The notes below the pieces were generated by a model. The model searched no databases. It was not told where the DNA came from and saw only the letters and a program-made list of their open reading frames with translations. Both the position numbers and the translations under genes were made by a program. From contig MHFR01000053.1 of the NCBI GenBank assembly GCA_001804285.1, positions 79,857-143,856 on the forward strand: a stretch of DNA of 64,000 bases, given 5' to 3'. The stretch is from Candidatus Danuiimicrobium aquiferis (lineage in GTDB: Bacteria > Omnitrophota > Omnitrophia > Omnitrophales > Danuiimicrobiaceae). How positions within the stretch are numbered: the stretch's first letter is position 1; every line of letters begins with the position of its first letter. Of this stretch, positions 1 through 64,000 are shown piece by piece.

Positions 1-100
1 CGGATATCAACCATCGCAAACATCACCGTCAGCACGCTTGTATAAATTCCAACGACAAGAAGTCCGAACATCGAAAAAATCGAAAAAACGAACGCACCAA
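1..100 (-). other. Hydrophobic (transmembrane-like) segment of the giant protein at the window edge
   Basis: Translation is KKLGLGAFVFSIFSMFGLLVVGIYTSVLTVMFAMVDI, and the ORF continues beyond position 1. Confidence 0.5.
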
Positions 101-3100
101 GACCTAATTTTTTGCTTGCCAACGCATCTTCCACGCCTTCAAGGTCATTCCGTTTCAATGCCTGCATGAACTTTTTGTTTCTTTTTAGTTTTTCATAGAA
201 TTTTACAATCTCGTCGGGCGTTTTCTCCTCATAGATCCTTTTTTCTGTTTCTTGCCGTAGCCACTCTTCTTCGCGTGTTTCCGATCGTGCATATGTTTGA
301 ATAGTTTCCCGGATTTTTTGGGTACTAAAATCGGGGAAAAGGTCTTTGTCTTTTTGATACTGACTAAATTTTTCGCGCCCAAGTAGCACATTTAAATATT
401 GAATTAAGATTGCTTTCGACCCTGATTCCGTCACACCTCTCAATAAAAGATCCGTGACTAACACCGATTCAACGGATTCTCCCTGTCGAATATCGTTCAG
501 TAATTCATTCAGGATGCCGCGAATATTTCGGTTCGGATCGAAATCCTTATCAACAAGATACCGTTTTTGAAGCGCAAGTTTTTCCGTATCACTCCAATCT
601 GTATATTCACTGTAAATTTGATCGTACGCAAACGGCGATGTAAACATGAGCTGCAGGAAATCATTGACCGTTTCAATAATCAAACCGGCCGTACCCTTAT
701 CGCGATCCGGCATTGCTTTTATTTCCTGCGAAAATGCATCATTTTCTAAAACATGAAACACCTCTTCCATTAACATCCGGTGCGGATGTTGCGCTTTTCT
801 CAATTGTGTGCTCAAAGCAATCATTTTTCCGGTGTCTTCCGGGATCCCCAACACTTCGCGCAATTTTGCGGCGGTGATTCCGGCTTCTTTTGCAATGGCT
901 TCAAAATAATCTTTTGAAACGGTCACGCCCGGCAGAATCACGCCGGCGGCGTTCTTCCAAAACTGCTGATCAGCAAAAGTCAGCGGGGTTTGCGACAATA
1001 ATTTTTCTAAATAGTCTTTCCAGCGCGCTTTCTCGACGCCGCTGATTAAATCGAGAGGAAGTGTTAAGGTCGGAGAAATTAAGATCAAGAATGCCGGGTC
1101 GCCGGGTTTCACATTCTCAACAAGGTAAACAGATTCATTCGCTAATATTGTTTTCAAATCGTTACGGGAAGGAATTCCTTCAATGTCTTTCGTCTCGCCC
1201 AAACCGAACCACGATCCCATTCCCCGCACTTCCGAACGAACCTGTAAAAGAATTTCATTCCGTCTGGCTCTGACAAGAATATCAATCACCCAGTTTTTCT
1301 GAGGTAAACTCCAGTCAACACCGCGCGCTCCTCTGTAAATTCCATCAGCGCGCCTTGCATAAAGAATATCTTCCCGGGCTCTTAGGCTCCTAAGCAGTTT
1401 TGTTAAATTTTCCCGGTCTTTTTCGGCCAAAGATCCGAATCTCAAAGTCCGAATCGCTTCTCGTCTCAATTCTTCGCCGGTCATATTGATTAATTCATAT
1501 CGATACGTTTTTAGGGCCGATCCTGAAAATTCTGCCCTCACTTCGGCCCGGGCAGCAACAGGCGTTTTGATTTCCTCCACAATCCAGCCAACACTTTTCA
1601 CCAAATCTTTGGCTCTTTTAAACAAATCGTGATCCTCGGTAAGTACATTTCTGCCCTCTAAGAAAACTCCAAGATCCCCAACTAACGTTTCAAATTTCAA
1701 TAACTGTTCCGAAAGTTTTTGATGTAATGCCGTGAAATTGATGAGTTTCTCTAAATACGCCGTTTCCTCCGGGCTTAAAGCTCTCAGCTTTTCTTTTTCC
1801 GATATTCCCAGCGTATTAAAAATAGAAAAAATTTTATTAAATTCACCGTATCGAGCTATCCAAATTCGGCGTTCTTTTAAAATCGGATCAAATTCCGAAA
1901 TAAAATCGCGGGCCAGTTGAATGTTTGTTTTGAGATTAGTTAAAAGCTTATTGTCATTATCGTGATTGCCAATACTATGACTGCGAATCAAAGCTAAAAT
2001 GCTGGTCTCCGCTCCATCTATTAAAGTCTTAAATTGATGCATGATGAGTCCCACCATCATCTTCCGGACTTCGGCCGGGGGCATGTCCTGAACCGGCGAC
2101 CGCGCTTCGGCCCTCGATACACGCACTTTGGACCGTATCGAGGACAGGTCGCCCGCTTTGATTGATTCCTGCCCTGGCATTCCAAATTCGAGGCGGGCTT
2201 CCGCACGACTACTTGCCGGTGAAAAAGCGGAGAGTTCCTTGTCATCCAGATACAAGTCATCGCCCTGCGGCGTGGGGGCAACCGACCGCGCCTCGGCCCT
2301 GAATTTTGTGTCATCCCCGTGTACGCGGGGATCCAGCAGCTGCCCGCCAAAGGCGGATCCGCCCTTGGCGGAGATTCCCGCCTTTCCGCCCATCAGGACG
2401 GCGGATTCGCCAGTTTGTTGGGTGGACGCGGGAATGACAGAATCTTCTTCCTCTTCAATTTCTCTGATTTCTTCGAGCGCGGCGAGAATATCATTTTCGT
2501 CTATCAGCTGTTCCGGCATCATTTCATTACCCGTCGCGGCTACCGCTTTCAATGGTTTCGCCCGAACCGGCAGACTGACGTTAGGATCAACGGGACTTCG
2601 GATAATCCCGTCTTCCATAATTTTGACATTGTGAATTTCTTCTACGAAGGCTTGAATCGTTGTTTTAATGTTCCTTGCGGTAAAGTTTTGATCATCCAGT
2701 TTCGCAAAACGGCCGAGAAGATTTTCGAAGTTTTGATCGCGAAGATCGGCCGGACTCATCGCGAGCATCCGCCAAACCAATTTGAATTTTTCGCCGGACG
2801 ATACCTTGACAAGGCCGGGATGAGAAAGCAACCGGTTTAAAAAGTTCTGAAATTCCGTGTGATTATAGCGACGGACAATTTGATCACGGTACTGGCTTGT
2901 GTTTTTCCCGATCTCTTCTTTGATTTTGCTTTGAATCTGTTCAAGTGCTCTTCTCTCAGTCCCTTGTATTTCTCTGATCGTGCCCGAATTCTGATGGACA
3001 AAGGGAATTGTGTATTGATGATTCGGATTTTCATCGGAAAAATATTCCGCAAAATCAACAGCTCCGGCAATTAACTGAAGCCAGCCTGAAAAAAGTGCCT

Positions 3101-6100
3101 TCCATCCGGCATTTTGAAGCGCCGGCTGTCCGGCTTTTACCTGCTTTTCAACTTCATCGCTCCACGCCCCGGAGCGGGACCCCAGTGCCCCGCCCGAAGG
3201 AGTACTTGCCGCAACCGGCGGCAAGTGCGCCTCGCTCGAACGCGGCCCCGGAAGAGGCCTCAGCGCCTCATCTGGCGCAGTGCTCGATTCAACCGGAATC
3301 GAGCGCATTTCGTTCCGTGTCCCGGCAACCGCGACAGGCCTTGAAACACCGCCTGTTAAACGAGCTTCATCAAACAATTCTGTCCGCGTCTGTGCGGCAG
3401 ACTTACGGAATTCCTCCGCTACACGATCCCATAAAATCTGATCGTCAACCGTTTCGGTATCAGAAAAACCAAACCACTGTTTCAAACCGCTTCTCACCGC
3501 TTCATACAATCGAGGGTTTGCTTTTTGGTTGATATCAAATAATTCCTGCAACAACCGGCTTTCCGCCGGACCTGCTTGCGATAATAAATAACCCAAAACA
3601 AGGCCGATATAATGATTTGCAAACCGTTGAAGTCTGACGGGATCATCTGTGTCATGGCGCAAATAAACGCCGTTTTCGATTTCGGTCCTGATATTTTCGA
3701 CTGCGAGTTCCCCGGGACGGTCAAATCCAAACTGAATGGCATGATCAATCTCGCTGTCTGAAAACCCCGGCCGGAACATTTCCCGGATTTCGCTTCGTGT
3801 TCTATCTGCAAGCACACCCAATTCTCCGAAACTTCGGGTACGCCCGATGATATGATAAACGTCGCGGCCCGGAAGAATTTGCGCCAGTCGTCTGACCGCC
3901 TGAATCGCCTGTCTGGCTCCGTCTTTCTGATCAGGCCGAACATAGCCCAGCGCGGTGTCCAAAGACGCATTTCCAAAATTTGTATCGACTGTTCCGTTGG
4001 CCCGCAAATTCATTCCGAAATAAGCTTGAAGTTCCTCAAGCCCGTTCATTTCATCAACATCAGGACGTTCGATAGAAGGCTGATCGGTTTTTCCGCCGGC
4101 ACGGTGATGAATTGATTCGTGGAACTCGGTTTTTTTCATCGGTCTTTCAATCCGGCCACCGGGATGATTAATATTTTGCGTCAAAAATGCGTATGAACCG
4201 ACCGCGCGAAAATAATTTTCCTGAGTCCCGTCTAATGTCTGAATCCGTAAAGGTCCGTATGTACCGGGATCGTTCATGAAACCTTGCGTCGAGCTTGTCT
4301 GGAAAACTCCGTTTTCCCGTAAATATAAAACTGCTTCTGCCGTCAGATGAATGTATCCCGCGTAATGATCGCGGATCCCGTTGGCTTTGAGAAAATCAGC
4401 GCCGATTTCCGGAAATTCGGAAAGTTTTTGGACTCCAATTTCGCATCCTTGGAATACATCGATTTCAGTCTCTGACGGTTCCCGATTTAACATCGTATGC
4501 GCAATAAGCCTGACTCGCTCGCGCGGAGTCATCCGGGAAAGTTGTTTCGAAGCGCGTAGACCGTCTTGATTGATTTTTTTCATCCGGGTCCGGACATTAA
4601 TGGCCTCGCGGACCGTAATTTGCTGGGAAGGAATTTGCGTAGCCGGTTTTGTCTGCAGGGTAGACGATGCCGAAGCTGATTTGGAAGAAGCAGGCGGTGC
4701 GAGGTCGGATGCGGTATGCGTTACGGGAGAAAGGCTCTTGATCGCTTGCGCGAGCGCGGCCGGATCGTTCTTCAGGGCCGGCGTCCGGGCCACAAGCGCC
4801 TGAGCCGCAATTAAAATATTCAAAAATCCATGAATCCGGTCAAGTTCAGCCTGTGTTTGTGCGGACAGAACGCCAAGAGCGCCCGCTTGATCCGAAGCAA
4901 TAATAATAACCAGTTCGCCTGTTTGCGGATGCCTGGCCAATTGATACCGGTAACCGCCCGCTCTCAATTCGTTCCCGGAAACACCATCGATAAAATCCAA
5001 ATCATCAATCATGTCAAATAAAATACCGGCCGCCGCTTGAAGTTCGGCCCTGACCATGTCGGCTCCCAACGGGCCCGCTCCCGGCATCGCCATAATCCGC
5101 GCTTCGGAGCGCTCATCAAGTGGTGTTTGAGCCGCTTGAGGACCAGTTTCCTGTACTTCTGTTAGAACTCTGGCCCGCATCCCAAGACTTACCGCACTTC
5201 CATCAGGAGCGAACTCAAATACGAAATGTCCTTGGCCATCTTTTACCGCTCGGCCTTCCGCTGACCGCTTAATGCCGTAGACAGACTTTACAGCAGAGTC
5301 TATCTTTCTTCCGTCGTCATCAAGCAAGATTAAATCTCTCCCATCAAACTCGTACCGATTACCACTTTCTCCGTCCTCTATTCGATCCCCTTTCTGCAAT
5401 CCTCGAAGCAATTCAATCCCCGATTGGCGGGCTTCTTCTATCGCTTGATTCGCTGCCTGCGTCTTTTTTACGCCTTGCGCAATCAGCTCATCCCTTCGTT
5501 TCGTTGTACGATCATCCCCGTCAAATTGCGCCCCCTGAAGAACGCGCGATGTTCCAGCGCCAGGCACTTCTGAACGACCGCCGGCATCCGCAGGAACCAT
5601 TTCACTATTTGGAAAAACTAAAATCTTGACTGCCTCACTTCCCCAATCCTGCCCTATGCGGGCCGGCATTAATGCCCCATCGGACGGATACCAATTATAA
5701 TAAGGCATAAAAAACATTTTCCCGATACTGAGTTTCCCCAGCACTTGAATATTTTCAGGATGAACTAAGTAATATCCCCCTGGCCGCCCTCTCATCCAAA
5801 CTTTAAATCTCCCGTCGGCTGTGCGTTCAAGTACATACTCTAAATCATGCGTAGAAGAACGAATCAACACCTGGTCACCCGGTTTCAAACTATCAAGATC
5901 AAGTTCGTTGACCTCTCGTCCTTTATTTTCATCAAGCTCGGGAGTTGGCTCCGTCAAACTTCCTCTCGGATGTAACGGATTCTCCGGCTCATCACGCATT
6001 TCCTTCTGAGCGGGCATCGCGGCTACCGAGGATGTCTTGACCGGTGCAACCACATCCGTTTTTGTGGAACCCGGTAAAGGCCCCGCCTTACTCTTGGCCT

Positions 6101-9100
6101 GATCCGCCAACTTTTTCACCAATTCACGCCGGATGGCTTCCAGTATTTTTCTTTGTTCCGCCATTGTTGTTCCAAAGGCTTTGGATGGTTCTGGATATTT
6201 TTCTAAGGCTTTTATTATCACCTGGAAAATTTTCGCCAACGTGCCCCATATCGTGAGATCCTGATGCTTCATAACGTATAGATAACCATCAAAATCGCTT
6301 AGCGAAATATCCTGAATATTACTCATGAGATCATCTGCGACCTTCGCTGCCAAATCGTTATATTCAGCCGAAATACTCTCCCCGGATGAAAATGCACTCA
6401 GAATTTCTTCGATCTTTTTCGCATAACGCCCGGCCACTCTGTTTGAAGCACTATGAAGTTGCTCTCGCACATCTGTTAAATCACCCCTGCTTTGCGCAAC
6501 ACGAATAAAATTAATAACGGCCCAGGCAAAAGCAACTTGCGGATCATTGGCTTCTATTGTTTGCTGCTGCAATTCGTTTAACAATTTTTCTATATCCCGG
6601 AGATCACCTTCCGAAACAGTTTTTCCCTGCAATGCCAGAGCTGCAGCCAATAGTCCCTCAAGCATTCTTTCCATCTTGCGGGCAGTTTCCGGATTAGATT
6701 GCGTCCTGTTTTGAGATGCTAACGGCAGCACAACTTCAGCAGTTTTTGTTGCTTCTGCGGTAGATGATTTTTCTTCCACTCCTCCATCTTTATTGCCAAG
6801 AGATTCCTTCTCCCACTCTCCGGCTTGATTTTTCCGATGCGCAACCAAATTACCATCCGAATCGATTTCAAGGAAGCCTCGTCCTCCCCCGTATCTTTCA
6901 TAAAGACCCACATCGACATTGACGCGCGATGCATTCGGGCTGGCAACAACGGGTGAATCCGCCTCTGGCGTGTGACCGAAAATTTGCCTCATTTTCCCTG
7001 CATCGACCGAGTCCATCACCCCGCGATTCCAAAAGATTCCATCCTCCCCAAAAATGGCGTGAGAGAAATTCTTGCCTGAAATCGCCTGCTTCAATATTTC
7101 ATTAATATGGTCAGCTATTTGTTTTTCGGTCACCTGCGAAGGATCAATGCCCAACTTTTGAGCAATCTCCTTAATCAACTGTTTCCTTATCTTCGATCTA
7201 GCTCCCGCATGCGTAAACACCTCTCCATGAAGCTGTTCGGCCGCTTTCAAATGATCATTCATAATGTCCTCTAACATTTGATCAACTATTTCTCCATAAA
7301 CTTCTCTAATGGCAGCCCGAAATCTTTGTGGATCGTCGCGAAATTCTTCAAACACGGCTCTTTGCTCCGTGGGCAAATTACGCCACCACATAAATAGCGC
7401 ATCATCGTCACCCAACATGCCCTCTAACAACATCAATTCATGATTCCCAATTAAACGCACAACATCCCCGCCGGCCTGTTGCGCTTGCCTTTTAAGACGC
7501 CTCAAGAATTCAATCGCCTCTTTTGATTTCGGCCCGCGATCAATCACATCTCCGACTTGCACAAAAACAGCGTCTCCGCCAATCCAATTTCCGTTTTCAT
7601 CAATCAATCCCGCCTGTCGCAAATCTTCTTTTAAGCCATCCAATTCTCCGTGAACATCGCCATGCACAACCATTCGAGGTTGTTTTTTGGGTATTTGTCT
7701 TTTTTCCGCAGGTTGTCGCGTGCCTTCTGCGAATTTTTCAGTTGAAGGAACTGCTATTTCTTCACCTGTCTTGCGCACTTCAGAACGCCTGCCTGCCGTC
7801 TGTGTGGCGGGGGCGGCGGGTAGCACTTCCCTAAACATTTCGCGCAATCTGTCCGACTGTTCTTGTAATGCCGCTTTCAAGTTCGGATCCTCGTCAGCCG
7901 GAATAAGTGACGGAAGCGCTTCATAACCGGCAATGAGCTGTCCAAACATATCCGCATTTTCAATTCCCATTTGTTCTAAATTAAGCCCCGCCGTTAACGC
8001 TGCATCGATTTCATCTCGCAGATTCCGGCCGACATCAACCGCTTCTTTTTGAACATTTTCACCGGCGGCTGCACGATCCTTCAACGCCTGCGCGCGTTTG
8101 GCATAATCAACAGCACAGGCGGAACATGAGGTCAAGATTGCTACAATCTCGGGCGCAATTTCATTCAACTGGCTTCCGAATTTCCGGAGAAGCGCTTCCA
8201 ATATTTTTGCCTTATAGTCATTCCGTTCAGCCCCGTGAAGCGGCCCGCCCTCGGAAACGAGCGCGCTCAGTTCCGCCCGCACTTCAGACCGGCTTAATTC
8301 ATCCGAATGTTCGATTTTACCAATGATGCCCTGCGTCGCTTGATCTGCTGTTTGATCCCCGACATAATCTTTCAATGCATTTAAATACATCGCCAAAAAC
8401 GAATCCATAATCTGACCCGGATCTTCGACAATCAGCTCTTCCAATTCTTGCGCATGCTCAAAAACACTTTCGGGAACGCCTTTCGTCAAAAATTGGCTTA
8501 GCGTCACTCCGGCCAAATGTGGCGCAAAACGATGCGGCCCAAAGTCTGTCGCCTTACGGAATTGGGCCAACCGCTCGGGAGTAAGCGTCCTGACCAAGAA
8601 CTCAGCCGCCAATCCGATCTCAAACAACCTTTTCATAATTCTGAGGTGAGCCAATCGTTGTGCTTTCATCCGCGCCTCTAACGCGGAAATCACTTGCTCG
8701 ATTTGCGTTTTACTCTCTTCATACAAGTCCGCATATTCGATCTTTAACTGCCGGTATTGAGCTAAAAGTGCTCCGTCTTTTTCTGACAACCGCGCCGAGA
8801 GAAATTTGCCGTACTCAATTAAAGCGGCACCCAACAAATCAAATAATTTTTTCAAGGCAAAATTTTGGGTGGAAATATTTTCAAAATAATCTTCGCCGAA
8901 TAATAGGACGCCCGAATGTTTTGCGGAAATCATCCGGTTCATCTCGTTGTTAAATTGCGCGGAAGGTTTGGCTTTGCCGGCCCCCATCACTTTGATTTCT
9001 AACTTGCCCGTTTGCCAATCAGAATCGCCAAAGATTTCCCGCTTTTCTTCATCGGTTAGATGGATATCAACACTTTCTTCAATATTGTCCTCTACAATAA

Positions 9101-12100
9101 TGAGGATATCCATATCTTGCGCATTATAATGATCAAACCCCGCAATGGTCCCGGGGCCCCAAATGTAACTGCCTTTAACGTTGATCGCGAGAATTTTGTG
9201 GCCGATCTTCTTCCTTAGAAAAGCCGGCAACCGCTCGCGGATAATTTCGATGCGGCCTCTTACTTCGTCTTTGGCTTCATCCGTCAGGCCGTGCCAATAC
9301 CAGTTCCGTTTTTCCAAATCTTGTTCAATGTCTTTCATCGGACGGCCGATTTCGCGCTCTTGCGGGCTTCTCCCTTTAAGGCGAGGCGCCATATACCGGT
9401 CGTGCTCCGGCATGTCTATCAATTGACTGAGTTGATCGTCCAACGCAGCGCGCAAAATAAAATCCTTATCTCCGTCCAACAAAGTCATGAGCGCTTGATA
9501 CCCTCGCTCAAGCTGTCCAAACATATTAAGATTCTGAATCCCCATCTGTGACAGCGTCAGGCCGGCTTTGAGCGCCGCCTCTATTTCCGTTTTTAAACTT
9601 TGAGCGATATCAAGAACTTCGCCGTGAACATCTTCCCCTTGGCCCGCCCGTTTGGCTAAATCCGATGCCCGGTTCGCATAATTCACGGCGCAGGAGGAGC
9701 ATGAGGTAAGAATTTCCGCAATCGCCGGCGCAACGTCAGTCAGTCGAGACCCAAACCGCTCGATCATTTCATTTAAAATTTGCGCTTTTAAATCATTATG
9801 CTTTTCACCGCGAAGTTCGCCTCTCGCCCCCACTAACAACCCCAACTCCGCTTCCAATTCCGGAAGATCCGATTCCTCTGCCTGCCTAATCCGTTCGAGC
9901 ATCTCCCTCGCAGCAATTTCGGCACTGAACACTTTTTCGAGCACCGCCTTGATTCGATTGGAATCACTCAATCCTCTTTCCGCGATTTTACGAACCATCT
10001 CGTCATAAGTTGCCTCGTCTTTATCTGCTTCCAATTCATTCAGTTCTTTTATGATTTCATTTTCCGCCATAAACCTTTCATAATCCCCTGAGGTTTGATA
10101 GCCGGAATCAAACTTAACTTCTTCTGCCTCAACCAAGTAAACTTTTTTTCCGTTTTTACGCGCATTTTCCATTCCGATGGCACCGATTTTTTTCAGCTCA
10201 TCCGCGCTCACTTCTCTCAGTTTAAGGTTCTTCAAACGGATGGCGTGTTCGTTTGTATGGACATTGACATAAATAGCATTCGGATCGGCTCCGATATGCT
10301 TCTCTGCGTCCGGATTGATCTCAAAAGAAAATACAATAATGTCACCGGTCGGCAATTGAAGACCTTCCCCCCCATCGTAAGAAAGAAGGGGCACTTGAGA
10401 CGCATAAACACCCTCACCAAAGGCGTTTGCAACCCCCGGGTAAATTACAATTTCTCCGCCTTCGACAATTTTCGACTTATCAATCCCGGAAACGTGATAG
10501 ACTGTTTTATTCCGACCGGATAAGAAATCGATTGCACGCATTAATTGATTTCTATACTCATCTTCCATGTTTGTTGCTATTTGAACCAAGGACTCCAGTT
10601 CCTTCGCTAATTCATCAACAGGCATTGTGTTATACGTATTAAGTAAAATTTCTAATTGCACGTGAGCGCGCAAACCCTTCAATTTTCGCTCAACCCGAGC
10701 CGCGTCTTCGCCTCGTCCCGTGCTTTGGTAGTATTCAATTAATTCCTTATATTTAGCCTCAGCCCCCGGCCAATCCCAGTTTTCGCCGCGCGTTTTCGTC
10801 GCCTGTCGATCCGCAATTTTTTCAATATTAGCGAAAATGCGCTCCAATTGCGCTGCCTTCTCTCTGGCCATTTGGGTTCGCAAAGCAGTTAGTTGCGTCT
10901 GCAATTCGGTTTTTAATTTTACATCCAACCCTTCGATTCCGTCGAGCGCAAGGTACCCTGCAATGAGCTGATCAAGCACGCCTGATGTTTCAATTCCCAT
11001 TTGAGGGAGTGACAATCCGGCTGCCAATGCCGCTCCGATTTCTGATTTTAAATTCTCCGCGACTTCGCGGGCTTCTGTCGCCACATTTTCGCCGGCGGCT
11101 GCACGATCCTTCAATTCCTGTGCGCGTTTGGCATAATCAACAGCACAAGATGAACAGGAAGTCAGAATATCTTCAATCGCCGGTGCAATTTCCGAAAGTT
11201 GATCTCCAAATTTTTCAACAAGCGCTCGCAAAATTTCCGCTTTTTGATCATTCGCTTCTTCGCCGCGAAGCGCACCGCCTTCTTTCACAAGCTCTCTGAG
11301 TTCCGCTTCAATGGATATAAGGTCCGCCTCATTTGCTTTTTTAATCCGATCGATCATCTGATCGGCAGCCACTTGCGCTACCGTCATTCGTTCTGCAAGG
11401 CGGCTGTCACTCATTGTTTTCAAAGCACCCTGAGAACCCGACTCTGCAGAAGATAGAGCCGCCATAATTGCCGGCGAAATCCCTGAAAGCGCCTGGCCGA
11501 ATTTTTCTTTGAGTGCATTTAAAATTTGTGCCCGGCGGTCGATTTGCTGACCACCAGAAAAATACGCCTTTAAAAAATAGTCTAATTTCTTTTGAAATTC
11601 GTCTAATCGATCTTGTTGTAATGTCTGGATTTCCTTGACGAGTTCCGCAACTTTTGCATCCAGCTCACGATCGGGATAGGAAATACCGTTCGCAATTTCT
11701 GTTCCGTTTGAGTCATAGAGCTGATATTCCACCTTCTTTGAGACATCGCGCTCCATCGGCCCGGTCGCTCGAACCACAAAGCCATTTTCGGAAAGAATTT
11801 GTCCCAACCTCGGAATGGCTTTCTTTGCGTCTTCCGCGGTATAATATTTTGTATAGATACCGTCAATCAGCACATTCGCCACAATAACCATATCGACTTT
11901 CCCCACAAGGTCGGCACGGCCGGCATTTTTCAAGCCTTCGTTCACATGAAATGCATCCGCAAGCGCGAATTCCATTTGAATTCCGGGCAAGGTTTCTTTC
12001 GATAATTGTTTGCGCGCAGAATCAATATATTGTCGGTTGTTATCAAATCCGATCATGACAACGTTCCCATATCCGGAATCCCGGAGAGAACGCGCAAGAT

Positions 12101-15100
12101 CAAAGGTCGTGGGCGCACCTTTTTTCCCGATTCCGTAATCGGCAATGACCAGTAAATCATTTTTGGACTTTCCCTGCTGCCGGCGCAGTTCCTCAACGCG
12201 AGCGATCATATCCCGATGAAGGGGCGACAAACGTCCCTGCCATGTCACCCCGGGTGTTTGATCAGAAAGCGAATCTTTTTCACCGACGAGCCGGACAAGT
12301 TCATCAAGACGGGCCCTTAACCGGCTTAATACATCCGCAGATTCAATTCCAAACAGTTGCGAATTTTTCAAAATCTGGTCATAAAGATCGCGGGCAGCCT
12401 CCAATTTTCCTTCTTCGGCCAATTGATTCGCTTGTGTCACATTTTGAATATTCAACGGGTAATCTGCCGGCACAGGTGCTTCAGTCTCACTCGCATTAAT
12501 GTCATCCCCACGAAAGTGGGGATCCAACTGGATTCCCGCCTTCGCGGGAATGACAGAATTCCGGACTTCGGCACGTTTGGCTAACATTTTGTCCGCCAAA
12601 GTACTCTCGCGCGTTCCGATTAATACCTGGTGAGAACCACTTTCAAGGTTACGCGCTTCGGAGCGAACAGCCTCAGTAGCCCTTGTTTCTGCTCCTTCCA
12701 CCAATTTAAACGGAGCAATCGCCGGAATTTTGACTGGAATACTGATCGCAAAGGTGGTGCTTTTTTCTTTTTTTCCTGTTTCCGGATTAATCACCTCACC
12801 CGAATCAATTTCAAGAACACCGTTATATTTCCCGATAACAGCGCGAACATTTTGAAGTCCCTGCCCCCTCCCCAAGGCCCCTTTCGTTGTCAGCGGAATC
12901 CCGCTCCGGATCTGCCGCAAAACATCCGCAGACATTCCTTTTCCGTTATCTTTCGCAACTAATCGAATCGATTGTTTTCCTTCTTCCGAAAGTTCGAATG
13001 TCGCTGAAATTTGAATTTCAAAATCGTCTTGTCCTGCCTTTTTTGCATCCCGTGCATTCTGAATTAAATTCGTCAGCAACACATCCAAATCCATCACGGC
13101 AAGCCCTGAATCCAACCCGATCTCCCAAGTCATTCTGACATACGGTTCTCGCCTTGCCCAATTAAGCAAAATGTTTAATTCCTCTTCTTGCGGCAATCTC
13201 TGACCTGTTTCCAGTCTTTCAAGCGTGTCCGCAAATCTTTTTGTTTCGTCGAGCGCACGCTCTGTCCAATCAATATATAGTTGGTCGTTCTCCTCGCTTT
13301 GAATCTGGTATTTTTTCATGAGCGTTAAAACAGCTTCGCCAAATTGCTCTGCTTCCCGGATTGCCTGCTTCGTCACCTCGATTAACACGATTAAATCGTC
13401 TATATATTCCGGCTGAAAATGGGTTTCTGTATTAACCGAACTGATCGTCTGCAACAGCATTCTTCCGTAATCAATCGCCTGAGCGCCTTTTGGTTTGAGC
13501 TCTTCATATCGGGCTCTGTCTTCCGGCGAAAGCGCCTTCTTCTCAAATCCGAAATAACGCATATTGGTAGCGGCCTTCCAAATATGACTTAAACGATGGG
13601 TAAAATCTCTTTGCGGCCAGCTCATATATTCGATAATTTCTCTCAACCGAACCTCATTTGCTCGAAGCGCTGCATTTTTATATTGATCCCGTTCGGTTTC
13701 GGGAACCAACGTATCAATCAATTGTTTAAACCGGTCTTTGGGTGTGACAATTATTGAAGGACTTTCAGCCACCGTTGTCCGGCTCTCCGATCTTGCTGTC
13801 TGCTGGACTTGACCTTCCCGCAGTTCCGAACGAGAAGTCTGTTTTTTCTGCCACTCATCAAGGTTAATCACCATTGTGTATAATTTTTTTCCATCCACCG
13901 TGTCTATTGAAGAAACTACCCGTGCAGTATGATAACGCCAAAGCTTGCGGCCCTGTTCTGTCACCGAATTAATTTGAACCTCCGTCAACCCCATGGTCAC
14001 GAACCGCTCAAGAAAACGGATTGCCAATTCATTTGCGACGGTTGTGCTTCTGCCCGCTAATTCGATGGGAAACGAACGTGCCGAATGAATTTGTCCTTTA
14101 GCAATGACGTGTTCTGGCTTTTTGGGATCAACCGCATATTCATAACGATGAGCGCCTACAAGTTCGCCCGAAGGTGTTTCAATATAGTCAACAAAAGTAT
14201 TCGGACGCAGACCTTTTAAACGGTCACGTTCGAAACCAAGAAAATCATTGACCCGATCAAAAAGAAATTGATTATCAACCTCTCCAATTTTCCAGCCACC
14301 TTGATCGCTCGTGCGCGCCTCCGTCCTTGGTTGAGCGGTCAGATCAGTCAAGGACGGAGCGCCGGTTGTTTTGATTAAATTCGCTTGGGAATTATTTTTT
14401 TCGAAGCGCTGCTCCGAACGGAATTCAGATCGCGGAAGTTTTTGGATGGCCCGGCAGTAAAAATTTTCTGCCGCGGGCGCCGCGGAAAAATTTCCATCGA
14501 CAATGTCAGAATTATGATCAATAAATTGAATTTCATTCGTATCGTTTTCAAACGCCGGTAAAAGGCTTAACGAGGCATCCTCTAAAATAAAGTGGACCTC
14601 ATTTAATATTTGAGCCGCCAGGACAGCGGCCGGATTGCTTTGTTTTTCTTCCTCCGCAAGGGCCGCTGCTATTTCGAGTCTTTTTAGAACACGGTTTTTG
14701 TTTTTGAGAATGCTTTGTCCGTTTACCGATAATGAAATTTGATCTCCGTCAATCTCGAGCAGGTTTAATTGATTGAACAGCAAATCATAAAGAGCTTGAA
14801 CGGTCTTTTCTTGTTTTAAAACTTGTTGGCCGGATTCGGTGAAAGAAAATGTCCGTCTGAGCAAATCTTCAGCTGTGTCGGGAGAAGACGCAAGCAACAT
14901 ATCTATCATCCTATTTTCTCCAGTTCCTATCGGATTTGCCGCGTCCGGAGCTTCAACAGCAACCATCTTGAGAATCTCCATACGCTCGGGAGTTTCCGGG
15001 GCAACCAATAATGTTTGGATCCCACGCGCAAAGGCGGCAAGGTCCGCTCTCGCCTCCGTGCGAGCGGCAATGGCAGCGGTTTTGGTATCAGCGGAAGCAG

Positions 15101-18100
15101 GTTCATAAATCCTGACGTATGATGATTCCTGTTGACTATCCATAATCGGAGGATCGAACGGGTTAAGATTCCGCAACTTTTCGAACTGATCGATCCTAAG
15201 CCCGCTGCCCATAAATGCTTCGTTGAAGACCATGACCAATTTCGTGTGTCCTGCAAATTCAATCATTTTATCCGTAAATTGGCGGCGGAATTGTTTGATC
15301 ATCCGTTTGGTCCTGGCCAAATTTTCCTCATCGCCAGGCTGAGTATAATAAAACATCACAAAATCTTTATCGCTCCATGGTACCTGAAACGCATCCTGAG
15401 GCGCTTCTGAGTAATGAAAACGCAAGGGGGCAATGATCCCTGCTTCCACAGCCCGGTCATAGAGGAATTGGCCATCACGATGAAATGCGGGATCGATCTC
15501 CACGGCTGTCACTTCCATGCCGAAAACCACGTGAGCCACCAAAGAAACAATTAAGTTCGGCCCCGAACCCATATCTAACAAATGTTTTCCGCTCAAGTTC
15601 CCGTACCGGTCGGATAATTGTTGAAATGCTTCCTGCAACATGTCAACGGAAGTCGACCCGTAACGGGTTTGATTTGCAGTCAACCGTCCATCTTCCACCA
15701 GCAAAGACATCTTTAAAAGACCTTCGACCGTCCGCATTCGATCTGCCAGCAGCGAATTGGGTGCAGTCACCGAATTTGCAACCTCTCCCACCCTGGGTTC
15801 AGCAGTTCCAGAAATCATCGCCTCTGCGCGGGCTTGAATGGCATCCCGAATCTTCGGCTGATTTAAGAAATGCCGCAGGGTCGGGCCGGCGTTGATATCA
15901 TCAAGCTGGGTAAGAAGCGATTGTTGCGGAACGAAAAAGATTTTCCAGATTTCGCCGCGGCCGGTCGTTTTCCCTGTTTCGTCGGTTTGCTGTTTGTCGA
16001 GACTTTGAAAATGGTTAACTTCACCTTCTGAAAGGGACGCATCCAACGTTTCTTTTGTTTTCTGAATCATGGCAACTTCTTCCGGCGTCGCATGGTAAAT
16101 ATAAATCGTCTTTTTTTCCTGATCCTTCGCTCGAGCTGCGGAAAATTCTCCATCATGACCGATACGTTCCCATTTCCCTTTTAATACGTAGCCCGCTGGG
16201 AAACCCAATTCTTCGACTAATTCTTTCTTGATCGCCTGGTCATAGCGGAAATCCTCGGATACGTGACCGCCATAAATATTTGCTGTGCGCTGCGCCGGAT
16301 CCTTATTTGTACGCTCCAACATGATAAAATTCCCGTCCGGCGTCCGGACAAACGCATTCGCCACCCGATGGAGAAGCTGTTTTCCTTCCGAACCGTCATT
16401 TTTTGCCTTCACCTGAACAACGCCGTTTGGCCCGTAATATAAATGTGCAAGGTTCCGGTCAAGAGAACCGAGAACTTCATCCGCTTGGGTGACGACATCA
16501 ATCATTTCGCCGCTCAATTTAACCTGCCCGGCTTGAATTAAATTCAAAACAGCGTCGACATGAGCCGCAGTCAACGGCGTGTCATTTTTCGGATTGGCTA
16601 TAATTGTTTCTAACTGAACCTTGACTTGTTTAGCCGTCACCCTCGCTTCCGCACGCCCAGCAAAAACAGAATCGGGGACAGGTTCTGGTTTCGTTGATGC
16701 AGAACCTGTCCCCATTATTGAGGCGAGGTTGCGCTGCTTCGCACGCTGGCGGGCAATTTTGAGAACTTCTTTAATTTGCTGATACGGAAGCCCTTTGGTT
16801 TCTGCTTCGATTTTTCGGATCACGGCATCATCCCCGACAAGTGTTTGACGTGCGTCGAGAAATTGTTCATACACGGCCAAACGGTCAAGCAATGTTTGAG
16901 CGGGAAGTTTCTCAAGCTCTTTTGCTTTCGCCTGAATTTCCTCAAATGAAAGCTCTGCGGGTTCCGCCGTTTGTTCGATCACACCTTGCATATCCGGCAC
17001 CAGCGCGAGCGCGGTGGCAAGGTTCGAATTGGAAACGCCGTTGACGCGGCTGACTAAGCTGCCGACGGATTCAGCGTCGATTTTGCCGCTTTTCCACATG
17101 TCTTTGAGGCCCTCTCCAAGGACTTCAATCTTTTTCGACATGAGCGCTTTCAGCTTACCGAAATAATTTGAATTGAAGGATTTGAGTTCCCGTTCGAGGG
17201 CTTGACGGAGGTCGTTGTCATTCCCGCGAAAGCGGGAATCCAGAGACTGTAGATCCCCGATTAAAGCATTCGGGGATGACAAAGAACCCTGCCCCGCGTC
17301 TCCTGCCCCTCCCTCCTGTTCCTTCCTCAATATCTGCACAAGCGCGTCCACATATCTTGTGTAAGAACCGGCTTCGGTCACTCGCCCTTCGGCGATGGAA
17401 TTCTGGATAATCCGGTCGCGCCAGCGTTTGAGGCTGGGTGTGAGTTCTTCGGTTTTAAGAGACGCGGCCATTTTCGCGGCATAATCTTTTGCGAGCGCGT
17501 CCCAGAGGCTTCCTTTGAAATATTTCATATAGGACATATTGCCGCGCATGACATTCATGTAATTCTCTTTCGTCCCGATCTCGCTGATTTTGGGCGCGAT
17601 GAGCGCGTAAGAAATACCGGCTGATTTCATTTTTTCTTTGATGCCTTCCGAATGGAAACCGCCGGTAACGATCACCGCGATCTTCGCGTTTTGACGGTCC
17701 ATGGTTTTAATAACGTTTTGGAAAAGCACTTCGTCACGCTCGAGCGCAAGTTCGTAGAAGCGGAAGTGCGGCTGGAAAAGAGTTACGAGGTCACTGGACA
17801 CTACGTCACTCGTCACTGGTGTAAAAAAAGGCGGGTGCTGTAACGCAAAAATAGTTTTGGGGTTTTTGTCATCCCCGTGCAAACGGGGATCCAGCCGGAT
17901 TCCCGCTTTCGCGGGAATGACAGAATAACCTCTTCGCAATGACGCACTATCTTTTTCCGGTGACTGGTGACCGGCGACTAGTGGCTTCACCTCTTTCCAC
18001 TGTTCATGCGTAATTTCCAGTTTCGCGAAATCGCGGAAAAGTTCCAAATCATAGAAACCGGAAACCAGTTCTTTCTCCTCTGCCGTTTTCGGAAGGAATT

Positions 18101-19778
18101 CTCTCAATTCTTTTTCGAGCGCTTCAAGTTCGTCAAACAACTTCGTCCCTTTAATCGAAGAAAGTGTCCGCGCATGTTTCGCCGTCGGTTTTAAAATATC
18201 CGGGATATACGCATCGAATCCGTATTTCCTCGATAGCTCCTCAACGCGGTCAACGAGCGCGCCTTGTTTGATCTGCCCGATTTTATACATTTGAATCATT
18301 TGGCCGGTCGTGATTTGTTCGGCTTTCGGAAGTTTCGGAAGGATTTTCGTCTCAAATCCGCGGATAAAATAATTCATCGCCACGTCAAAACCTTCGTCTT
18401 GAAAACGTTTTTCGTTTTCTTCGGCAGTCAGGATCTTGGAAAGTTCGGGATAGGCAGTAGAAAAACCCCTTACATCTCCTCCCCCTTTGTGGGGGAGTCC
18501 TCCTAACATCCGCCAAAATACGCGTCGGACTCGCCGCGCTGTTTGGCGAGAATTGGCGGATCCGCCATCCTGTTGGGCGGAGACTAAGGTGGGGGGTAAT
18601 GTCCTATTATCACCCCCATCCTTTCCTTCCCCCATCAAGGGAGAAGGAAACCTCAAAGAAAAGGGGACAGGTTCTGGTTCAATGGAGTCAAAACCTGTCC
18701 CCTTTTCTGCCTTCCATAACCGCTCCAGGCCTTTCGCATATGTCATCAAATCGATTTCGTCTGTTTTGAATTTTTTTTGGGAATGAATGAATTCCACAAT
18801 TGGGTTGGCCTGTAAAACCCCCTCACCCCAACCCTCTCCCCGAGGGAGAGGGTTAGGGTGAGGGTGAGGGCCTTTTCCCTTTTGATTTTTTTCTTCTAAT
18901 CTTTTCTCCAATTCCGCTTCCACCCTGTCCAGTTCCCTTAAAATCTCCGGCTCGTTCCTGGACGCTTCCAAGAACGCTTTCTTGTTTTCCTCGTATAGCT
19001 TCTTCTCCTCGATTCCGTAATAGCTCGAGTCAAATTCTTCATTAAGAATAGATGCCATTTCACCGCCGGAAAGTTCACCGCGCCCGACATATTCTTTCAC
19101 TACTTTCTGTTTTAATTCCTGATCGGGAAATGATTTGAAATAAAGGCTGTCCAATCGGCCGGCACCGCCTTCGAGGAGCGTAGGGGCGGGTTTGAAACCC
19201 GCCCCTACAAGCAGTTTCTGGATTTCCCGGATGATTTTCGAAATATTCGTTTCCGAATCATAATTCGTATGCGCATCCTGGAGGTAGAGGATGAGTTTTG
19301 GGGCATCGACAATAGACACTGGGACACTGGTCCCTGGTATGTCCCCGCTTGCTGTCATTCCCGCATGCTTCAGGTGGGAATCTATGCGTCTGGATGAAGA
19401 AAAGGGGACAGGTTCTGGTTCAATGGAGTCAGAACCTGTCCCCTTTTCTTTCTCTGATGACTGGTGACTGATGACTGACGACTTCTTTCCCGGCACAAAC
19501 GATTCCACAAGACTGCCGAGCTCTTCAGGAAGGCTGAGTGAATCAATGATTTCTCGAGGATTCACTTCCTTAATCCCGTGGCGAGGGTAGGCGCCTTCAA
19601 GAAGAGACTCGGCATAAACTGAACGACTCGGAGTAAATGTAAAATTGGTAAGGGTAAAGGTAATGACAAGAATAATGGCAATCAAGCGACGGCAAATCAG
19701 TATACTTTTATCTGATGTATTGGCCACGGGATTTCCTTTAAAACTGTTTACAACAGTTTGTAAAAGTATACATGGCAT
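1..19778 (-). CDS. Giant multidomain secreted/membrane-associated protein. The 5' start is in the window and the 3' end lies beyond position 1. About 6,590 codons are inside the window.
   Basis: Reverse-complement translation in the frame of ATG 19776-19778 shows no stop codon down to position 3. An alternative GTG start at 19725-19727 is preceded by AAGGAAA. The track has no minus-strand Met-ORF fragments in this frame. Recognisable catalytic motifs are spread over the whole length, all in this frame. The gene is absent from the ORF track because it runs off the window edge. Confidence 0.8.
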   Translation of the reverse strand, partial: MPCILLQTVVNSFKGNPVANTSDKSILICRRLIAIILVITFTLTNFTFTPSRSVYAESLLEGAYPRHGIKEVNPREIIDSLSLPEELGSLVESFVPGKKSSVISHQSSEKEKGTGSDSIEPEPVPFSSSRRIDSHLKHAGMTASGDIPGTSVPVSIVDAPKLILYLQDAHTNYDSETNISKIIREIQKLLVGAGFKPAPTLLEGGAGRLDSLYFKSFPDQELKQKVVKEYVGRGELSGGEMASILNEEFDSSYYGIEEKKLYEENKKAFLEASRNEPEILRELDRVEAELEKRLEEKNQKGKGPHPHPNPLPRGEGWGEGVLQANPIVEFIHSQKKFKTDEIDLMTYAKGLERLWKAEKGTGFDSIEPEPVPFSLRFPSPLMGEGKDGGDNRTLPPTLVSAQQDGGSANSRQTARRVRRVFWRMLGGLPHKGGGDVRGFSTAYPELSKILTAEENEKRFQDEGFDVAMNYFIRGFETKILPKLPKAEQITTGQMIQMYKIGQIKQGALVDRVEELSRKYGFDAYIPDILKPTAKHARTLSSIKGTKLFDELEALEKELREFLPKTAEEKELVSGFYDLELFRDFAKLEITHEQWKEVKPLVAGHQSPEKDSASLRRGYSVIPAKAGIRLDPRLHGDDKNPKTIFALQHPPFFTPVTSDVVSSDLVTLFQPHFRFYELALERDEVLFQNVIKTMDRQNAKIAVIVTGGFHSEGIKEKMKSAGISYALIAPKISEIGTKENYMNVMRGNMSYMKYFKGSLWDALAKDYAAKMAASLKTEELTPSLKRWRDRIIQNSIAEGRVTEAGSYTRYVDALVQILRKEQEGGAGDAGQGSLSSPNALIGDLQSLDSRFRGNDNDLRQALERELKSFNSNYFGKLKALMSKKIEVLGEGLKDMWKSGKIDAESVGSLVSRVNGVSNSNLATALALVPDMQGVIEQTAEPAELSFEEIQAKAKELEKLPAQTLLDRLAVYEQFLDARQTLVGDDAVIRKIEAETKGLPYQQIKEVLKIARQRAKQRNLASIMGTGSASTKPEPVPDSVFAGRAEARVTAKQVKVQLETIIANPKNDTPLTAAHVDAVLNLIQAGQVKLSGEMIDVVTQADEVLGSLDRNLAHLYYGPNGVVQVKAKNDGSEGKQLLHRVANAFVRTPDGNFIMLERTNKDPAQRTANIYGGHVSEDFRYDQAIKKELVEELGFPAGYVLKGKWERIGHDGEFSAARAKDQEKKTIYIYHATPEEVAMIQKTKETLDASLSEGEVNHFQSLDKQQTDETGKTTGRGEIWKIFFVPQQSLLTQLDDINAGPTLRHFLNQPKIRDAIQARAEAMISGTAEPRVGEVANSVTAPNSLLADRMRTVEGLLKMSLLVEDGRLTANQTRYGSTSVDMLQEAFQQLSDRYGNLSGKHLLDMGSGPNLIVSLVAHVVFGMEVTAVEIDPAFHRDGQFLYDRAVEAGIIAPLRFHYSEAPQDAFQVPWSDKDFVMFYYTQPGDEENLARTKRMIKQFRRQFTDKMIEFAGHTKLVMVFNEAFMGSGLRIDQFEKLRNLNPFDPPIMDSQQESSYVRIYEPASADTKTAAIAARTEARADLAAFARGIQTLLVAPETPERMEILKMVAVEAPDAANPIGTGENRMIDMLLASSPDTAEDLLRRTFSFTESGQQVLKQEKTVQALYDLLFNQLNLLEIDGDQISLSVNGQSILKNKNRVLKRLEIAAALAEEEKQSNPAAVLAAQILNEVHFILEDASLSLLPAFENDTNEIQFIDHNSDIVDGNFSAAPAAENFYCRAIQKLPRSEFRSEQRFEKNNSQANLIKTTGAPSLTDLTAQPRTEARTSDQGGWKIGEVDNQFLFDRVNDFLGFERDRLKGLRPNTFVDYIETPSGELVGAHRYEYAVDPKKPEHVIAKGQIHSARSFPIELAGRSTTVANELAIRFLERFVTMGLTEVQINSVTEQGRKLWRYHTARVVSSIDTVDGKKLYTMVINLDEWQKKQTSRSELREGQVQQTARSESRTTVAESPSIIVTPKDRFKQLIDTLVPETERDQYKNAALRANEVRLREIIEYMSWPQRDFTHRLSHIWKAATNMRYFGFEKKALSPEDRARYEELKPKGAQAIDYGRMLLQTISSVNTETHFQPEYIDDLIVLIEVTKQAIREAEQFGEAVLTLMKKYQIQSEENDQLYIDWTERALDETKRFADTLERLETGQRLPQEEELNILLNWARREPYVRMTWEIGLDSGLAVMDLDVLLTNLIQNARDAKKAGQDDFEIQISATFELSEEGKQSIRLVAKDNGKGMSADVLRQIRSGIPLTTKGALGRGQGLQNVRAVIGKYNGVLEIDSGEVINPETGKKEKSTTFAISIPVKIPAIAPFKLVEGAETRATEAVRSEARNLESGSHQVLIGTRESTLADKMLAKRAEVRNSVIPAKAGIQLDPHFRGDDINASETEAPVPADYPLNIQNVTQANQLAEEGKLEAARDLYDQILKNSQLFGIESADVLSRLRARLDELVRLVGEKDSLSDQTPGVTWQGRLSPLHRDMIARVEELRRQQGKSKNDLLVIADYGIGKKGAPTTFDLARSLRDSGYGNVVMIGFDNNRQYIDSARKQLSKETLPGIQMEFALADAFHVNEGLKNAGRADLVGKVDMVIVANVLIDGIYTKYYTAEDAKKAIPRLGQILSENGFVVRATGPMERDVSKKVEYQLYDSNGTEIANGISYPDRELDAKVAELVKEIQTLQQDRLDEFQKKLDYFLKAYFSGGQQIDRRAQILNALKEKFGQALSGISPAIMAALSSAESGSQGALKTMSDSRLAERMTVAQVAADQMIDRIKKANEADLISIEAELRELVKEGGALRGEEANDQKAEILRALVEKFGDQLSEIAPAIEDILTSCSSCAVDYAKRAQELKDRAAAGENVATEAREVAENLKSEIGAALAAGLSLPQMGIETSGVLDQLIAGYLALDGIEGLDVKLKTELQTQLTALRTQMAREKAAQLERIFANIEKIADRQATKTRGENWDWPGAEAKYKELIEYYQSTGRGEDAARVERKLKGLRAHVQLEILLNTYNTMPVDELAKELESLVQIATNMEDEYRNQLMRAIDFLSGRNKTVYHVSGIDKSKIVEGGEIVIYPGVANAFGEGVYASQVPLLSYDGGEGLQLPTGDIIVFSFEINPDAEKHIGADPNAIYVNVHTNEHAIRLKNLKLREVSADELKKIGAIGMENARKNGKKVYLVEAEEVKFDSGYQTSGDYERFMAENEIIKELNELEADKDEATYDEMVRKIAERGLSDSNRIKAVLEKVFSAEIAAREMLERIRQAEESDLPELEAELGLLVGARGELRGEKHNDLKAQILNEMIERFGSRLTDVAPAIAEILTSCSSCAVNYANRASDLAKRAGQGEDVHGEVLDIAQSLKTEIEAALKAGLTLSQMGIQNLNMFGQLERGYQALMTLLDGDKDFILRAALDDQLSQLIDMPEHDRYMAPRLKGRSPQEREIGRPMKDIEQDLEKRNWYWHGLTDEAKDEVRGRIEIIRERLPAFLRKKIGHKILAINVKGSYIWGPGTIAGFDHYNAQDMDILIIVEDNIEESVDIHLTDEEKREIFGDSDWQTGKLEIKVMGAGKAKPSAQFNNEMNRMISAKHSGVLLFGEDYFENISTQNFALKKLFDLLGAALIEYGKFLSARLSEKDGALLAQYRQLKIEYADLYEESKTQIEQVISALEARMKAQRLAHLRIMKRLFEIGLAAEFLVRTLTPERLAQFRKATDFGPHRFAPHLAGVTLSQFLTKGVPESVFEHAQELEELIVEDPGQIMDSFLAMYLNALKDYVGDQTADQATQGIIGKIEHSDELSRSEVRAELSALVSEGGPLHGAERNDYKAKILEALLRKFGSQLNEIAPEIVAILTSCSACAVDYAKRAQALKDRAAAGENVQKEAVDVGRNLRDEIDAALTAGLNLEQMGIENADMFGQLIAGYEALPSLIPADEDPNLKAALQEQSDRLREMFREVLPAAPATQTAGRRSEVRKTGEEIAVPSTEKFAEGTRQPAEKRQIPKKQPRMVVHGDVHGELDGLKEDLRQAGLIDENGNWIGGDAVFVQVGDVIDRGPKSKEAIEFLRRLKRQAQQAGGDVVRLIGNHELMLLEGMLGDDDALFMWWRNLPTEQRAVFEEFRDDPQRFRAAIREVYGEIVDQMLEDIMNDHLKAAEQLHGEVFTHAGARSKIRKQLIKEIAQKLGIDPSQVTEKQIADHINEILKQAISGKNFSHAIFGEDGIFWNRGVMDSVDAGKMRQIFGHTPEADSPVVASPNASRVNVDVGLYERYGGGRGFLEIDSDGNLVAHRKNQAGEWEKESLGNKDGGVEEKSSTAEATKTAEVVLPLASQNRTQSNPETARKMERMLEGLLAAALALQGKTVSEGDLRDIEKLLNELQQQTIEANDPQVAFAWAVINFIRVAQSRGDLTDVREQLHSASNRVAGRYAKKIEEILSAFSSGESISAEYNDLAAKVADDLMSNIQDISLSDFDGYLYVMKHQDLTIWGTLAKIFQVIIKALEKYPEPSKAFGTTMAEQRKILEAIRRELVKKLADQAKSKAGPLPGSTKTDVVAPVKTSSVAAMPAQKEMRDEPENPLHPRGSLTEPTPELDENKGREVNELDLDSLKPGDQVLIRSSTHDLEYVLERTADGRFKVWMRGRPGGYYLVHPENIQVLGKLSIGKMFFMPYYNWYPSDGALMPARIGQDWGSEAVKILVFPNSEMVPADAGGRSEVPGAGTSRVLQGAQFDGDDRTTKRRDELIAQGVKKTQAANQAIEEARQSGIELLRGLQKGDRIEDGESGNRYEFDGRDLILLDDDGRKIDSAVKSVYGIKRSAEGRAVKDGQGHFVFEFAPDGSAVSLGMRARVLTEVQETGPQAAQTPLDERSEARIMAMPGAGPLGADMVRAELQAAAGILFDMIDDLDFIDGVSGNELRAGGYRYQLARHPQTGELVIIIASDQAGALGVLSAQTQAELDRIHGFLNILIAAQALVARTPALKNDPAALAQAIKSLSPVTHTASDLAPPASSKSASASSTLQTKPATQIPSQQITVREAINVRTRMKKINQDGLRASKQLSRMTPRERVRLIAHTMLNREPSETEIDVFQGCEIGVQKLSEFPEIGADFLKANGIRDHYAGYIHLTAEAVLYLRENGVFQTSSTQGFMNDPGTYGPLRIQTLDGTQENYFRAVGSYAFLTQNINHPGGRIERPMKKTEFHESIHHRAGGKTDQPSIERPDVDEMNGLEELQAYFGMNLRANGTVDTNFGNASLDTALGYVRPDQKDGARQAIQAVRRLAQILPGRDVYHIIGRTRSFGELGVLADRTRSEIREMFRPGFSDSEIDHAIQFGFDRPGELAVENIRTEIENGVYLRHDTDDPVRLQRFANHYIGLVLGYLLSQAGPAESRLLQELFDINQKANPRLYEAVRSGLKQWFGFSDTETVDDQILWDRVAEEFRKSAAQTRTELFDEARLTGGVSRPVAVAGTRNEMRSIPVESSTAPDEALRPLPGPRSSEAHLPPVAASTPSGGALGSRSGAWSDEVEKQVKAGQPALQNAGWKALFSGWLQLIAGAVDFAEYFSDENPNHQYTIPFVHQNSGTIREIQGTERRALEQIQSKIKEEIGKNTSQYRDQIVRRYNHTEFQNFLNRLLSHPGLVKVSSGEKFKLVWRMLAMSPADLRDQNFENLLGRFAKLDDQNFTARNIKTTIQAFVEEIHNVKIMEDGIIRSPVDPNVSLPVRAKPLKAVAATGNEMMPEQLIDENDILAALEEIREIEEEEDSVIPASTQQTGESAVLMGGKAGISAKGGSAFGGQLLDPRVHGDDTKFRAEARSVAPTPQGDDLYLDDKELSAFSPASSRAEARLEFGMPGQESIKAGDLSSIRSKVRVSRAEARSPVQDMPPAEVRKMMVGLIMHQFKTLIDGAETSILALIRSHSIGNHDNDNKLLTNLKTNIQLARDFISEFDPILKERRIWIARYGEFNKIFSIFNTLGISEKEKLRALSPEETAYLEKLINFTALHQKLSEQLLKFETLVGDLGVFLEGRNVLTEDHDLFKRAKDLVKSVGWIVEEIKTPVAARAEVRAEFSGSALKTYRYELINMTGEELRREAIRTLRFGSLAEKDRENLTKLLRSLRAREDILYARRADGIYRGARGVDWSLPQKNWVIDILVRARRNEILLQVRSEVRGMGSWFGLGETKDIEGIPSRNDLKTILANESVYLVENVKPGDPAFLILISPTLTLPLDLISGVEKARWKDYLEKLLSQTPLTFADQQFWKNAAGVILPGVTVSKDYFEAIAKEAGITAAKLREVLGIPEDTGKMIALSTQLRKAQHPHRMLMEEVFHVLENDAFSQEIKAMPDRDKGTAGLIIETVNDFLQLMFTSPFAYDQIYSEYTDWSDTEKLALQKRYLVDKDFDPNRNIRGILNELLNDIRQGESVESVLVTDLLLRGVTESGSKAILIQYLNVLLGREKFSQYQKDKDLFPDFSTQKIRETIQTYARSETREEEWLRQETEKRIYEEKTPDEIVKFYEKLKRNKKFMQALKRNDLEGVEDALASKKLGLGAFVFSIFSMFGLLVVGIYTSVLTVMFAMVDI
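2309..2443. repeat. Composite MITE-like palindromic element inside the giant ORF (GTCATCCCCGTG..CGGGGATC + GGCGGATCCGCC...TTGTTGGGTGGA + CGCGGGAATGAC)
   Basis: Terminal inverted repeats GTCATCCCCG / CGGGAATGAC. It translates in-frame as ...DSVIPASTQQTGESAVLMGGKAGISAKGGSAFGGQLLDPRVHGDD. Confidence 0.75.
6850..7690 (-). other. PPP-family (calcineurin-like) Ser/Thr metallophosphatase domain (giant protein)
   Basis: MVVHGDVHGELDGL...VFVQVGDVIDRGPKS...VRLIGNHELMLL gives the GDxHG, GDxxDRG and GNHE signature triad. Later IFGHTP resembles the conserved His region. Confidence 0.75.
7925..8310 (-). repeat. Intragenic protein-module repeat, copy C (ELSALVSEGGPLHGAERNDYKAKILEALLRKFGSQLNEIAPEIVAILTSCSACAVDYAKRAQALKDRAAAGENV...MGIENADMFGQLIAGYEAL)
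   Basis: About 85 percent nucleotide identity to copies at 9497..9870 and 10950..11320. For example, 8058..8170 and 11088..11200 are nearly identical. Confidence 0.8.
8950..9300 (-). other. Pol-beta-like nucleotidyltransferase domain (giant protein)
   Basis: ILAINVKGSYIWGPGTIAGFDHYNAQDMDILIIVED matches the GS...[DE]xD minimal NTase motif, with a helical region after it. Confidence 0.5.
9497..9870 (-). repeat. Intragenic protein-module repeat, copy B (...KAQILNEMIERFGSRLTDVAPAIAEILTSCSSCAVNYANRA...)
   Basis: Same module with the conserved LTSCSSCAV and MGI..L..GY motifs. Confidence 0.8.
10950..11320 (-). repeat. Intragenic protein-module repeat, copy A (...KAEILRALVEKFGDQLSEIAPAIEDILTSCSSCAVDYAKRAQELKDRAAAGENV...)
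   Basis: Same module as copies B and C. Confidence 0.8.
11330..11560 (-). repeat. Partial, Cys-less copy of the same module (RRAQILNALKEKFGQALSGISPAIMAALSSAES...)
   Basis: Matches the first half of the module. TSCSSC is replaced by LSSAES. Confidence 0.5.
11750..12170 (-). other. Second Rossmann/MTase-like domain (giant protein)
   Basis: DLLVIADYGIGKKGAPTTFDLARSLRDSGYGNVVMIGFDNN...ADLVGKVDMVIVANVL resembles a glycine-rich loop, an acidic beta2 end and a hydrophobic beta4. Confidence 0.35.
12501..12556. repeat. MITE-like element (GTCATCCCCACGAAAGTGGGGATC-CAACTGG-ATTCCCGCCTTCGCGGGAATGAC) in-frame in the giant ORF
   Basis: Two hairpins flanked by GTCAT/ATGAC. It translates as SVIPAKAGIQLDPHFRGDD. 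Confidence 0.8.
12740..13100 (-). other. GHKL / HATPase_c (histidine-kinase-like ATPase) domain (giant protein)
   Basis: N-box LDVLLTNLIQNARDA, G1 box VAKDNGKGM, G2-like GALGRGQGLQNV, and a C-terminal TTFAISIPV strand. Confidence 0.65.
13450..13620 (-). other. Possible DHp/H-box-like segment upstream of the HATPase domain
   Basis: Segment REIIEYMSWPQRDFTHRLSHIWKAATNMRYF contains a His in a helical context about 150 aa before the N-box. It diverges from the canonical H-E-L-R-x-P-L. Confidence 0.25.
15200..15660 (-). other. Class I SAM-dependent methyltransferase-like domain (giant protein)
   Basis: Motif I-like HLLDMGSGPNLIVSLVAHVVFGMEVTAVEIDP is followed by an acidic residue at the end of beta2 and a hydrophobic beta4 region (DFVMFYY). 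Confidence 0.5.
16070..16400 (-). other. NUDIX hydrolase-like domain (giant protein)
   Basis: Translation is QLLHRVANAFVRTPDGNFIMLERT...GGHVSEDFRYDQAIKKELVEELGFPAGY. KELVEELGF fits the Nudix box REuxEExGu with R->K, and the spacing to the upstream G is near consensus. Confidence 0.5.
16660..16720. repeat. Degenerate copy of the GGGGACAGGTTCTG...CAGAACCTGTCCCC element in-frame in the giant ORF
   Basis: Sequence is cGGGGACAGGTTCTGGTTTCGTTGATGCAGAACCTGTCCCCa, translating as IMGTGSASTKPEPVPDS. Confidence 0.6.
17217..17280. repeat. MITE-like element (GTCATTCCCGCGAAAGCGGGAATCCAGAG...ATCCCCGATTAAAGCATTCGGGGATGAC) in-frame in the giant ORF
   Basis: Same family as 12501..12556. Confidence 0.8.
17868..17923. 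repeat. MITE-like element (GTCATCCCCGTGCAAACGGGGATCCAGCCGGATTCCCGCTTTCGCGGGAATGAC) in-frame in the giant ORF
   Basis: Same family. It translates as SVIPAKAGIRLDPRLHGDD. Confidence 0.8.
18470..18875. repeat. Cluster of at least five different palindromic elements, all in-frame inside the giant ORF: CCCCC-TTTGTGGGGG; GGCGGATCCGCC...TTGGGCGGAG; CCTTCCCCCATCAAGGGAGAAGG; GGGGACAGGTTCTGG...AAACCTGTCCCC at 18656..18708; CCTCACCCCAACCCTCTCCCCGAGGGAGAGGGTTAGGGTGAGGG at 18828..18870
   Basis: Each has a paralog elsewhere in the window (26735..26830, 21178..21350, 25056..25102, 25592..25686). The encoded peptide is low-complexity: ...GKGPHPHPNPLPRGEGWGEG...AEKGTGFDSIEPEPVPFSLRFPSPLMGEGKDGGDN... Confidence 0.8.
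19354..19447. repeat. GTCATTCCCGCATGCTTCAGGTGGGAATC element plus a GGGGACAGGTTCTGGTTCAATGGAGTCAGAACCTGTCCCC element, in-frame near the 5' end of the giant ORF
   Basis: It translates as ...SEKEKGTGSDSIEPEPVPFSSSRRIDSHLKHAGMTA. Confidence 0.75.
19600..19727 (-). other. N-terminal signal peptide or signal anchor of the giant protein
   Basis: From the GTG start the protein begins MANTSDKSILICRRLIAIILVITFTLTNFTFTPSRSVYA/ES. This is a basic n-region, a ~20-residue hydrophobic core and a VYA-E cleavage-like site. Confidence 0.5.
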
Positions 19779-19949
19779 ATAATTTTATATCAAACATCAC
19801 CCGTCTAAATTTCCGCAAGTTGTTTAATTTGAATAGTTTATGGATATTATTTTTGCTCGTTTTTTAGAGGAAAATTGGGGGCTGGCTTTGAGTCACAGAT
19901 TTTATTAAATCTATCAATAAATGGCGCGAAAAAAGCTCTTAAAACTTTC
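19779..19949 (-). promoter_or_regulatory. AT-rich intergenic region upstream of the giant ORF, and a putative promoter or leader
   Basis: It is the only non-coding stretch between queG and the giant gene. AAGGAAA and GGTGA Shine-Dalgarno-like sequences precede the candidate starts. Confidence 0.3.
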
Positions 19950-21155
19950 TTATTTCCTAAAGTTTTCTATCACGATAGAGGCGTTTCTTAAAAGCTGCCT
20001 GCGAGTTGCACGCGAAATAGCGGAGTCGGAAAACTTCTCTTTATATTCTCGATTGGTTTTGATGGCAAGTAACTCATTCAAATCAAGGCGGGAACCGGCA
20101 CCGGAAGTCGCTTTAAATTCTTTCCAGCGGGTTTCTTTCTGCTTCGACGTGTAAGGACAAACTTCCAAACACCGGTCGCACCCGAATATCCGGTCACCGA
20201 TCTTGGGCTTCAATTCTTCGGGAATCTCATTTTTATGCTCAATCGTAAGGTAAGCAATGCATTTACGCGCATCCATCGATTTATTTTCTCCGATAGCGCC
20301 TGTCGGGCATTGATCAATACATTTTCTGCACCGGCCGCAATTTCCTTCGATTGGCCGATCGGGTTCCAGCTGAAGATTCGTCACAATTTCCGCTAAAAAC
20401 AACCACGGCCCGAATTCCGGGGAAATAAGCTGAGACTGCCGTCCGATAAATCCAAGCCCGGCTTCGACGGCCAAGGAACGTTCGAGAAGCGGCTTTGTGT
20501 CTACGCATGTTTCCAAATGAATATTCTTGGTTTGCAGCGAACAGGCATGCCTGTTCGCTGCTACGACATTTTTAATTTTCCCAATCAATTTATTTAATTT
20601 TTCCGAAATGATTTTATGATAATCTTTTCCCCATGCGTAACGGGCGACACGGCCGGATGGCACCATGTTCGTAGGGGCAGACCCATGTGTCTGCCCTGTA
20701 CTGCTGTCATCAAAAAAAGGGGACAGGTTCTGGTATAGCGGCATCAGAACCTGTCCCCTTTTTTTGTCAGAACTCGGGCGAACACCTGCCTCGCCGGCAG
20801 GCGGGCGCGGGGTCGCCCCTACAGTCGCCCCCCCCGTCCAATAATTCACCCCGAGAACAATCACATTTTTTGCATCCGGAAACTCTTTGAAAAATTTTTT
20901 CTGCCGCTCCGGATATTCTTCAAGATAATGCATTCCACCGTGCTTCCCTTGGCGAATCCATTCTTTAAGATAAGATTCTTCCGCAACAAGCATCCCCTCA
21001 CCCCCCGCCTGCCCGCCTGCCGGCGAGGCAGGGAATTTCCCCTCTCCCTTAGGGAGAGGGTTAGGGTGAGGGGAAATATTAATATTTGTGATTCCGCAAG
21101 CGTCGAATCCGGTATCAAGTGCGAGAGATTTGATTTGACGGGAGGTGATACTCAT
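19950..21155 (-). CDS. queG: Epoxyqueuosine reductase QueG, carrying two in-frame MITE insertions
   Basis: GMHYLEEY and RYAWGKDYH signatures. CGRCRKCIDQCP and CDRCLEVCP [4Fe-4S] motifs. Insertions encode NISPHPNPLPKGEGKFPASPAGGQAGGEG and GGATVGATPRPPAGEAGVRPSSDKKRGQVLMPLYQNLSPFF. Confidence 0.85.
   Translation of the reverse strand: MSITSRQIKSLALDTGFDACGITNINISPHPNPLPKGEGKFPASPAGGQAGGEGMLVAEESYLKEWIRQGKHGGMHYLEEYPERQKKFFKEFPDAKNVIVLGVNYWTGGATVGATPRPPAGEAGVRPSSDKKRGQVLMPLYQNLSPFFDDSSTGQTHGSAPTNMVPSGRVARYAWGKDYHKIISEKLNKLIGKIKNVVAANRHACSLQTKNIHLETCVDTKPLLERSLAVEAGLGFIGRQSQLISPEFGPWLFLAEIVTNLQLEPDRPIEGNCGRCRKCIDQCPTGAIGENKSMDARKCIAYLTIEHKNEIPEELKPKIGDRIFGCDRCLEVCPYTSKQKETRWKEFKATSGAGSRLDLNELLAIKTNREYKEKFSDSAISRATRRQLLRNASIVIENFRK
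20712..20870. repeat. GGGGACAGGTTCTGGTATAGCGGCATCAGAACCTGTCCCC element plus a CCTGCCTCGCCGGCAGGCGGG palindrome, in-frame inside queG
   Basis: Palindromic repeat-family members. They encode about 50 extra residues between the QueG GVNYW and RYAWGKDYH motifs. Confidence 0.75.
20994..21072. repeat. CCTGCCCGCCTGCCGGCGAGGCAGGG palindrome plus CCTCTCCCTTAGGGAGAGGGTTAGGGTGAGGGG element, in-frame inside queG
   Basis: Same families as 18828..18870 and 25592..25686. Confidence 0.75.
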
Positions 21156-21177
21156 GAGTATAAATCCCAGTGACCAA

Positions 21178-21350
21178 ATCCTCCGCCAAAAAAAGTGGTC
21201 GGATCCGCCAACGCTTTAGTGGCGGACAATGACCAAGGAATTTTCAAATCACAAATCTCAAATATTGGGAGTTTGTGAATTAGGATTTCTTTGGACCTTG
21301 TCCGCCACAATGCACGGCGGATCCGCCATTTTGTTGGGTGGAGGATTTGG
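21178..21350. repeat. Intergenic repeat block (GGCGGATCCGCC...TTTAGTGGCGGACAATGACC ... GGCGGATCCGCCATTTTGTTGGGTGGAGG)
   Basis: The GGCGGATCCGCC(A)TTTTGTTGGGTGGA motif also occurs at 2345..2440, 18540..18600 and 34180..34240. Confidence 0.65.
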
Positions 21351-21357
21351 TAATTAA

Positions 21358-22011
21358 TCATTTTAACTTTACACCTTTTTTCGGGCACAGATCATTCACC
21401 ACACATCCCTCACATTTCGGCTTGCGGGCAACGCACGTTAAGCGGCCATGCCAAATGATGAGGTGGTTGACATCGACCCACTCTTTTTCAGGAATAATTT
21501 CATATAAATCAAATTCGATTTTTTCGGGATCGGTTTCTTCGGTGAATCCGAGGCGATACGAAAGCCGTATCATATGAGTATCTACTGCGATCCCGGGAAT
21601 TCCGTAGGCGTTCCCCAAAATCACGTTCGCAGTCTTACGGCCGACACCCGGAAGCGTCACCAGATATTCCATTCTATCGGGGACTTTCCCGTTGAATCGT
21701 TTGACTATTTCATTTGCGGCGCCGATAATATTTTTTGCCTTCGCTTTGTAAAATCCCGTCGAGCGAATTTCACTTTCAAACATTGCGGAATCCGCATCAG
21801 CATAATCACGCGCGGTTTTATATTTCTTAAACAAATCGGCCGTCACCATATTGACGCGCTTGTCGGTGCATTGAGCAGACAGGATCGTTGCTACTAAAAG
21901 TTCTGTCGGATTTTTAAAGACAAGTGCAATTTTCGCGTCTGGAATTTTTTTCTTAAGGCGCTTGATGATTTCATGCGCGCGTTTTCGTTTGGAGCGAATG
22001 GATTCAGGCAT
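21358..22011 (-). CDS. nth: Endonuclease III (DNA glycosylase/AP lyase)
   Basis: HhH-GPD region LPGVGRKTANVIL and C-terminal CVARKPKCEGCVVNDLC, a C-x6-C-x2-C-x5-C iron-sulfur loop. Confidence 0.85.
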   Translation of the reverse strand: MPESIRSKRKRAHEIIKRLKKKIPDAKIALVFKNPTELLVATILSAQCTDKRVNMVTADLFKKYKTARDYADADSAMFESEIRSTGFYKAKAKNIIGAANEIVKRFNGKVPDRMEYLVTLPGVGRKTANVILGNAYGIPGIAVDTHMIRLSYRLGFTEETDPEKIEFDLYEIIPEKEWVDVNHLIIWHGRLTCVARKPKCEGCVVNDLCPKKGVKLK

Positions 22012-22147
22012 TGTTCACCTTGGTTCTAAAATCCCAATGTCCAAGCACCCATGACCAAAGAAACCCCGAAGAATTAATGTCTCACGTTTGGATTTTGAAT
22101 TTGGTGTTTTTTGCGTCATTGCGATTTGGACATTGGACCTTTCTTCA

Positions 22148-23866
22148 TCATAATCTCCTCTTTCCCAGCCACTCTTCCACTTCCCCTGCCGTCATCGAAT
22201 TTAAAACATCTGATTTTTCGAGCCAGCCCTTGCGTGCGATCCCGACGCCATATTTCACGTCCTGCAATCCATGGACATCATGCGCATCCGGGTTGATACT
22301 CATCTTAAGCCCCATCGATTTTGCCAATTTCATATACCGCCAATCAAGATCAAGGCGGTGCGGATTGGCATTAATTTCGATGGCCACGTTATTCTTTTTT
22401 GCCACTTCAAATAATTTCTCATAATTGATCGCATACCCTTCGCGGGCAAGCAGCAATCGGCCCGTCGGGTGGCCCAAAAACGTCATCGCCGGATGTTCCA
22501 TCGCCCGGCAAATCCGGCGCGTCATTTCTTCTTCCGCTAAGTTCATCCGGCTATGAACGGACCCGATCACAAAATCAAGTTGCGCCAGCACCCGGTCCGG
22601 ATAATCAAGCGCACCGTCTCCGGAAATTTCGGATTCGATTCCCTGGAAAATTTTAATGTTTTCATATTTTTTTTGAAGCTTATCAATTTCTTTCCGCTGC
22701 GCTAAAATCCGGTCGGCAGAAAGCCCGTTTGCATAAAATGCGGATTTTGAATGCTCTGCGATTCCGATAAATTCGTATCCCATCTTTTCCGCCGCCGAAA
22801 TCATCTCTTCCAATGTCGACCGTCCGTCGCTGTAACTCGAGTGAACGTGAAAAATTCCGCGGATATCCTTCATTTCCAGGAGCTTCGGCAGTTTTCCTCC
22901 CCGCGCGATCCCGATTTCTCCCGTATTTTCCCTCAATTCGGGCGGAATGTATGAAAGGCCGAGAACTTTGAAAATATCTTCTTCATTTTTGCAAACTACG
23001 AGCTTTTCATTTTTAAAAATTCCGTATTCATTAATTTTATAATTCTGGCGTTTTGCAAGCGTTCGAACCGCAACATTGTGTTCTTTGCTGCCGGTAAAAT
23101 AATAAAGCGCGTACGGAAATTCCTGATCCGTCACCGTCCTGAGATCGGCCTGAACCCCGGACTTGAGAATCACGCTCGACTTGGTTTCCCCTTTGGCTAA
23201 AACTTGTTCTACTTCGCCGTAAGAAACAAATGCTTCGTGAACCGGTGCCGGATTTTTTGTACTCACTAAAACATCGATATCCCGGACCAATTCTTTTTTG
23301 CGCCTGAAACTGCCGGCCACTTCAATCCGGATAATTTCTTTCCGTTTTTTCAGGTAAGCGAGCAACTCACCGCTTTCTTCTTCGATTTGAGAAATCAGGA
23401 AATAACCTTTGTTCTTGTTGTAGTGTTTAATGGCCTCCAATATATTCGCTTGAGACTTTTCACCGAACCCTTCCAGCGCAAGCAAACGGTTTTCCTGGCA
23501 GGCATATTCAAGCTCTCCGATGCTTTTAATCCCCAGTTTGTCATATAATAGTTTGGCACGTTTGGAACCCAAACCCTGAATCTTCAGAAGATCCAAAAAA
23601 CCTTCAGGAAGCTCGCGGATTAATCCCTGATGATATTGACAAGAACCGGTATTAATAATTTCCGTAATTTTTTCAGAAAGGCCTTCGCCGATTCCTTTCA
23701 TTTCCCGCAATTTTCCGGCTCGCACCAACTCGCCAACGTCGCCGCCAATCCCGTCCACGACGCGTGCGCCGTTTTGATACGCCCGGACTTTAAAAGGATT
23801 TTCTCCTTTAATTTCAAGGAGAAGCGCGATTTCTTGGAGAATTTCTGAAATTTCTTTATTGGTCAT
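22148..23866 (-). CDS. polX: Family X DNA polymerase with C-terminal PHP phosphoesterase domain (PolX)
   Basis: N-terminus MTNKEISEILQEIALLLEIKGENPFKVRAYQNGARVV is typical of bacterial PolX. The PHP domain has GIFHVHSSYSDG. Confidence 0.8.
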   Translation of the reverse strand: MTNKEISEILQEIALLLEIKGENPFKVRAYQNGARVVDGIGGDVGELVRAGKLREMKGIGEGLSEKITEIINTGSCQYHQGLIRELPEGFLDLLKIQGLGSKRAKLLYDKLGIKSIGELEYACQENRLLALEGFGEKSQANILEAIKHYNKNKGYFLISQIEEESGELLAYLKKRKEIIRIEVAGSFRRKKELVRDIDVLVSTKNPAPVHEAFVSYGEVEQVLAKGETKSSVILKSGVQADLRTVTDQEFPYALYYFTGSKEHNVAVRTLAKRQNYKINEYGIFKNEKLVVCKNEEDIFKVLGLSYIPPELRENTGEIGIARGGKLPKLLEMKDIRGIFHVHSSYSDGRSTLEEMISAAEKMGYEFIGIAEHSKSAFYANGLSADRILAQRKEIDKLQKKYENIKIFQGIESEISGDGALDYPDRVLAQLDFVIGSVHSRMNLAEEEMTRRICRAMEHPAMTFLGHPTGRLLLAREGYAINYEKLFEVAKKNNVAIEINANPHRLDLDWRYMKLAKSMGLKMSINPDAHDVHGLQDVKYGVGIARKGWLEKSDVLNSMTAGEVEEWLGKRRL

Positions 23867-23907
23867 GTTGGGACTCTTGGATCATTACATTATTTGTTTC
23901 GCGTTTT

Positions 23908-23975
23908 GTCATTCCCGCGAAAGCGGGAATCCAGAGAAAATGCTGGATGCCCGCTTGAAGCGTGCGGGCATGACA
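23908..23975. repeat. MITE-like element GTCATTCCCGCGAAAGCGGGAATCCAGAG...GGATGCCCGCTTGAAGCGTGCGGGCATGACAC immediately upstream of polX
   Basis: Same family as 17217..17280. Confidence 0.75.
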
Positions 23976-24424
23976 CAAGTGAAAGTCAAAATATTAAACA
24001 GATACGATACATTTCTATCTGAAAACTGAGAACTGACAGCTATGTTTGAAATATAGTACTAAAAGTTGCCTGTGCTGACCACATAAAATATCCTTGCTTT
24101 CCTTTTTCGCAACATTATAATATATCACAGTTTGTGGATAAGTCTTGGCGTGTCATTTAGTCCGAGATAAAAAAATTCTGTACAATTTTTTTAAGATCTT
24201 TTTACCAACCAATTAACCCGACTTTCTCATCGATTTTGTAAATCGCCGAGAAAGTCGCTTTGGGCGCAATGAATTGCGACCAAAGTTTTGCGCCCTTATT
24301 GAATCAGGGCGCAAAAGATAAGCCCTGCGTCGCAAAGATACAAACCATCTTTGCACTGCAGCTCTTACGAGCAGAATTTCTTATTAACAATGAGAAAACC
24401 GGGCTAATCCTTGAGGAGGAAAAA

Positions 24425-24910
24425 ATGAAGAAGGTGTTGGCTTTAATCGTAATATGTTGTTTTATTCTTTCAATGTCACCAAACGTATATGCTAAAAGTC
24501 TTTGGGATATGGCCGCTTCACCTAAGTATGGTGAAAAAGCTTTGGGAATGTTCGGCCGCGGATTATTAAACGCTGCTTCCTGCTTTGTCGATATTCCAGT
24601 CGGAACAGTCAATGGAGCAAAAAGACAAAAACCTCAAATTTTTGGTGCTGTAGGCGGATTCGCAACCGGTTGTATGTGCGCAATTCTACGCGCGGCATCA
24701 GGCATCATTGACGTTGCCACATTCTGGGTCCCGGGATTTAACGGGATGCCGGTTTGCAGAACTTATGGCGATTGTCTTGAATGTTTTAATAAAGCGGAAG
24801 TGACTCCGATCGCTCAGCAAGCAATGCCTGCCTATCAGGGTGCAGCTCCTCAGGTTGTTTATCCGGACGCTTCGGTACCGGCAAACCGGATGAAATACGT
24901 TAAGAAATAA
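24425..24910 (+). CDS. Small secreted protein, tentatively exosortase-system-associated (TIGR04073-like) family
   Basis: GGAGG RBS precedes ATG 24425. Signal peptide MKKVLALIVICCFILSMSPNVYA. Pattern K.LG.FGRGLLN......IP...G....G...G...G is as I recall for that family. The track ORF 24260..24910 begins too far upstream. Confidence 0.5.
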   Translation: MKKVLALIVICCFILSMSPNVYAKSLWDMAASPKYGEKALGMFGRGLLNAASCFVDIPVGTVNGAKRQKPQIFGAVGGFATGCMCAILRAASGIIDVATFWVPGFNGMPVCRTYGDCLECFNKAEVTPIAQQAMPAYQGAAPQVVYPDASVPANRMKYVKK

Positions 24911-24938
24911 GAATCGGTTTTAAGAAGTTTCTAAAAAA

Positions 24939-24972
24939 GGACAAGCCGTTAATGGCTTGTCCTTTTTTATTT
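24939..24972 (+). terminator. Rho-independent terminator
   Basis: GGACAAGCC-GTTAAT-GGCTTGTCC hairpin followed by TTTTTTATTTT. Confidence 0.7.
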
Positions 24973-25055
24973 TACTCAGCTTTTTAAATACACAAGAGCA
25001 CAGGGACGCAAGAATTTCTTTACCCTGTGCGCTGGTGCCCATACGTGCTGAAAGG

Positions 25056-25102
25056 AAAAGGGGACAGGTTCTGGTTAATGGAGTCAGAACCTGTCCCCTT
25101 TT
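25056..25102. repeat. GGGGACAGGTTCTGGTTAATGGAGTCAGAACCTGTCCCC element, flanked upstream by GTGC(A/T)C(A/T)AG-type arms
   Basis: Near-identical to 19399..19447. Confidence 0.8.
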
Positions 25103-25108
25103 CTATTG

Positions 25109-25492
25109 TCACGCTGATGTTTGAATAAGTCGTGCGTTTTTATACTTGGAAATTAAAAAAGACAAATCTGCTTCCCCTGCCGCATTCGCCCTCGCAGCGG
25201 CATCATTTGGTCCTCGCCGCAACTGCGAGGACAGGTCGCCCGCATTGATTAATGCCTGCTTTGGCATTCTCAAATCGTTGCGGGCTTCCGCAAGGCTTGC
25301 CTGATGTTCTGAAGAATCCGCATTTAAAAGAAAATTTACCTGACCGGAGGGAATTTTAAGAAGGGTTCCCATATTAGGAATGGTTGCAAGCGTTGTCAAT
25401 GAATTGCTATCTTTTGAAGTCAGCATAGCAGAAAAAATCGTCAAACCGGCTATGATCACAAGAACCCTAAAAAAACGATTGCCCGTGCCCAT
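25109..25492 (-). CDS. Hypothetical membrane-anchored protein
   Basis: ORF with an N-terminal hydrophobic helix. No recognisable motif. Confidence 0.4.
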   Translation of the reverse strand: MGTGNRFFRVLVIIAGLTIFSAMLTSKDSNSLTTLATIPNMGTLLKIPSGQVNFLLNADSSEHQASLAEARNDLRMPKQALINAGDLSSQLRRGPNDAAARANAAGEADLSFLISKYKNARLIQTSA

Positions 25493-25591
25493 AACAAACT
25501 CTCCGGTTGTTATGCTTGGTCAATGAATCAATATGCTTGTTCAAATCTCAAAGGAAAAATATACCTGATTTAGCATTTTGAAGTTGACTAT

Positions 25592-25686
25592 AACCCCTCA
25601 CCCCTGCCCTCTCCGCTTCGCTACAAGGACTGCCTGTAAGAGTTTGGACTGCCCTCTCCCCGAAGGGAGAGGGTTAGGGTGAGGGA
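25592..25686. repeat. CCCCTCACCCCTGCCCTCTCC ... CCCTCTCCCCGAAGGGAGAGGGTTAGGGTGAGGG palindromic element
   Basis: Family shared with 18828..18870, 20994..21072 and 30614..30636. Confidence 0.75.
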
Positions 25687-25698
25687 AATTTAAGAAAC

Positions 25699-26076
25699 CT
25701 AAACTTCCGGAATCATTGTTTCGGGCGCGCAAAGAGGCTTCCAATCCCGCCCGGCCGGAGTATAAAACGTAAACAGATCAAAAAGCCCGGCAAAAAGTTG
25801 ACGGCCCGTGTCATACACTCCGGTCGCGAGCCCGACGGTCGGGCCTTTCCATGTCGCTAAATAAAAAGGCTCCGTTTCCGCACTGATTTGAATCACATCT
25901 TTAAAAACTTGGAACGGACTTCCGATCATATAGACAATCCCTCTGGAAAATTTATGAAGAGGACCTTTCGTCTCTGAAAGCTGATTTGAAAGTTGATCGG
26001 CATACGCACTGGACAGGAAAAAGAAAAACGTTAAAACAAGGACACCCACGAACCTCATGTTTTTCATCTGAATCAT
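25699..26076 (-). CDS. Small secreted protein, paralog-like to the 24425..24910 product (TIGR04073-like)
   Basis: Signal peptide followed by HKFSRGIVYMI...G....G...G.....G..DL.TF.TP. Confidence 0.45.
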   Translation of the reverse strand: MIQMKNMRFVGVLVLTFFFFLSSAYADQLSNQLSETKGPLHKFSRGIVYMIGSPFQVFKDVIQISAETEPFYLATWKGPTVGLATGVYDTGRQLFAGLFDLFTFYTPAGRDWKPLCAPETMIPEV

Positions 26077-26105
26077 AATGATCTCCTTTGTTAAAATGTC
26101 GGCGC

Positions 26106-26576
26106 TTATCTTGAAATCTTTAAAATTTTATATTTGATCACTCCGGCAGGTACCCTCGCTTCGGCGACCTCCCCTAACTGCCGCCCCAATAACGCGCGCG
26201 CGATCGGAGATTGAATTGAAATTTTTCCCTGTGCAATATCGGCTTCGTCTTCGGCCACCAACGTAAATTTGAGCGTATCGCCCGTATTTTCATTTTTCAC
26301 TTCGACAATTGTGCCGAAATAAACTTTGTCGGTTGGAGCATCCTGCGTATCGACCACTTTGGCACGGCCGAGCTTATCCTCAAGCATTTGAATTCTGGCT
26401 TCAAGCTGCTGCTTGGCCAATTTTGCGGCATCATATTCGGCATTTTCGCGCAAATCACCGTGCGCTCGCGCTTTTTCAAGCGCATTTGCCGCTTCTTTTC
26501 GCTTTGTTGATTTAAGAAAGCCAAGCTCCTCGCTTAGCTTTTGGAAACCTTCTTTCGTCAAAATGACCTGATCCAT
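26106..26576 (-). CDS. greA: Transcription elongation factor GreA
   Basis: N-terminal coiled coil with DLRENAEYDAAK, and a C-terminal FKBP-like domain with SIQSPIARALLGRQLGE. Confidence 0.9.
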   Translation of the reverse strand: MDQVILTKEGFQKLSEELGFLKSTKRKEAANALEKARAHGDLRENAEYDAAKLAKQQLEARIQMLEDKLGRAKVVDTQDAPTDKVYFGTIVEVKNENTGDTLKFTLVAEDEADIAQGKISIQSPIARALLGRQLGEVAEARVPAGVIKYKILKISR

Positions 26577-26734
26577 TAGTCGATCCTTCCTTCTCTAATT
26601 TTAATAAAATAAAACACTCTGATTTGTCTTGTCAGCTATAATCATCGGTCAATAAATCTATTATATGAATCCCTTTTTTCGATTGCAACCTTTCTGATAG
26701 AAGGAGAAAAACATCCGATGAGTGTTAGGCATTT

Positions 26735-26893
26735 TCCCTCCCCTTCGATGGGGGAGGTGAAGGTGGGGGTGATATTTAAGAATTCTCCCCCCATCCTCAC
26801 CTTCCCCCCTTGTGGGGGAAGGAAATTCGCGCATTCAACTTACGCTTCTCCGCCTTAGGCGGACAAGCGTAAGTTGAGCGCTCATTTGACTTT
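26735..26893. repeat. Two palindromic elements in the greA/queF divergent intergenic region: CCCCTTCGATGGGGGAGG...CCCCCCTTGTGGGGGAAGG, and TTCGCGCATTCAACTTACG...CGTAAGTTGAGCGCTCATTTGACTTT
   Basis: The second element recurs at 34236..34285. The first family recurs at 18470..18500 and 32215..32250. Confidence 0.7.
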
Positions 26894-26919
26894 CACATTA
26901 AAACCTTTACAATACCGCC

Positions 26920-27294
26920 ATGTCAACAAAACCCAATAAAAATCTCGAAGTTTTTCAGAACCCTTATTCACAAAGAAATTATGTCATCAATTTCGAATGT
27001 CCGGAATTCACCTGCCTGTGTCCCAAAACCGGCCAGCCCGATTTTGCGACGATCCGGATTGAATACATTCCGAATAAATTTTGCGTCGAATTAAAATCTC
27101 TTAAACTTTACCTTTGGTCCTACCGGAATGAAGGCACATTTCACGAAGCCGTGACGAATCAAATTCTCGATGATTTGGTCAAAGCCACAAAACCTCGCCG
27201 GATGAAAGTCGTCGGTGATTTCTATGTACGGGGAGGAATTCATACGGTGGTGACGGCGGAGTATTCGAAAAAAGCAGTAAGCACTCCGCAATAA
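26920..27294 (+). CDS. queF: NADPH-dependent 7-cyano-7-deazaguanine reductase QueF (type I)
   Basis: [24 protein letters not shown] contains the E-x-T-x-LCP-x-T-x-QPD motif. Confidence 0.9.
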
Positions 27295-27325
27295 GCAGTC
27301 CTATTTTATTTTTCCTGCCAACTGT

Positions 27326-28492
27326 TTACTGCCTTCTGCCTACCGGTTCCCGGTTTTCCCGATACGAACTATCCACCTTCACCGGTTTAAAGCCGGCGCG
27401 TTCGATCGATGAAATCAATTTTTTCTCATTTAAATCCAGTGGAACTTGACTTCCGGCTTCATGCATCACTTTCTCGTTCAAATTTGTTCCTCCGAAATCA
27501 TCAGCTCCGAATGCAAGTGCGACTTCAGCAAGTTTTAAATTAAACGCCGGCCAGTGAACTTTGATGTGAGGAATATTGTCGAAAAGAAGCCGCGAAACGG
27601 CAAATACTTTTAAATCCGTAAATCCGCCCGGTGTATCAATTTCTCCGAGCCGCGAATTTTTCGGATTGTATGGCATGGGAATAAACGCCTGAAACCCTTT
27701 TGTTTCGTCCTGAAGTTTCCGCAATCTTAAAATATGATCCACTCGATCCTTGGCCGATTCCAGATGCCCATAAAGCATCGCGCAGTTTGAAGGGATGCCG
27801 ATTCTGTGTGCGGTTTTATGAATCTCGAGCCATCGGGTGCTATTTGTTTTATGAGCGCAAATTTTTTGTCTGATCGCTTCATCAAATATTTCCGCCCCGC
27901 CGCCCGGGAGCGCGCCAAGCCCTGCGGACCGGAGCCGGACGAGAACTTCTTTGCAGGTTAAATCGGACCGCCGCGATAAATCATCAATTTCAACAGCGGT
28001 GAGCGCTTTAATCAAAACGGCCGGAGCGGCTTCGTGAATCGTACGAAACATTTCCAAGAAATAGTCAAAGTTTAAATCCGGATTCAATCCGCCGACAATA
28101 TGGACTTCATTAATTCGATATTTCTCATACGCTTGTTTTACCCGGTCCCTAATTTCCGGGATCGAAAACTGGTAGCCGCCCGCTTCACCGGGTTTGCGGG
28201 AAAACGCACAAAAGGAACAATGGGCCGTACAAATATTGGTGTAATTTAAATGTAAGTTAATCGAATAATAAACTCTCTTGCCGTGCAACCGCTCACGAAC
28301 GCGGTTGGCGAGAAAACCGAGAGAGTTGAGGTCGTTTGATTGAAATAGCCGGACGCCGTCCTCGAATGTCAGGCGCTCGTTGTTTTCGAGCCGGATTTGA
28401 ATGTCGTGAAGGTCTGCACCAAAAAAGGGGACAGGTTCTGCTTCAACGGAGTCAGAGCCTGTCCCCTTTTTTGCCCCTGTGCTCTTATGCAC
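27326..28492 (-). CDS. Radical SAM enzyme of the MqnC/MqnE family (futalosine-pathway menaquinone biosynthesis). The true start is uncertain.
   Basis: NYTNICTAHCSFCAF gives the CxxxCxFC cluster motif, and the overall length fits. The N-terminal 20-25 residues of the track ORF (KKGTGSDSVEAEPVPFF) are encoded by a MITE at 28421..28471. Confidence 0.7.
   Translation of the reverse strand: MHKSTGAKKGTGSDSVEAEPVPFFGADLHDIQIRLENNERLTFEDGVRLFQSNDLNSLGFLANRVRERLHGKRVYYSINLHLNYTNICTAHCSFCAFSRKPGEAGGYQFSIPEIRDRVKQAYEKYRINEVHIVGGLNPDLNFDYFLEMFRTIHEAAPAVLIKALTAVEIDDLSRRSDLTCKEVLVRLRSAGLGALPGGGAEIFDEAIRQKICAHKTNSTRWLEIHKTAHRIGIPSNCAMLYGHLESAKDRVDHILRLRKLQDETKGFQAFIPMPYNPKNSRLGEIDTPGGFTDLKVFAVSRLLFDNIPHIKVHWPAFNLKLAEVALAFGADDFGGTNLNEKVMHEAGSQVPLDLNEKKLISSIERAGFKPVKVDSSYRENREPVGRRQ
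28421..28471. repeat. GGGGACAGGTTCTGCTTCAACGGAGTCAGAGCCTGTCCCC element, followed by a GTGCTCTTATGCACTTGTGCTCCTGTGC arm
   Basis: Same family as 19399..19447. Confidence 0.8.
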
Positions 28493-28507
28493 TTGTGCTC
28501 CTGTGCT

Positions 28508-29575
28508 TTATTCTTTCCGTTTCTCTATTTCCTTAAACAACTCGTCGACCAATTCACTTTCCGGCACCACTCGCGCCTGTTTGCCGTGAACATAAATCAT
28601 TCCTTTGCCTTTTCCGCCGGTAATGCCGAAATCCGACTCCATCGCTTCGCCGGGGCCGTTGACCGCGCAGCCCATCACGGAAATCCGGACCGGTTCTTTG
28701 AGTTTGAGCGCGCGCGATTCCACTTCATTCGCAAGTTTAAACACGTCAATTTCCGCGCGGCCGCAGCGAGGGCACGCAATCACTTGCGCCCCGAATTTCC
28801 GGAGATTGAGGGATTCTAAAATAAAACGCGCCGCTTTAATTTCTTCAGTGGGTTCAGCCGACAGCGAAACGCGAATGGTATCGCCGATTCCTTCCTGAAG
28901 CAGCGTCCCCACTCCGATCGCATTCGCGACGGCACCTTTAAGAAGCGTTCCCGCTTCCGTGACGCCAACGTGAAGCGGATAATCAAATGTTTTTGAAGCA
29001 AGCCGGTAAGCTTCAATCGTAGTCAACACATCGCTTGATTTCATTGAAATGACAATATCGCTAAATCCATATTCTTCCAGAATCTCGACATGGCCTTTTG
29101 CGCTTTCAACAAGCGCTTTCGGCGTCGGGTGTTTATATTTCTCGAGAATTTCTTTCTCAAGCGATCCGCCGTTCACTCCGATCCGGATCGGAATGCCCCG
29201 TTCTTTTGCTTTTTTCACGATGACTTTCACGCGATTCCGCGCGCCAATATTTCCGGGATTGAGCCGAAGCTTATCGATTCCTTCTTCAAGCGCGATCAAC
29301 GCGTTTTCAAAATGGTATTGAATGTCAGCCACAAGCGGAATTTTGATTCTTGCCCGGATCTTACCGATCACCCTCGCATCTTCTTCCGTCAAACACGCAA
29401 CTCGCGCAATTTCACATCCGAGCTCCGTCATCTGCTGAATTTGATCAACCGTTTGAGCCACATCACGTGTCGGCGTGGTGCACATGGATTGAATGCGGAT
29501 GGGCGCACCGCCACCGATAGTCACAACCCCGACTTTTACCTGTTTCGTTTTTTTTCGCACCGTCATCCTCCGCAC
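28508..29575 (-). CDS. ispG: 4-hydroxy-3-methylbut-2-enyl diphosphate synthase IspG (GcpE)
   Basis: Full-length match to the IspG pattern, including C-terminal CPRCGR and GCAVNGPGE. Confidence 0.9.
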   Translation of the reverse strand: MRRMTVRKKTKQVKVGVVTIGGGAPIRIQSMCTTPTRDVAQTVDQIQQMTELGCEIARVACLTEEDARVIGKIRARIKIPLVADIQYHFENALIALEEGIDKLRLNPGNIGARNRVKVIVKKAKERGIPIRIGVNGGSLEKEILEKYKHPTPKALVESAKGHVEILEEYGFSDIVISMKSSDVLTTIEAYRLASKTFDYPLHVGVTEAGTLLKGAVANAIGVGTLLQEGIGDTIRVSLSAEPTEEIKAARFILESLNLRKFGAQVIACPRCGRAEIDVFKLANEVESRALKLKEPVRISVMGCAVNGPGEAMESDFGITGGKGKGMIYVHGKQARVVPESELVDELFKEIEKRKE

Positions 29576-30504
29576 ACCTCGAGCATCCGTTCGATCGGCG
29601 TGATCGCCCGCTTTTGGATTTCGGCCGATACTCTGATTTCATATTTCATATTCTCAAGCGACCACACAAGACTTTCGAGTGTATTTTGCTTCATATAATT
29701 ACAAAACGCCGTATCCGTCGCGGGAATAAATATTTTATCGGGGTGATCTTTTCTCAATTTATGAAGGAGTCCCGTTTCGGTGGCGATAATAAATTCGCTC
29801 GCCGTCGACTGATCAACGTACTTAATCATTCCGGCCGTCGATAAAATTTGATCGGCATATTTCATCGATTTCGTCAGGCACCCGCATTCCGGATGCATCA
29901 GAATTTCTGCCTTGGGATATTTTTTCTTGAGTGCCTCTAATTCTTCCGGCTGGATCATGACGTGGATATGACAATATCCGTTCCAAATCGTCATGTTCTC
30001 GCGCCCTGTTCTGATTTTGACATACGTCCCCAAATAATAATCCGGTATAAACAGAATATCCTTATCCTTCGGAAGTTTCTCTACCAATTTGACCGCATTC
30101 GCGGACGTGCAGCAGTAATCGGACTCAGCTTTAACATCGGCGGTCGAATTGACATAGGCAACCACAAGCCCGTCCGGGTGCGATTTCCGCCACACACGGA
30201 CTTCTTCCGGGTGAACCATGCTCGAAAGCGAGCAACCGGCCTCGAGGGAAGGAATTAAAACTGTTTTATCCGGACAAAGAATACTGGCCGTCTCGGCCAT
30301 AAAAAGAACACCGGAAAAAAGAATAACTTTCGCTTTTACCTTTTTCGCCTGCTGCGAGAGCGCCAGCGAATCGCCGACGAAATCCGCAACGTCCTGAATC
30401 CCGCCCACTTGATAATTATGGGCAAGAATCACCGCATCACGTTCTTTCTTGAGCGCCTGGATTTCTTCTTGAATGCTCCTATATATTTTTTTCGCCATAA
30501 ACAT
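29563..30504 (-). CDS. nadA: Quinolinate synthase NadA
   Basis: ILAHNYQ, FMAETA and HPEC motifs. Confidence 0.85.
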   Translation of the reverse strand: MFMAKKIYRSIQEEIQALKKERDAVILAHNYQVGGIQDVADFVGDSLALSQQAKKVKAKVILFSGVLFMAETASILCPDKTVLIPSLEAGCSLSSMVHPEEVRVWRKSHPDGLVVAYVNSTADVKAESDYCCTSANAVKLVEKLPKDKDILFIPDYYLGTYVKIRTGRENMTIWNGYCHIHVMIQPEELEALKKKYPKAEILMHPECGCLTKSMKYADQILSTAGMIKYVDQSTASEFIIATETGLLHKLRKDHPDKIFIPATDTAFCNYMKQNTLESLVWSLENMKYEIRVSAEIQKRAITPIERMLEVCGG

Positions 30505-30542
30505 TACCCCTTATGCCGTCATTGCGTACAACTTCACATTTT

Positions 30543-32065
<1,523 letters not shown>

Positions 32066-32254
32066 TTAATTTCGGGACGGTTCAATCGTAACCTCATTGA
32101 TCGCAATGGGTTATGGAAAATCATCCCCGCATTTGAAGATGTTCCTTGTTTTGAAAGTGTACTAAATCGTGCGGAATCTGTCTATCTTTTCCTAATGTAT
32201 GTAGGAATTGAGGATCAAATTTTCTTCCCCCCTCTGTGGGGGAAGAATAGTATC

Positions 32255-32392
32255 TGTTTAGCGTTCTGAAGTGGCGAACACGCCAAGTTCGTGTCATGCC
32301 CGCATGCTTAAAGCGGGCATCCACAGTTTCTGGAAAAAGGGGACAGGTTCTGATCCTATTAAGTCAGAACCTGTCCCCTTTTTATATCGGGT
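32255..32392. repeat. 75-nt repeat TTTAGCGTTCTGAAGTGGCGAACACGCCAAGTTCGTGTCATGCCCGCATGCTTAAAGCGGGCATCCACAGTTTCTGGA, plus a GGGGACAGGTTCTGATCCTATTAAGTCAGAACCTGTCCCC element
   Basis: The 75-nt unit is almost identical to 53596..53675. Confidence 0.8.
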
Positions 32393-32397
32393 TAGGG

Positions 32398-34092
32398 TTA
32401 GCTCGCTTTTACAAAACGCATCCGGTATTCTTCGTACCGCTTGGAATCAACATTGTCTTCAATTAGTTGTTTTGTAAACGAAAAAAAAGTGGGTTCGATT
32501 TCTTTTAAACTTTTTGCCAGATTTTTTTCAAGCAGCGCTTTTTCGGCTTTCACATCATATTCCGGCCCTTGTTTTCGAATTTCACGGATAAAATTAAGAA
32601 ATCGATCCCGATATTCGCTATGCAACAGAAAATAAATAAATACCCAGCTTTCCGCATACGTCAAATTGGCATACTTCGGATCAAGTTCATGGAGGCCGAT
32701 GCCCCGGTCAAAATTCATAATGTACTCAAGCGGAAGCAATTCACTCTTTTCAAGCTCATACTTGAGCTGAATCAAACGTTCTTCATGCGGATCTCCGATC
32801 GGATCCGTTTCGCAGTAAACGGCAAGTCCCTCAATGAGCCAGCCGCCTTGGTAAATTTCGAAAGGGGTAATTCCGAATAAATGGAATAGCTGATGAGCCC
32901 CTTCATGACGGATGACCTTCCCGGTCCGGTTCCGTGCTTCGCTCAAAATCCGGAGTTCAGTCTTCTCTGCCTGAGTAGCCGCGCGATCCACTTCGCCCAT
33001 TTGGCTCCCCGCTGTCAGATTTTTCATCATGCCGGCCATTTGCACCTGAAACCCTTTGTTTTGAGATAAAGCCGCCATAATATCCCGGTCCGTCTTTGCA
33101 TTATAAAACACAAGTTTTTTTGCCTTAAACTCATAAAAACCAATCGGGTTACTTCTAATATGAATGTTCAGCTCGGTCAGCATATCGTCAAATTCTTTAC
33201 GGGTACCGAAAATAATAACATCCAGCGCCTCCGGCTGTTTTGTCAAGTCAATCAGGTCAAAAAAATTGCGGACGAAATCCTGATAAAATAAATCCAGGGA
33301 TTTTAAATATAATTTGAGTTCAACCGGATCTTTTTCAGACGCGAGAATCTGATAAAGCCCTTTGTGCCTGAACTCAAAACCCGGGTGACTTTCCTGGAAA
33401 ACTTTTAAACTTTCCCGAATCTCAGAAGCCGGCTTCCACAGAAAAAATTTTTCGATCCGGTCCATATCCAGCGTCAGAACCACCGAACCGCCTTCTTCAA
33501 GCTTTTGACGAACCTCAATTGAATCTCCCTCTTTTTTCACGATATGCCCGCCGATTTTTTCTCCGTTCTTCAAAACCAAAACCTGTTCCGCGCCCGTCGG
33601 CCAATCGTCGTCAGCTTCCTTTTCACGATTGGGGAGATAAATTCCGCTTTTCTCGGCGACAACGTTTCCCTGCAAAATATTCCTCTCGATATCTTGAATC
33701 TCAGATTTTGAAAAGCCGACAATTCCGTCTTTTAATTGCATCCTGATTTTTCCCCGATACTCCTCAACAAGTTTCCCCTCAACGATTCCTCCATTTTTGA
33801 GTGTCAGCCTGTCTACAACGAGCGGGGTGACTGGAACCGGAGATGTTGGTGTTTCGGCGGTAACTGTTTTGGGTGCACTTTTCTGTAAGTTTTTATTTAG
33901 AAATGGAATCCGGTCGCAACCGGAAAGGGTAAAGAGCACAAAGGTGCACAAGAGCACAAGTCGGAAAAAGGGGACAGGTTCTGACTTAACGGAATCAGAA
34001 CCTGTCCCCTTTTTCCGCAGTATATCGTATGCCGTGTTACTCATTTGCATATTCCCTTTTTTTTGCCGCCTTTGTTCCCAACACCATGTCAT
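32398..34092 (-). CDS. Putative lipoprotein with an HExxH motif (candidate zinc metallopeptidase). The start is uncertain.
   Basis: Lipobox-like LFTLSGC after a hydrophobic stretch, and VIRHEGAHQLFH. The N-terminal KKGTGSDSVKSEPVPFF is MITE-encoded (33965..34013). Confidence 0.5.
   Translation of the reverse strand: MTWCWEQRRQKKGNMQMSNTAYDILRKKGTGSDSVKSEPVPFFRLVLLCTFVLFTLSGCDRIPFLNKNLQKSAPKTVTAETPTSPVPVTPLVVDRLTLKNGGIVEGKLVEEYRGKIRMQLKDGIVGFSKSEIQDIERNILQGNVVAEKSGIYLPNREKEADDDWPTGAEQVLVLKNGEKIGGHIVKKEGDSIEVRQKLEEGGSVVLTLDMDRIEKFFLWKPASEIRESLKVFQESHPGFEFRHKGLYQILASEKDPVELKLYLKSLDLFYQDFVRNFFDLIDLTKQPEALDVIIFGTRKEFDDMLTELNIHIRSNPIGFYEFKAKKLVFYNAKTDRDIMAALSQNKGFQVQMAGMMKNLTAGSQMGEVDRAATQAEKTELRILSEARNRTGKVIRHEGAHQLFHLFGITPFEIYQGGWLIEGLAVYCETDPIGDPHEERLIQLKYELEKSELLPLEYIMNFDRGIGLHELDPKYANLTYAESWVFIYFLLHSEYRDRFLNFIREIRKQGPEYDVKAEKALLEKNLAKSLKEIEPTFFSFTKQLIEDNVDSKRYEEYRMRFVKAS
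33965..34013. repeat. GGGGACAGGTTCTGACTTAACGGAATCAGAACCTGTCCCC element, with upstream arm GAGCACAAAGGTGCACAAGAGCACAAG
   Basis: Same family as 19399..19447. Confidence 0.8.
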
Positions 34093-34285
34093 TCCCGCAT
34101 GCTTTCCCTCGGTAAATCGAGGGCCGGCCCTGTATTTCCAGGGAGGCGGGAATCTCTATTTATAAATCCCCGCCAAGAACATGCAGGGATCTCCGCCACA
34201 AATCATTGGCGGATCCGTCCGCGCTGTATGGCGGAAAATTCGCGCATTCAACTTACGTTCCATAAGTTGAGCGCTCATTTGACTT
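34088..34285. repeat. Block of GTCATTCCCGCATGC...GCGGGAATC, GGCGGATCCG, and TTCGCGCATTCAACTTACG...ATAAGTTGAGCGCTCATTTGACTTT elements
   Basis: Matches 26824..26893 and the other family members. Confidence 0.7.
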
Positions 34286-34672
34286 TTTCATCATCCTTTA
34301 ATCACACCGATTGGCCGCATCCGGACGACACGTTTTGCAATACCGGCCTCATTTACAACTTCGACCACATCGCTGACATCTTTATAGGCCAGCATTTTGA
34401 TTCAGATCAAATTGACTTGAATTAAATCTTACCATAGCCGAATCGTTGACTCATAATAGACCTTGCCGAAACCCGGAGGGAGTTTTACATGCGTCCAACT
34501 TCAAAAAATACAGTAATGCCTTAATTAAGTATTGTGTCCCAAGTATCATACATTACACAACTAATGACTGATAAGATTTCTCTTTCAATGCTATCGGTAG
34601 AATAATAGAATGTGAATTGTAAATTAAAAGATTGCTTTAATATCCCATAAAGAAAATTAGCCTTAGGAATCA

Positions 34673-36463
34673 ATGCAAAGAAAATTCTTTTCGGTTTTAA
34701 AGCGCCTGAATCATTTTGCAAAACAGATGGATTTAAAGATCTGGGCCTTTACCTTGCCTGCGCTTTTTGCCTTGGGCGCCGCTTTCTTCGAAGGGGCTAG
34801 TTTCGGCTTGATGGTTCCTCTGATCAATGGCATCATCCAAAGAAATTTCAGCTCTATCACTGACAATCAGTTTTTTGTTTTCATTTTTTCCAGGTTTTCA
34901 TCGATTACCAATAATCCAAACCTGTCTATATTTATATCGCTTGTCGGCTTAATCTTCATTTCCGCGCTAATCAAAAACCTACTGCAATACGGATCAACGA
35001 GAAGCATCAATCATCAGGTCAGAAAATTTGCTAATGCACTACGAAAAGCCTTGTTTGACACTTACTTATCCCTCGGCAAGCCTTTCTTTGACAAAAACGA
35101 TTCCGGTTATCTTAACAACGTATTAATGGATTTTACAAACTCCATTTCTTATCAAATCATTAACCTGAATCAGATGCTAATCAGTTTTTTCATGATTATC
35201 ATTTATCTCGTACTCATGCTGAAAATTTCTTACGAAATCACTCTTTTGACAATTGCCATTTTCCCCGCAATGTATTTTTCGTCAAACTGGCTTACAGAAA
35301 AAATCAAACGGACATCAAATGAATACGCACAAAAAAGAAGCGCCTTAAGCAAAAAAACTCAAAACATTCTTTCCTGTATCCCTCTCGTTTATTTTTACTC
35401 GCAGGAAGAAGCGGAAAAAAAGAAATTTGCCAAAATCAGCGATGAAACTCAAACGCTGGAATCAAGCATGGACAACAAATACTCTCTCATTCCTTCTCTT
35501 CAGGAAATCGTTTCTCTTTTGTTTTTACTTATCCTAATTTCTGTCATGGCTCTTATGTTGAAAAATTTCCAACATAAAGCCATCGGAAGCTTCCTGGTTT
35601 TCTTTTTAATCCTACGGCGCGCCACGATATCTTTCACAACCTTAAATGCCATCAAAGCACAAATCGCAACAATCAGCGGACATTTGAATAGCGTGCTCGC
35701 AATTCTGGATCAAAAAGGAAAGGCTTTTATTACTGGAGGCTCTAAAAAATTTGACGGCCTCAAAGAAAACATTGAATTCTGCCAATTGAATTTTGCTTAC
35801 CAAAAAGAAAATCCAATCCTCCAAAATATTAACTTTGTTATCGAAAAAGGAAAAAGGACAGCAATCGTTGGCCCGACCGGTTCCGGGAAAACAACTCTTA
35901 TAAATTTACTTCTCCGTTTTTACGATACCCCTCAGGGCTCACTAAAAATCGATGGCACAGATATTCGAGAATTCACATTAAAATCGCTGCGTTCAAGAAT
36001 GGCATTAGTCAGCCAAGACATATGGCTTCTAAACGATACCATCGAAGCAAACATAACCTACGGCCTTACGGATATTTCTGACGAACAAATCATTGAAACA
36101 TCAAAGAAAGCGCGGATTTACGACTTCATCGTGCAGTTACCAAATCAATTCGAAACCATTGTGGGAGACCGGGGAGTCACGCTATCCGGAGGAGAAAAAC
36201 AAAGACTTTCGATTGCTCGTGCTATTCTCAAGAACGCAGAGATCTTAATTCTTGATGAAGCCACAAGTGCCCTTGATTCCACCACGGAAAATTTAATTCA
36301 AGAAGCGCTGCGTGAATTAACAAAAGACAAAACTTGCATTGTTATCGCTCACCGTTTATCAACCATCAAAAATTCCGACAAAATAGTCATTATTGAAAAT
36401 GGGGAAGTAATTGAGCAAGGAACTTTTGTTCAATTACTTAAATTAAACGGCTTTTTTTCTTAG
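34673..36463 (+). CDS. ABC transporter, fused permease/ATPase exporter (MsbA-like)
   Basis: Six N-terminal TM helices, then Walker A GPTGSGKTT, signature LSGGEKQRLSIARA, and Walker B ILILDEATSALD. Confidence 0.85.
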   Translation: MQRKFFSVLKRLNHFAKQMDLKIWAFTLPALFALGAAFFEGASFGLMVPLINGIIQRNFSSITDNQFFVFIFSRFSSITNNPNLSIFISLVGLIFISALIKNLLQYGSTRSINHQVRKFANALRKALFDTYLSLGKPFFDKNDSGYLNNVLMDFTNSISYQIINLNQMLISFFMIIIYLVLMLKISYEITLLTIAIFPAMYFSSNWLTEKIKRTSNEYAQKRSALSKKTQNILSCIPLVYFYSQEEAEKKKFAKISDETQTLESSMDNKYSLIPSLQEIVSLLFLLILISVMALMLKNFQHKAIGSFLVFFLILRRATISFTTLNAIKAQIATISGHLNSVLAILDQKGKAFITGGSKKFDGLKENIEFCQLNFAYQKENPILQNINFVIEKGKRTAIVGPTGSGKTTLINLLLRFYDTPQGSLKIDGTDIREFTLKSLRSRMALVSQDIWLLNDTIEANITYGLTDISDEQIIETSKKARIYDFIVQLPNQFETIVGDRGVTLSGGEKQRLSIARAILKNAEILILDEATSALDSTTENLIQEALRELTKDKTCIVIAHRLSTIKNSDKIVIIENGEVIEQGTFVQLLKLNGFFS

Positions 36464-36524
36464 CAATGGCATTCCGAAGAAAATTATAACTTTGAATAGA
36501 CTCTCTCCATGAAAAGGAATTCTT

Positions 36525-37652
36525 TTGAAAAAAGCGTTGATTATTTCATTCAATTATGAAGAAATGGCAAGAGACCCAAGGGTCCTCCGACAAATTGAGT
36601 GCTGCAAAAATCACTTTGCTCTTACGGCTATCGGGATAGAAGACCCTAAGCTTAGTTTTCTCCGGTTCATTAGATTGCTGCCTCCTGAAAGAACCCTCTT
36701 GAAGAAAATTGTTTGGAAATTTCGAGCATATGAACAACAACTGTGGTGGAAATATGGGTTTCAAAAAGCTTATGATATTTTGCGTAGCGAAGAGTTCGAT
36801 TTGATCATCGCAAACGAAATTGAAAGCTTGCCACTATCTTTCGCTTTAAGAAAAAAAGCAAAAATAATCTTCGATGCCCACGAATATTATCCAAAAGAAT
36901 TTGAAGAGTCTTTTCTTTGGCGATTCTTTTGCCGAGAATATTATGAACATCTATGCAGAACTTATATCCCGCTGGTTGATAGCATGACAACGATTTGTAA
37001 AAGCATTGCTGATTCTTACCAAATAAATTATAAGAAATCGTGTGAGATAATTATGAATACTGCAAAATTTCATGAACTTAAGCCGTCGGCCATCGACATT
37101 AGCAACATTAAACTTATTCACCATGGGGCCGCAATCAAATCACGCCATATTGAAACCATGATTTATATGCAAGATTACCTTGATGACAAGTATCATCTCT
37201 ATCTTATGTTAGTAGGGCCCAAGAAGAGCTATTATAATTATCTGCAACATATAGCTAGCAAACGACGGAACGTTCATTTTCTTGATCCTGTTGGGATCGA
37301 ACAAATTATTCCAACATTGAATCAATTTGATGTGGGCCTATACTTATTGCCAGATCACAACTTTAATCATAAACATGCTTTGCCAAACAAGTTTTTTGAA
37401 TTCGTTCAAGCCAGAATAGCTATAGCGATAGGTCCTTCTTTGGAAATGGCTGCATTGGTTCGTGAATACGATTTAGGAATTATCGCAAAAGATTTTTCAC
37501 CGCAAGCAATGGCAAATGAGATAAAAACCTTGAATCAAAAACGAATTGAATATTACAAAAAGCAATCTAATCTAGCAGCACAGTCTTTAAATGACACACA
37601 AAATATAAAAAAACTCCATTCGCTAATCAAATTGATTTTAGAAAATAAATGA
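36525..37652 (+). CDS. Putative glycosyltransferase (GT-B fold)
   Basis: The C-terminal half has a GT4-like pattern (LPNKFFEFVQARIAIAIGPSLE). No other motifs. Sits in a glycan-biosynthesis context. Confidence 0.45.
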   Translation: MKKALIISFNYEEMARDPRVLRQIECCKNHFALTAIGIEDPKLSFLRFIRLLPPERTLLKKIVWKFRAYEQQLWWKYGFQKAYDILRSEEFDLIIANEIESLPLSFALRKKAKIIFDAHEYYPKEFEESFLWRFFCREYYEHLCRTYIPLVDSMTTICKSIADSYQINYKKSCEIIMNTAKFHELKPSAIDISNIKLIHHGAAIKSRHIETMIYMQDYLDDKYHLYLMLVGPKKSYYNYLQHIASKRRNVHFLDPVGIEQIIPTLNQFDVGLYLLPDHNFNHKHALPNKFFEFVQARIAIAIGPSLEMAALVREYDLGIIAKDFSPQAMANEIKTLNQKRIEYYKKQSNLAAQSLNDTQNIKKLHSLIKLILENK

Positions 37653-37708
37653 TTTCCAATTGGCATTAAGTATAACTGTTAAATTTAACGATAAAATATT
37701 TTAGAATT

Positions 37709-39673
37709 ATGTGCGGCATTGCAGGAATAATAGCATTGAAAGAAAAGACATTACCACCCTCTTTCATCATCTCCATGACGAATACATTAAAAAACAGGGG
37801 ACCAGACGATGAGGGATTCCTCGCGGTAAATTTCAGAGAAAAAACATCGTATTCTTTGGCCGGCGATGATACCAAAATTTCATTACCCCATATCAGTAAA
37901 CTCCAAAAGGAGGCTACTTTGTATTTTGGTCATCGAAGGCTTTCAATCATTGATCTCTCCGTAGCGGGACATCAACCAATGTCAAGCAGAGATGGTTCTC
38001 TTTGGATTATTTATAATGGTGAAATTTATAACTATTGTGAATTGAGAGATGAACTAATCCAATTGGGGTATGGATTTAAGAGCGCAACAGACACCGAAGT
38101 TGTCCTGGCCGCTTATGAGTTTTGGGGGAAAGATTGTGTTAATAAATTCAACGGCATGTGGTCTTTTGTAATTTATGATTCCAATAAAAGCATTCTGTTT
38201 GGTTCTCGCGATCGTTTTGGGGTGAAACCGTTTTATTATTATTTTGATAATACTCTATTTGTGTTTGCGTCTGAAATAAAAGCTATTTTACAAATTCCTA
38301 CCATTAAAAAACAAGCCAATGATAAAGCTATCTTTGATTACTTGGTCCTGCAGTTGGACGATCCCGCGGAAGAATCTATGTTTAAGAATATTTTTGAATT
38401 GCTCCCTTCTCATTGTTTCGAATTTAGCTTAAACGACAAACAATTAAAGATATGGAAATATTATGATTTGTCTTGGAATCATAAATGGGAAAATGTCAAC
38501 CAACCACAAATGGAAGAATACGTACAAAATATCGGCTCCTTAATAAAAAACGCTGTTCAATTGAGACTACAATCTGATGTGCCTGTCGGAACATGTTTAA
38601 GTGGAGGAATCGACAGCTCAAGTATTGTTTCTGTTATTAATAAGTTTCGTTTAGACGGGAAAGCTCCGTCTATCGGCCTTGTTCAGAAAACTTTTACTGC
38701 TTGTTATGAAAATCTAGAAATCGATGAACGTAAGTGGGCCCAAATTATAATTCAAAAATCCAATACCTCATGGCATAGGGTTTTCCCTGACGCTAAAAGC
38801 TTGTTACACGATTTAGAAGATATGATTTACACCCAAGATGTGCCTTTTGGATCAACCAGCATTTACGCGCAATATCGCGTAATGAAACTTGCCAAAGAAA
38901 ATGGAATAAAGGTTTTGCTTGATGGACAAGGCGGAGATGAGCTTTTCGCCGGATACACTGCATATTATCGCATTTTCTTTGCGGAAATAATCGCGCAATC
39001 AGACTTCCACCGATTAATTACGGAGATGAGCAACTTAAAAAACTCCCCCATAAAACCAATCTCATTATTAAGTTCGCTTTTTCGCATGTATGCTTCAAAA
39101 ATCTTCCCCAATTGTGGAAGAAAAACCCTCTTTCATCAAAATGTTCTTCGGGGGATACAACCAACATTTTTCAAGAAACATAATGAACGATTAAATACAT
39201 TAAAAGAGTTCCTTTCCGCATCCCTCAATCAAAACTTGGCTAAATTAATGTTTAGCGCTTCTCTTAAACAATTATTACGATACGAAGATCGGAACTCCAT
39301 GCGCTTTTCAATTGAAGCTCGAACACCATTTGCCGATGATGTCAATTTAATTGAATATGTATTTAATGTTCCTTCTAGTTATAAAATCTATAATGGTTGG
39401 AGCAAGTATCTATTGAGAATGGCCATGGCAGGCTTTTTGCCAGAAGAAATTCGTTGGCGCAAAGATAAAATAGGCTTTGCAACGCCGGAACATAATTGGC
39501 TTTATTCCATCAAAAACGAACTTAGCTATTACATCACGGATAACCTTAATGACTACATTGATACGAAAACTATTCTTTCAAATTGGGATCGTATTTTAGA
39601 TCAGCAGAAAAGTTGCGATATTACATGGCGAATCATTAACCTGGCGATATGGAAAAAAATCTGGAATATTTAA
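37709..39673 (+). CDS. asnB: Asparagine synthetase (glutamine-hydrolysing) family protein
   Basis: N-terminal MCGIAGI (Cys2 nucleophile) and PP-loop CLSGGIDSS. Confidence 0.85.
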   Translation: MCGIAGIIALKEKTLPPSFIISMTNTLKNRGPDDEGFLAVNFREKTSYSLAGDDTKISLPHISKLQKEATLYFGHRRLSIIDLSVAGHQPMSSRDGSLWIIYNGEIYNYCELRDELIQLGYGFKSATDTEVVLAAYEFWGKDCVNKFNGMWSFVIYDSNKSILFGSRDRFGVKPFYYYFDNTLFVFASEIKAILQIPTIKKQANDKAIFDYLVLQLDDPAEESMFKNIFELLPSHCFEFSLNDKQLKIWKYYDLSWNHKWENVNQPQMEEYVQNIGSLIKNAVQLRLQSDVPVGTCLSGGIDSSSIVSVINKFRLDGKAPSIGLVQKTFTACYENLEIDERKWAQIIIQKSNTSWHRVFPDAKSLLHDLEDMIYTQDVPFGSTSIYAQYRVMKLAKENGIKVLLDGQGGDELFAGYTAYYRIFFAEIIAQSDFHRLITEMSNLKNSPIKPISLLSSLFRMYASKIFPNCGRKTLFHQNVLRGIQPTFFKKHNERLNTLKEFLSASLNQNLAKLMFSASLKQLLRYEDRNSMRFSIEARTPFADDVNLIEYVFNVPSSYKIYNGWSKYLLRMAMAGFLPEEIRWRKDKIGFATPEHNWLYSIKNELSYYITDNLNDYIDTKTILSNWDRILDQQKSCDITWRIINLAIWKKIWNI

Positions 39674-39742
39674 TTTTGGTTTGGTGAAACAAATTGGCTT
39701 GTTCTAAAGCATTTTTTTTGTATTAATTAAAAGGAAAACACC

Positions 39743-41134
39743 ATGAAAACAATATTAATGATTTGTCATGCCTATCCTCCCGTCCCTGGGGTAGGCTCTC
39801 TTCGCAACCTTGGATTTAGCAGACATTTACCGTCATTCGGTTGGCAACCGACAGTTTTAACGACTCAAGTTCCTCCCACGCAAACGCTCGAAGAACAGGC
39901 CTTACTTAATTTTATCCCGGAAACAATAAAAATAATTCGTACGCCGAATGGATTCCAACTAAATCCCAAGAATGTAATTATTAAAATTTTGTATTTTCTG
40001 GGCATCATTTCGAAAGACAATGCTTCACAAATCGCATCCGGACATTCAATTTATTCTGGTTTGCCATCGTTCTTGAGTCGGACGATTCCTTTATTCCGTC
40101 TGATTTTCTGGCCTGAAGGAGAAACGATTTGGACTTTTACTACTCTCCTAAAAGCACTTTCTATCGTAAAAGATTTTGACTGCATTTACTCAAGCTCTCC
40201 TCCGGCTGCATGCCATGTTGTAGCTTCCTTGTTAAAAAAAATCACAAAAAAACCTTGGATCGCTGATATGCGAGATCCTTTAGTAAAACATCACTATTAC
40301 TCTACTGATCTTTCAAGTCCCATCAATGACGCTTATAAATCTATTCGCCGCTTTTACAAAGCGCAACATGCCGCAATAGAACGGGATATTGTCACCCATG
40401 CAGATAAAGTCATTGTGGTATCTCCTGAGTTTAAAGACATGCTGTCCACGTCTTACCCGGAGGTGCCCCCCGATAAATTCATTTCTATTACAAACGGATA
40501 TGACGAAGATATCGTCTCCCATCTAAAGAATACTTTCTTAAAGCAATATCCCAATAATCAATTAAGCAAACTCAAAATAACATTAACAGGAACTATTTAT
40601 GCCCCACACTCGTATTTACCCTTATTAAGAACCATTAAAGCAATGAAAAACAGTCAAACAATCACCACCACAAACTTTGAGCTAAAATTTGTAGGCCACG
40701 ATTTTGCGAATCTACATCAAATCATAAGGAATGATGGAATTGATGATGTCATAAAGATCGTTCCGAGAGTTTCTTTTGCTAAGGCTTACGAATTTATGTT
40801 CGAAGCAGATATTTTGCTTGTTGTCGTTGAAAAACAGCTTACCAATGTTTATTTTCATGCAAAATTATTTCCTTATATGATTATCGGAAAACCTATACTT
40901 TGCTTATCAGCCGGAAACAATCCGGTTACCGAAATTATCAAATCGTGCCGATTAGGAAACGTTGTCCCCTGCGATAATGAACTTGCTATCCAAAGTACAA
41001 TTGCTCAATATATCGATAAGTTTTCATCGGGGCGGCTTGAAAAAATATCGCCAACGAGTCAAATTATGAACTTTGATAGAAAAACTCTTACTAAGAATCT
41101 CGCCGAATTGCTCGACGACGAGTCAATTCTTTAG
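39743..41134 (+). CDS. Glycosyltransferase, GT4-like
   Basis: N-terminus MKTILMICHAYPPVPGVGSLRNLGFSRHL is typical of GT-B/GT4 enzymes. Confidence 0.6.
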   Translation: MKTILMICHAYPPVPGVGSLRNLGFSRHLPSFGWQPTVLTTQVPPTQTLEEQALLNFIPETIKIIRTPNGFQLNPKNVIIKILYFLGIISKDNASQIASGHSIYSGLPSFLSRTIPLFRLIFWPEGETIWTFTTLLKALSIVKDFDCIYSSSPPAACHVVASLLKKITKKPWIADMRDPLVKHHYYSTDLSSPINDAYKSIRRFYKAQHAAIERDIVTHADKVIVVSPEFKDMLSTSYPEVPPDKFISITNGYDEDIVSHLKNTFLKQYPNNQLSKLKITLTGTIYAPHSYLPLLRTIKAMKNSQTITTTNFELKFVGHDFANLHQIIRNDGIDDVIKIVPRVSFAKAYEFMFEADILLVVVEKQLTNVYFHAKLFPYMIIGKPILCLSAGNNPVTEIIKSCRLGNVVPCDNELAIQSTIAQYIDKFSSGRLEKISPTSQIMNFDRKTLTKNLAELLDDESIL

Positions 41135-41139
41135 GCAAC

Positions 41140-42060
41140 ATGGGCCAAAAAATGATTATTTCTGCGATTATTTGCACCCATAACCGAAGCGATTATCTTT
41201 CACGATCAATTAATAGTTTAGTTCATCAGTCGTATCCGGCTTCTGATTATGAAATACTGGTCATCGATAATCATTCCTCTGATGACACAAAAAAGATCGT
41301 TACCCATGGATTTCAGCATGTTAAGAATTTACGTTATATTTATGAGGGAGCTATCGGCCTTTCACACGCGAGAAATACCGGATGGAAAGAAGCAAACGGT
41401 AAATATGTCGCATATCTTGACGATGATGCAATCGTGGAAAAAGATTGGCTTGAAAAAATTGTCAGTGCGTTTGAAACCATCAAGCCGATGCCTGGATGTG
41501 TTGGCGGCAAAACCGAACCCATTTTTGAAACGCCTCGCCCTCGTTGGTTAACAAACACTCTCTTGCCTTATCTTTCTATCATTAATTGGTCAAACACACC
41601 AATCATCCTTAGTTGCGGCCAATGGCTCATCGGAACAAATATGGCATTCCCGAAAAAACTTTTAGCAGATATGAATGGCTTCCCGTTAAATCTGGGAAGG
41701 ATTGGCAACAAACTTTTATCGGGAGAAGAACGGCTACTTCAGTTACATCTGCAAGCCCAAGGAATGACTTCTTATTATGACCCAAGAATTTCCGTAAGCC
41801 ACCATATTCCCATTTCAAGGTTAACTCGATCTTGGTTCGTATCACGATCGTTTTGGAGCGGCGTTTCAAAATCTGTGATTATAGAAAATCTAAGCGTATG
41901 TTCTAAAATCCCGATAAAAAATTTAAAAGGGTCTTCTCTAATAAAACCATTTCGGCAAAGGTTGGGAGCACTCAAAGAACTACTTAGCCCATTTACCGTA
42001 TTGTGTTATCTCGCAAGTCTTATGGGGCGAATATCGGCTCAACTCAAAATTGTCAAATAG
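41140..42060 (+). CDS. Glycosyltransferase family 2
   Basis: ISAIICTHNRSDYLSRSINSLVHQ, YEILVIDNHSSDDT and AYLDDDA (DxD). Confidence 0.8.
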   Translation: MGQKMIISAIICTHNRSDYLSRSINSLVHQSYPASDYEILVIDNHSSDDTKKIVTHGFQHVKNLRYIYEGAIGLSHARNTGWKEANGKYVAYLDDDAIVEKDWLEKIVSAFETIKPMPGCVGGKTEPIFETPRPRWLTNTLLPYLSIINWSNTPIILSCGQWLIGTNMAFPKKLLADMNGFPLNLGRIGNKLLSGEERLLQLHLQAQGMTSYYDPRISVSHHIPISRLTRSWFVSRSFWSGVSKSVIIENLSVCSKIPIKNLKGSSLIKPFRQRLGALKELLSPFTVLCYLASLMGRISAQLKIVK

Positions 42061-42104
42061 CTATACCCTTTTCCTCTATCCTCTCAATATTTGCTGCAAG
42101 TTTT

Positions 42105-43142
42105 TTATATATCGTCATGAGCCTCCACAATCTGCGCACAAATAAAATTTGTTCCATTAATTGATTCTTTTTGAATTTTTTCGCCGATTCCCTTCCAATG
42201 GATAACATCCTTTGCTTTAAGAATTTCTTCGGCGCAAACGACGGCTTTTGTCAGCTCATCCAGCGTATACCAATGAACGATTTCCCATTTTTCGCTTTGT
42301 TCCTTTGTATAACCGCGCTTAATTCTTGGATAAACAAAAACACTGGGAACGCCTAAAACAGCCGCTTCGGAACACATCGTGCTGCTTTCGCCAAAAACCA
42401 AAGACGCAAATGCGATTGCATCATGAACACGAAAATATGGTAGCGGAAATTTGTATTGCCTGATACCGTCGACTAAACCGCTTTCATCGGTAACAAAAAC
42501 CTTGCCGTATTTTAAAAGCGTCTGAATGACTTGCCTTTTTTGCGCGGCGGTCAACCCATGATAGCCCCAATCATGCCCAGCGCCCCATTTCACAAAACGG
42601 ACAATGCTGTATTTCTCGTCCGGCCTGACACCAAGTTCTTCCCGCACTTTTGAATCAGCACTGAACAAGTCCCTGTGCAAATAAGCCAGCGAATGATACC
42701 CCGCATATCTCACTTCTCTCTCAACCGGCTTGCTGAGATAACAATCGGGAACGCAAATTCTGGTCGCGAAGGGATACGTCAACATATTGGATAAGCTGTC
42801 GTTTTCCGTATCATAAAAAACCACCGTCGGCACATTCATTAATTTCCCCAGTAACGCAATAAACGGGCCCGCGCACGCCGTCATGACGTCAGGCTTAAAT
42901 TCGCGCACAATATGATATAACCAGATTTTCCGTTTTAGAAGAAGCGCTATCTTGCCAAGCAAACTTTCAGGAAATGCGCCGAAGAATTTCATGTCAATTT
43001 TATATTCCAACGCCAAATTCCGTAAAATATCCTTGTCGCGCCCCGTAATGCAAAGTACATGGCCTGCTTTTGAAAGTTTGGTTATCACATGCCTGTAGAA
43101 ATGAAGATATGCAGGATGGGTAATGTCAATGAGGATTCGCAT
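42105..43142 (-). CDS. DUF354-family protein (GT-B-like, polysaccharide-cluster associated)
   Basis: N-terminus MRILIDITHPAYLHFYRHVITKLSKAGHVLCITGRD matches the conserved DUF354 start as I recall it. Confidence 0.55.
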   Translation of the reverse strand: MRILIDITHPAYLHFYRHVITKLSKAGHVLCITGRDKDILRNLALEYKIDMKFFGAFPESLLGKIALLLKRKIWLYHIVREFKPDVMTACAGPFIALLGKLMNVPTVVFYDTENDSLSNMLTYPFATRICVPDCYLSKPVEREVRYAGYHSLAYLHRDLFSADSKVREELGVRPDEKYSIVRFVKWGAGHDWGYHGLTAAQKRQVIQTLLKYGKVFVTDESGLVDGIRQYKFPLPYFRVHDAIAFASLVFGESSTMCSEAAVLGVPSVFVYPRIKRGYTKEQSEKWEIVHWYTLDELTKAVVCAEEILKAKDVIHWKGIGEKIQKESINGTNFICAQIVEAHDDI

Positions 43143-44146
43143 CAGGGCTGTTCGTAATCACGATTATTTTTCTCTATCGAATCTTTGCGAAGCAAATAAA
43201 GAATCCGTTCGTTCATAATCCGTTGCCGGTGCATCATGTCGGCCGACAATCCAATCGTAAAAATAATTAGGCCGCATCCCAGCAAAAATCCACCCGAAAA
43301 GCCGGCCCATTTATGCGGTGAAAAATCACCTACTTTTAGATAGTGTATGAACAAAAACATTAAGAGCGCAAGTCCAACCGAAAAACAACCAAACGCTAAC
43401 GTCCCAAAAACGGTTAACGGCTGGTAATCCCGAAATGTTCTGATAATAAAGCCTCCTGTCCGCATCGCATATCTAAAAACACTGGAAGCCATCCGGCTAT
43501 CCCCGAATTCTCTCACGCCTCGTACTTTTAGAGGAACTTCCAAAATTCGAAATCCTTTAAACGCTAAGTCTAAAAATGTTTCCTGCGTATATGTAAAATT
43601 TCCAATGAGATTCAAATTTAACAAAGCTTCTCGCGAGTAAGCACGAAAACCGCACGATACATCTCTAAATTTTTTCCCGGTTAAGAATCCGAGAATTTGT
43701 GCAACCCGTCGATTCCCCCATTTTTTGACAAGCGGCATCTGCGGCGTCAGTGCCGGATCCAAAAACCGGGAAGCCGTTACGCAATCAGCTTCATTTCTAA
43801 GAATCGGCTCAACCAATCTGGAAATATCTTCAGAATTAAATTGCCCGTCTCCGTCAATATTCACAACTATATCAGCCCCCATTTGAAGGGCGTAATCAAT
43901 TCCAAGGGCAAACGCCCTTCCCAACCCGCGATTCGTCGAATTTCTCAAAACTACCGCTCCGGCATCGCGCGCGCACCCGGCAGTGTGATCTGTTGATCCA
44001 TCATCAACAACAAGAACCTTAATTTCTGATATTTTTTCGATTTGGGACGGAATGGCCGAAATAACCTTTTGAATAGTCGCTTCTTCATTCAAACACGGGA
44101 TTATGACAACTAATTTTGAAAATGTTGCATTCATCGCTTCGTCCAC
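43142..44146 (-). CDS. GT2 polyprenol-phosphate glycosyltransferase (DPM1/ArnC-like) with C-terminal TM helices
   Basis: LVVIIPCLNEEATI, VDDGSTD and VNIDGDGQF (DxD), plus two C-terminal TM helices. Confidence 0.8.
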   Translation of the reverse strand: MDEAMNATFSKLVVIIPCLNEEATIQKVISAIPSQIEKISEIKVLVVDDGSTDHTAGCARDAGAVVLRNSTNRGLGRAFALGIDYALQMGADIVVNIDGDGQFNSEDISRLVEPILRNEADCVTASRFLDPALTPQMPLVKKWGNRRVAQILGFLTGKKFRDVSCGFRAYSREALLNLNLIGNFTYTQETFLDLAFKGFRILEVPLKVRGVREFGDSRMASSVFRYAMRTGGFIIRTFRDYQPLTVFGTLAFGCFSVGLALLMFLFIHYLKVGDFSPHKWAGFSGGFLLGCGLIIFTIGLSADMMHRQRIMNERILYLLRKDSIEKNNRDYEQP

Positions 44147-44263
44147 GGTTTAGCATCCATAAAAAAATACTGAAAAGAACATACAAAAGTGTTTTTTGTC
44201 GACAAAATTAAATATATAATCTTCCAAGAAACGGCACATAAGTCTTTATGTATTTGAGTGCAT

Positions 44264-44354
44264 GTCATTCCCGCAAGCTTCTAGCGGGAATCTAAGAACC
44301 ATTTTCGCCACCATTCGTGGCTGAGATTCCCGACAAAGGCATTCGGGAATGACA
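44264..44354. repeat. MITE-like element GTCATTCCCGCAAGCTTCTAGCGGGAATC...GAGATTCCCGACAAAGGCATTCGGGAATGACAG
   Basis: Family with GTCAT/ATGAC termini. This is the first repeat copy after about 10 kb of repeat-free sequence. Confidence 0.75.
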
Positions 44355-44383
44355 GCAAAGCGAAATATCAAAAGGCTTTTGAA

Positions 44384-46411
44384 TTGCTACTTTTCAGCTT
44401 TCCTGATTTTAGATTATTATATCAACAAAACAGGATCGATATGTCAAGAAAACTTAATTGGTTGTCCGATAAATTTTTGTACATCATAAATACTTACTCC
44501 CCTTTAATTATCGGCTTTTCAATTCTTCTTGCTTATCAAAATTCTTTTTTTGTACCATTTATCTTCGATGATGATAAATGTATTATCAATAATCCCCATA
44601 TCCGGCACCTATGGCCTCTATGGGAAGCCCTGTCGCGGCCCTTCTGGTTTAACGAAACACGCGTCCAAGTTATGGCAGAACGGCCTATTATCAGTTTGAC
44701 GCTTGCGGTCAATTATGCCTTTGGCAAACTGAATCCTTGGGGATACCACTTACTTAATTTATTGATTCATACAACAGCGGGGTTATTGATGTATGGGAGC
44801 GTTTGGCGCACATTAATTCTGCCGATATTTAAAAATAAATTTGAAGGCTATGAAAAATTGATCGCTTTTTCTATCGCTTTATTATGGAGCTTGCATCCTC
44901 TCCAAACGCAAAGTGTCATTTACATTATTCAACGTTGTGAATCTCTAATGGGGCTTTTTTATATCGCGACAGTCTATTTTTTAATCAAAGGATTTCAATT
45001 AAACAACCGGATTTATTACTTTTTATCCATTTGCTCTTGTTATTTGGGAATGGGAAGTAAAGAAGTCATGGTGACAGCCCCTCTGATGGCAGTAATATAT
45101 GACAAATCTTTCCTTTCATCTACATGGAAAGGACTAATTAAAAAAAGATGGTTATATTATCTCGGGCTCTGTTCAGCTTGGATTTTGTTATATTTCGTAT
45201 CAGTTAAAAGATTTTTCATTCAGCCTTTTCTTGAATATAATTTCGTATCCAGAGCCCCCGATCCAATCTCTCCCATCTCTTATGCGCTCACCCAAACACA
45301 AGTCATCCTTCATTACATCCGTCTTTCTATTTTCCCCCGCGGCTTGACTTTTGATTATCATTGGCCGGTTGTCAAGTCAGCATGGGAGGCCTTCCCTCAT
45401 ATAATTATTATTATTTCTTTACTCATGCTCTGTTTATGGCTTTTATTAATCCGTTCCAAATTAGCTTTCTTGGTTATTTGGTTTTTTCTGATTCTTGGGC
45501 CGACATCAAGCTTCCGGCCAATCTCATCAACCGCATTTGAACACCGCATGTATTTGCCTTTATTTAGCATTGTTGCTTTTTTTGCGCTATTGCTAAATAT
45601 ATTCTGCAAACGTATTTCACTTAAATACCAAAATCGCAAGGAGATAAAACTTCTCCTTTTTTTCGCTATCACGACTATACTCGCATTGTCATTAGGGATG
45701 TTGACGTACAATCGGAATGAAATTTATTCCAGCGAATTTTTGCTGTGGAAAGACGCCACGGAAAAAAGCCCAAACAACTCTCGCGCCTTATATAATGCCG
45801 GATACTTTTTTTATCAGAAAACAGGCGATACAGATAAAGCTATTGGATATGCCGAAAAAGCAATAGCGATTGAACCTTTCTATGTCGAAGCTATGAATTT
45901 TCTTGGATCTATTTATACTTTATTGGGCGACTTTAGCAAGGCCGAATCCCATTTACAAAAAGCATTGGAAATAGAACCGTTAAATTCCCAAATCATGATC
46001 AATCTGGGAATATTAAAACAAAAACAAAGCAAGCCGGAAGACGCCCTGATGCTTTTCCAAAATGCTGCAAAAGTGAGTCCTTACTTGCCCGTCGCACGAA
46101 TTTATTTAGGAAGGGCCTATGAAATGAAAAATGATGATGTTGGCGCTCGTGAGCAATACGAAACAGCGAGCCGCCTTGATCCGGAATCAGATATCCCGCA
46201 CATCTATCTTGGTATGCTATTTGAAAAACAAAACAAGATAAAAGAGGCTATTGATGAACATACTAAAGCCCTTGAAATAAACCCTAAAGGCGACATGGCG
46301 CATGAAAAACTTGGAATGTTATTTTTAAACGCCGATCAAACCGAAAAAAACAGCTTGAATAACACCTTAAAACGATCAACCCAAAAAACCGATTCGTCAG
46401 AAATACTATAA
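44384..46411 (+). CDS. Polytopic membrane protein with C-terminal TPR repeats (TMTC/PMT-like GT-C glycosyltransferase candidate)
   Basis: About 12 TM helices with a luminal FIFDDD motif, and a C-terminal 200 aa of TPR units. An alternative start is M at 44441. Confidence 0.6.
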   Translation: MLLFSFPDFRLLYQQNRIDMSRKLNWLSDKFLYIINTYSPLIIGFSILLAYQNSFFVPFIFDDDKCIINNPHIRHLWPLWEALSRPFWFNETRVQVMAERPIISLTLAVNYAFGKLNPWGYHLLNLLIHTTAGLLMYGSVWRTLILPIFKNKFEGYEKLIAFSIALLWSLHPLQTQSVIYIIQRCESLMGLFYIATVYFLIKGFQLNNRIYYFLSICSCYLGMGSKEVMVTAPLMAVIYDKSFLSSTWKGLIKKRWLYYLGLCSAWILLYFVSVKRFFIQPFLEYNFVSRAPDPISPISYALTQTQVILHYIRLSIFPRGLTFDYHWPVVKSAWEAFPHIIIIISLLMLCLWLLLIRSKLAFLVIWFFLILGPTSSFRPISSTAFEHRMYLPLFSIVAFFALLLNIFCKRISLKYQNRKEIKLLLFFAITTILALSLGMLTYNRNEIYSSEFLLWKDATEKSPNNSRALYNAGYFFYQKTGDTDKAIGYAEKAIAIEPFYVEAMNFLGSIYTLLGDFSKAESHLQKALEIEPLNSQIMINLGILKQKQSKPEDALMLFQNAAKVSPYLPVARIYLGRAYEMKNDDVGAREQYETASRLDPESDIPHIYLGMLFEKQNKIKEAIDEHTKALEINPKGDMAHEKLGMLFLNADQTEKNSLNNTLKRSTQKTDSSEIL

Positions 46412-46420
46412 AGCTTTATT

Positions 46421-46460
46421 TATAAAAAAACAGGCGCGGGATTTTCTCCCGCGCCTGTCT
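46421..46460. terminator. Bidirectional rho-independent terminator between convergent genes
   Basis: AAAAAAA-CAGGCGCGGGA-TTTTC-TCCCGCGCCTG is a perfect 11-bp stem. A T-run follows on the minus strand (the pilin side) and an A-run precedes on the plus strand. Confidence 0.7.
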
Positions 46461-46494
46461 GCTTCAAAAAACCTATTCTCTATCCACTCTAATA

Positions 46495-47004
46495 TCAAAC
46501 AGGAATGCACTGGGCCGGCGTATTGCTTGACCTTAAGTATTTCGTACCGTCACAATCAAAGGTTCCACTATTTAATCCTAGCTGAACCTTGGCATCATTA
46601 TAAATTCCGCCAGCTGGATCTACTCTTGTTGCTTCACAATAGTTTTCAGCACTTGCCTGTCCTGTAAACGTACGTGTACCAACAGGACATAAATAACTAA
46701 ATCTTGCACTGCTAGGCAATCCTTGCAAACCCAATGTTCTCCATTGGGTAGGGATAGCGCCACCAGTCCCACCAGGTGCAACAGCTCCTGCCCATGTTGC
46801 ATAGGCACCACCACTCTGAGAATCCGCAAATGTTTGTTGCGCACGTCGAAGAACCCCTAGATATTGAACCCCTTCCGCAACAATTGCTTTCTCAGGTTGC
46901 GACATTAGACGAGGTAAAATTAGAGCTGCTAAAATACCGATGATCACTACGACAATCAAGATTTCAACGAGTGTGAAACCTTTTTTGTTTTTGAATGATT
47001 TCAT
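46495..47004 (-). CDS. Type IV pilin / pseudopilin (prepilin-type N-terminal methylation domain)
   Basis: MKSFKNKKGFTLVEILIVVVIIGILAALILP has the class III signal with a G-F cleavage site and E+5. AGGAGGA RBS. Confidence 0.85.
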   Translation of the reverse strand: MKSFKNKKGFTLVEILIVVVIIGILAALILPRLMSQPEKAIVAEGVQYLGVLRRAQQTFADSQSGGAYATWAGAVAPGGTGGAIPTQWRTLGLQGLPSSARFSYLCPVGTRTFTGQASAENYCEATRVDPAGGIYNDAKVQLGLNSGTFDCDGTKYLRSSNTPAQCIPV

Positions 47005-47081
47005 TTTATTTTCCTCCTGAGTTATAAGTTAAGTAATGAAGGTTATGAAATAGAAAGTGCGTTTTGGGGGGATATACCACT

Positions 47082-47151
47082 GTCATCCCCGCACGTTTTA
47101 AGTGAGAATCCACGATCAATAGATTCCCGCCTAAAGCTTGCGGGAATGACA
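47082..47151. repeat. MITE-like element GTCATCCCCGCACG...GAGAATCC...AGATTCCCGCCTAAAGCTTGCGGGAATGACAG in the pilin promoter region
   Basis: Same family. Confidence 0.75.
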
Positions 47152-47417
47152 GCTTAGTGAGCCCAAAACGGAGGATTTGATTAGATTAAGAGTAAAATGC
47201 CTTTTCCAATCCATCCTTAAACCGAAAGCCGGCTTCTCCTCCATCTTTCAAAGAACTTCATCGCTTACTGATTTTGCGGTTACGAAGGAAATAAATATTT
47301 ATAAAATCCTCCGAACCACGTTAATAAACTAACTCCAATTTACATCAAAGTCAAATATTAGAAAAACATATTTAGGCTTATTTTACTGTTTAAATATGTC
47401 TTCCCACTTCTTAAATC

Positions 47418-48776
47418 TTAACGCCCGCCCGTAGAAAGATCTAAAATGGGCATAAACATTGAAACGACAATGACTCCAATAATTGCCCCCATAATGACCA
47501 GCATAACAGGTTCTACGGCTGTCGCCAACCTTTGTAATAATGTATCGACTCTTTCTTCATAATATTTAGCGACCACCTCCAGGAAGCGGTCCATTTCTCC
47601 CGCCTCTTCACCGATACTAATGAGCTGCGTCATAAAAACAGGAAAAGTTCTTTTTGATTCCAATTGCCCGCCCAAACCATGCCCGCCCCGGACTCCTTCT
47701 CTTGCAGATAAAATCAAAGCTTCAAGCACGGAATTTTCGACCAATTTCCCTCCGATTGTAAGAGACTGAAGAATCGGGACTCCGGAACGGATCAGCGTTG
47801 TAAATCCCCTGCAAAACCGCGCGACTGCAACTTCAAGATTTAAAGCCCCCACAATTGGTATTCTCAATTTAATTAAATCAAGAATAAATTTTCCTTTAGA
47901 CGTTTTTCCCACCATAACAAAAGAAGCAATAATCGAGGCAACTCCTAACGCAACCGCAACCGTATACTTTCTGAGTATCTCGCTCGCCAAAACCACAAAT
48001 TGAGTAAGCGGTGGCAACACCATGTTTTGAGATTTAAAAATATCCGCAAATTTCGGAACGATCTTAAGCAGCAGAAAAGATAAAGCCGCAGTTGCTAAAA
48101 CGCTTAAAACAATCGGATAAAAAAACGCGGAAATCACCCGACTTTTAAGTTTTGCTGCAGATTCCTGATACCCAGCAATTTCAGAAAGAACTTGCGGAAG
48201 ATTTCCGCCCATTTCACCCACTTCAATCAAATTCTGCCAAATCGGAGGGAACACTTTCGGATATTCACTTAACGCATAGCTTAAACTTAACCCCATGCTT
48301 AAATTTTTAATACACGCCTTAAGGATGTCTTTAAGATAAAGATTGTTAGATCCTTTTTGGATAATTTCAATTGAACGAATAAGCGGAATACCGGCTTTTA
48401 AGAGCGCTGAAAGCTGGACGGCAAATGAAATAAGGTCACGCGTAGATACGTGATAAAATAATGGGGTTAAAAAATTGCTTTTCTTTTTTTTGGTCTTGCC
48501 AAAAGCCGATTGTTCGTTTGATTCAGAATCACCTTTTTCAAGCTCATCAACCTGCGATCTATTTCCAAAACCAAAATAACTAAAAGAGGCTTTACTTTCC
48601 TCCACCGAAACAATCAAATATCCGTCTGCCTGAAGTTTCGCGATCGCATCTTCTTTACTGTTTGCATCAACGGTTATATTCTTAACTTGGGTGGAATTAT
48701 CGCGATCACGCACACGGCACTCGAATTGCTTTTTGTGAGGGCTGCCGTCTGGAAATTTGGGAAATGGAACAGCCAT
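47418..48776 (-). CDS. pilC: Type IV pilus inner-membrane platform protein PilC (GspF family)
   Basis: Two GspF repeats and three TM helices. Confidence 0.8.
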   Translation of the reverse strand: MAVPFPKFPDGSPHKKQFECRVRDRDNSTQVKNITVDANSKEDAIAKLQADGYLIVSVEESKASFSYFGFGNRSQVDELEKGDSESNEQSAFGKTKKKKSNFLTPLFYHVSTRDLISFAVQLSALLKAGIPLIRSIEIIQKGSNNLYLKDILKACIKNLSMGLSLSYALSEYPKVFPPIWQNLIEVGEMGGNLPQVLSEIAGYQESAAKLKSRVISAFFYPIVLSVLATAALSFLLLKIVPKFADIFKSQNMVLPPLTQFVVLASEILRKYTVAVALGVASIIASFVMVGKTSKGKFILDLIKLRIPIVGALNLEVAVARFCRGFTTLIRSGVPILQSLTIGGKLVENSVLEALILSAREGVRGGHGLGGQLESKRTFPVFMTQLISIGEEAGEMDRFLEVVAKYYEERVDTLLQRLATAVEPVMLVIMGAIIGVIVVSMFMPILDLSTGGR

Positions 48777-48808
48777 GGTTTTATTCCTTTATTTCTTATG
48801 CCTAATAA

Positions 48809-50518
48809 TCAATCCACCGCAATACTCAATATTTCCTCAAGCGATGTCACGCCTTCTTCAACCTTCTTAAGGCCGCTCGTAAGCAAAGTAGCGTATCCTT
48901 TTTTGCGCTGTATTTTCCGGATATCATCGGCGCTCGCATTACTTGCAATCATTCTTCTAAACTCTTCGTCTATAGGCAACAGCTCATAGATCGCAACGCG
49001 GCCCCAAAAACCGATATTGCGGCATTCTTTGCAGCCTTTCGCCTGATAAATTCTGTCGACCTTAAACCCATATTCCTTACGCATATAATCGTTCACCGGA
49101 ACGGGCTCTTTACAGGATTCGCATAACATTCTGACAAGCCGCTGGGCCACGAGCAGCACAAGACTGCCGGCTAAAAGATAAGGTTTGATTCCGATATCTA
49201 CCAACCGGTTAATGGCCGTCGGCGCATCATTCGTATGAAGGGTGCTGAACACAAGATGTCCGGTCAGGGAAGCTCGAATACAAATCTCGGCCGTTTCCTG
49301 ATCACGCACTTCTCCCACCAGAATAATATCCGGGTCCTGCCGCAAAAACGCTCTCAGTCCGGTCGCGAAAGTAAGCCCGATATCGGGCTTGACCGGCACC
49401 TGATTAATCCCTCCCATTTGATATTCAACCGGGTCTTCAATGGTCATAATATTCACTTTTGTCGATTTCCGCTTACAAATGGAAGCGTACAACGTGGTAG
49501 ACTTTCCGCTTCCGGTCGGGCCCGTCACAAACACAAGGCCGTAAGGTCTTTTGATGCAATCATTGAAAATCTGGAGTTGATCCTTCTCAAATCCGAGCGC
49601 CTCCAAATCCAGCAGTTCAACACGTTTATCTAAAAGGCGCATGACAATTTTTTCGCCATTAACGGTCGGTACCGTTGAAACGCGAACATCAATTTTCCGC
49701 CCTTTATACCGGAGCTCAAATGATCCGTCCTGGGGGATTCGTTTCTCCGCAATATCGAGTTTGGAAAGAATTTTAATGCGCGACACAATGGCCAAATGAA
49801 ATTGTTTGGGCGGCGGCGGAAGCGCATATAAAATTCCGTCAATCCGGTAACGGATCGCTATTTTTTCTTGAAAAGGCTCAATATGAATATCACTTGCTCG
49901 ATCATCCGCCGCTTTTTTGAGAAGCACATCCACAAGTTTCACCACGGGCGCCTGATCCGCTGCAACCACGAGTGACTCAAGGTCAACAATTTCGCGGTCG
50001 TCTTCCTGAAAATATAACGCCTTCGCCGCATCCAATTCAGAAGAGCTCACCACTTCTTCAAGGCCCGTTGATCCGTAAAATTTTTCAATTGCAGCTCTGA
50101 CGCCATCTTCCGTCGCAAGAACCGGTGTAATGTCACATCCGGTAATCGCACGCAAATTATCGAGCAAAATAATGTCCGGTGGTTTTGCTATCGCAAGTTT
50201 CAGTTGATCGCCCCGCCGCTCGAGCGGAAGAATTAAATGTTCAAGCGCCACATCCCTCGGAACCAGCTCTTTCAGCCGTTGATCCATTTTAGGTTTGAGC
50301 ATTTCAGAAGGCACGAATGCCGCATCGAGCTGCGACGCAAGCGCGAGTTTGAGCTGTACCTCGTTTTGGACAAAACCGAGGCTGAGCAGAAGGCGGCCAA
50401 GCGGTTCTCTGGTTTCTTTTTGTTTTTCAAGCGCGGTTTCAAGCTGGTATTTCGAGATTAACCCCTTGGCAACGAGGAGATTTCCGATCTGAATACTTTT
50501 TTTCATAATTTCATACAC
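48809..50518 (-). CDS. pilB: Type IV pilus assembly ATPase PilB (GspE family)
   Basis: N-terminal GSPII_E_N-like domain, Walker A GPTGSGKSTT, Asp and His boxes, and a CxxC...CxxC tetracysteine. Confidence 0.85.
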   Translation of the reverse strand: MYEIMKKSIQIGNLLVAKGLISKYQLETALEKQKETREPLGRLLLSLGFVQNEVQLKLALASQLDAAFVPSEMLKPKMDQRLKELVPRDVALEHLILPLERRGDQLKLAIAKPPDIILLDNLRAITGCDITPVLATEDGVRAAIEKFYGSTGLEEVVSSSELDAAKALYFQEDDREIVDLESLVVAADQAPVVKLVDVLLKKAADDRASDIHIEPFQEKIAIRYRIDGILYALPPPPKQFHLAIVSRIKILSKLDIAEKRIPQDGSFELRYKGRKIDVRVSTVPTVNGEKIVMRLLDKRVELLDLEALGFEKDQLQIFNDCIKRPYGLVFVTGPTGSGKSTTLYASICKRKSTKVNIMTIEDPVEYQMGGINQVPVKPDIGLTFATGLRAFLRQDPDIILVGEVRDQETAEICIRASLTGHLVFSTLHTNDAPTAINRLVDIGIKPYLLAGSLVLLVAQRLVRMLCESCKEPVPVNDYMRKEYGFKVDRIYQAKGCKECRNIGFWGRVAIYELLPIDEEFRRMIASNASADDIRKIQRKKGYATLLTSGLKKVEEGVTSLEEILSIAVD

Positions 50519-50558
50519 TATTTTTTATGAAGTATGATGTAAGAGGCATGAAATAAGA

Positions 50559-50930
50559 TCAGGAATAATTGCGCCAAGCGCTGTGCAATTTGAACAGTTT
50601 GGCGCCTAACTCCTCATAGCCTCTTAAAAAGCTATCATGCTTCTCTTGTGTTAAGTAATGACAGTCCAATGAAAATAATAACCATGCTTTCGTCTCTTCA
50701 AGTGATCCGATCGCATCGACCAAATGCCGTTTGAAAAGACTTACATATTTTCGTTTTCCCCAGCCTTCGGCTATATTAACAGCAACAGAACGGGATGCCC
50801 GAAGAATTTGATCAACCAAAGAATATTTTTCTTCTTTAGGAAAGATTTTGCTTATTTCAAATATTTTCATCGCTAAATTATGAGCCAGTTGATATACTTC
50901 CAAATCCAAAAATGTTTTAATCGTTTTCAT
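50559..50930 (-). CDS. Four-helix-bundle protein (TIGR02436 / 23S rRNA intervening-sequence protein family)
   Basis: MKTIKTFLDLEVYQLAHNLAMKIFEISKIFPKEEKYSLVDQILRASRSVAVNIAEGWGK matches the characteristic family pattern. Confidence 0.75.
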   Translation of the reverse strand: MKTIKTFLDLEVYQLAHNLAMKIFEISKIFPKEEKYSLVDQILRASRSVAVNIAEGWGKRKYVSLFKRHLVDAIGSLEETKAWLLFSLDCHYLTQEKHDSFLRGYEELGAKLFKLHSAWRNYS

Positions 50931-51195
50931 TATTATTCTAACAGTTATTTTGGACTTTCTGCTTCCTGTTTCTTACTCCTGATTAAAAAGATACATGATG
51001 TTCTTAAGAATTGCTACAGTACGGTTAAAAAAATACAACAATCGTTTTTCTCCGGCGCCTGCTTTCTTCTTTTTAAATATCTTAACCAAGTCTTGAAATA
51101 AAAGGGAACATGCACTCTAAGCACATGTCCCCGCTTTTCTTACTTCATACATCCTGCTTCTTACTTCTATTCAGCCTTTAAGCTTGTACCCCCCC

Positions 51196-53034
51196 CTACC
51201 GCGTCACCGCCCCCGCTTTTGCATTAATCACAATCGGCCGCCCGTCACTTTCAATAATCGAATCGGGGCCCAATGCGCTTTCCGGTTGCTGTAATCCGGC
51301 TTCAATTTCCTGCGCCGCAAGATCCATCAAAAGATCTCTCTCTTTTGTATTTCCTTCTTGTCCGGCAAGTTCTTGATTTTTTTCTTTGGTTAAATTCTTA
51401 TACCATTCTTTCTTTTTAACCTTCCAAATCGGCGCGGAAACATCTTCTTGTCGTTCTTTTTTATCCGGCACTGAAACAACACGCAAATCTGACGGATCCT
51501 TAATAATATGAGGCGTAATAAATACAACCAACTCCCTATCATTCATTTGTTTAGTACCCCGCTTAAACGCTCTTCCAATCACCGGAATATCGCCCAATCC
51601 GGGAACCTTGTGCTGCGCATTGGTTTGCGAACTCACAATCATTCCGCCAAAACATACGGTTTGACCGTTATTCACCATTAGATCCGTTACCACATTTCGC
51701 GCAGTCGGGTCTTTTCGGGTCGACACCAAATCAGATACAGCGGTTGTAATATGCGCTACCTCAACATGTAGCGTAATTCTGTTCTCCGTGTTGATCATAG
51801 GAATGACATAAAGCAGTGTTCCCGTTAACTGCCTTTCGGCTGTTGTTGCTTGACTAGTTGCTTGTGTGCCCACAGTCACAGTCACATTTTGCTCTCCAAT
51901 CGTTTCGGAATTTGCAACAGCAATCAGGGCATAATTATTGTCGCGAACCAAAACTTTAGGCTTCGCAATAATCTTAAGTTTGGACGCCACTTGCAAAGCT
52001 TTCAAAGTTGCCGTCAGATTTGTAAAGGATAACGATCCGGGAGTATACGTATTTGAAACTGCCGTTTCGGTCTTCGTTCCAAACCATTCATCTTTCCCTA
52101 AAAACTGCGGGCCTTTAATATTAAATGGAAACCGTTCCGTTGAGGTTCCCCCCGTTAATATGCCCCATGTGCCTTGTGTTGTCGACTTAGTCCATTCAAT
52201 ACCAAAATAATCTTCAAGAGCAGAAAGAGTTTCAACAATCACTGCTTCCATATAAATTTGTTCGACCGGTTGATCTAACGAAACGATTGCCTCTTCAATC
52301 ATTTTTAATCTTTCTTCTGTATCTGTGATGACCAAGCTATTGGATCGATTGTCCACTTGAAGTTTTCCCCGATCAGATAAAATATTTTTAACGATTTTGA
52401 AAAGGGGCATTTCGTCCACTCTTGTATGTTCGATGGTACTTAATAATGACTTGCCGCTACTGCCGCCTCCTGTAATTTCAAATTTATCTAAACGTTCCGG
52501 TTCAGAAACAAGAATATAGTAAAGTTTAAATACTTTTGTGATCAGCGACGGCTGATCTTCTGTTATAACAGAACCACGGAAAACATAAAGGTTCCGATCG
52601 GGATAAAAATCATAAATGACATTCGCACCGCGTGAAATTGCATCGAGCGCATCTTCGAGCGTAACTTTATCAAGTACCATGTTCAATCTGCGCTCAGCCA
52701 CTTCTTTCCCGGCGATAAAATTAATACCGGTTAACTGTGAAAGGGAATGAACTACATTTAAAAGTGTTGCACCTCTAGATTCCACGCCGACTTTCCCTTC
52801 CGCCATGGGAACGGCAGTCACTTCATCTTGAAAAGAATCTATTTGAGACTTTTCGGACTTCTGTGACACGGATGATGCTGCCTCGAGAGGAGCTGGCACG
52901 GGTGGCTCTACCGGAGCAGATTGGATCTCTTGAGGGGGTTGTTCTTCTGTCAAAACGGATTCAGCAGACAGAGAATCAGACAAACAAAATAAAACCAGAA
53001 AAAAACTCAACACTACAATTATTTTTATCCGCAT
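51196..53034 (-). CDS. pilQ: Type IV pilus secretin PilQ
   Basis: Signal peptide, N-domains, and a C-terminal secretin domain ending ...ELVVFITPHIIKDP. Confidence 0.85.
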   Translation of the reverse strand: MRIKIIVVLSFFLVLFCLSDSLSAESVLTEEQPPQEIQSAPVEPPVPAPLEAASSVSQKSEKSQIDSFQDEVTAVPMAEGKVGVESRGATLLNVVHSLSQLTGINFIAGKEVAERRLNMVLDKVTLEDALDAISRGANVIYDFYPDRNLYVFRGSVITEDQPSLITKVFKLYYILVSEPERLDKFEITGGGSSGKSLLSTIEHTRVDEMPLFKIVKNILSDRGKLQVDNRSNSLVITDTEERLKMIEEAIVSLDQPVEQIYMEAVIVETLSALEDYFGIEWTKSTTQGTWGILTGGTSTERFPFNIKGPQFLGKDEWFGTKTETAVSNTYTPGSLSFTNLTATLKALQVASKLKIIAKPKVLVRDNNYALIAVANSETIGEQNVTVTVGTQATSQATTAERQLTGTLLYVIPMINTENRITLHVEVAHITTAVSDLVSTRKDPTARNVVTDLMVNNGQTVCFGGMIVSSQTNAQHKVPGLGDIPVIGRAFKRGTKQMNDRELVVFITPHIIKDPSDLRVVSVPDKKERQEDVSAPIWKVKKKEWYKNLTKEKNQELAGQEGNTKERDLLMDLAAQEIEAGLQQPESALGPDSIIESDGRPIVINAKAGAVTR

Positions 53035-53076
53035 AATGATTCCTTTTATCGTACCCTTTCTTGCTCCTTTACTTCA

Positions 53077-53637
53077 TCACTTTGTTACCTTCGCAGTCGC
53101 CGCATCCAATTCAAAAAGGCGAAGGGTTTCGCTTACTCCATTTATTATAATATCGACTTCATTCTTACGAATTTGAGTAACAATAATGCCATTCTTTTCT
53201 TCATTCTTACTGTAAATTTCTCCGTTAATAATCGCCTTCGCCCCTTTGTTGGACATGCTGACGCCCTCAAGAACTGCGCTGGATGCGGATTTTACTCTTT
53301 TCTCGCTTTTCACCTCAACCGGAATGGGAGCCGTTGGTAGGTTCGATTCAAAAGGATCGCGAATTTGATCCAATTGATCTGCCGGTTGATTTGGAACTGC
53401 CGTTTTTTCTTTAGATTCGGGTGAAAGCAGAGGTTTCGCGATTGATGTTTGTTCCGATAGCGGCGGTTGTTCCAATGTTTCCGGAAGCTTTGTTTCGTCA
53501 GAAGATTGACTATAGAGAAGGGGCGCAAAAAGGAAGAAAAAAAGAATAGCGTAGAGTGTGTAGCGTATAGCGCAGAGCGTAGAGCCTTTGTGTCTATTTA
53601 GCGTTTTGAAGTGGCGAACACGCCATGTTCGTGTCAT
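53077..53637 (-). CDS. PilP-like pilus assembly lipoprotein. The start is uncertain.
   Basis: C-terminal beta domain NKGAKAIINGEIYSKNEEKNGIIVTQI...ETLRLFEL. The track ORF 53077..53808 extends through MITE sequence, and the first plausible Met is at 53637. Confidence 0.45.
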   Translation of the reverse strand: MTRTWRVRHFKTLNRHKGSTLCAIRYTLYAILFFFLFAPLLYSQSSDETKLPETLEQPPLSEQTSIAKPLLSPESKEKTAVPNQPADQLDQIRDPFESNLPTAPIPVEVKSEKRVKSASSAVLEGVSMSNKGAKAIINGEIYSKNEEKNGIIVTQIRKNEVDIIINGVSETLRLFELDAATAKVTK

Positions 53638-53697
53638 GCCCGCATGCTTAAAGCGGGCATCCACAGTTTCTGGATTCCCGCTTTCGCGGGAATGACA
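53596..53697. repeat. 75-nt repeat (TTTAGCGTTTTGAAGTGGCGAACACGCCATGTTCGTGTCATGCCCGCATGCTTAAAGCGGGCATCCACAGTTTCTGGA) plus ATTCCCGCTTTCGCGGGAATGAC
   Basis: Near-identical to 32255..32328. Confidence 0.8.
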
Positions 53698-53821
53698 AAA
53701 AAACAGATGCTCTTTTACAGATAATCGCTTCAAAGCGCTAAACAAATACGAGCGTTTAGCGTGTAGCGTATATTGAATTTTATTGGTCATGTAAATATTT
53801 TTTGCCATTGAGAAGGTTGCG

Positions 53822-54364
53822 TTAGCCCTTTTTCAGGTATGTCTGCACCGCAATTTTTACCTGCGGCAGAACCTCGCTATCAGAATTCTCTCGAGTTCTG
53901 ATAGCACTAAAATTCATAATAAAAGAATTCACAGAAATATCCGGGCGTTCTTTTTCCAAAATCGAAAAGAATTTCAAGATATTGCGAAATTCGCTTTTCG
54001 CATTTATCTCCATTGATAAAACATCATATTGTTCTTCCGATCTGATCGACGGAGTTAAAGAATCCATATCGATTCCGCTCTGATTGACGTATTTCGTCAC
54101 TTCTCCCATAATCGCATGCCGATCCGCCTTGCCGGATAATTGTTTTGCAAGAATTTCCCGCTGTTTTTTTATTTGGTTAATTTCGAAAATAAGATCGGAT
54201 CTTTCTTTCGCTGTTTTTGCGGTATATTTATAGGATTGGATTTGAATAAGCGCCGGCTGAACGAAGCCCAAATAGCCCACGATCACTAACCCTGCCGCCA
54301 AGCCGGCATAAATTGCTTTTACTTTTTGCGATTCTTTAAGATTATTTAAATCTGTCAGCTGCAT
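53822..54364 (-). CDS. pilO: Pilus assembly protein PilO
   Basis: N-terminal TM helix, coiled coil and a periplasmic domain, in the operon position after pilN. Confidence 0.65.
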   Translation of the reverse strand: MQLTDLNNLKESQKVKAIYAGLAAGLVIVGYLGFVQPALIQIQSYKYTAKTAKERSDLIFEINQIKKQREILAKQLSGKADRHAIMGEVTKYVNQSGIDMDSLTPSIRSEEQYDVLSMEINAKSEFRNILKFFSILEKERPDISVNSFIMNFSAIRTRENSDSEVLPQVKIAVQTYLKKG

Positions 54365-55911
54365 AAAATATAAAATTGTGAGGCATCCCGCCCCATTAAT
54401 TTCTGTCGCTTCACTTCTTCGAGCGAAATCGATTTAAAACTTGCAGAAAATCTTTTCATGGCATTCAGATCTTTAACCCATTGATTAATTTCCTGAACTT
54501 CTTTTTCCGCATCTGCAAGATAACAATAACCGCGAATTTCAAATTTCAATTTTCCTCCTTCATTCTGTCTTTCGCCCCCCATCCGAGAAAACCGCTGTCC
54601 GTCGCGTCCCGTCCCATATGAAACATCTTCAATCCAGACGGATTTGGGCATCGCACTGACAAGTTCAAAAAGAATCTCTTTCATTGACACGCTTTTTCCG
54701 GACACCTGTTTAAGCTGATTGAGCCCGGTTTCAAGTTCGGATTTGAGCGCACTCAACGCAGCCGGCGCTTTTTGAGCGAGCTCCATATCTGCGCGCGCTT
54801 CAGGACTCAATTGGTTGACCGCTTCCTGCTTGGCACGATTTAAATAAGGCTGGAGTCCCACGAAATAGACCGCAAGAAAGAACAGAACAATTCCAAATAG
54901 TTCCGATAGTACCACTTTTTTTATTTTCGCGGGATCAATCTGGCGATCGGCAACGGGAAGCAATTGAAAATCACCCAAGGGGGATTCGTAACCAAGATTG
55001 AGCAAAGCAAGCCCGATCGGGACAATTAAGGCGCCTAATACATTTTTGGGAATATTTTGTTCGGCGGGAAAACCAGCCAACAAAATTTCGGCTTGTTTTC
55101 CAAATACACCGGTTAGAAAATTATTCCAAAAAATGAGGTCGCCGTTCCCGACTAAAAATATTTGATCAATTTTCGCTTGGCCCGATTTATTAAATAAGAA
55201 ATCAAGGGATGCTTTCACTTCCTGAAAAAACCGGGTTTCATTCGCCACTTGGTCATCCGAAAGGAAAAAATCCCGGCAAAGGAAAACGGTCCCTTGGGAC
55301 GCAAGTGTAATATTCACGCTTCCATCCGCATCGATCAGAATAAAACCGTATGTCTTATTCTTCAAATCCTTTTCAACAACCCCGAGAGTCCGCGCAATCG
55401 AACAAAAAACAGGCTCTACCATGTAAACACCGGCTGTTCCTTTCCGCAGGTGCCCAAGATGAGAATAAAGCACCTCTTGCTTGACCGCCGTATAAGTCAC
55501 CCAGAGAGATTTTCCCTCATTCGGAAGATCGTGATATTCAACATGAAAGTCAGAAAACGATTCATCCAGCTTGTATGGCACATAACGGCGAGCTTCGAAC
55601 CGGATCGCTTCATCCCACTCACGGCGTGGAATGACGGGCATTTTAAAAAATCGGGTGGCAAAATGTCCGGAACTGATTGAAGCATTTAAATAGGCGTGAC
55701 GGATTCCCATTTTAAGAAGGGCTCGTTCAACCGCTTGAGATTCGGGAGTCGTCTGCCTCTTTGCGGCTGGCCTTGCGTGCTGTCCTTCGCTCTCATCAAT
55801 AATGATGGGCTCTATTGCAAACTGTTTAAGCTGAAGCGCTCCTTTAAGACGCACAACACAAGCGGCAATAACTTCTTTCCGCCCGATGTAAATTCCAACA
55901 CCTTTTTCCAT
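54355..55911 (-). CDS. Fused PilM (actin-like ATPase) and PilN protein
   Basis: The N-terminal ~340 aa has the PilM pattern. A TM helix VVLSELFGIVLFFLAVYFVGL and a PilN-like periplasmic domain follow. The likely start is MEKGVGIYIG at 55911 rather than the track's 55983. Confidence 0.7.
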   Translation of the reverse strand: MEKGVGIYIGRKEVIAACVVRLKGALQLKQFAIEPIIIDESEGQHARPAAKRQTTPESQAVERALLKMGIRHAYLNASISSGHFATRFFKMPVIPRREWDEAIRFEARRYVPYKLDESFSDFHVEYHDLPNEGKSLWVTYTAVKQEVLYSHLGHLRKGTAGVYMVEPVFCSIARTLGVVEKDLKNKTYGFILIDADGSVNITLASQGTVFLCRDFFLSDDQVANETRFFQEVKASLDFLFNKSGQAKIDQIFLVGNGDLIFWNNFLTGVFGKQAEILLAGFPAEQNIPKNVLGALIVPIGLALLNLGYESPLGDFQLLPVADRQIDPAKIKKVVLSELFGIVLFFLAVYFVGLQPYLNRAKQEAVNQLSPEARADMELAQKAPAALSALKSELETGLNQLKQVSGKSVSMKEILFELVSAMPKSVWIEDVSYGTGRDGQRFSRMGGERQNEGGKLKFEIRGYCYLADAEKEVQEINQWVKDLNAMKRFSASFKSISLEEVKRQKLMGRDASQFYILCS

Positions 55912-56027
55912 TATTCGACTCCTTAATCCCGGGCTAAGAACATAAGAGCACAAGCGCACAGGAACACAAGTTTGAAATTTCATCTCTTGTGCACATGTGC
56001 ACTTGTGCTCTTGTGCACTTTATGAAT

Positions 56028-57515
56028 TTATAAACCCAGATAAATGGCGTCTCCGGAATTCACCCGTTCTAAAACATCTTCACTGATGATCGAAGCGGCT
56101 GATAGTGTTTGATAAACCCGCTCAATTTTTCCGGTTCCGAGCAACTTTCCATTCTGATAAATTTCCACTGTCCGGCCGATTTGAGCACCGTTACTCGGCC
56201 CGATATTGACGATCACAAACCGATGCCAACGGTTCACAAGCATCACTTTTCCGTCCGAAACGCCTGTTTTAACAGAAGCTTTTATGGCCGAAACTTCTCG
56301 CCTTGTGCTGCCACTCGCTGTCGCTATGGGTTCGACCCGTTTCTGATCGACCGGCACCTGACTGGCCAAAGGCTGAGTTTTTGAATATCCGCGCGTTTGA
56401 GAGATTCCACCCTCAAGCAACTTCCGGATCGACTCAAGATTGGATTCAAATGTCTTAATCAAATCATCCCTCATGGCAATCACATTTCTCATCGATGCCA
56501 CTTGATCCTCATACACTTTGGCGACGCGTGCGAGCTCTTGCCGATGACCGTCCTGAATCGTATCGATCATGTCTCCCCTTGCTTTAGCCACCTCAAGATC
56601 GGTGAGCAGACGGTTCATTTCAATTTTGTTTTGATCAAGTTCCTTTTTGAAATTCCCGATTTCCATTTCAAGATCGCTTTTCGCTTGCCTGAATTCACTC
56701 AGTTGCGCTCTATCCTGCTTCCTTAAAGTCATCTCCCGATAAAACAACTGTCCTAGCGCCAGAGCAATCACGGCTACAAAGACTAAAAAAACGATTGTTA
56801 AATTTGGAATTTTTGCTTTTCCTAAAGTTTCTATTGGTTTCATAAAAACACTCGATAATTTCGCTGCCGGTTGCCCAACATCCGGTTGTGGAACCGATTC
56901 TGTTGGTTGAATGATTTCTTTATAGATTGATTCGTTTTGTGATTTTTTAAAAATGTTTGGAATGCCAAATTGAATCTTAGGCAAACCAAAATTGATCTTT
57001 GGCATATTAAACTTTATCTTCGGTAAAATCGGCATCTTGAATTTTATTTTGGGAACATGAAAACGAACCGCCGGAAGATGCAGCTTGAAAGTCGGAATAG
57101 CAAACGCAAATCTCGGGAAATTAAACTTAAGCACAGGAACATTAAACGTAAATTTCGGAAAGCTAAACTTAATTTTCGGCAGCACAAAACGGATCTTTGG
57201 GAAACTAAACCGGATTCTAATCCTTGTCCACCCTTTAAGGCCTTCCCAAACCCGCTCAACCGACTCACTGATATTCCGAACCAATCTACTTCCGTCAAAA
57301 TCCAAATCAAACCTGCGAATCGCATAAATCTGTTTCTCAACCCACTTCATTTCTTTCGAGCTTTTTAAACGCGCAGGCAAAATCAATATTTTTTCGGCAA
57401 AATACGGCGCCCTTTTAACCGGTTTGGCTTCCTCTTTTTCCACGATCTTAATCGGGGAAATGTCCGGATCTTTAATCTCAAGTTCTGGCCATGCTGTTTC
57501 AGCTAACTGTACCAT
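56028..57515 (-). CDS. Hypothetical protein with about 14 tandem P-K-(I/F)-K-F hexapeptide-like repeats, a TM helix, a coiled coil and a C-terminal beta-barrel-like domain
   Basis: Translation is FSFPKIRFVLPKIKFSFPKFTFNVPVLKFNFPRFAFAIPTFKLHLPAVRFHVPKIKFKMPILPKIKFNMPKINFGLPKIQFGIPNIF, then TM helix IVFLVFVAVIALALGQLF, then a coiled coil. Confidence 0.6.
   Translation of the reverse strand: MVQLAETAWPELEIKDPDISPIKIVEKEEAKPVKRAPYFAEKILILPARLKSSKEMKWVEKQIYAIRRFDLDFDGSRLVRNISESVERVWEGLKGWTRIRIRFSFPKIRFVLPKIKFSFPKFTFNVPVLKFNFPRFAFAIPTFKLHLPAVRFHVPKIKFKMPILPKIKFNMPKINFGLPKIQFGIPNIFKKSQNESIYKEIIQPTESVPQPDVGQPAAKLSSVFMKPIETLGKAKIPNLTIVFLVFVAVIALALGQLFYREMTLRKQDRAQLSEFRQAKSDLEMEIGNFKKELDQNKIEMNRLLTDLEVAKARGDMIDTIQDGHRQELARVAKVYEDQVASMRNVIAMRDDLIKTFESNLESIRKLLEGGISQTRGYSKTQPLASQVPVDQKRVEPIATASGSTRREVSAIKASVKTGVSDGKVMLVNRWHRFVIVNIGPSNGAQIGRTVEIYQNGKLLGTGKIERVYQTLSAASIISEDVLERVNSGDAIYLGL
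56945..57230. repeat. Nucleotide tandem repeats encoding the PK(I/F)KF units
   Basis: Reiterated aaa(t/c)tt..gg(c/a)a..aaaa motifs on the plus strand. Confidence 0.6.
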
Positions 57516-57518
57516 GGG

Positions 57519-58286
57519 TTACTCCGTTTCGCTTGCAATCGTCGTAATTTGGTTTTTACCTGATTTTCTGGCTTTCTCCAAGGCGCGATCAAGAGAACTC
57601 AGTACATCTTCTTTTCGGCGATGGATTGCAGAATCAAAACCAACCAGGCCTATACTAACGGTAATCTTAATTTCCCTTCCTTCGATCCGGAAGATTTTCT
57701 TTTCAATCGAATAACGAATCCGTTCCGCCACCACGCGCGCGGAATTCACAGCTGTCTCAGGTAAAATAGCAACCAGCTGATCATCGCCTTTACGGATAAT
57801 AATATCGACTCCCCGCATGCTTTCCTTTAAGAATTGATTCATTTCCTGCGCCAAAACTTCTGATGTAATCTCACCGTATTCTTTCTTGACATCCGAAAAA
57901 CCATCGATTCCCGCGAGCAGAAATGAAAGCGGCCTTCGATAACGCCGGGAACGATCGCATTCCTCCGTAAGCCGTGAACAAAGAAGTCTCTCATTATAAA
58001 CATGTGTTTGCGAATCAATGGCAAGGCATGAATCAAGGGCTTCTTTCGCTTTCTTGAGCTCGTAAGACTGCATAAACACTTCCCGATTCAATCGATCCCG
58101 TTCGCCAATGAGATTGCTCGCGTAAAACCCTCCCCATCCACAAATAGAGATCCCGATCACAAAAATCAATTGATGAAAAGGAGTGTGAATAAAAAATGGC
58201 AGTATCACCACCGGTGAAAATATCACGGCTGAAAACAATATTCCCCTGCTAATTTTTTTAATATCCATAGAAGATGACCCTATCAA
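57519..58286 (-). CDS. Membrane-anchored GGDEF-domain protein with a degenerate active-site motif (RKGDDQL instead of RxGGEEF)
   Basis: GGDEF fold pattern (LFLLAGIDGF...YGE..S.EVL...VDIIIRKGDDQLVAILPET...ITVSIGL...ALEKARKSGKNQ). The signature has G-D-D-Q-L. Confidence 0.7.
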   Translation of the reverse strand: MIGSSSMDIKKISRGILFSAVIFSPVVILPFFIHTPFHQLIFVIGISICGWGGFYASNLIGERDRLNREVFMQSYELKKAKEALDSCLAIDSQTHVYNERLLCSRLTEECDRSRRYRRPLSFLLAGIDGFSDVKKEYGEITSEVLAQEMNQFLKESMRGVDIIIRKGDDQLVAILPETAVNSARVVAERIRYSIEKKIFRIEGREIKITVSIGLVGFDSAIHRRKEDVLSSLDRALEKARKSGKNQITTIASETE

Positions 58287-59416
58287 GGTATCGGCGGAAG
58301 ATTAAATTTTATTGAGCAGATTAATTTCGGCCCAGAAGTTCCGCGAATTGGCTCACGATCCAGCCTTAATTGCCCGCACGCGGCGTTAATATCGCGGCCG
58401 GCAGTTTGGCGGACAGTGACGCGAACACCTTTTTTCTCGAGTAAAGCGCAGAAGGTTTTAACTTGCGCAGGCGTCGGGCTTTGATAATCTGCTTCACGCA
58501 CAGGATTATAAGGGATGATATTGACCTTGGCGTGAATCCGGTTGGCCAGCCGGGCAAGTCCGGAAGCAGCCTCCGGGGAATTATTCATCCCTTGAATTAA
58601 CGTATACTCAAAGGTAATTTCCCTTTTTAATTTTCTATACAACTGCTCCAAAGCACTCATTAAATCATCAAGATTATATCTTTTATTGATGGGAACTAAT
58701 TCGTTGCGCACGGTTTGCTGACTCGAGTGAAGAGATATCGAAAGCCGGACCCGACCGTCAACGTCTTTTACAAATTGTTCGATTTTTGGAATAATGCCGC
58801 AGGTTGAAACGGTAATCCGCCTACCGCCCAGGCCAAAGCCCCAGTCTGCCATTAAAATTTTAATGGCGCGAAGCGTTGCATCATAGTTATCAAGCGGCTC
58901 TCCCATCCCCATAAATACCACGTTGGTAATGGCCTGTAGGGAACGGTCGCGACCGTTCCCTACTTCCAATGGCGACAATGTCCGCGCCACCCGGGATACC
59001 TGCTCGATGATCTCGCCCGCCGTCAAATTTCTCACAAATTTTCCCATTCCGCTGGCGCAGAAACTACATTTCATCTTACAACCGAGTTGCGTAGAAACAC
59101 AAACCGTATTCCTCCCGCCCTGAACAATTAAAACGCTCTCGAGAAAATGTCCGTCCTGCGTCTCAAAAAGATATTTTTGCGAACTTTGATCGTTCGATTT
59201 GGGAGTTTCGCGAAGTTTGAGAACACTCACAAGGGAAGATTCTGACAACTTTCCGAGTAACTTTTTCGGAAGATTTTTCATCTCTCCAAACTCTGTTATA
59301 TGCTTTTGATGGAGCCAATTCAAAATTTGGCGGGCCCTGTAGGTAGGAAAACTCCACGATTTAAGAAGTGTTTCGAGCTCAGTTAGATTGATTGACCGGA
59401 GTTGGGATTGCATCAC
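58283..59416 (-). CDS. rlmN: 23S rRNA/tRNA m2A methyltransferase RlmN (radical SAM)
   Basis: CVSTQLGCKMKCSFCASG, plus C-terminal Cys residues typical of RlmN/Cfr. Confidence 0.85.
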   Translation of the reverse strand: MMQSQLRSINLTELETLLKSWSFPTYRARQILNWLHQKHITEFGEMKNLPKKLLGKLSESSLVSVLKLRETPKSNDQSSQKYLFETQDGHFLESVLIVQGGRNTVCVSTQLGCKMKCSFCASGMGKFVRNLTAGEIIEQVSRVARTLSPLEVGNGRDRSLQAITNVVFMGMGEPLDNYDATLRAIKILMADWGFGLGGRRITVSTCGIIPKIEQFVKDVDGRVRLSISLHSSQQTVRNELVPINKRYNLDDLMSALEQLYRKLKREITFEYTLIQGMNNSPEAASGLARLANRIHAKVNIIPYNPVREADYQSPTPAQVKTFCALLEKKGVRVTVRQTAGRDINAACGQLRLDREPIRGTSGPKLICSIKFNLPPIP

Positions 59417-59511
59417 TGTCTTGAGTAAGATAAGTTAAGTAGGCAGTATGCAGAAAGCGGTAGGCTTTCTTTGCTTCACTGCTTACTGCCATCTGCCGAC
59501 GGCTTACCTGG

Positions 59512-60477
59512 TTAATACCATTTCTTGATTTTCATCCAAATCATCAGAATCGCGGATATCGCTATCATAAGTCCGATGGAAAAATGAAAACCATATTTCC
59601 ATTCGAGATGGGGAATATATTTAAAATTCATCCCGTAAACACTTGCGATGGCAACACTTGGAATAGAAACCGTGGCGATGACCGTCATGGTTTTGATCGC
59701 TTTATTGAGTTGATAAGAAACATGCGAAAAGTAGACCTGAAGAATTCCATTTAAAAGCCCGTTCAATTCTTCAGCCATTTGATAATATTTGAACAAGTGA
59801 TCATAAATATCGCGATAATAAGCCAGATTTTGCGGCCTCACAAATGTCCACGCACTTCGTGAAAGTTGTGCCATTTTATCCCGTTGCGGACCAATAATGC
59901 GCTTCAGATAAAGGACTCCTTTTTGAATATCCAATATTTGCTGAAGCACTTGTTCTCCCGCCCCTTTAAAAATGGTATCTTCGATCTCGTCAAGCCTTCG
60001 ATCTTGTTCTGTAATAACCGGGAGATATTTATCCACCAGCCGGTCGAGAATCGCATGGACAAGCATATCAAGCCCTTCCGACATCGGACCTCCGGCTTTT
60101 TTCTCAACCAAATTTCTGACTTCTGCGACACTTGCAATCGGATTCTTATGAAATGTCACCACGTAATTCTTATTAATAAAAACGTTCAATTCCTTCGTCT
60201 TGAGTTCTGCCGATGAACCCACATCAATCGCGTGAACCACCATAAATAAATATTCATCATATTCATCAATTTTGGGTTCACTGTGGTCGTTAATGCAATC
60301 TTCGATCGAAAGCGGATGGAAATTAAAAAGTTCGATGAGTATTTCAGTCTCAAACTCAGTAGGGTCTTCAAGATCAACCCAGATAAAAGAATCTTTTTCC
60401 CACAATGTTTTGGCGAGGTCTTGCCGTGAAATATTTTGAAGTAATTTATCCTGGCGGTAAACAAAATTTGTAATCAT
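59512..60477 (-). CDS. corA: Magnesium/cobalt transporter CorA
   Basis: Two C-terminal TM helices with the YGMNF motif. Confidence 0.85.
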   Translation of the reverse strand: MITNFVYRQDKLLQNISRQDLAKTLWEKDSFIWVDLEDPTEFETEILIELFNFHPLSIEDCINDHSEPKIDEYDEYLFMVVHAIDVGSSAELKTKELNVFINKNYVVTFHKNPIASVAEVRNLVEKKAGGPMSEGLDMLVHAILDRLVDKYLPVITEQDRRLDEIEDTIFKGAGEQVLQQILDIQKGVLYLKRIIGPQRDKMAQLSRSAWTFVRPQNLAYYRDIYDHLFKYYQMAEELNGLLNGILQVYFSHVSYQLNKAIKTMTVIATVSIPSVAIASVYGMNFKYIPHLEWKYGFHFSIGLMIAISAILMIWMKIKKWY

Positions 60478-60669
60478 AAAATTTTTTTCTTTCCCTCTTA
60501 AAAAATATTTTTTACCCCTGTTACCATTGCGACCTCAAAACGCTTCTTGAAATTGTTGGCCACTCGATATGCTTTCGAGCTGTGCTTTATAGGAAACGGA
60601 AAAATTTGAAAATAACGGGTTTTTTCATCATTTACCTTATGATACTTTAATTAACTCAAAAATGATTTT

Positions 60670-62535
60670 TTAAATTCTTCCGGAGTCGCGATTAATTTTC
60701 AAAACGGTTGGATTAACAGGAGATATTAACAAATCTTCAAGCGACGCCGGAATGACCATGGTCCAATTTCGGTCACTCATCGTTCCCGGAAAATTAATCC
60801 GGAATTCCCAGAGATCAGAAATGCCTAAATCCGCAAGCGAAAGCCAATCTTGCAAAAGCTGAATGCTGAATATGGAACTTGCTTCATGTGCTCGCTCAAA
60901 TGCCCTTCTCACAAGTTCCGGATAATCTTTCTTCTTCGGCATAGTCGGAATTCCAAGAAATTTTAAGAATTTTTCTTTTTCATCAACCGTTCCTTTATAA
61001 ATATCGGCCAAGTTCCAAACTTGATCGTAACTTTTCCCCAAGACCTCAAGCAAACGATCAACACTATTAATTTCTTTGCGCCAACGAAGTCTGCCATGTT
61101 TTGATTTTTTTATATCAAAAAGCGCTTCTTTGATTTGATCAAAGGGAATCCCTTTTTCACTGCATTTCCGTCTGAATAAAATTTCATCCGCCGTTCCGGC
61201 TTCGAATTCCCACCACCCGAGAAACGAACTCATATCATGTGTCGAAATCGTCGCGATAGAGTGTTTGCGATATAATTCCGGCGCCTTAAAATCGTAAGTC
61301 TTATTCCAGTCTCGACTCCAGCGTTGGACATCCATTCCCGGAATTCCGTATTCTTCAAGCGTTTGAAATGAACACATCGGAATCGTCCCCAAATCCTCGC
61401 CGCAGGGAAGCATTTTAGAATTTCCAATCATCACGGATATAATGTTCCGGCCGTGATCATTCCATACGCATTCTTCCGGTGGGTCAAAAAAGCCTCTCAT
61501 CCCTTCATGCTCCGGAGGCTCTGAAATTGAAATGGCCCATACCCGAAATAAACCCACAAAATGATCGATCCGATACAGATCAAAAAAACGATCCGCATAT
61601 TGTAATTTTTTAACGAGATACGCATATCCGTCTCTCTCAATTTCTTCCCATCGATAGGGCGGCATCCCCCAACGCTGGCCGTTCGCATAATAAGGATCCG
61701 GCGGCGCACCGGAAGCAAGGTCCAACTTAAAATAATTCTGATGTGCCCAAACATCCGCACTATTTCGCGATACCAGAAATGGAAAATCCCCCATTAAAAA
61801 CACTTTTTGTTTTTCCGCATACTGTTTGACGCTTGAAAATTGTTCATAAATTTGCCATTGCAGCCATTCTTGAAAATTAATTTGCTGATAATGTCCTTCC
61901 ATATATTTATCAATCGCATGTTCGTCCCGGTATTTAAACTCATCCGGCCACGAATCCCAACCGCTGTAATCGAATTCTTCCTGGATCGATTTGAAAAGAG
62001 CATAGTCCTTCAGCCAATTCCGATTGGCTTGAACATAGGCTTCAAACCGGGAACTTTTCTTGCTTCCGCAATGAGTAAATATAATTCGTAATAATTCGAG
62101 TTTTGCTTTTTTAATCCGGTAATTGACTTTTTTTCTATCGGCGGGAAAATTCTTGCGGAGAGCGTTGATTTGATCCTGATAACTTCTGATGTCGACTTCA
62201 ACCAATTGCTCAAGCGATAAATACATGGGATCGAAAGCAATTGTACTTTGGGCATCATACGGCCGGAAATCGAACCCGACATCATTCAGCGGCAACATTT
62301 GAATAATGCTCAGTCCGACAGATTTCGACCAATCGATGATCAATTTCAGATCCGGGAATTCACCGATACCGATGCTTTCCTTCGAATAAACGGAAAAAAG
62401 CGGCAATGCAACACCGGCGCGTTTTTTGACGCCAATTCGTTTCCATTGTTTACCGGTGAGGCAGGAAAGAAAATGTTGATAAGCTTCATCCATAGCAAGA
62501 CGCTTCGCCTGTGCTTCCATCTTTAGGTTTTGCAT
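60670..62535 (-). CDS. malQ: 4-alpha-glucanotransferase (amylomaltase, GH77)
   Basis: GH77 pattern, including the ...DHFVGLFRVW... catalytic region. Confidence 0.75.
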   Translation of the reverse strand: MQNLKMEAQAKRLAMDEAYQHFLSCLTGKQWKRIGVKKRAGVALPLFSVYSKESIGIGEFPDLKLIIDWSKSVGLSIIQMLPLNDVGFDFRPYDAQSTIAFDPMYLSLEQLVEVDIRSYQDQINALRKNFPADRKKVNYRIKKAKLELLRIIFTHCGSKKSSRFEAYVQANRNWLKDYALFKSIQEEFDYSGWDSWPDEFKYRDEHAIDKYMEGHYQQINFQEWLQWQIYEQFSSVKQYAEKQKVFLMGDFPFLVSRNSADVWAHQNYFKLDLASGAPPDPYYANGQRWGMPPYRWEEIERDGYAYLVKKLQYADRFFDLYRIDHFVGLFRVWAISISEPPEHEGMRGFFDPPEECVWNDHGRNIISVMIGNSKMLPCGEDLGTIPMCSFQTLEEYGIPGMDVQRWSRDWNKTYDFKAPELYRKHSIATISTHDMSSFLGWWEFEAGTADEILFRRKCSEKGIPFDQIKEALFDIKKSKHGRLRWRKEINSVDRLLEVLGKSYDQVWNLADIYKGTVDEKEKFLKFLGIPTMPKKKDYPELVRRAFERAHEASSIFSIQLLQDWLSLADLGISDLWEFRINFPGTMSDRNWTMVIPASLEDLLISPVNPTVLKINRDSGRI

Positions 62536-62565
62536 GATCTACGATTGGTTAGAATTGTTCCCGAA

Positions 62566-62976
62566 TTACTCAACACCAAATTCAAATTCTCGCAAACACT
62601 CAAGTGTTTTTTCGGGATTCTCAGTTTTGATAACAATACAACCGGTACTTTGACTGCTGCCGGCAGTACAATACGCATATGAAATATTAATATCCGCCCG
62701 CGCAAGTTTTTCTGCAATGCGGGAAAGCGTTCCCGGTTTATTGTCAACTTGAAGGACAACGACATCTTGTTCCATCAAATAAAAATCTTCTTGTTCAATG
62801 AGAAGAAGAGCTTTGGTTGGATTATCTACTAAAAGCCGGACAACAGCATTATCAACGGTATCGTGAACCGAAAGTGCCTGGATATTAATACTGGCTTCAC
62901 AAAGAACATTACAGATACGCGCTAATAAACCCGGCCGGTTTTCCAAAAAAACAGAAATTTGCTTTTGAATTGGCAT
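62566..62976 (-). CDS. ACT-domain protein (tandem ACT)
   Basis: Two beta-alpha-beta-beta-alpha-beta units: VFLENRPGLLARICNVL..., VLQVDNKPGTLSRIAEKL. Confidence 0.6.
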   Translation of the reverse strand: MPIQKQISVFLENRPGLLARICNVLCEASINIQALSVHDTVDNAVVRLLVDNPTKALLLIEQEDFYLMEQDVVVLQVDNKPGTLSRIAEKLARADINISYAYCTAGSSQSTGCIVIKTENPEKTLECLREFEFGVE

Positions 62977-63103
62977 ATTAAAACCCTCGCTTACGGCGAC
63001 AAAAATTCACGCTTGTTAAGAATTTATCCTTGTAAAGCGATTATGATACCACTTCACTTATAAAATTGCATTCATTTTTCGCAAACGCACTGGATTTTAT
63101 GCT

Positions 63104-63283
63104 TTATCCGAATAGCGCCTCACCTTTTGCCCAATTTTCTCCATTCACTTCATCAAAAACAATATAGGTCTGATTCTTTGCTTTTCTGGCGTGTGATAGG
63201 AGCGAATTTGAAATATCAGCCGCAATATTTTTCTTTTGCTTTTTTGAAAGTTTTCCGACCACTTTCACATTTACATACGGCAT
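63104..63283 (-). CDS. 4-oxalocrotonate tautomerase family protein (59 aa). It is absent from the ORF track, probably because it is under 60 aa.
   Basis: Translation is MPYVNVKVVGKLSKKQKKNIAADISNSLLSHARKAKNQTYIVFDEVNGENWAKGEALFG*, with Pro1 after Met and GGAGA RBS. Confidence 0.7.
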   Translation of the reverse strand: MPYVNVKVVGKLSKKQKKNIAADISNSLLSHARKAKNQTYIVFDEVNGENWAKGEALFG

Positions 63284-63365
63284 TGATCATTCTCCTTATT
63301 TTTAAAAATTTTTTATGTTGATCATGGTTCTTAATTTACGGTTTTCCCCAGCCGATAATGAATCC

Positions 63366-64000
63366 ATGAACAACAAAAAGCAAGTGATTATTACAACTAT
63401 CATTATATTAGTGATCACAGCTGCTTTATTCAAACTCTTTTGGAAACCAACGCAAACTCCTCCATTAAAAACCTCCCAAACCATTTCGATTGCAGCCGTC
63501 GCTGACAAAATCGAACTATCCCCAGCACCGGTACAAGAAAAGAAAACTTTCCGGAAAAAATTGCTTAGAATTATTTTCCCGTTCCGAAGACAACAATCGT
63601 CAAAACCGCAATCTACTTTTTCCCAAGCGGCAAGAAGCTTGGTCCCTCCTCTTGAACTTTTTTATCAATATTTTGATTTTAACCAAAAAAATGCGCTTCG
63701 AAACTGGGAGGAAAAAATATTTTCAAACAGGGTAAAATATGACGTCGATTTCCAAGGACCCGACGGGTTTGTTCACGGCACAAGCCTTAAGGCAGCCTCG
63801 GCAATTTACTGCCGTATCAAATATGACTTGTCGGATTATCCTTATCTGTCGTGGAAATGGCGCGTTGTAAAATTTCCGGATAAAACAGCCGTTAGTGATC
63901 CGAAGCAACGCGACGATTATGCCGGCCGAGTTTACGTCATTTTTATGTCACGATTCTTTACCAATTTGAAATGTATCGAATATGTATGGGATCAATTTCT
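63366..64000 (+). CDS. DUF3047-like secreted protein. It is 3'-partial and runs off the window end.
   Basis: Signal-anchor MNNKKQVIITTIIILVITAALF. Later it has YLSWKWRVVKFPDK...DDYAGRVYVIFMS, resembling the DUF3047 core. Confidence 0.45.
   Translation, partial: MNNKKQVIITTIIILVITAALFKLFWKPTQTPPLKTSQTISIAAVADKIELSPAPVQEKKTFRKKLLRIIFPFRRQQSSKPQSTFSQAARSLVPPLELFYQYFDFNQKNALRNWEEKIFSNRVKYDVDFQGPDGFVHGTSLKAASAIYCRIKYDLSDYPYLSWKWRVVKFPDKTAVSDPKQRDDYAGRVYVIFMSRFFTNLKCIEYVWDQF

Follow-up and report, generated by a model that had tools for sequence, protein, structure and literature searches.

Within the window (the whole 64,000-nucleotide stretch of a “Candidatus Danuiimicrobium aquiferis” contig analyzed here), a minus-strand coding sequence of 495 codons plus stop (56028..57515) specifies a bitopic accessory membrane protein of a type IV pilus gene cluster. 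The protein is identical to OGW81588.1 and related accessions (Omnitrophica bacterium RIFCSPLOWO2_12_FULL_44_17/“Candidatus Danuiimicrobium aquiferis”). The open reading frame, called from the letters alone in a preliminary description of this DNA, is real, with a GGAG Shine-Dalgarno sequence 6 nt 5′ of its ATG; the gap from the preceding GGDEF gene is 3 nt. The motif M-V-Q-L-A-E at amino acids (aa) 1 to 6 (57498..57515, minus strand) is kept at the start of pilus-linked orthologs, whose aligned N termini read MSQLAE, MTQLAE, MAQVAE, and similar, indicating that the annotated start is real.

On the 3′ side, the gene is followed by genes for a PilM-PilN-type fusion, PilO, a PilP-like protein, a secretin (PilQ; 51196-53034), PilB, PilC, and a pilin. 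The fusion (54355..55911, minus strand) joins PilM, a transmembrane (TM) segment, and a PilN-like C-terminal half; its true start is likely the ATG at 55911, behind AAGGAG, giving 518 aa as called on locus L001. The gene was described as part of the pilus cluster and likely cotranscribed, and this was borne out by the order rlmN > GGDEF > X > pilMN > pilO > pilP-like, which is shared by the window, L010, and L016 (three lineages, sampled with a 5-sequence query as one locus each from genome and metagenome collections). We conclude that the gene is probably cotranscribed with the cluster. The spacer between it and pilM contains a strong hairpin (55936..56020, minus strand) built of inverted arrays of the 8-mer GNGCACAA. 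The hairpin is one of a family of repeats dispersed among intergenic regions, and it might modulate the operon mRNA.

The preceding gene (57519..58286, minus strand) encodes a membrane-anchored GGDEF protein that is degenerate, as had been noted: it has RKGDDQL at the active site and still carries an intact RxxD I-site (RGVD). All three lineages retained RxxD and lost the active site (RGVD...RKGDDQL in the window, RGVD...REGNSRV in L016, and RSVD...RYGEGRF in L010). Judged by these motifs, the GGDEF neighbor is likely a c-di-GMP receptor. PilB carries an MshE-type c-di-GMP motif that scores above threshold.

Topology and the periplasmic barrel

A hydropathy scan identified one TM helix at aa ∼238 to 258 (56742..56804, minus strand; the AlphaFold2 [AF2] helix starts at residue 239) and no N-terminal hydrophobic segment or signal peptide. 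We infer that residues 1 to 237 face the cytoplasm and the remainder the periplasm. The domain order given in the preliminary description (repeat, TM helix, long coiled coil, and beta-rich C terminus) agrees with both AF2 and hydropathy.

The cytoplasmic tail includes a helical segment at aa 35 to 96 (57228..57413, minus strand) that is missing in the 17 nearest relatives, a basic lead-in and repeat array at aa 97 to 192 (56940..57227, minus strand), and a linker at aa 193 to 237 (56805..56939, minus strand). The linker ends in the juxtamembrane sequence F-M-K-P-I-E-T-L-G-K, which is conserved in the family and includes a P227 that is invariant in 18/18 sequences. Within the helical segment, KWVEKQIYAIRRF resembles by eye a WVALEEKIVHDY motif in the tails of a more distant subgroup.

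Beyond the membrane, AF2 predicts a coiled coil at aa 259 to 372 (56400..56741, minus strand), formed by two long helices (239 to 312 and 319 to 372) with a break at 313 to 318. A low-complexity linker follows (aa 373 to 421; 56253..56399, minus strand), its length and sequence varying across the family, and the protein ends in a small beta-barrel with a FlgT_C-like fold by AF2 and Foldseek (aa 422 to 495; 56031..56252, minus strand).

Searches of Pfam, NCBIfam, and PDB sequences with the whole protein and four pieces of it returned only coiled-coil noise. Precomputed annotation, which gives no region or score, lists a “weak” match to DUF8429 (PF28533) for this protein and for family member P0183; we found no mention of DUF8429 in the literature. 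We rejected identity with PilN or PilO: PilO matched at the coiled-coil level only (E value of 0.12, 12.9 bits versus 22), the C-terminal fold is a beta-barrel, and separate PilM-N and PilO genes lie downstream.

The barrel was modeled with a pLDDT of 88 (AF2, 41-sequence alignment), and its top Foldseek matches were 8z5n (the LP-H-T ring) and 3w1e (FlgT), with E values of ∼1e-4 and a TMq of 0.71, followed by the crown barrels of F1/V-ATPases. At the profile level, FlgT_C (PF16538) matched 33/41 family members weakly on the barrel domain, with scores of 12.7 to 17.9 bits in the relatives, all below the gathering threshold of 27 bits; the window protein itself gave no match to PF16538 even at E values of ≤10. 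The assignment to FlgT_C thus comes from the weak Pfam matches, as Foldseek names FlgT and not its domain. FlgT of the Vibrio flagellar H-ring, the best structural match, is periplasmic and ring associated like the barrel, but it is a soluble three-domain flagellar motor protein with just one small domain in common with the window protein, and no flagellar genes occur near the window gene.

A second parallel is offered by TsaP of Neisseria, Myxococcus, and Pseudomonas, which, by its published description, has FlgT-C-like periplasmic domains in a type IV pilus setting, as here. The CI and CII domains of TsaP are FlgT-C-like, and each contacts a PilQ protomer; TsaP overexpression increases c-di-GMP, and the gene lies outside the pil operon (bioRxiv 10.1101/2020.05.29.123786). 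TsaP belts the secretin with FlgT-C-like domains and is functionally linked to c-di-GMP signaling, and in both proteins a flexible linker runs from the anchor to the FlgT-C-like domain. They differ in that TsaP is anchored by an N-terminal LysM domain on peptidoglycan, whereas the window protein has an inner-membrane TM helix, a coiled-coil stalk, and a cytoplasmic tail, with no LysM match in Pfam or NCBIfam. Moreover, TsaP has two tandem FlgT-C-like domains (CI and CII) in a heptameric belt where the window protein has one, and the gene lies within the pil operon here. The modeled barrel is predicted to have a fold by which known proteins grip the pilus outer-membrane pore; since the barrel also occurs in murA-mreBCD-linked paralogs, the fold alone does not specify a secretin partner. 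The periplasmic end is the conserved and more informative part of the protein, and the array is found in this species only.

The heptad array of the cytoplasmic tail

A repeat was correctly recognized in the preliminary description, but as an uninterrupted run of about 14 hexapeptide-like units at aa 97 to 190. The unit is instead a heptad, F-x-phi-P-[K/R]-phi-[K/R], present in 12 full copies and 1 truncated copy at aa ∼103 to 192 behind a basic lead-in (WTRIRIR, ending in RIRIR). Prolines are spaced exactly 7 residues apart (106, 113, ... 162, then 165, 172, 179, and 186), and a register slip of 3 residues at 162 to 165 interrupts the run. Class autocorrelation was 0.64 at period 7, compared to 0.27 ± 0.04 for shuffled sequences (0/10,000 shuffles reached 0.64), 0.35 at period 5, and 0.10 at period 6, and it revealed no higher-order period. 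Across units, F1 is conserved in 10 of 11, P4 in all 11, and a hydrophobic residue at positions 3 and 6 in all 11. The stretch from aa 97 to 192 has a net charge of +21 and no Asp or Glu. No Pfam repeat family matched the array. An exhaustive HMMER search of 1.84 billion representative proteins found it in no pilus component, in line with the initial remark that no pilus component with such a repeat was known.

An array confined to one species might be a neutral low-complexity expansion, produced by slippage of a 21-nt unit in a disordered tail, tolerated and unused. Consistent with this, the array is missing from the 17 nearest relatives in an 18-sequence alignment, AF2 finds it unstructured, and its Lys codon bias (AAG in 9/15 codons, compared to 7/32 elsewhere in the gene) fits one amplified ancestral unit. 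Hypervariable tails with unrelated repeats across the family also fit. However, although nucleotide identity between units has fallen to a mean of 54%, positions 1, 3, 4, and 6 are essentially invariant. Neutral decay would blur the pattern evenly, and there are no acidic residues among the 96 of this region. The reading frame is still open, and the copy number is constant over nine contigs and four metagenome-assembled genomes. The nine contigs, from different samples, are identical at the DNA level, with V154I as the sole variant within the array. Tandem Repeats Finder recovered just 2 copies of the 21-nt unit, and units share codons in 48% of cases where the amino acid is the same. We therefore regard neutral expansion as unlikely, though far from negligible. 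The diverged units with scrambled synonymous codons, the retention of positions 1, 3, 4, and 6, and the copy number in the nine contigs establish that the array is old at the DNA level and conserved in pattern and is not fresh slippage noise. The preliminary description had expected orthologs without the repeat to go together with such noise; the orthologs do lack the array, but its units are diverged with the pattern kept.

The cytoplasmic tails of the orthologs hold from zero to a few loose P-K-phi motifs: a mini-array in P0012, APVFKLNFKKSQ in P0002, and a single motif each in P0008, P0011, P0051, and P0023. On these alignments, the array appears to have arisen in this species by expansion of a short basic P-K-hydrophobic motif. 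Because orthologs lack it, it is not a conserved pilus feature. Since orthologs function without the array, it may be dispensable; it is an add-on, and the core function of the protein lies elsewhere. By eye, the FKKSQ pentamer is present both in the array flanks and beside the single unit of P0002; BLAST of these regions was not significant, so this homology is kept only as a lead. Tails across the family are hypervariable, and P0024, P0051, and P0095 have other, unrelated repeats.

Translation from M224 (MKPIETLGKAKIP, followed by the TM helix) would leave the array out of the mature protein. Most pilus-linked orthologs have a Met two positions ahead of the invariant Pro, and KAKIP plus the TM helix resembles the N termini of short family forms. 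Nonetheless, this Met is missing in four orthologs, the frame upstream of M224 is open for 223 codons, and MxQLAE is common to the N termini of orthologs at 30 to 40% identity. We rejected M224 as the start of the main product, as no Shine-Dalgarno sequence precedes it while GGAG precedes the annotated ATG, and we consider this reading very improbable. The conserved MxQLAE and juxtamembrane ends must be joined in frame, so the array is translated.

The preliminary description had suggested a beta-solenoid or amphipathic strand array binding peptidoglycan, lipid, or pilin, and here only lipid binding is still plausible. Short, regular, hydrophobic-rich repeats and two weak AF2 strands (128 to 132 and 137 to 141) favor a folded array with an extracytoplasmic role in binding peptidoglycan or pilin, but this is extremely improbable and largely refuted by topology, since an array before the sole TM helix of a protein without a signal peptide is cytoplasmic. 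Single-sequence AF2 gave a pLDDT of ∼30 for the array, and a charge of +21 with no acidic counter-charge argues against an autonomous fold. The period is 7, compared to 5 or 6 in known repeat beta-helices (pentapeptide and hexapeptide LbH). The hydrophobic moment is near zero for both a flat beta-strand (0.01) and an alpha-helix (0.08), which does not support amphipathic strands in the ordinary sense, and peaks solely at 154 degrees/residue (muH of 0.63 versus a shuffle maximum of 0.32 ± 0.04).

In an exhaustive phmmer search, the array matched giant AHNAK-type proteins, such as the AHNAK-like P0006, which is 3961 aa long, carries a PDZ domain at its N terminus, and was matched over 47 stretches of the type GKFEMPKIDVSLPKLK. 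The vertebrate proteins AHNAK and periaxin have Pro-punctuated heptads that alternate hydrophobic and charged residues, as does the array with its period of 7 and Pro at position 4. Shtivelman, Cohen, and Bishop reportedly proposed in 1992 that the AHNAK repeats form an extended “polyionic rod.” However, AHNAK is eukaryotic, its repeats are acidic as well as basic where the array is purely basic, and its heptads are nested in 128-aa super-repeats that the array lacks; there is no homology outside the repeat and no PDZ match in the window protein. The likeness is one of compositional and periodic convergence, not ancestry. The closest prokaryote-like mimic was P0103 (312 aa, metagenomic), with SPKVNFD/SPRINFG heptads and 39% identity over aa 101 to 189. 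It shares the period of 7 and the Pro-Lys/Arg-hydrophobic-x-Phe pattern, but its units include Asp and have almost no net charge, and it has neither the TM/coiled-coil/barrel module nor a Pfam match. Its N-terminal segment is signal-peptide-like, so its repeats are probably exported.

Proposed function and its setting in Omnitrophota

We propose, tentatively and with somewhat less than even confidence, that the protein is an inner-membrane-anchored, TsaP-like secretin/ring tether coupled to c-di-GMP sensing, with an expanded polybasic-aromatic array in its tail. By analogy with TsaP, a periplasmic ring would be the docking site of the barrel, and the PilQ secretin is the likeliest candidate. 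The coiled coil would serve as a stalk spanning the periplasm, and with the barrel on the ring, the protein would thus tie the inner-membrane platform and the c-di-GMP receptor to the secretin. Each array unit could form a five-residue alternating strand (phi-K-F-x-phi) with P-K as the connector to the next, which would place aromatic and aliphatic side chains on one face and lysines on the other. Next to the pilus platform, such an array may bind the anionic inner leaflet, so that the tail would hold on with higher avidity or stay longer. For the array, peripheral inner-leaflet binding is the most likely role, and a multivalent docking strip for cytoplasmic partners comes second.

As a docking strip, the P-K-phi-K-F motifs would bind the GGDEF receptor, the MshEN domain of PilB, or PilM, and thirteen copies would concentrate the partner at the platform. 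Prolines at regular intervals are a typical trait of extended, peptide-like binding motifs. One or a few copies of a similar motif occupy the equivalent point of the tail in orthologs. The tight coupling with the GGDEF gene holds in three lineages, and two parts of the machine are c-di-GMP related. Nevertheless, the motifs in orthologs are loose and align poorly, and the extreme charge and aromatics fit nonspecific binding to an anionic surface at least as well, leaving this role rather unlikely.

A more elaborate proposal, which we hold to be quite unlikely, makes the pilus-linked branch a trans-envelope coupler of c-di-GMP state to the secretin, with an AHNAK-like polyionic-rod tail in this species. 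The basic tail and its degenerate GGDEF partner would sense or relay the c-di-GMP state, and the coiled coil would carry it to the secretin-bound TsaP-like barrel and thereby gate pilus extrusion. The array might then form a Pro-punctuated, one-sided Phe/Lys ribbon or a paired beta-meander round the pilus platform, coating the anionic inner leaflet or condensing with a polyanion.

Proteins with the same TM, coiled-coil, and barrel module constitute a family, seemingly from Omnitrophota. Word-index searches, whether with the full protein or its C-terminal half, recovered nothing beyond the protein itself or P0003, and members were therefore collected by exhaustive HMMER search. They occur in two genomic contexts, with short forms beside murA-mreBCD and the window protein and its orthologs (three lineages) in the gap between the degenerate GGDEF gene and pilMN. 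Five distant members in the conserved order rluD > X > murA > mreB-mreC-mreD-PBP2-rodA could suggest a general envelope spacer or morphogenesis factor whose barrel binds peptidoglycan or the elongasome, making the pilus linkage incidental. The architecture also resembles that of MreC, and P0004 weakly matches the MreC barrel model (E value of 0.075). In opposition, the pilus-linked branch forms a separate clade (30 to 43% identity to the query, compared to 17 to 25% for the short forms) and keeps its pil-operon synteny in three lineages, and the window contains neither a paralog of the gene nor an adjoining elongasome gene. Homology to MreC itself was rejected, as hhalign against the MreC alignment gave a probability of 1.2% over 25 columns. 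We consider a general spacer role improbable.

The secretin/ring tether that we prefer invites comparison with FimV/HubP, which are accessory, noncore pilus factors. These are likewise bitopic inner-membrane proteins that contact the envelope near the secretin and have a long, repeat-rich, charged cytoplasmic region. FimV differs in having a periplasmic LysM domain and acidic cytoplasmic repeats that end in a TPR, whereas the window protein is basic in this region and has a coiled coil and FlgT_C-like barrel; annotation searches found no sequence similarity between the two.

Confined to one species, the array is a curiosity that illustrates no general principle, although it offers a clean natural case of a short motif amplified to a long, purely basic, Pro-punctuated repeat, useful for the study of membrane binding or of AHNAK-like repeat structure. 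The conserved module bears on a wider question, as understanding of how the secretin is coupled, mechanically and by regulation, to the motor in the inner membrane is still partial and the TsaP belt hangs from peptidoglycan. Omnitrophota are a poorly known phylum with a lifestyle thought to depend on surface appendages. If the proposed tether is real, it would link second-messenger sensing to the secretin by a direct physical path, and the murA-mreBCD-linked copies of the module suggest a broader family of periplasm-spanning tethers.

Genomic context and putative c-di-GMP-linked neighbors

The 495-aa ORF of protein X (window 56028-57515, minus strand) starts 3 nt after the stop codon of a GGDEF gene, and a GGAG sequence lies 6 nt 5' of its ATG. 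Next on the same strand comes a fusion of a PilM domain with a TM helix and a PilN-like half. The cluster continues with PilO, a PilP/GspB-like ORF, a secretin, a 23S-rRNA-IVP four-helix-bundle gene, PilB, PilC, and a prepilin. Weak matches of the PilM-PilN fusion to the NCBIfam Amuc_1101 family (in the Akkermansia pilus-like cluster, the PilM-like protein) and of the secretin to the Amuc_1098 family hint at a PVC-type pilus cluster. The mechanically called fusion ORF (54355-55983) starts within a spacer hairpin, and translation probably begins instead from the ATG at 55911, behind AAGGAG; the resulting length, 518 aa, is the one called on other contigs. The 243-aa ORF after pilO (53077-53808) had no family match, and its C terminus (LEGVSMSNKGAKAIINGEIYSKNEEKNGIIVTQIRKNEVDII) is similar to a 128-aa PilP/GspB-like ORF at the same position in a related locus, L016; its long N-terminal extension is probably overcalled. 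The 23S-rRNA-intervening-sequence-protein gene (four-helix-bundle, bAvd-like; 50559-50930) lies between the secretin gene and pilB, with a terminator-like hairpin (51104-51132) upstream of it.

The order rlmN, degenerate GGDEF, X, PilM-N, PilO, PilP-like recurs around two relatives, P0003 (40% identity, 292 aa; locus L010) and P0002 (43% identity, 346 aa; locus L016). The tight, same-strand placement between a degenerate GGDEF gene and pilMN was thus correctly read in the preliminary description, and the co-occurrence with pil genes extends to relatives. At all three loci, the membrane-anchored GGDEF neighbor (window 57519-58286; L010 260-1009; L016 569-1318) still has an intact RxxD I-site but no longer the GG[D/E]EF active site (RKGDDQL in the window, REGNSRV in L016, and RYGEGRF in L010). 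This combination is the signature of c-di-GMP receptors such as PelD- and PopA-type proteins, and judging from its motifs, the neighbor is probably a receptor and not a cyclase. PilB (48809-50518) carries an MshE-type c-di-GMP-binding motif at aa 10-63 (NF053729, 51.5 bits versus a cutoff of 38), so the pilus ATPase itself is probably c-di-GMP regulated.

Five distant short forms (267-299 aa) occupy a different setting, ...ileS-dksA-lspA-(lgt)-rluD, X, murA, mreB-mreC-mreD-PBP2-rodA. These short paralogs, with a TM helix, a coiled coil, and an FlgT_C-like barrel (e.g., L012 8001-8864, L013 8001-8900, L014 8001-8873, and L015 8001-8804), always lie between rluD and murA, directly upstream of mreB-mreC-mreD-PBP2-rodA and downstream of ftsA...ileS-dksA-lspA-lgt, and at several loci their stop codon overlaps the murA start. 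This suggests an uncharacterized cell-wall or morphogenesis factor, seemingly from Omnitrophota; only two family members carry organism names, and both are Omnitrophota. Based on these contexts, the family comprises an elongasome-linked and a pilus-linked branch, and cytoplasmic N-terminal tails occur in the pilus-linked branch only. A test for MreC homology found none (hhalign probability, 1.2%).

The X-pilM spacer (55936-56020) contains inverted arrays of the 8-mer GNGCACAA/G that form a hairpin (-48 kcal/mol, z -6). The same 8-mer arrays were found at three further intergenic sites (24988-25004, 28476-28508, and 33944-33960; 11 matches versus 0.1 expected), each adjoining a GC-rich hairpin that resembles a terminator (AAAAGGGGACAGG...CCTGTCCCCTTTT), and constitute a dispersed intergenic repeat family. 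The repeat is absent from the orthologous spacers of L010 and L016, which are far shorter (about 17-26 nt). Candidate roles for this family are mRNA stabilizer, attenuator, or REP-like element.

Homologs, fold, and topology of X

Searches of Pfam, NCBIfam, and PDB sequences with X returned nothing specific. An exhaustive phmmer search covered 1.84 billion representatives, and its 660 matches were of two classes. Class A proteins align only to aa ~220-495. They are 250-350 aa long and combine a single N-terminal TM helix with a coiled coil and a C-terminal domain that is conserved (consensus GKVLVVNxxYNFAVINLGxxDGVxxGxxFxVY...KVEKVHDSMSAA...EGDxV); none of them has the heptad array. Class B matches align to the array only and include giant AHNAK-type proteins, e.g., P0006 (a PDZ domain and 47 matched stretches), as well as some bacterial-looking repeat proteins, the closest being P0103 (SPKVNFD heptads). 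Because nothing else is common with X, we consider the Class B likeness convergent; array and AHNAK repeats are alike in periodicity and chemistry only. The phmmer search listed only a 71-aa, 99%-identical fragment (P0013) in place of the query's own full-length cluster, and the parent protein was missed by a word-index search that used the C-terminal half as query, so relatives at 50-90% identity could have escaped.

The C-terminal domain was modeled with AF2 from a 41-sequence alignment as a six-strand small barrel (pLDDT 88). Foldseek against the PDB ranked the Vibrio LP-H-T ring (8z5n) and FlgT (3w1e) first (E ~1e-4, TMq 0.71), followed by the N-terminal crown barrels of F1/V-ATPase subunits. 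The predicted fold is FlgT_C-like, and 33 of the 41 family members match Pfam FlgT_C on this domain at scores below the threshold for formal membership. The family also appears to correspond to DUF8429, a recent uncharacterized Pfam entry to which X has a weak precomputed match; a literature search on DUF8429 found nothing.

X has a single TM helix (239-257) and lacks a hydrophobic segment at its N terminus, and with the barrel at its C terminus it follows the order of TM helix, coiled coil, and beta-rich domain described earlier. The 237 residues before the helix are strongly basic and without a signal peptide, and FlgT-type domains are known from periplasmic proteins. On these grounds and the positive-inside rule, we infer that the array is cytoplasmic and the coiled coil and barrel periplasmic. 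With this topology, the peptidoglycan or pilin binding initially proposed for the array would be excluded.

Form and origin of the heptad array

The repeat first described as about 14 hexapeptide-like copies is genuine, but its unit has seven residues: the consensus F-x-phi-P-[K/R]-phi-[K/R] is repeated in 12 full units plus a truncated one (aa 103-192), preceded by WTRIRIR. Prolines fall at 106, 113, 120, 127, 134, 141, 148, 155, and 162 and then at 165, 172, 179, and 186, and the period-7 autocorrelation is 0.64 (0.27 +/- 0.04 in shuffles; 0 of 10,000 as high). Residues 97-192 include 21 Lys/Arg and zero Asp/Glu, for a net charge of +21. For hydrophobic moment, values are close to zero at 100 degrees (alpha-helix, 0.08) and 180 degrees (flat strand, 0.01), with a sharp peak of 0.63 at 154.3 degrees per residue, a value reached by 0 of 2,000 shuffles (maximum, 0.32 +/- 0.04).

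The array is not an assembly artifact, since the gene has identical DNA in nine contigs that come from separate samples and sources (ENA, NCBI MAGs, JGI, and Logan); the same protein appears under four GenBank accessions, and the sole variant found carries D16A and a conservative V154I. Nor is it a recent slippage product. The orthologs do lack the repeat, which the preliminary description would have taken to indicate slippage noise, but Tandem Repeats Finder detected just two 21-nt copies, mean nucleotide identity between units is 54%, and residues with the same amino acid share a codon in only 48% of cases, while positions 1 (F), 3 (hydrophobic), 4 (P), and 6 (hydrophobic) remain nearly invariant. 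Lysine is encoded by AAG at 9 of 15 codons in the array (56940-57209) versus 7 of 32 elsewhere in the gene and 24% in neighboring genes; this bias may be a remnant of an amplified ancestral unit or reflect avoidance of A-runs. The array must also be translated, because it lies in frame between the N-terminal MVQLAE and the juxtamembrane F-M-K-P-I-x-x-L-K (P227 invariant), both conserved in orthologs at only 30-40% identity, and because an internal start at M224 is not supported, having no Shine-Dalgarno sequence.

Aligned with the 17 nearest relatives, aa ~35-200 are an insertion. Tails in these relatives are hypervariable and short, at 40-100 aa, often with loose P-K/R-hydrophobic motifs shortly before the juxtamembrane motif: IPKFSMEPPKL in P0008, PPKISMHPIFSL in P0011, CPKFPYV...ELPKL in P0004, and an irregular 4-5-unit P-K-hydrophobic mini-array, KKFPHIPWRFPSFKIAPLKIKPLGLRLKLKPL, in P0012 (tail charge, +10). 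The motif of P0002, APVFKLNFKKSQ, has FKKSQ in common with the array end GIPNIFKKSQ, a suggestive likeness that is not statistically significant. Other subgroups of pilus-linked members amplified different tail elements, namely, about eight RERxLRE-type charged repeats in P0024 and the segment VRKWVALEERIxHDY in P0051 (three copies) and P0095 (two copies); thus, the tail is especially prone to lineage-specific expansion. By this sequence comparison, the window array is the extreme case of a recurring basic motif.

Possible roles of the array and the whole protein

Each unit reads as an alternating strand of five residues (phi-K-F-x-phi) and a P-K connector behind it by which the register is reset, so that all Phe/Ile/Leu side chains could point to one face and the lysines to the opposite face. 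Such one-sided strand geometry was reportedly proposed long ago for AHNAK heptads. Regular prolines block helices and runaway beta-aggregation. Given these prolines, the net charge, and the lack of acidic residues, the array fits peripheral binding to the anionic inner leaflet, or to another polyanion, and not an autonomous domain, and AF2's lack of confidence in this region is consistent with that reading. The main functional alternative is a multivalent docking strip for a cytoplasmic partner, and the main null is that the array is neutral.

TsaP has two C-terminal FlgT-C-like domains, each touching one PilQ protomer, and forms a heptameric belt around the secretin; its overexpression raises c-di-GMP (bioRxiv 10.1101/2020.05.29.123786). 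Based on this precedent, we infer that X is an inner-membrane-anchored analogue. The coiled coil (about 115 residues) would reach up to ~17 nm if continuous, and less if folded back, and together with a flexible linker could hold the barrel out to the secretin or to some other ring in the periplasm. Through its cytoplasmic tail and the putative GGDEF receptor next to it, which is degenerate, X would be tied to the c-di-GMP state. The secretin assignment is the weaker because the murA-mreBCD-linked paralogs have the same barrel. In its working, X would most resemble TsaP as a secretin-associated FlgT-C-like module, although it has no LysM domain, a single barrel instead of a tandem pair, and an added TM helix and coiled coil. 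Conceptually, it also recalls FimV/HubP, which is a bitopic hub whose cytoplasmic arm is charged and rich in repeats, but X lacks a LysM domain and its arm is of opposite charge. It belongs to neither of these two systems.

The array is apparently a species-specific, maintained elaboration of the tail of X. What is conserved and biologically meaningful here is a trio: a degenerate GGDEF protein, a TM/coiled-coil/FlgT_C-like protein, and pilMNOPQ.
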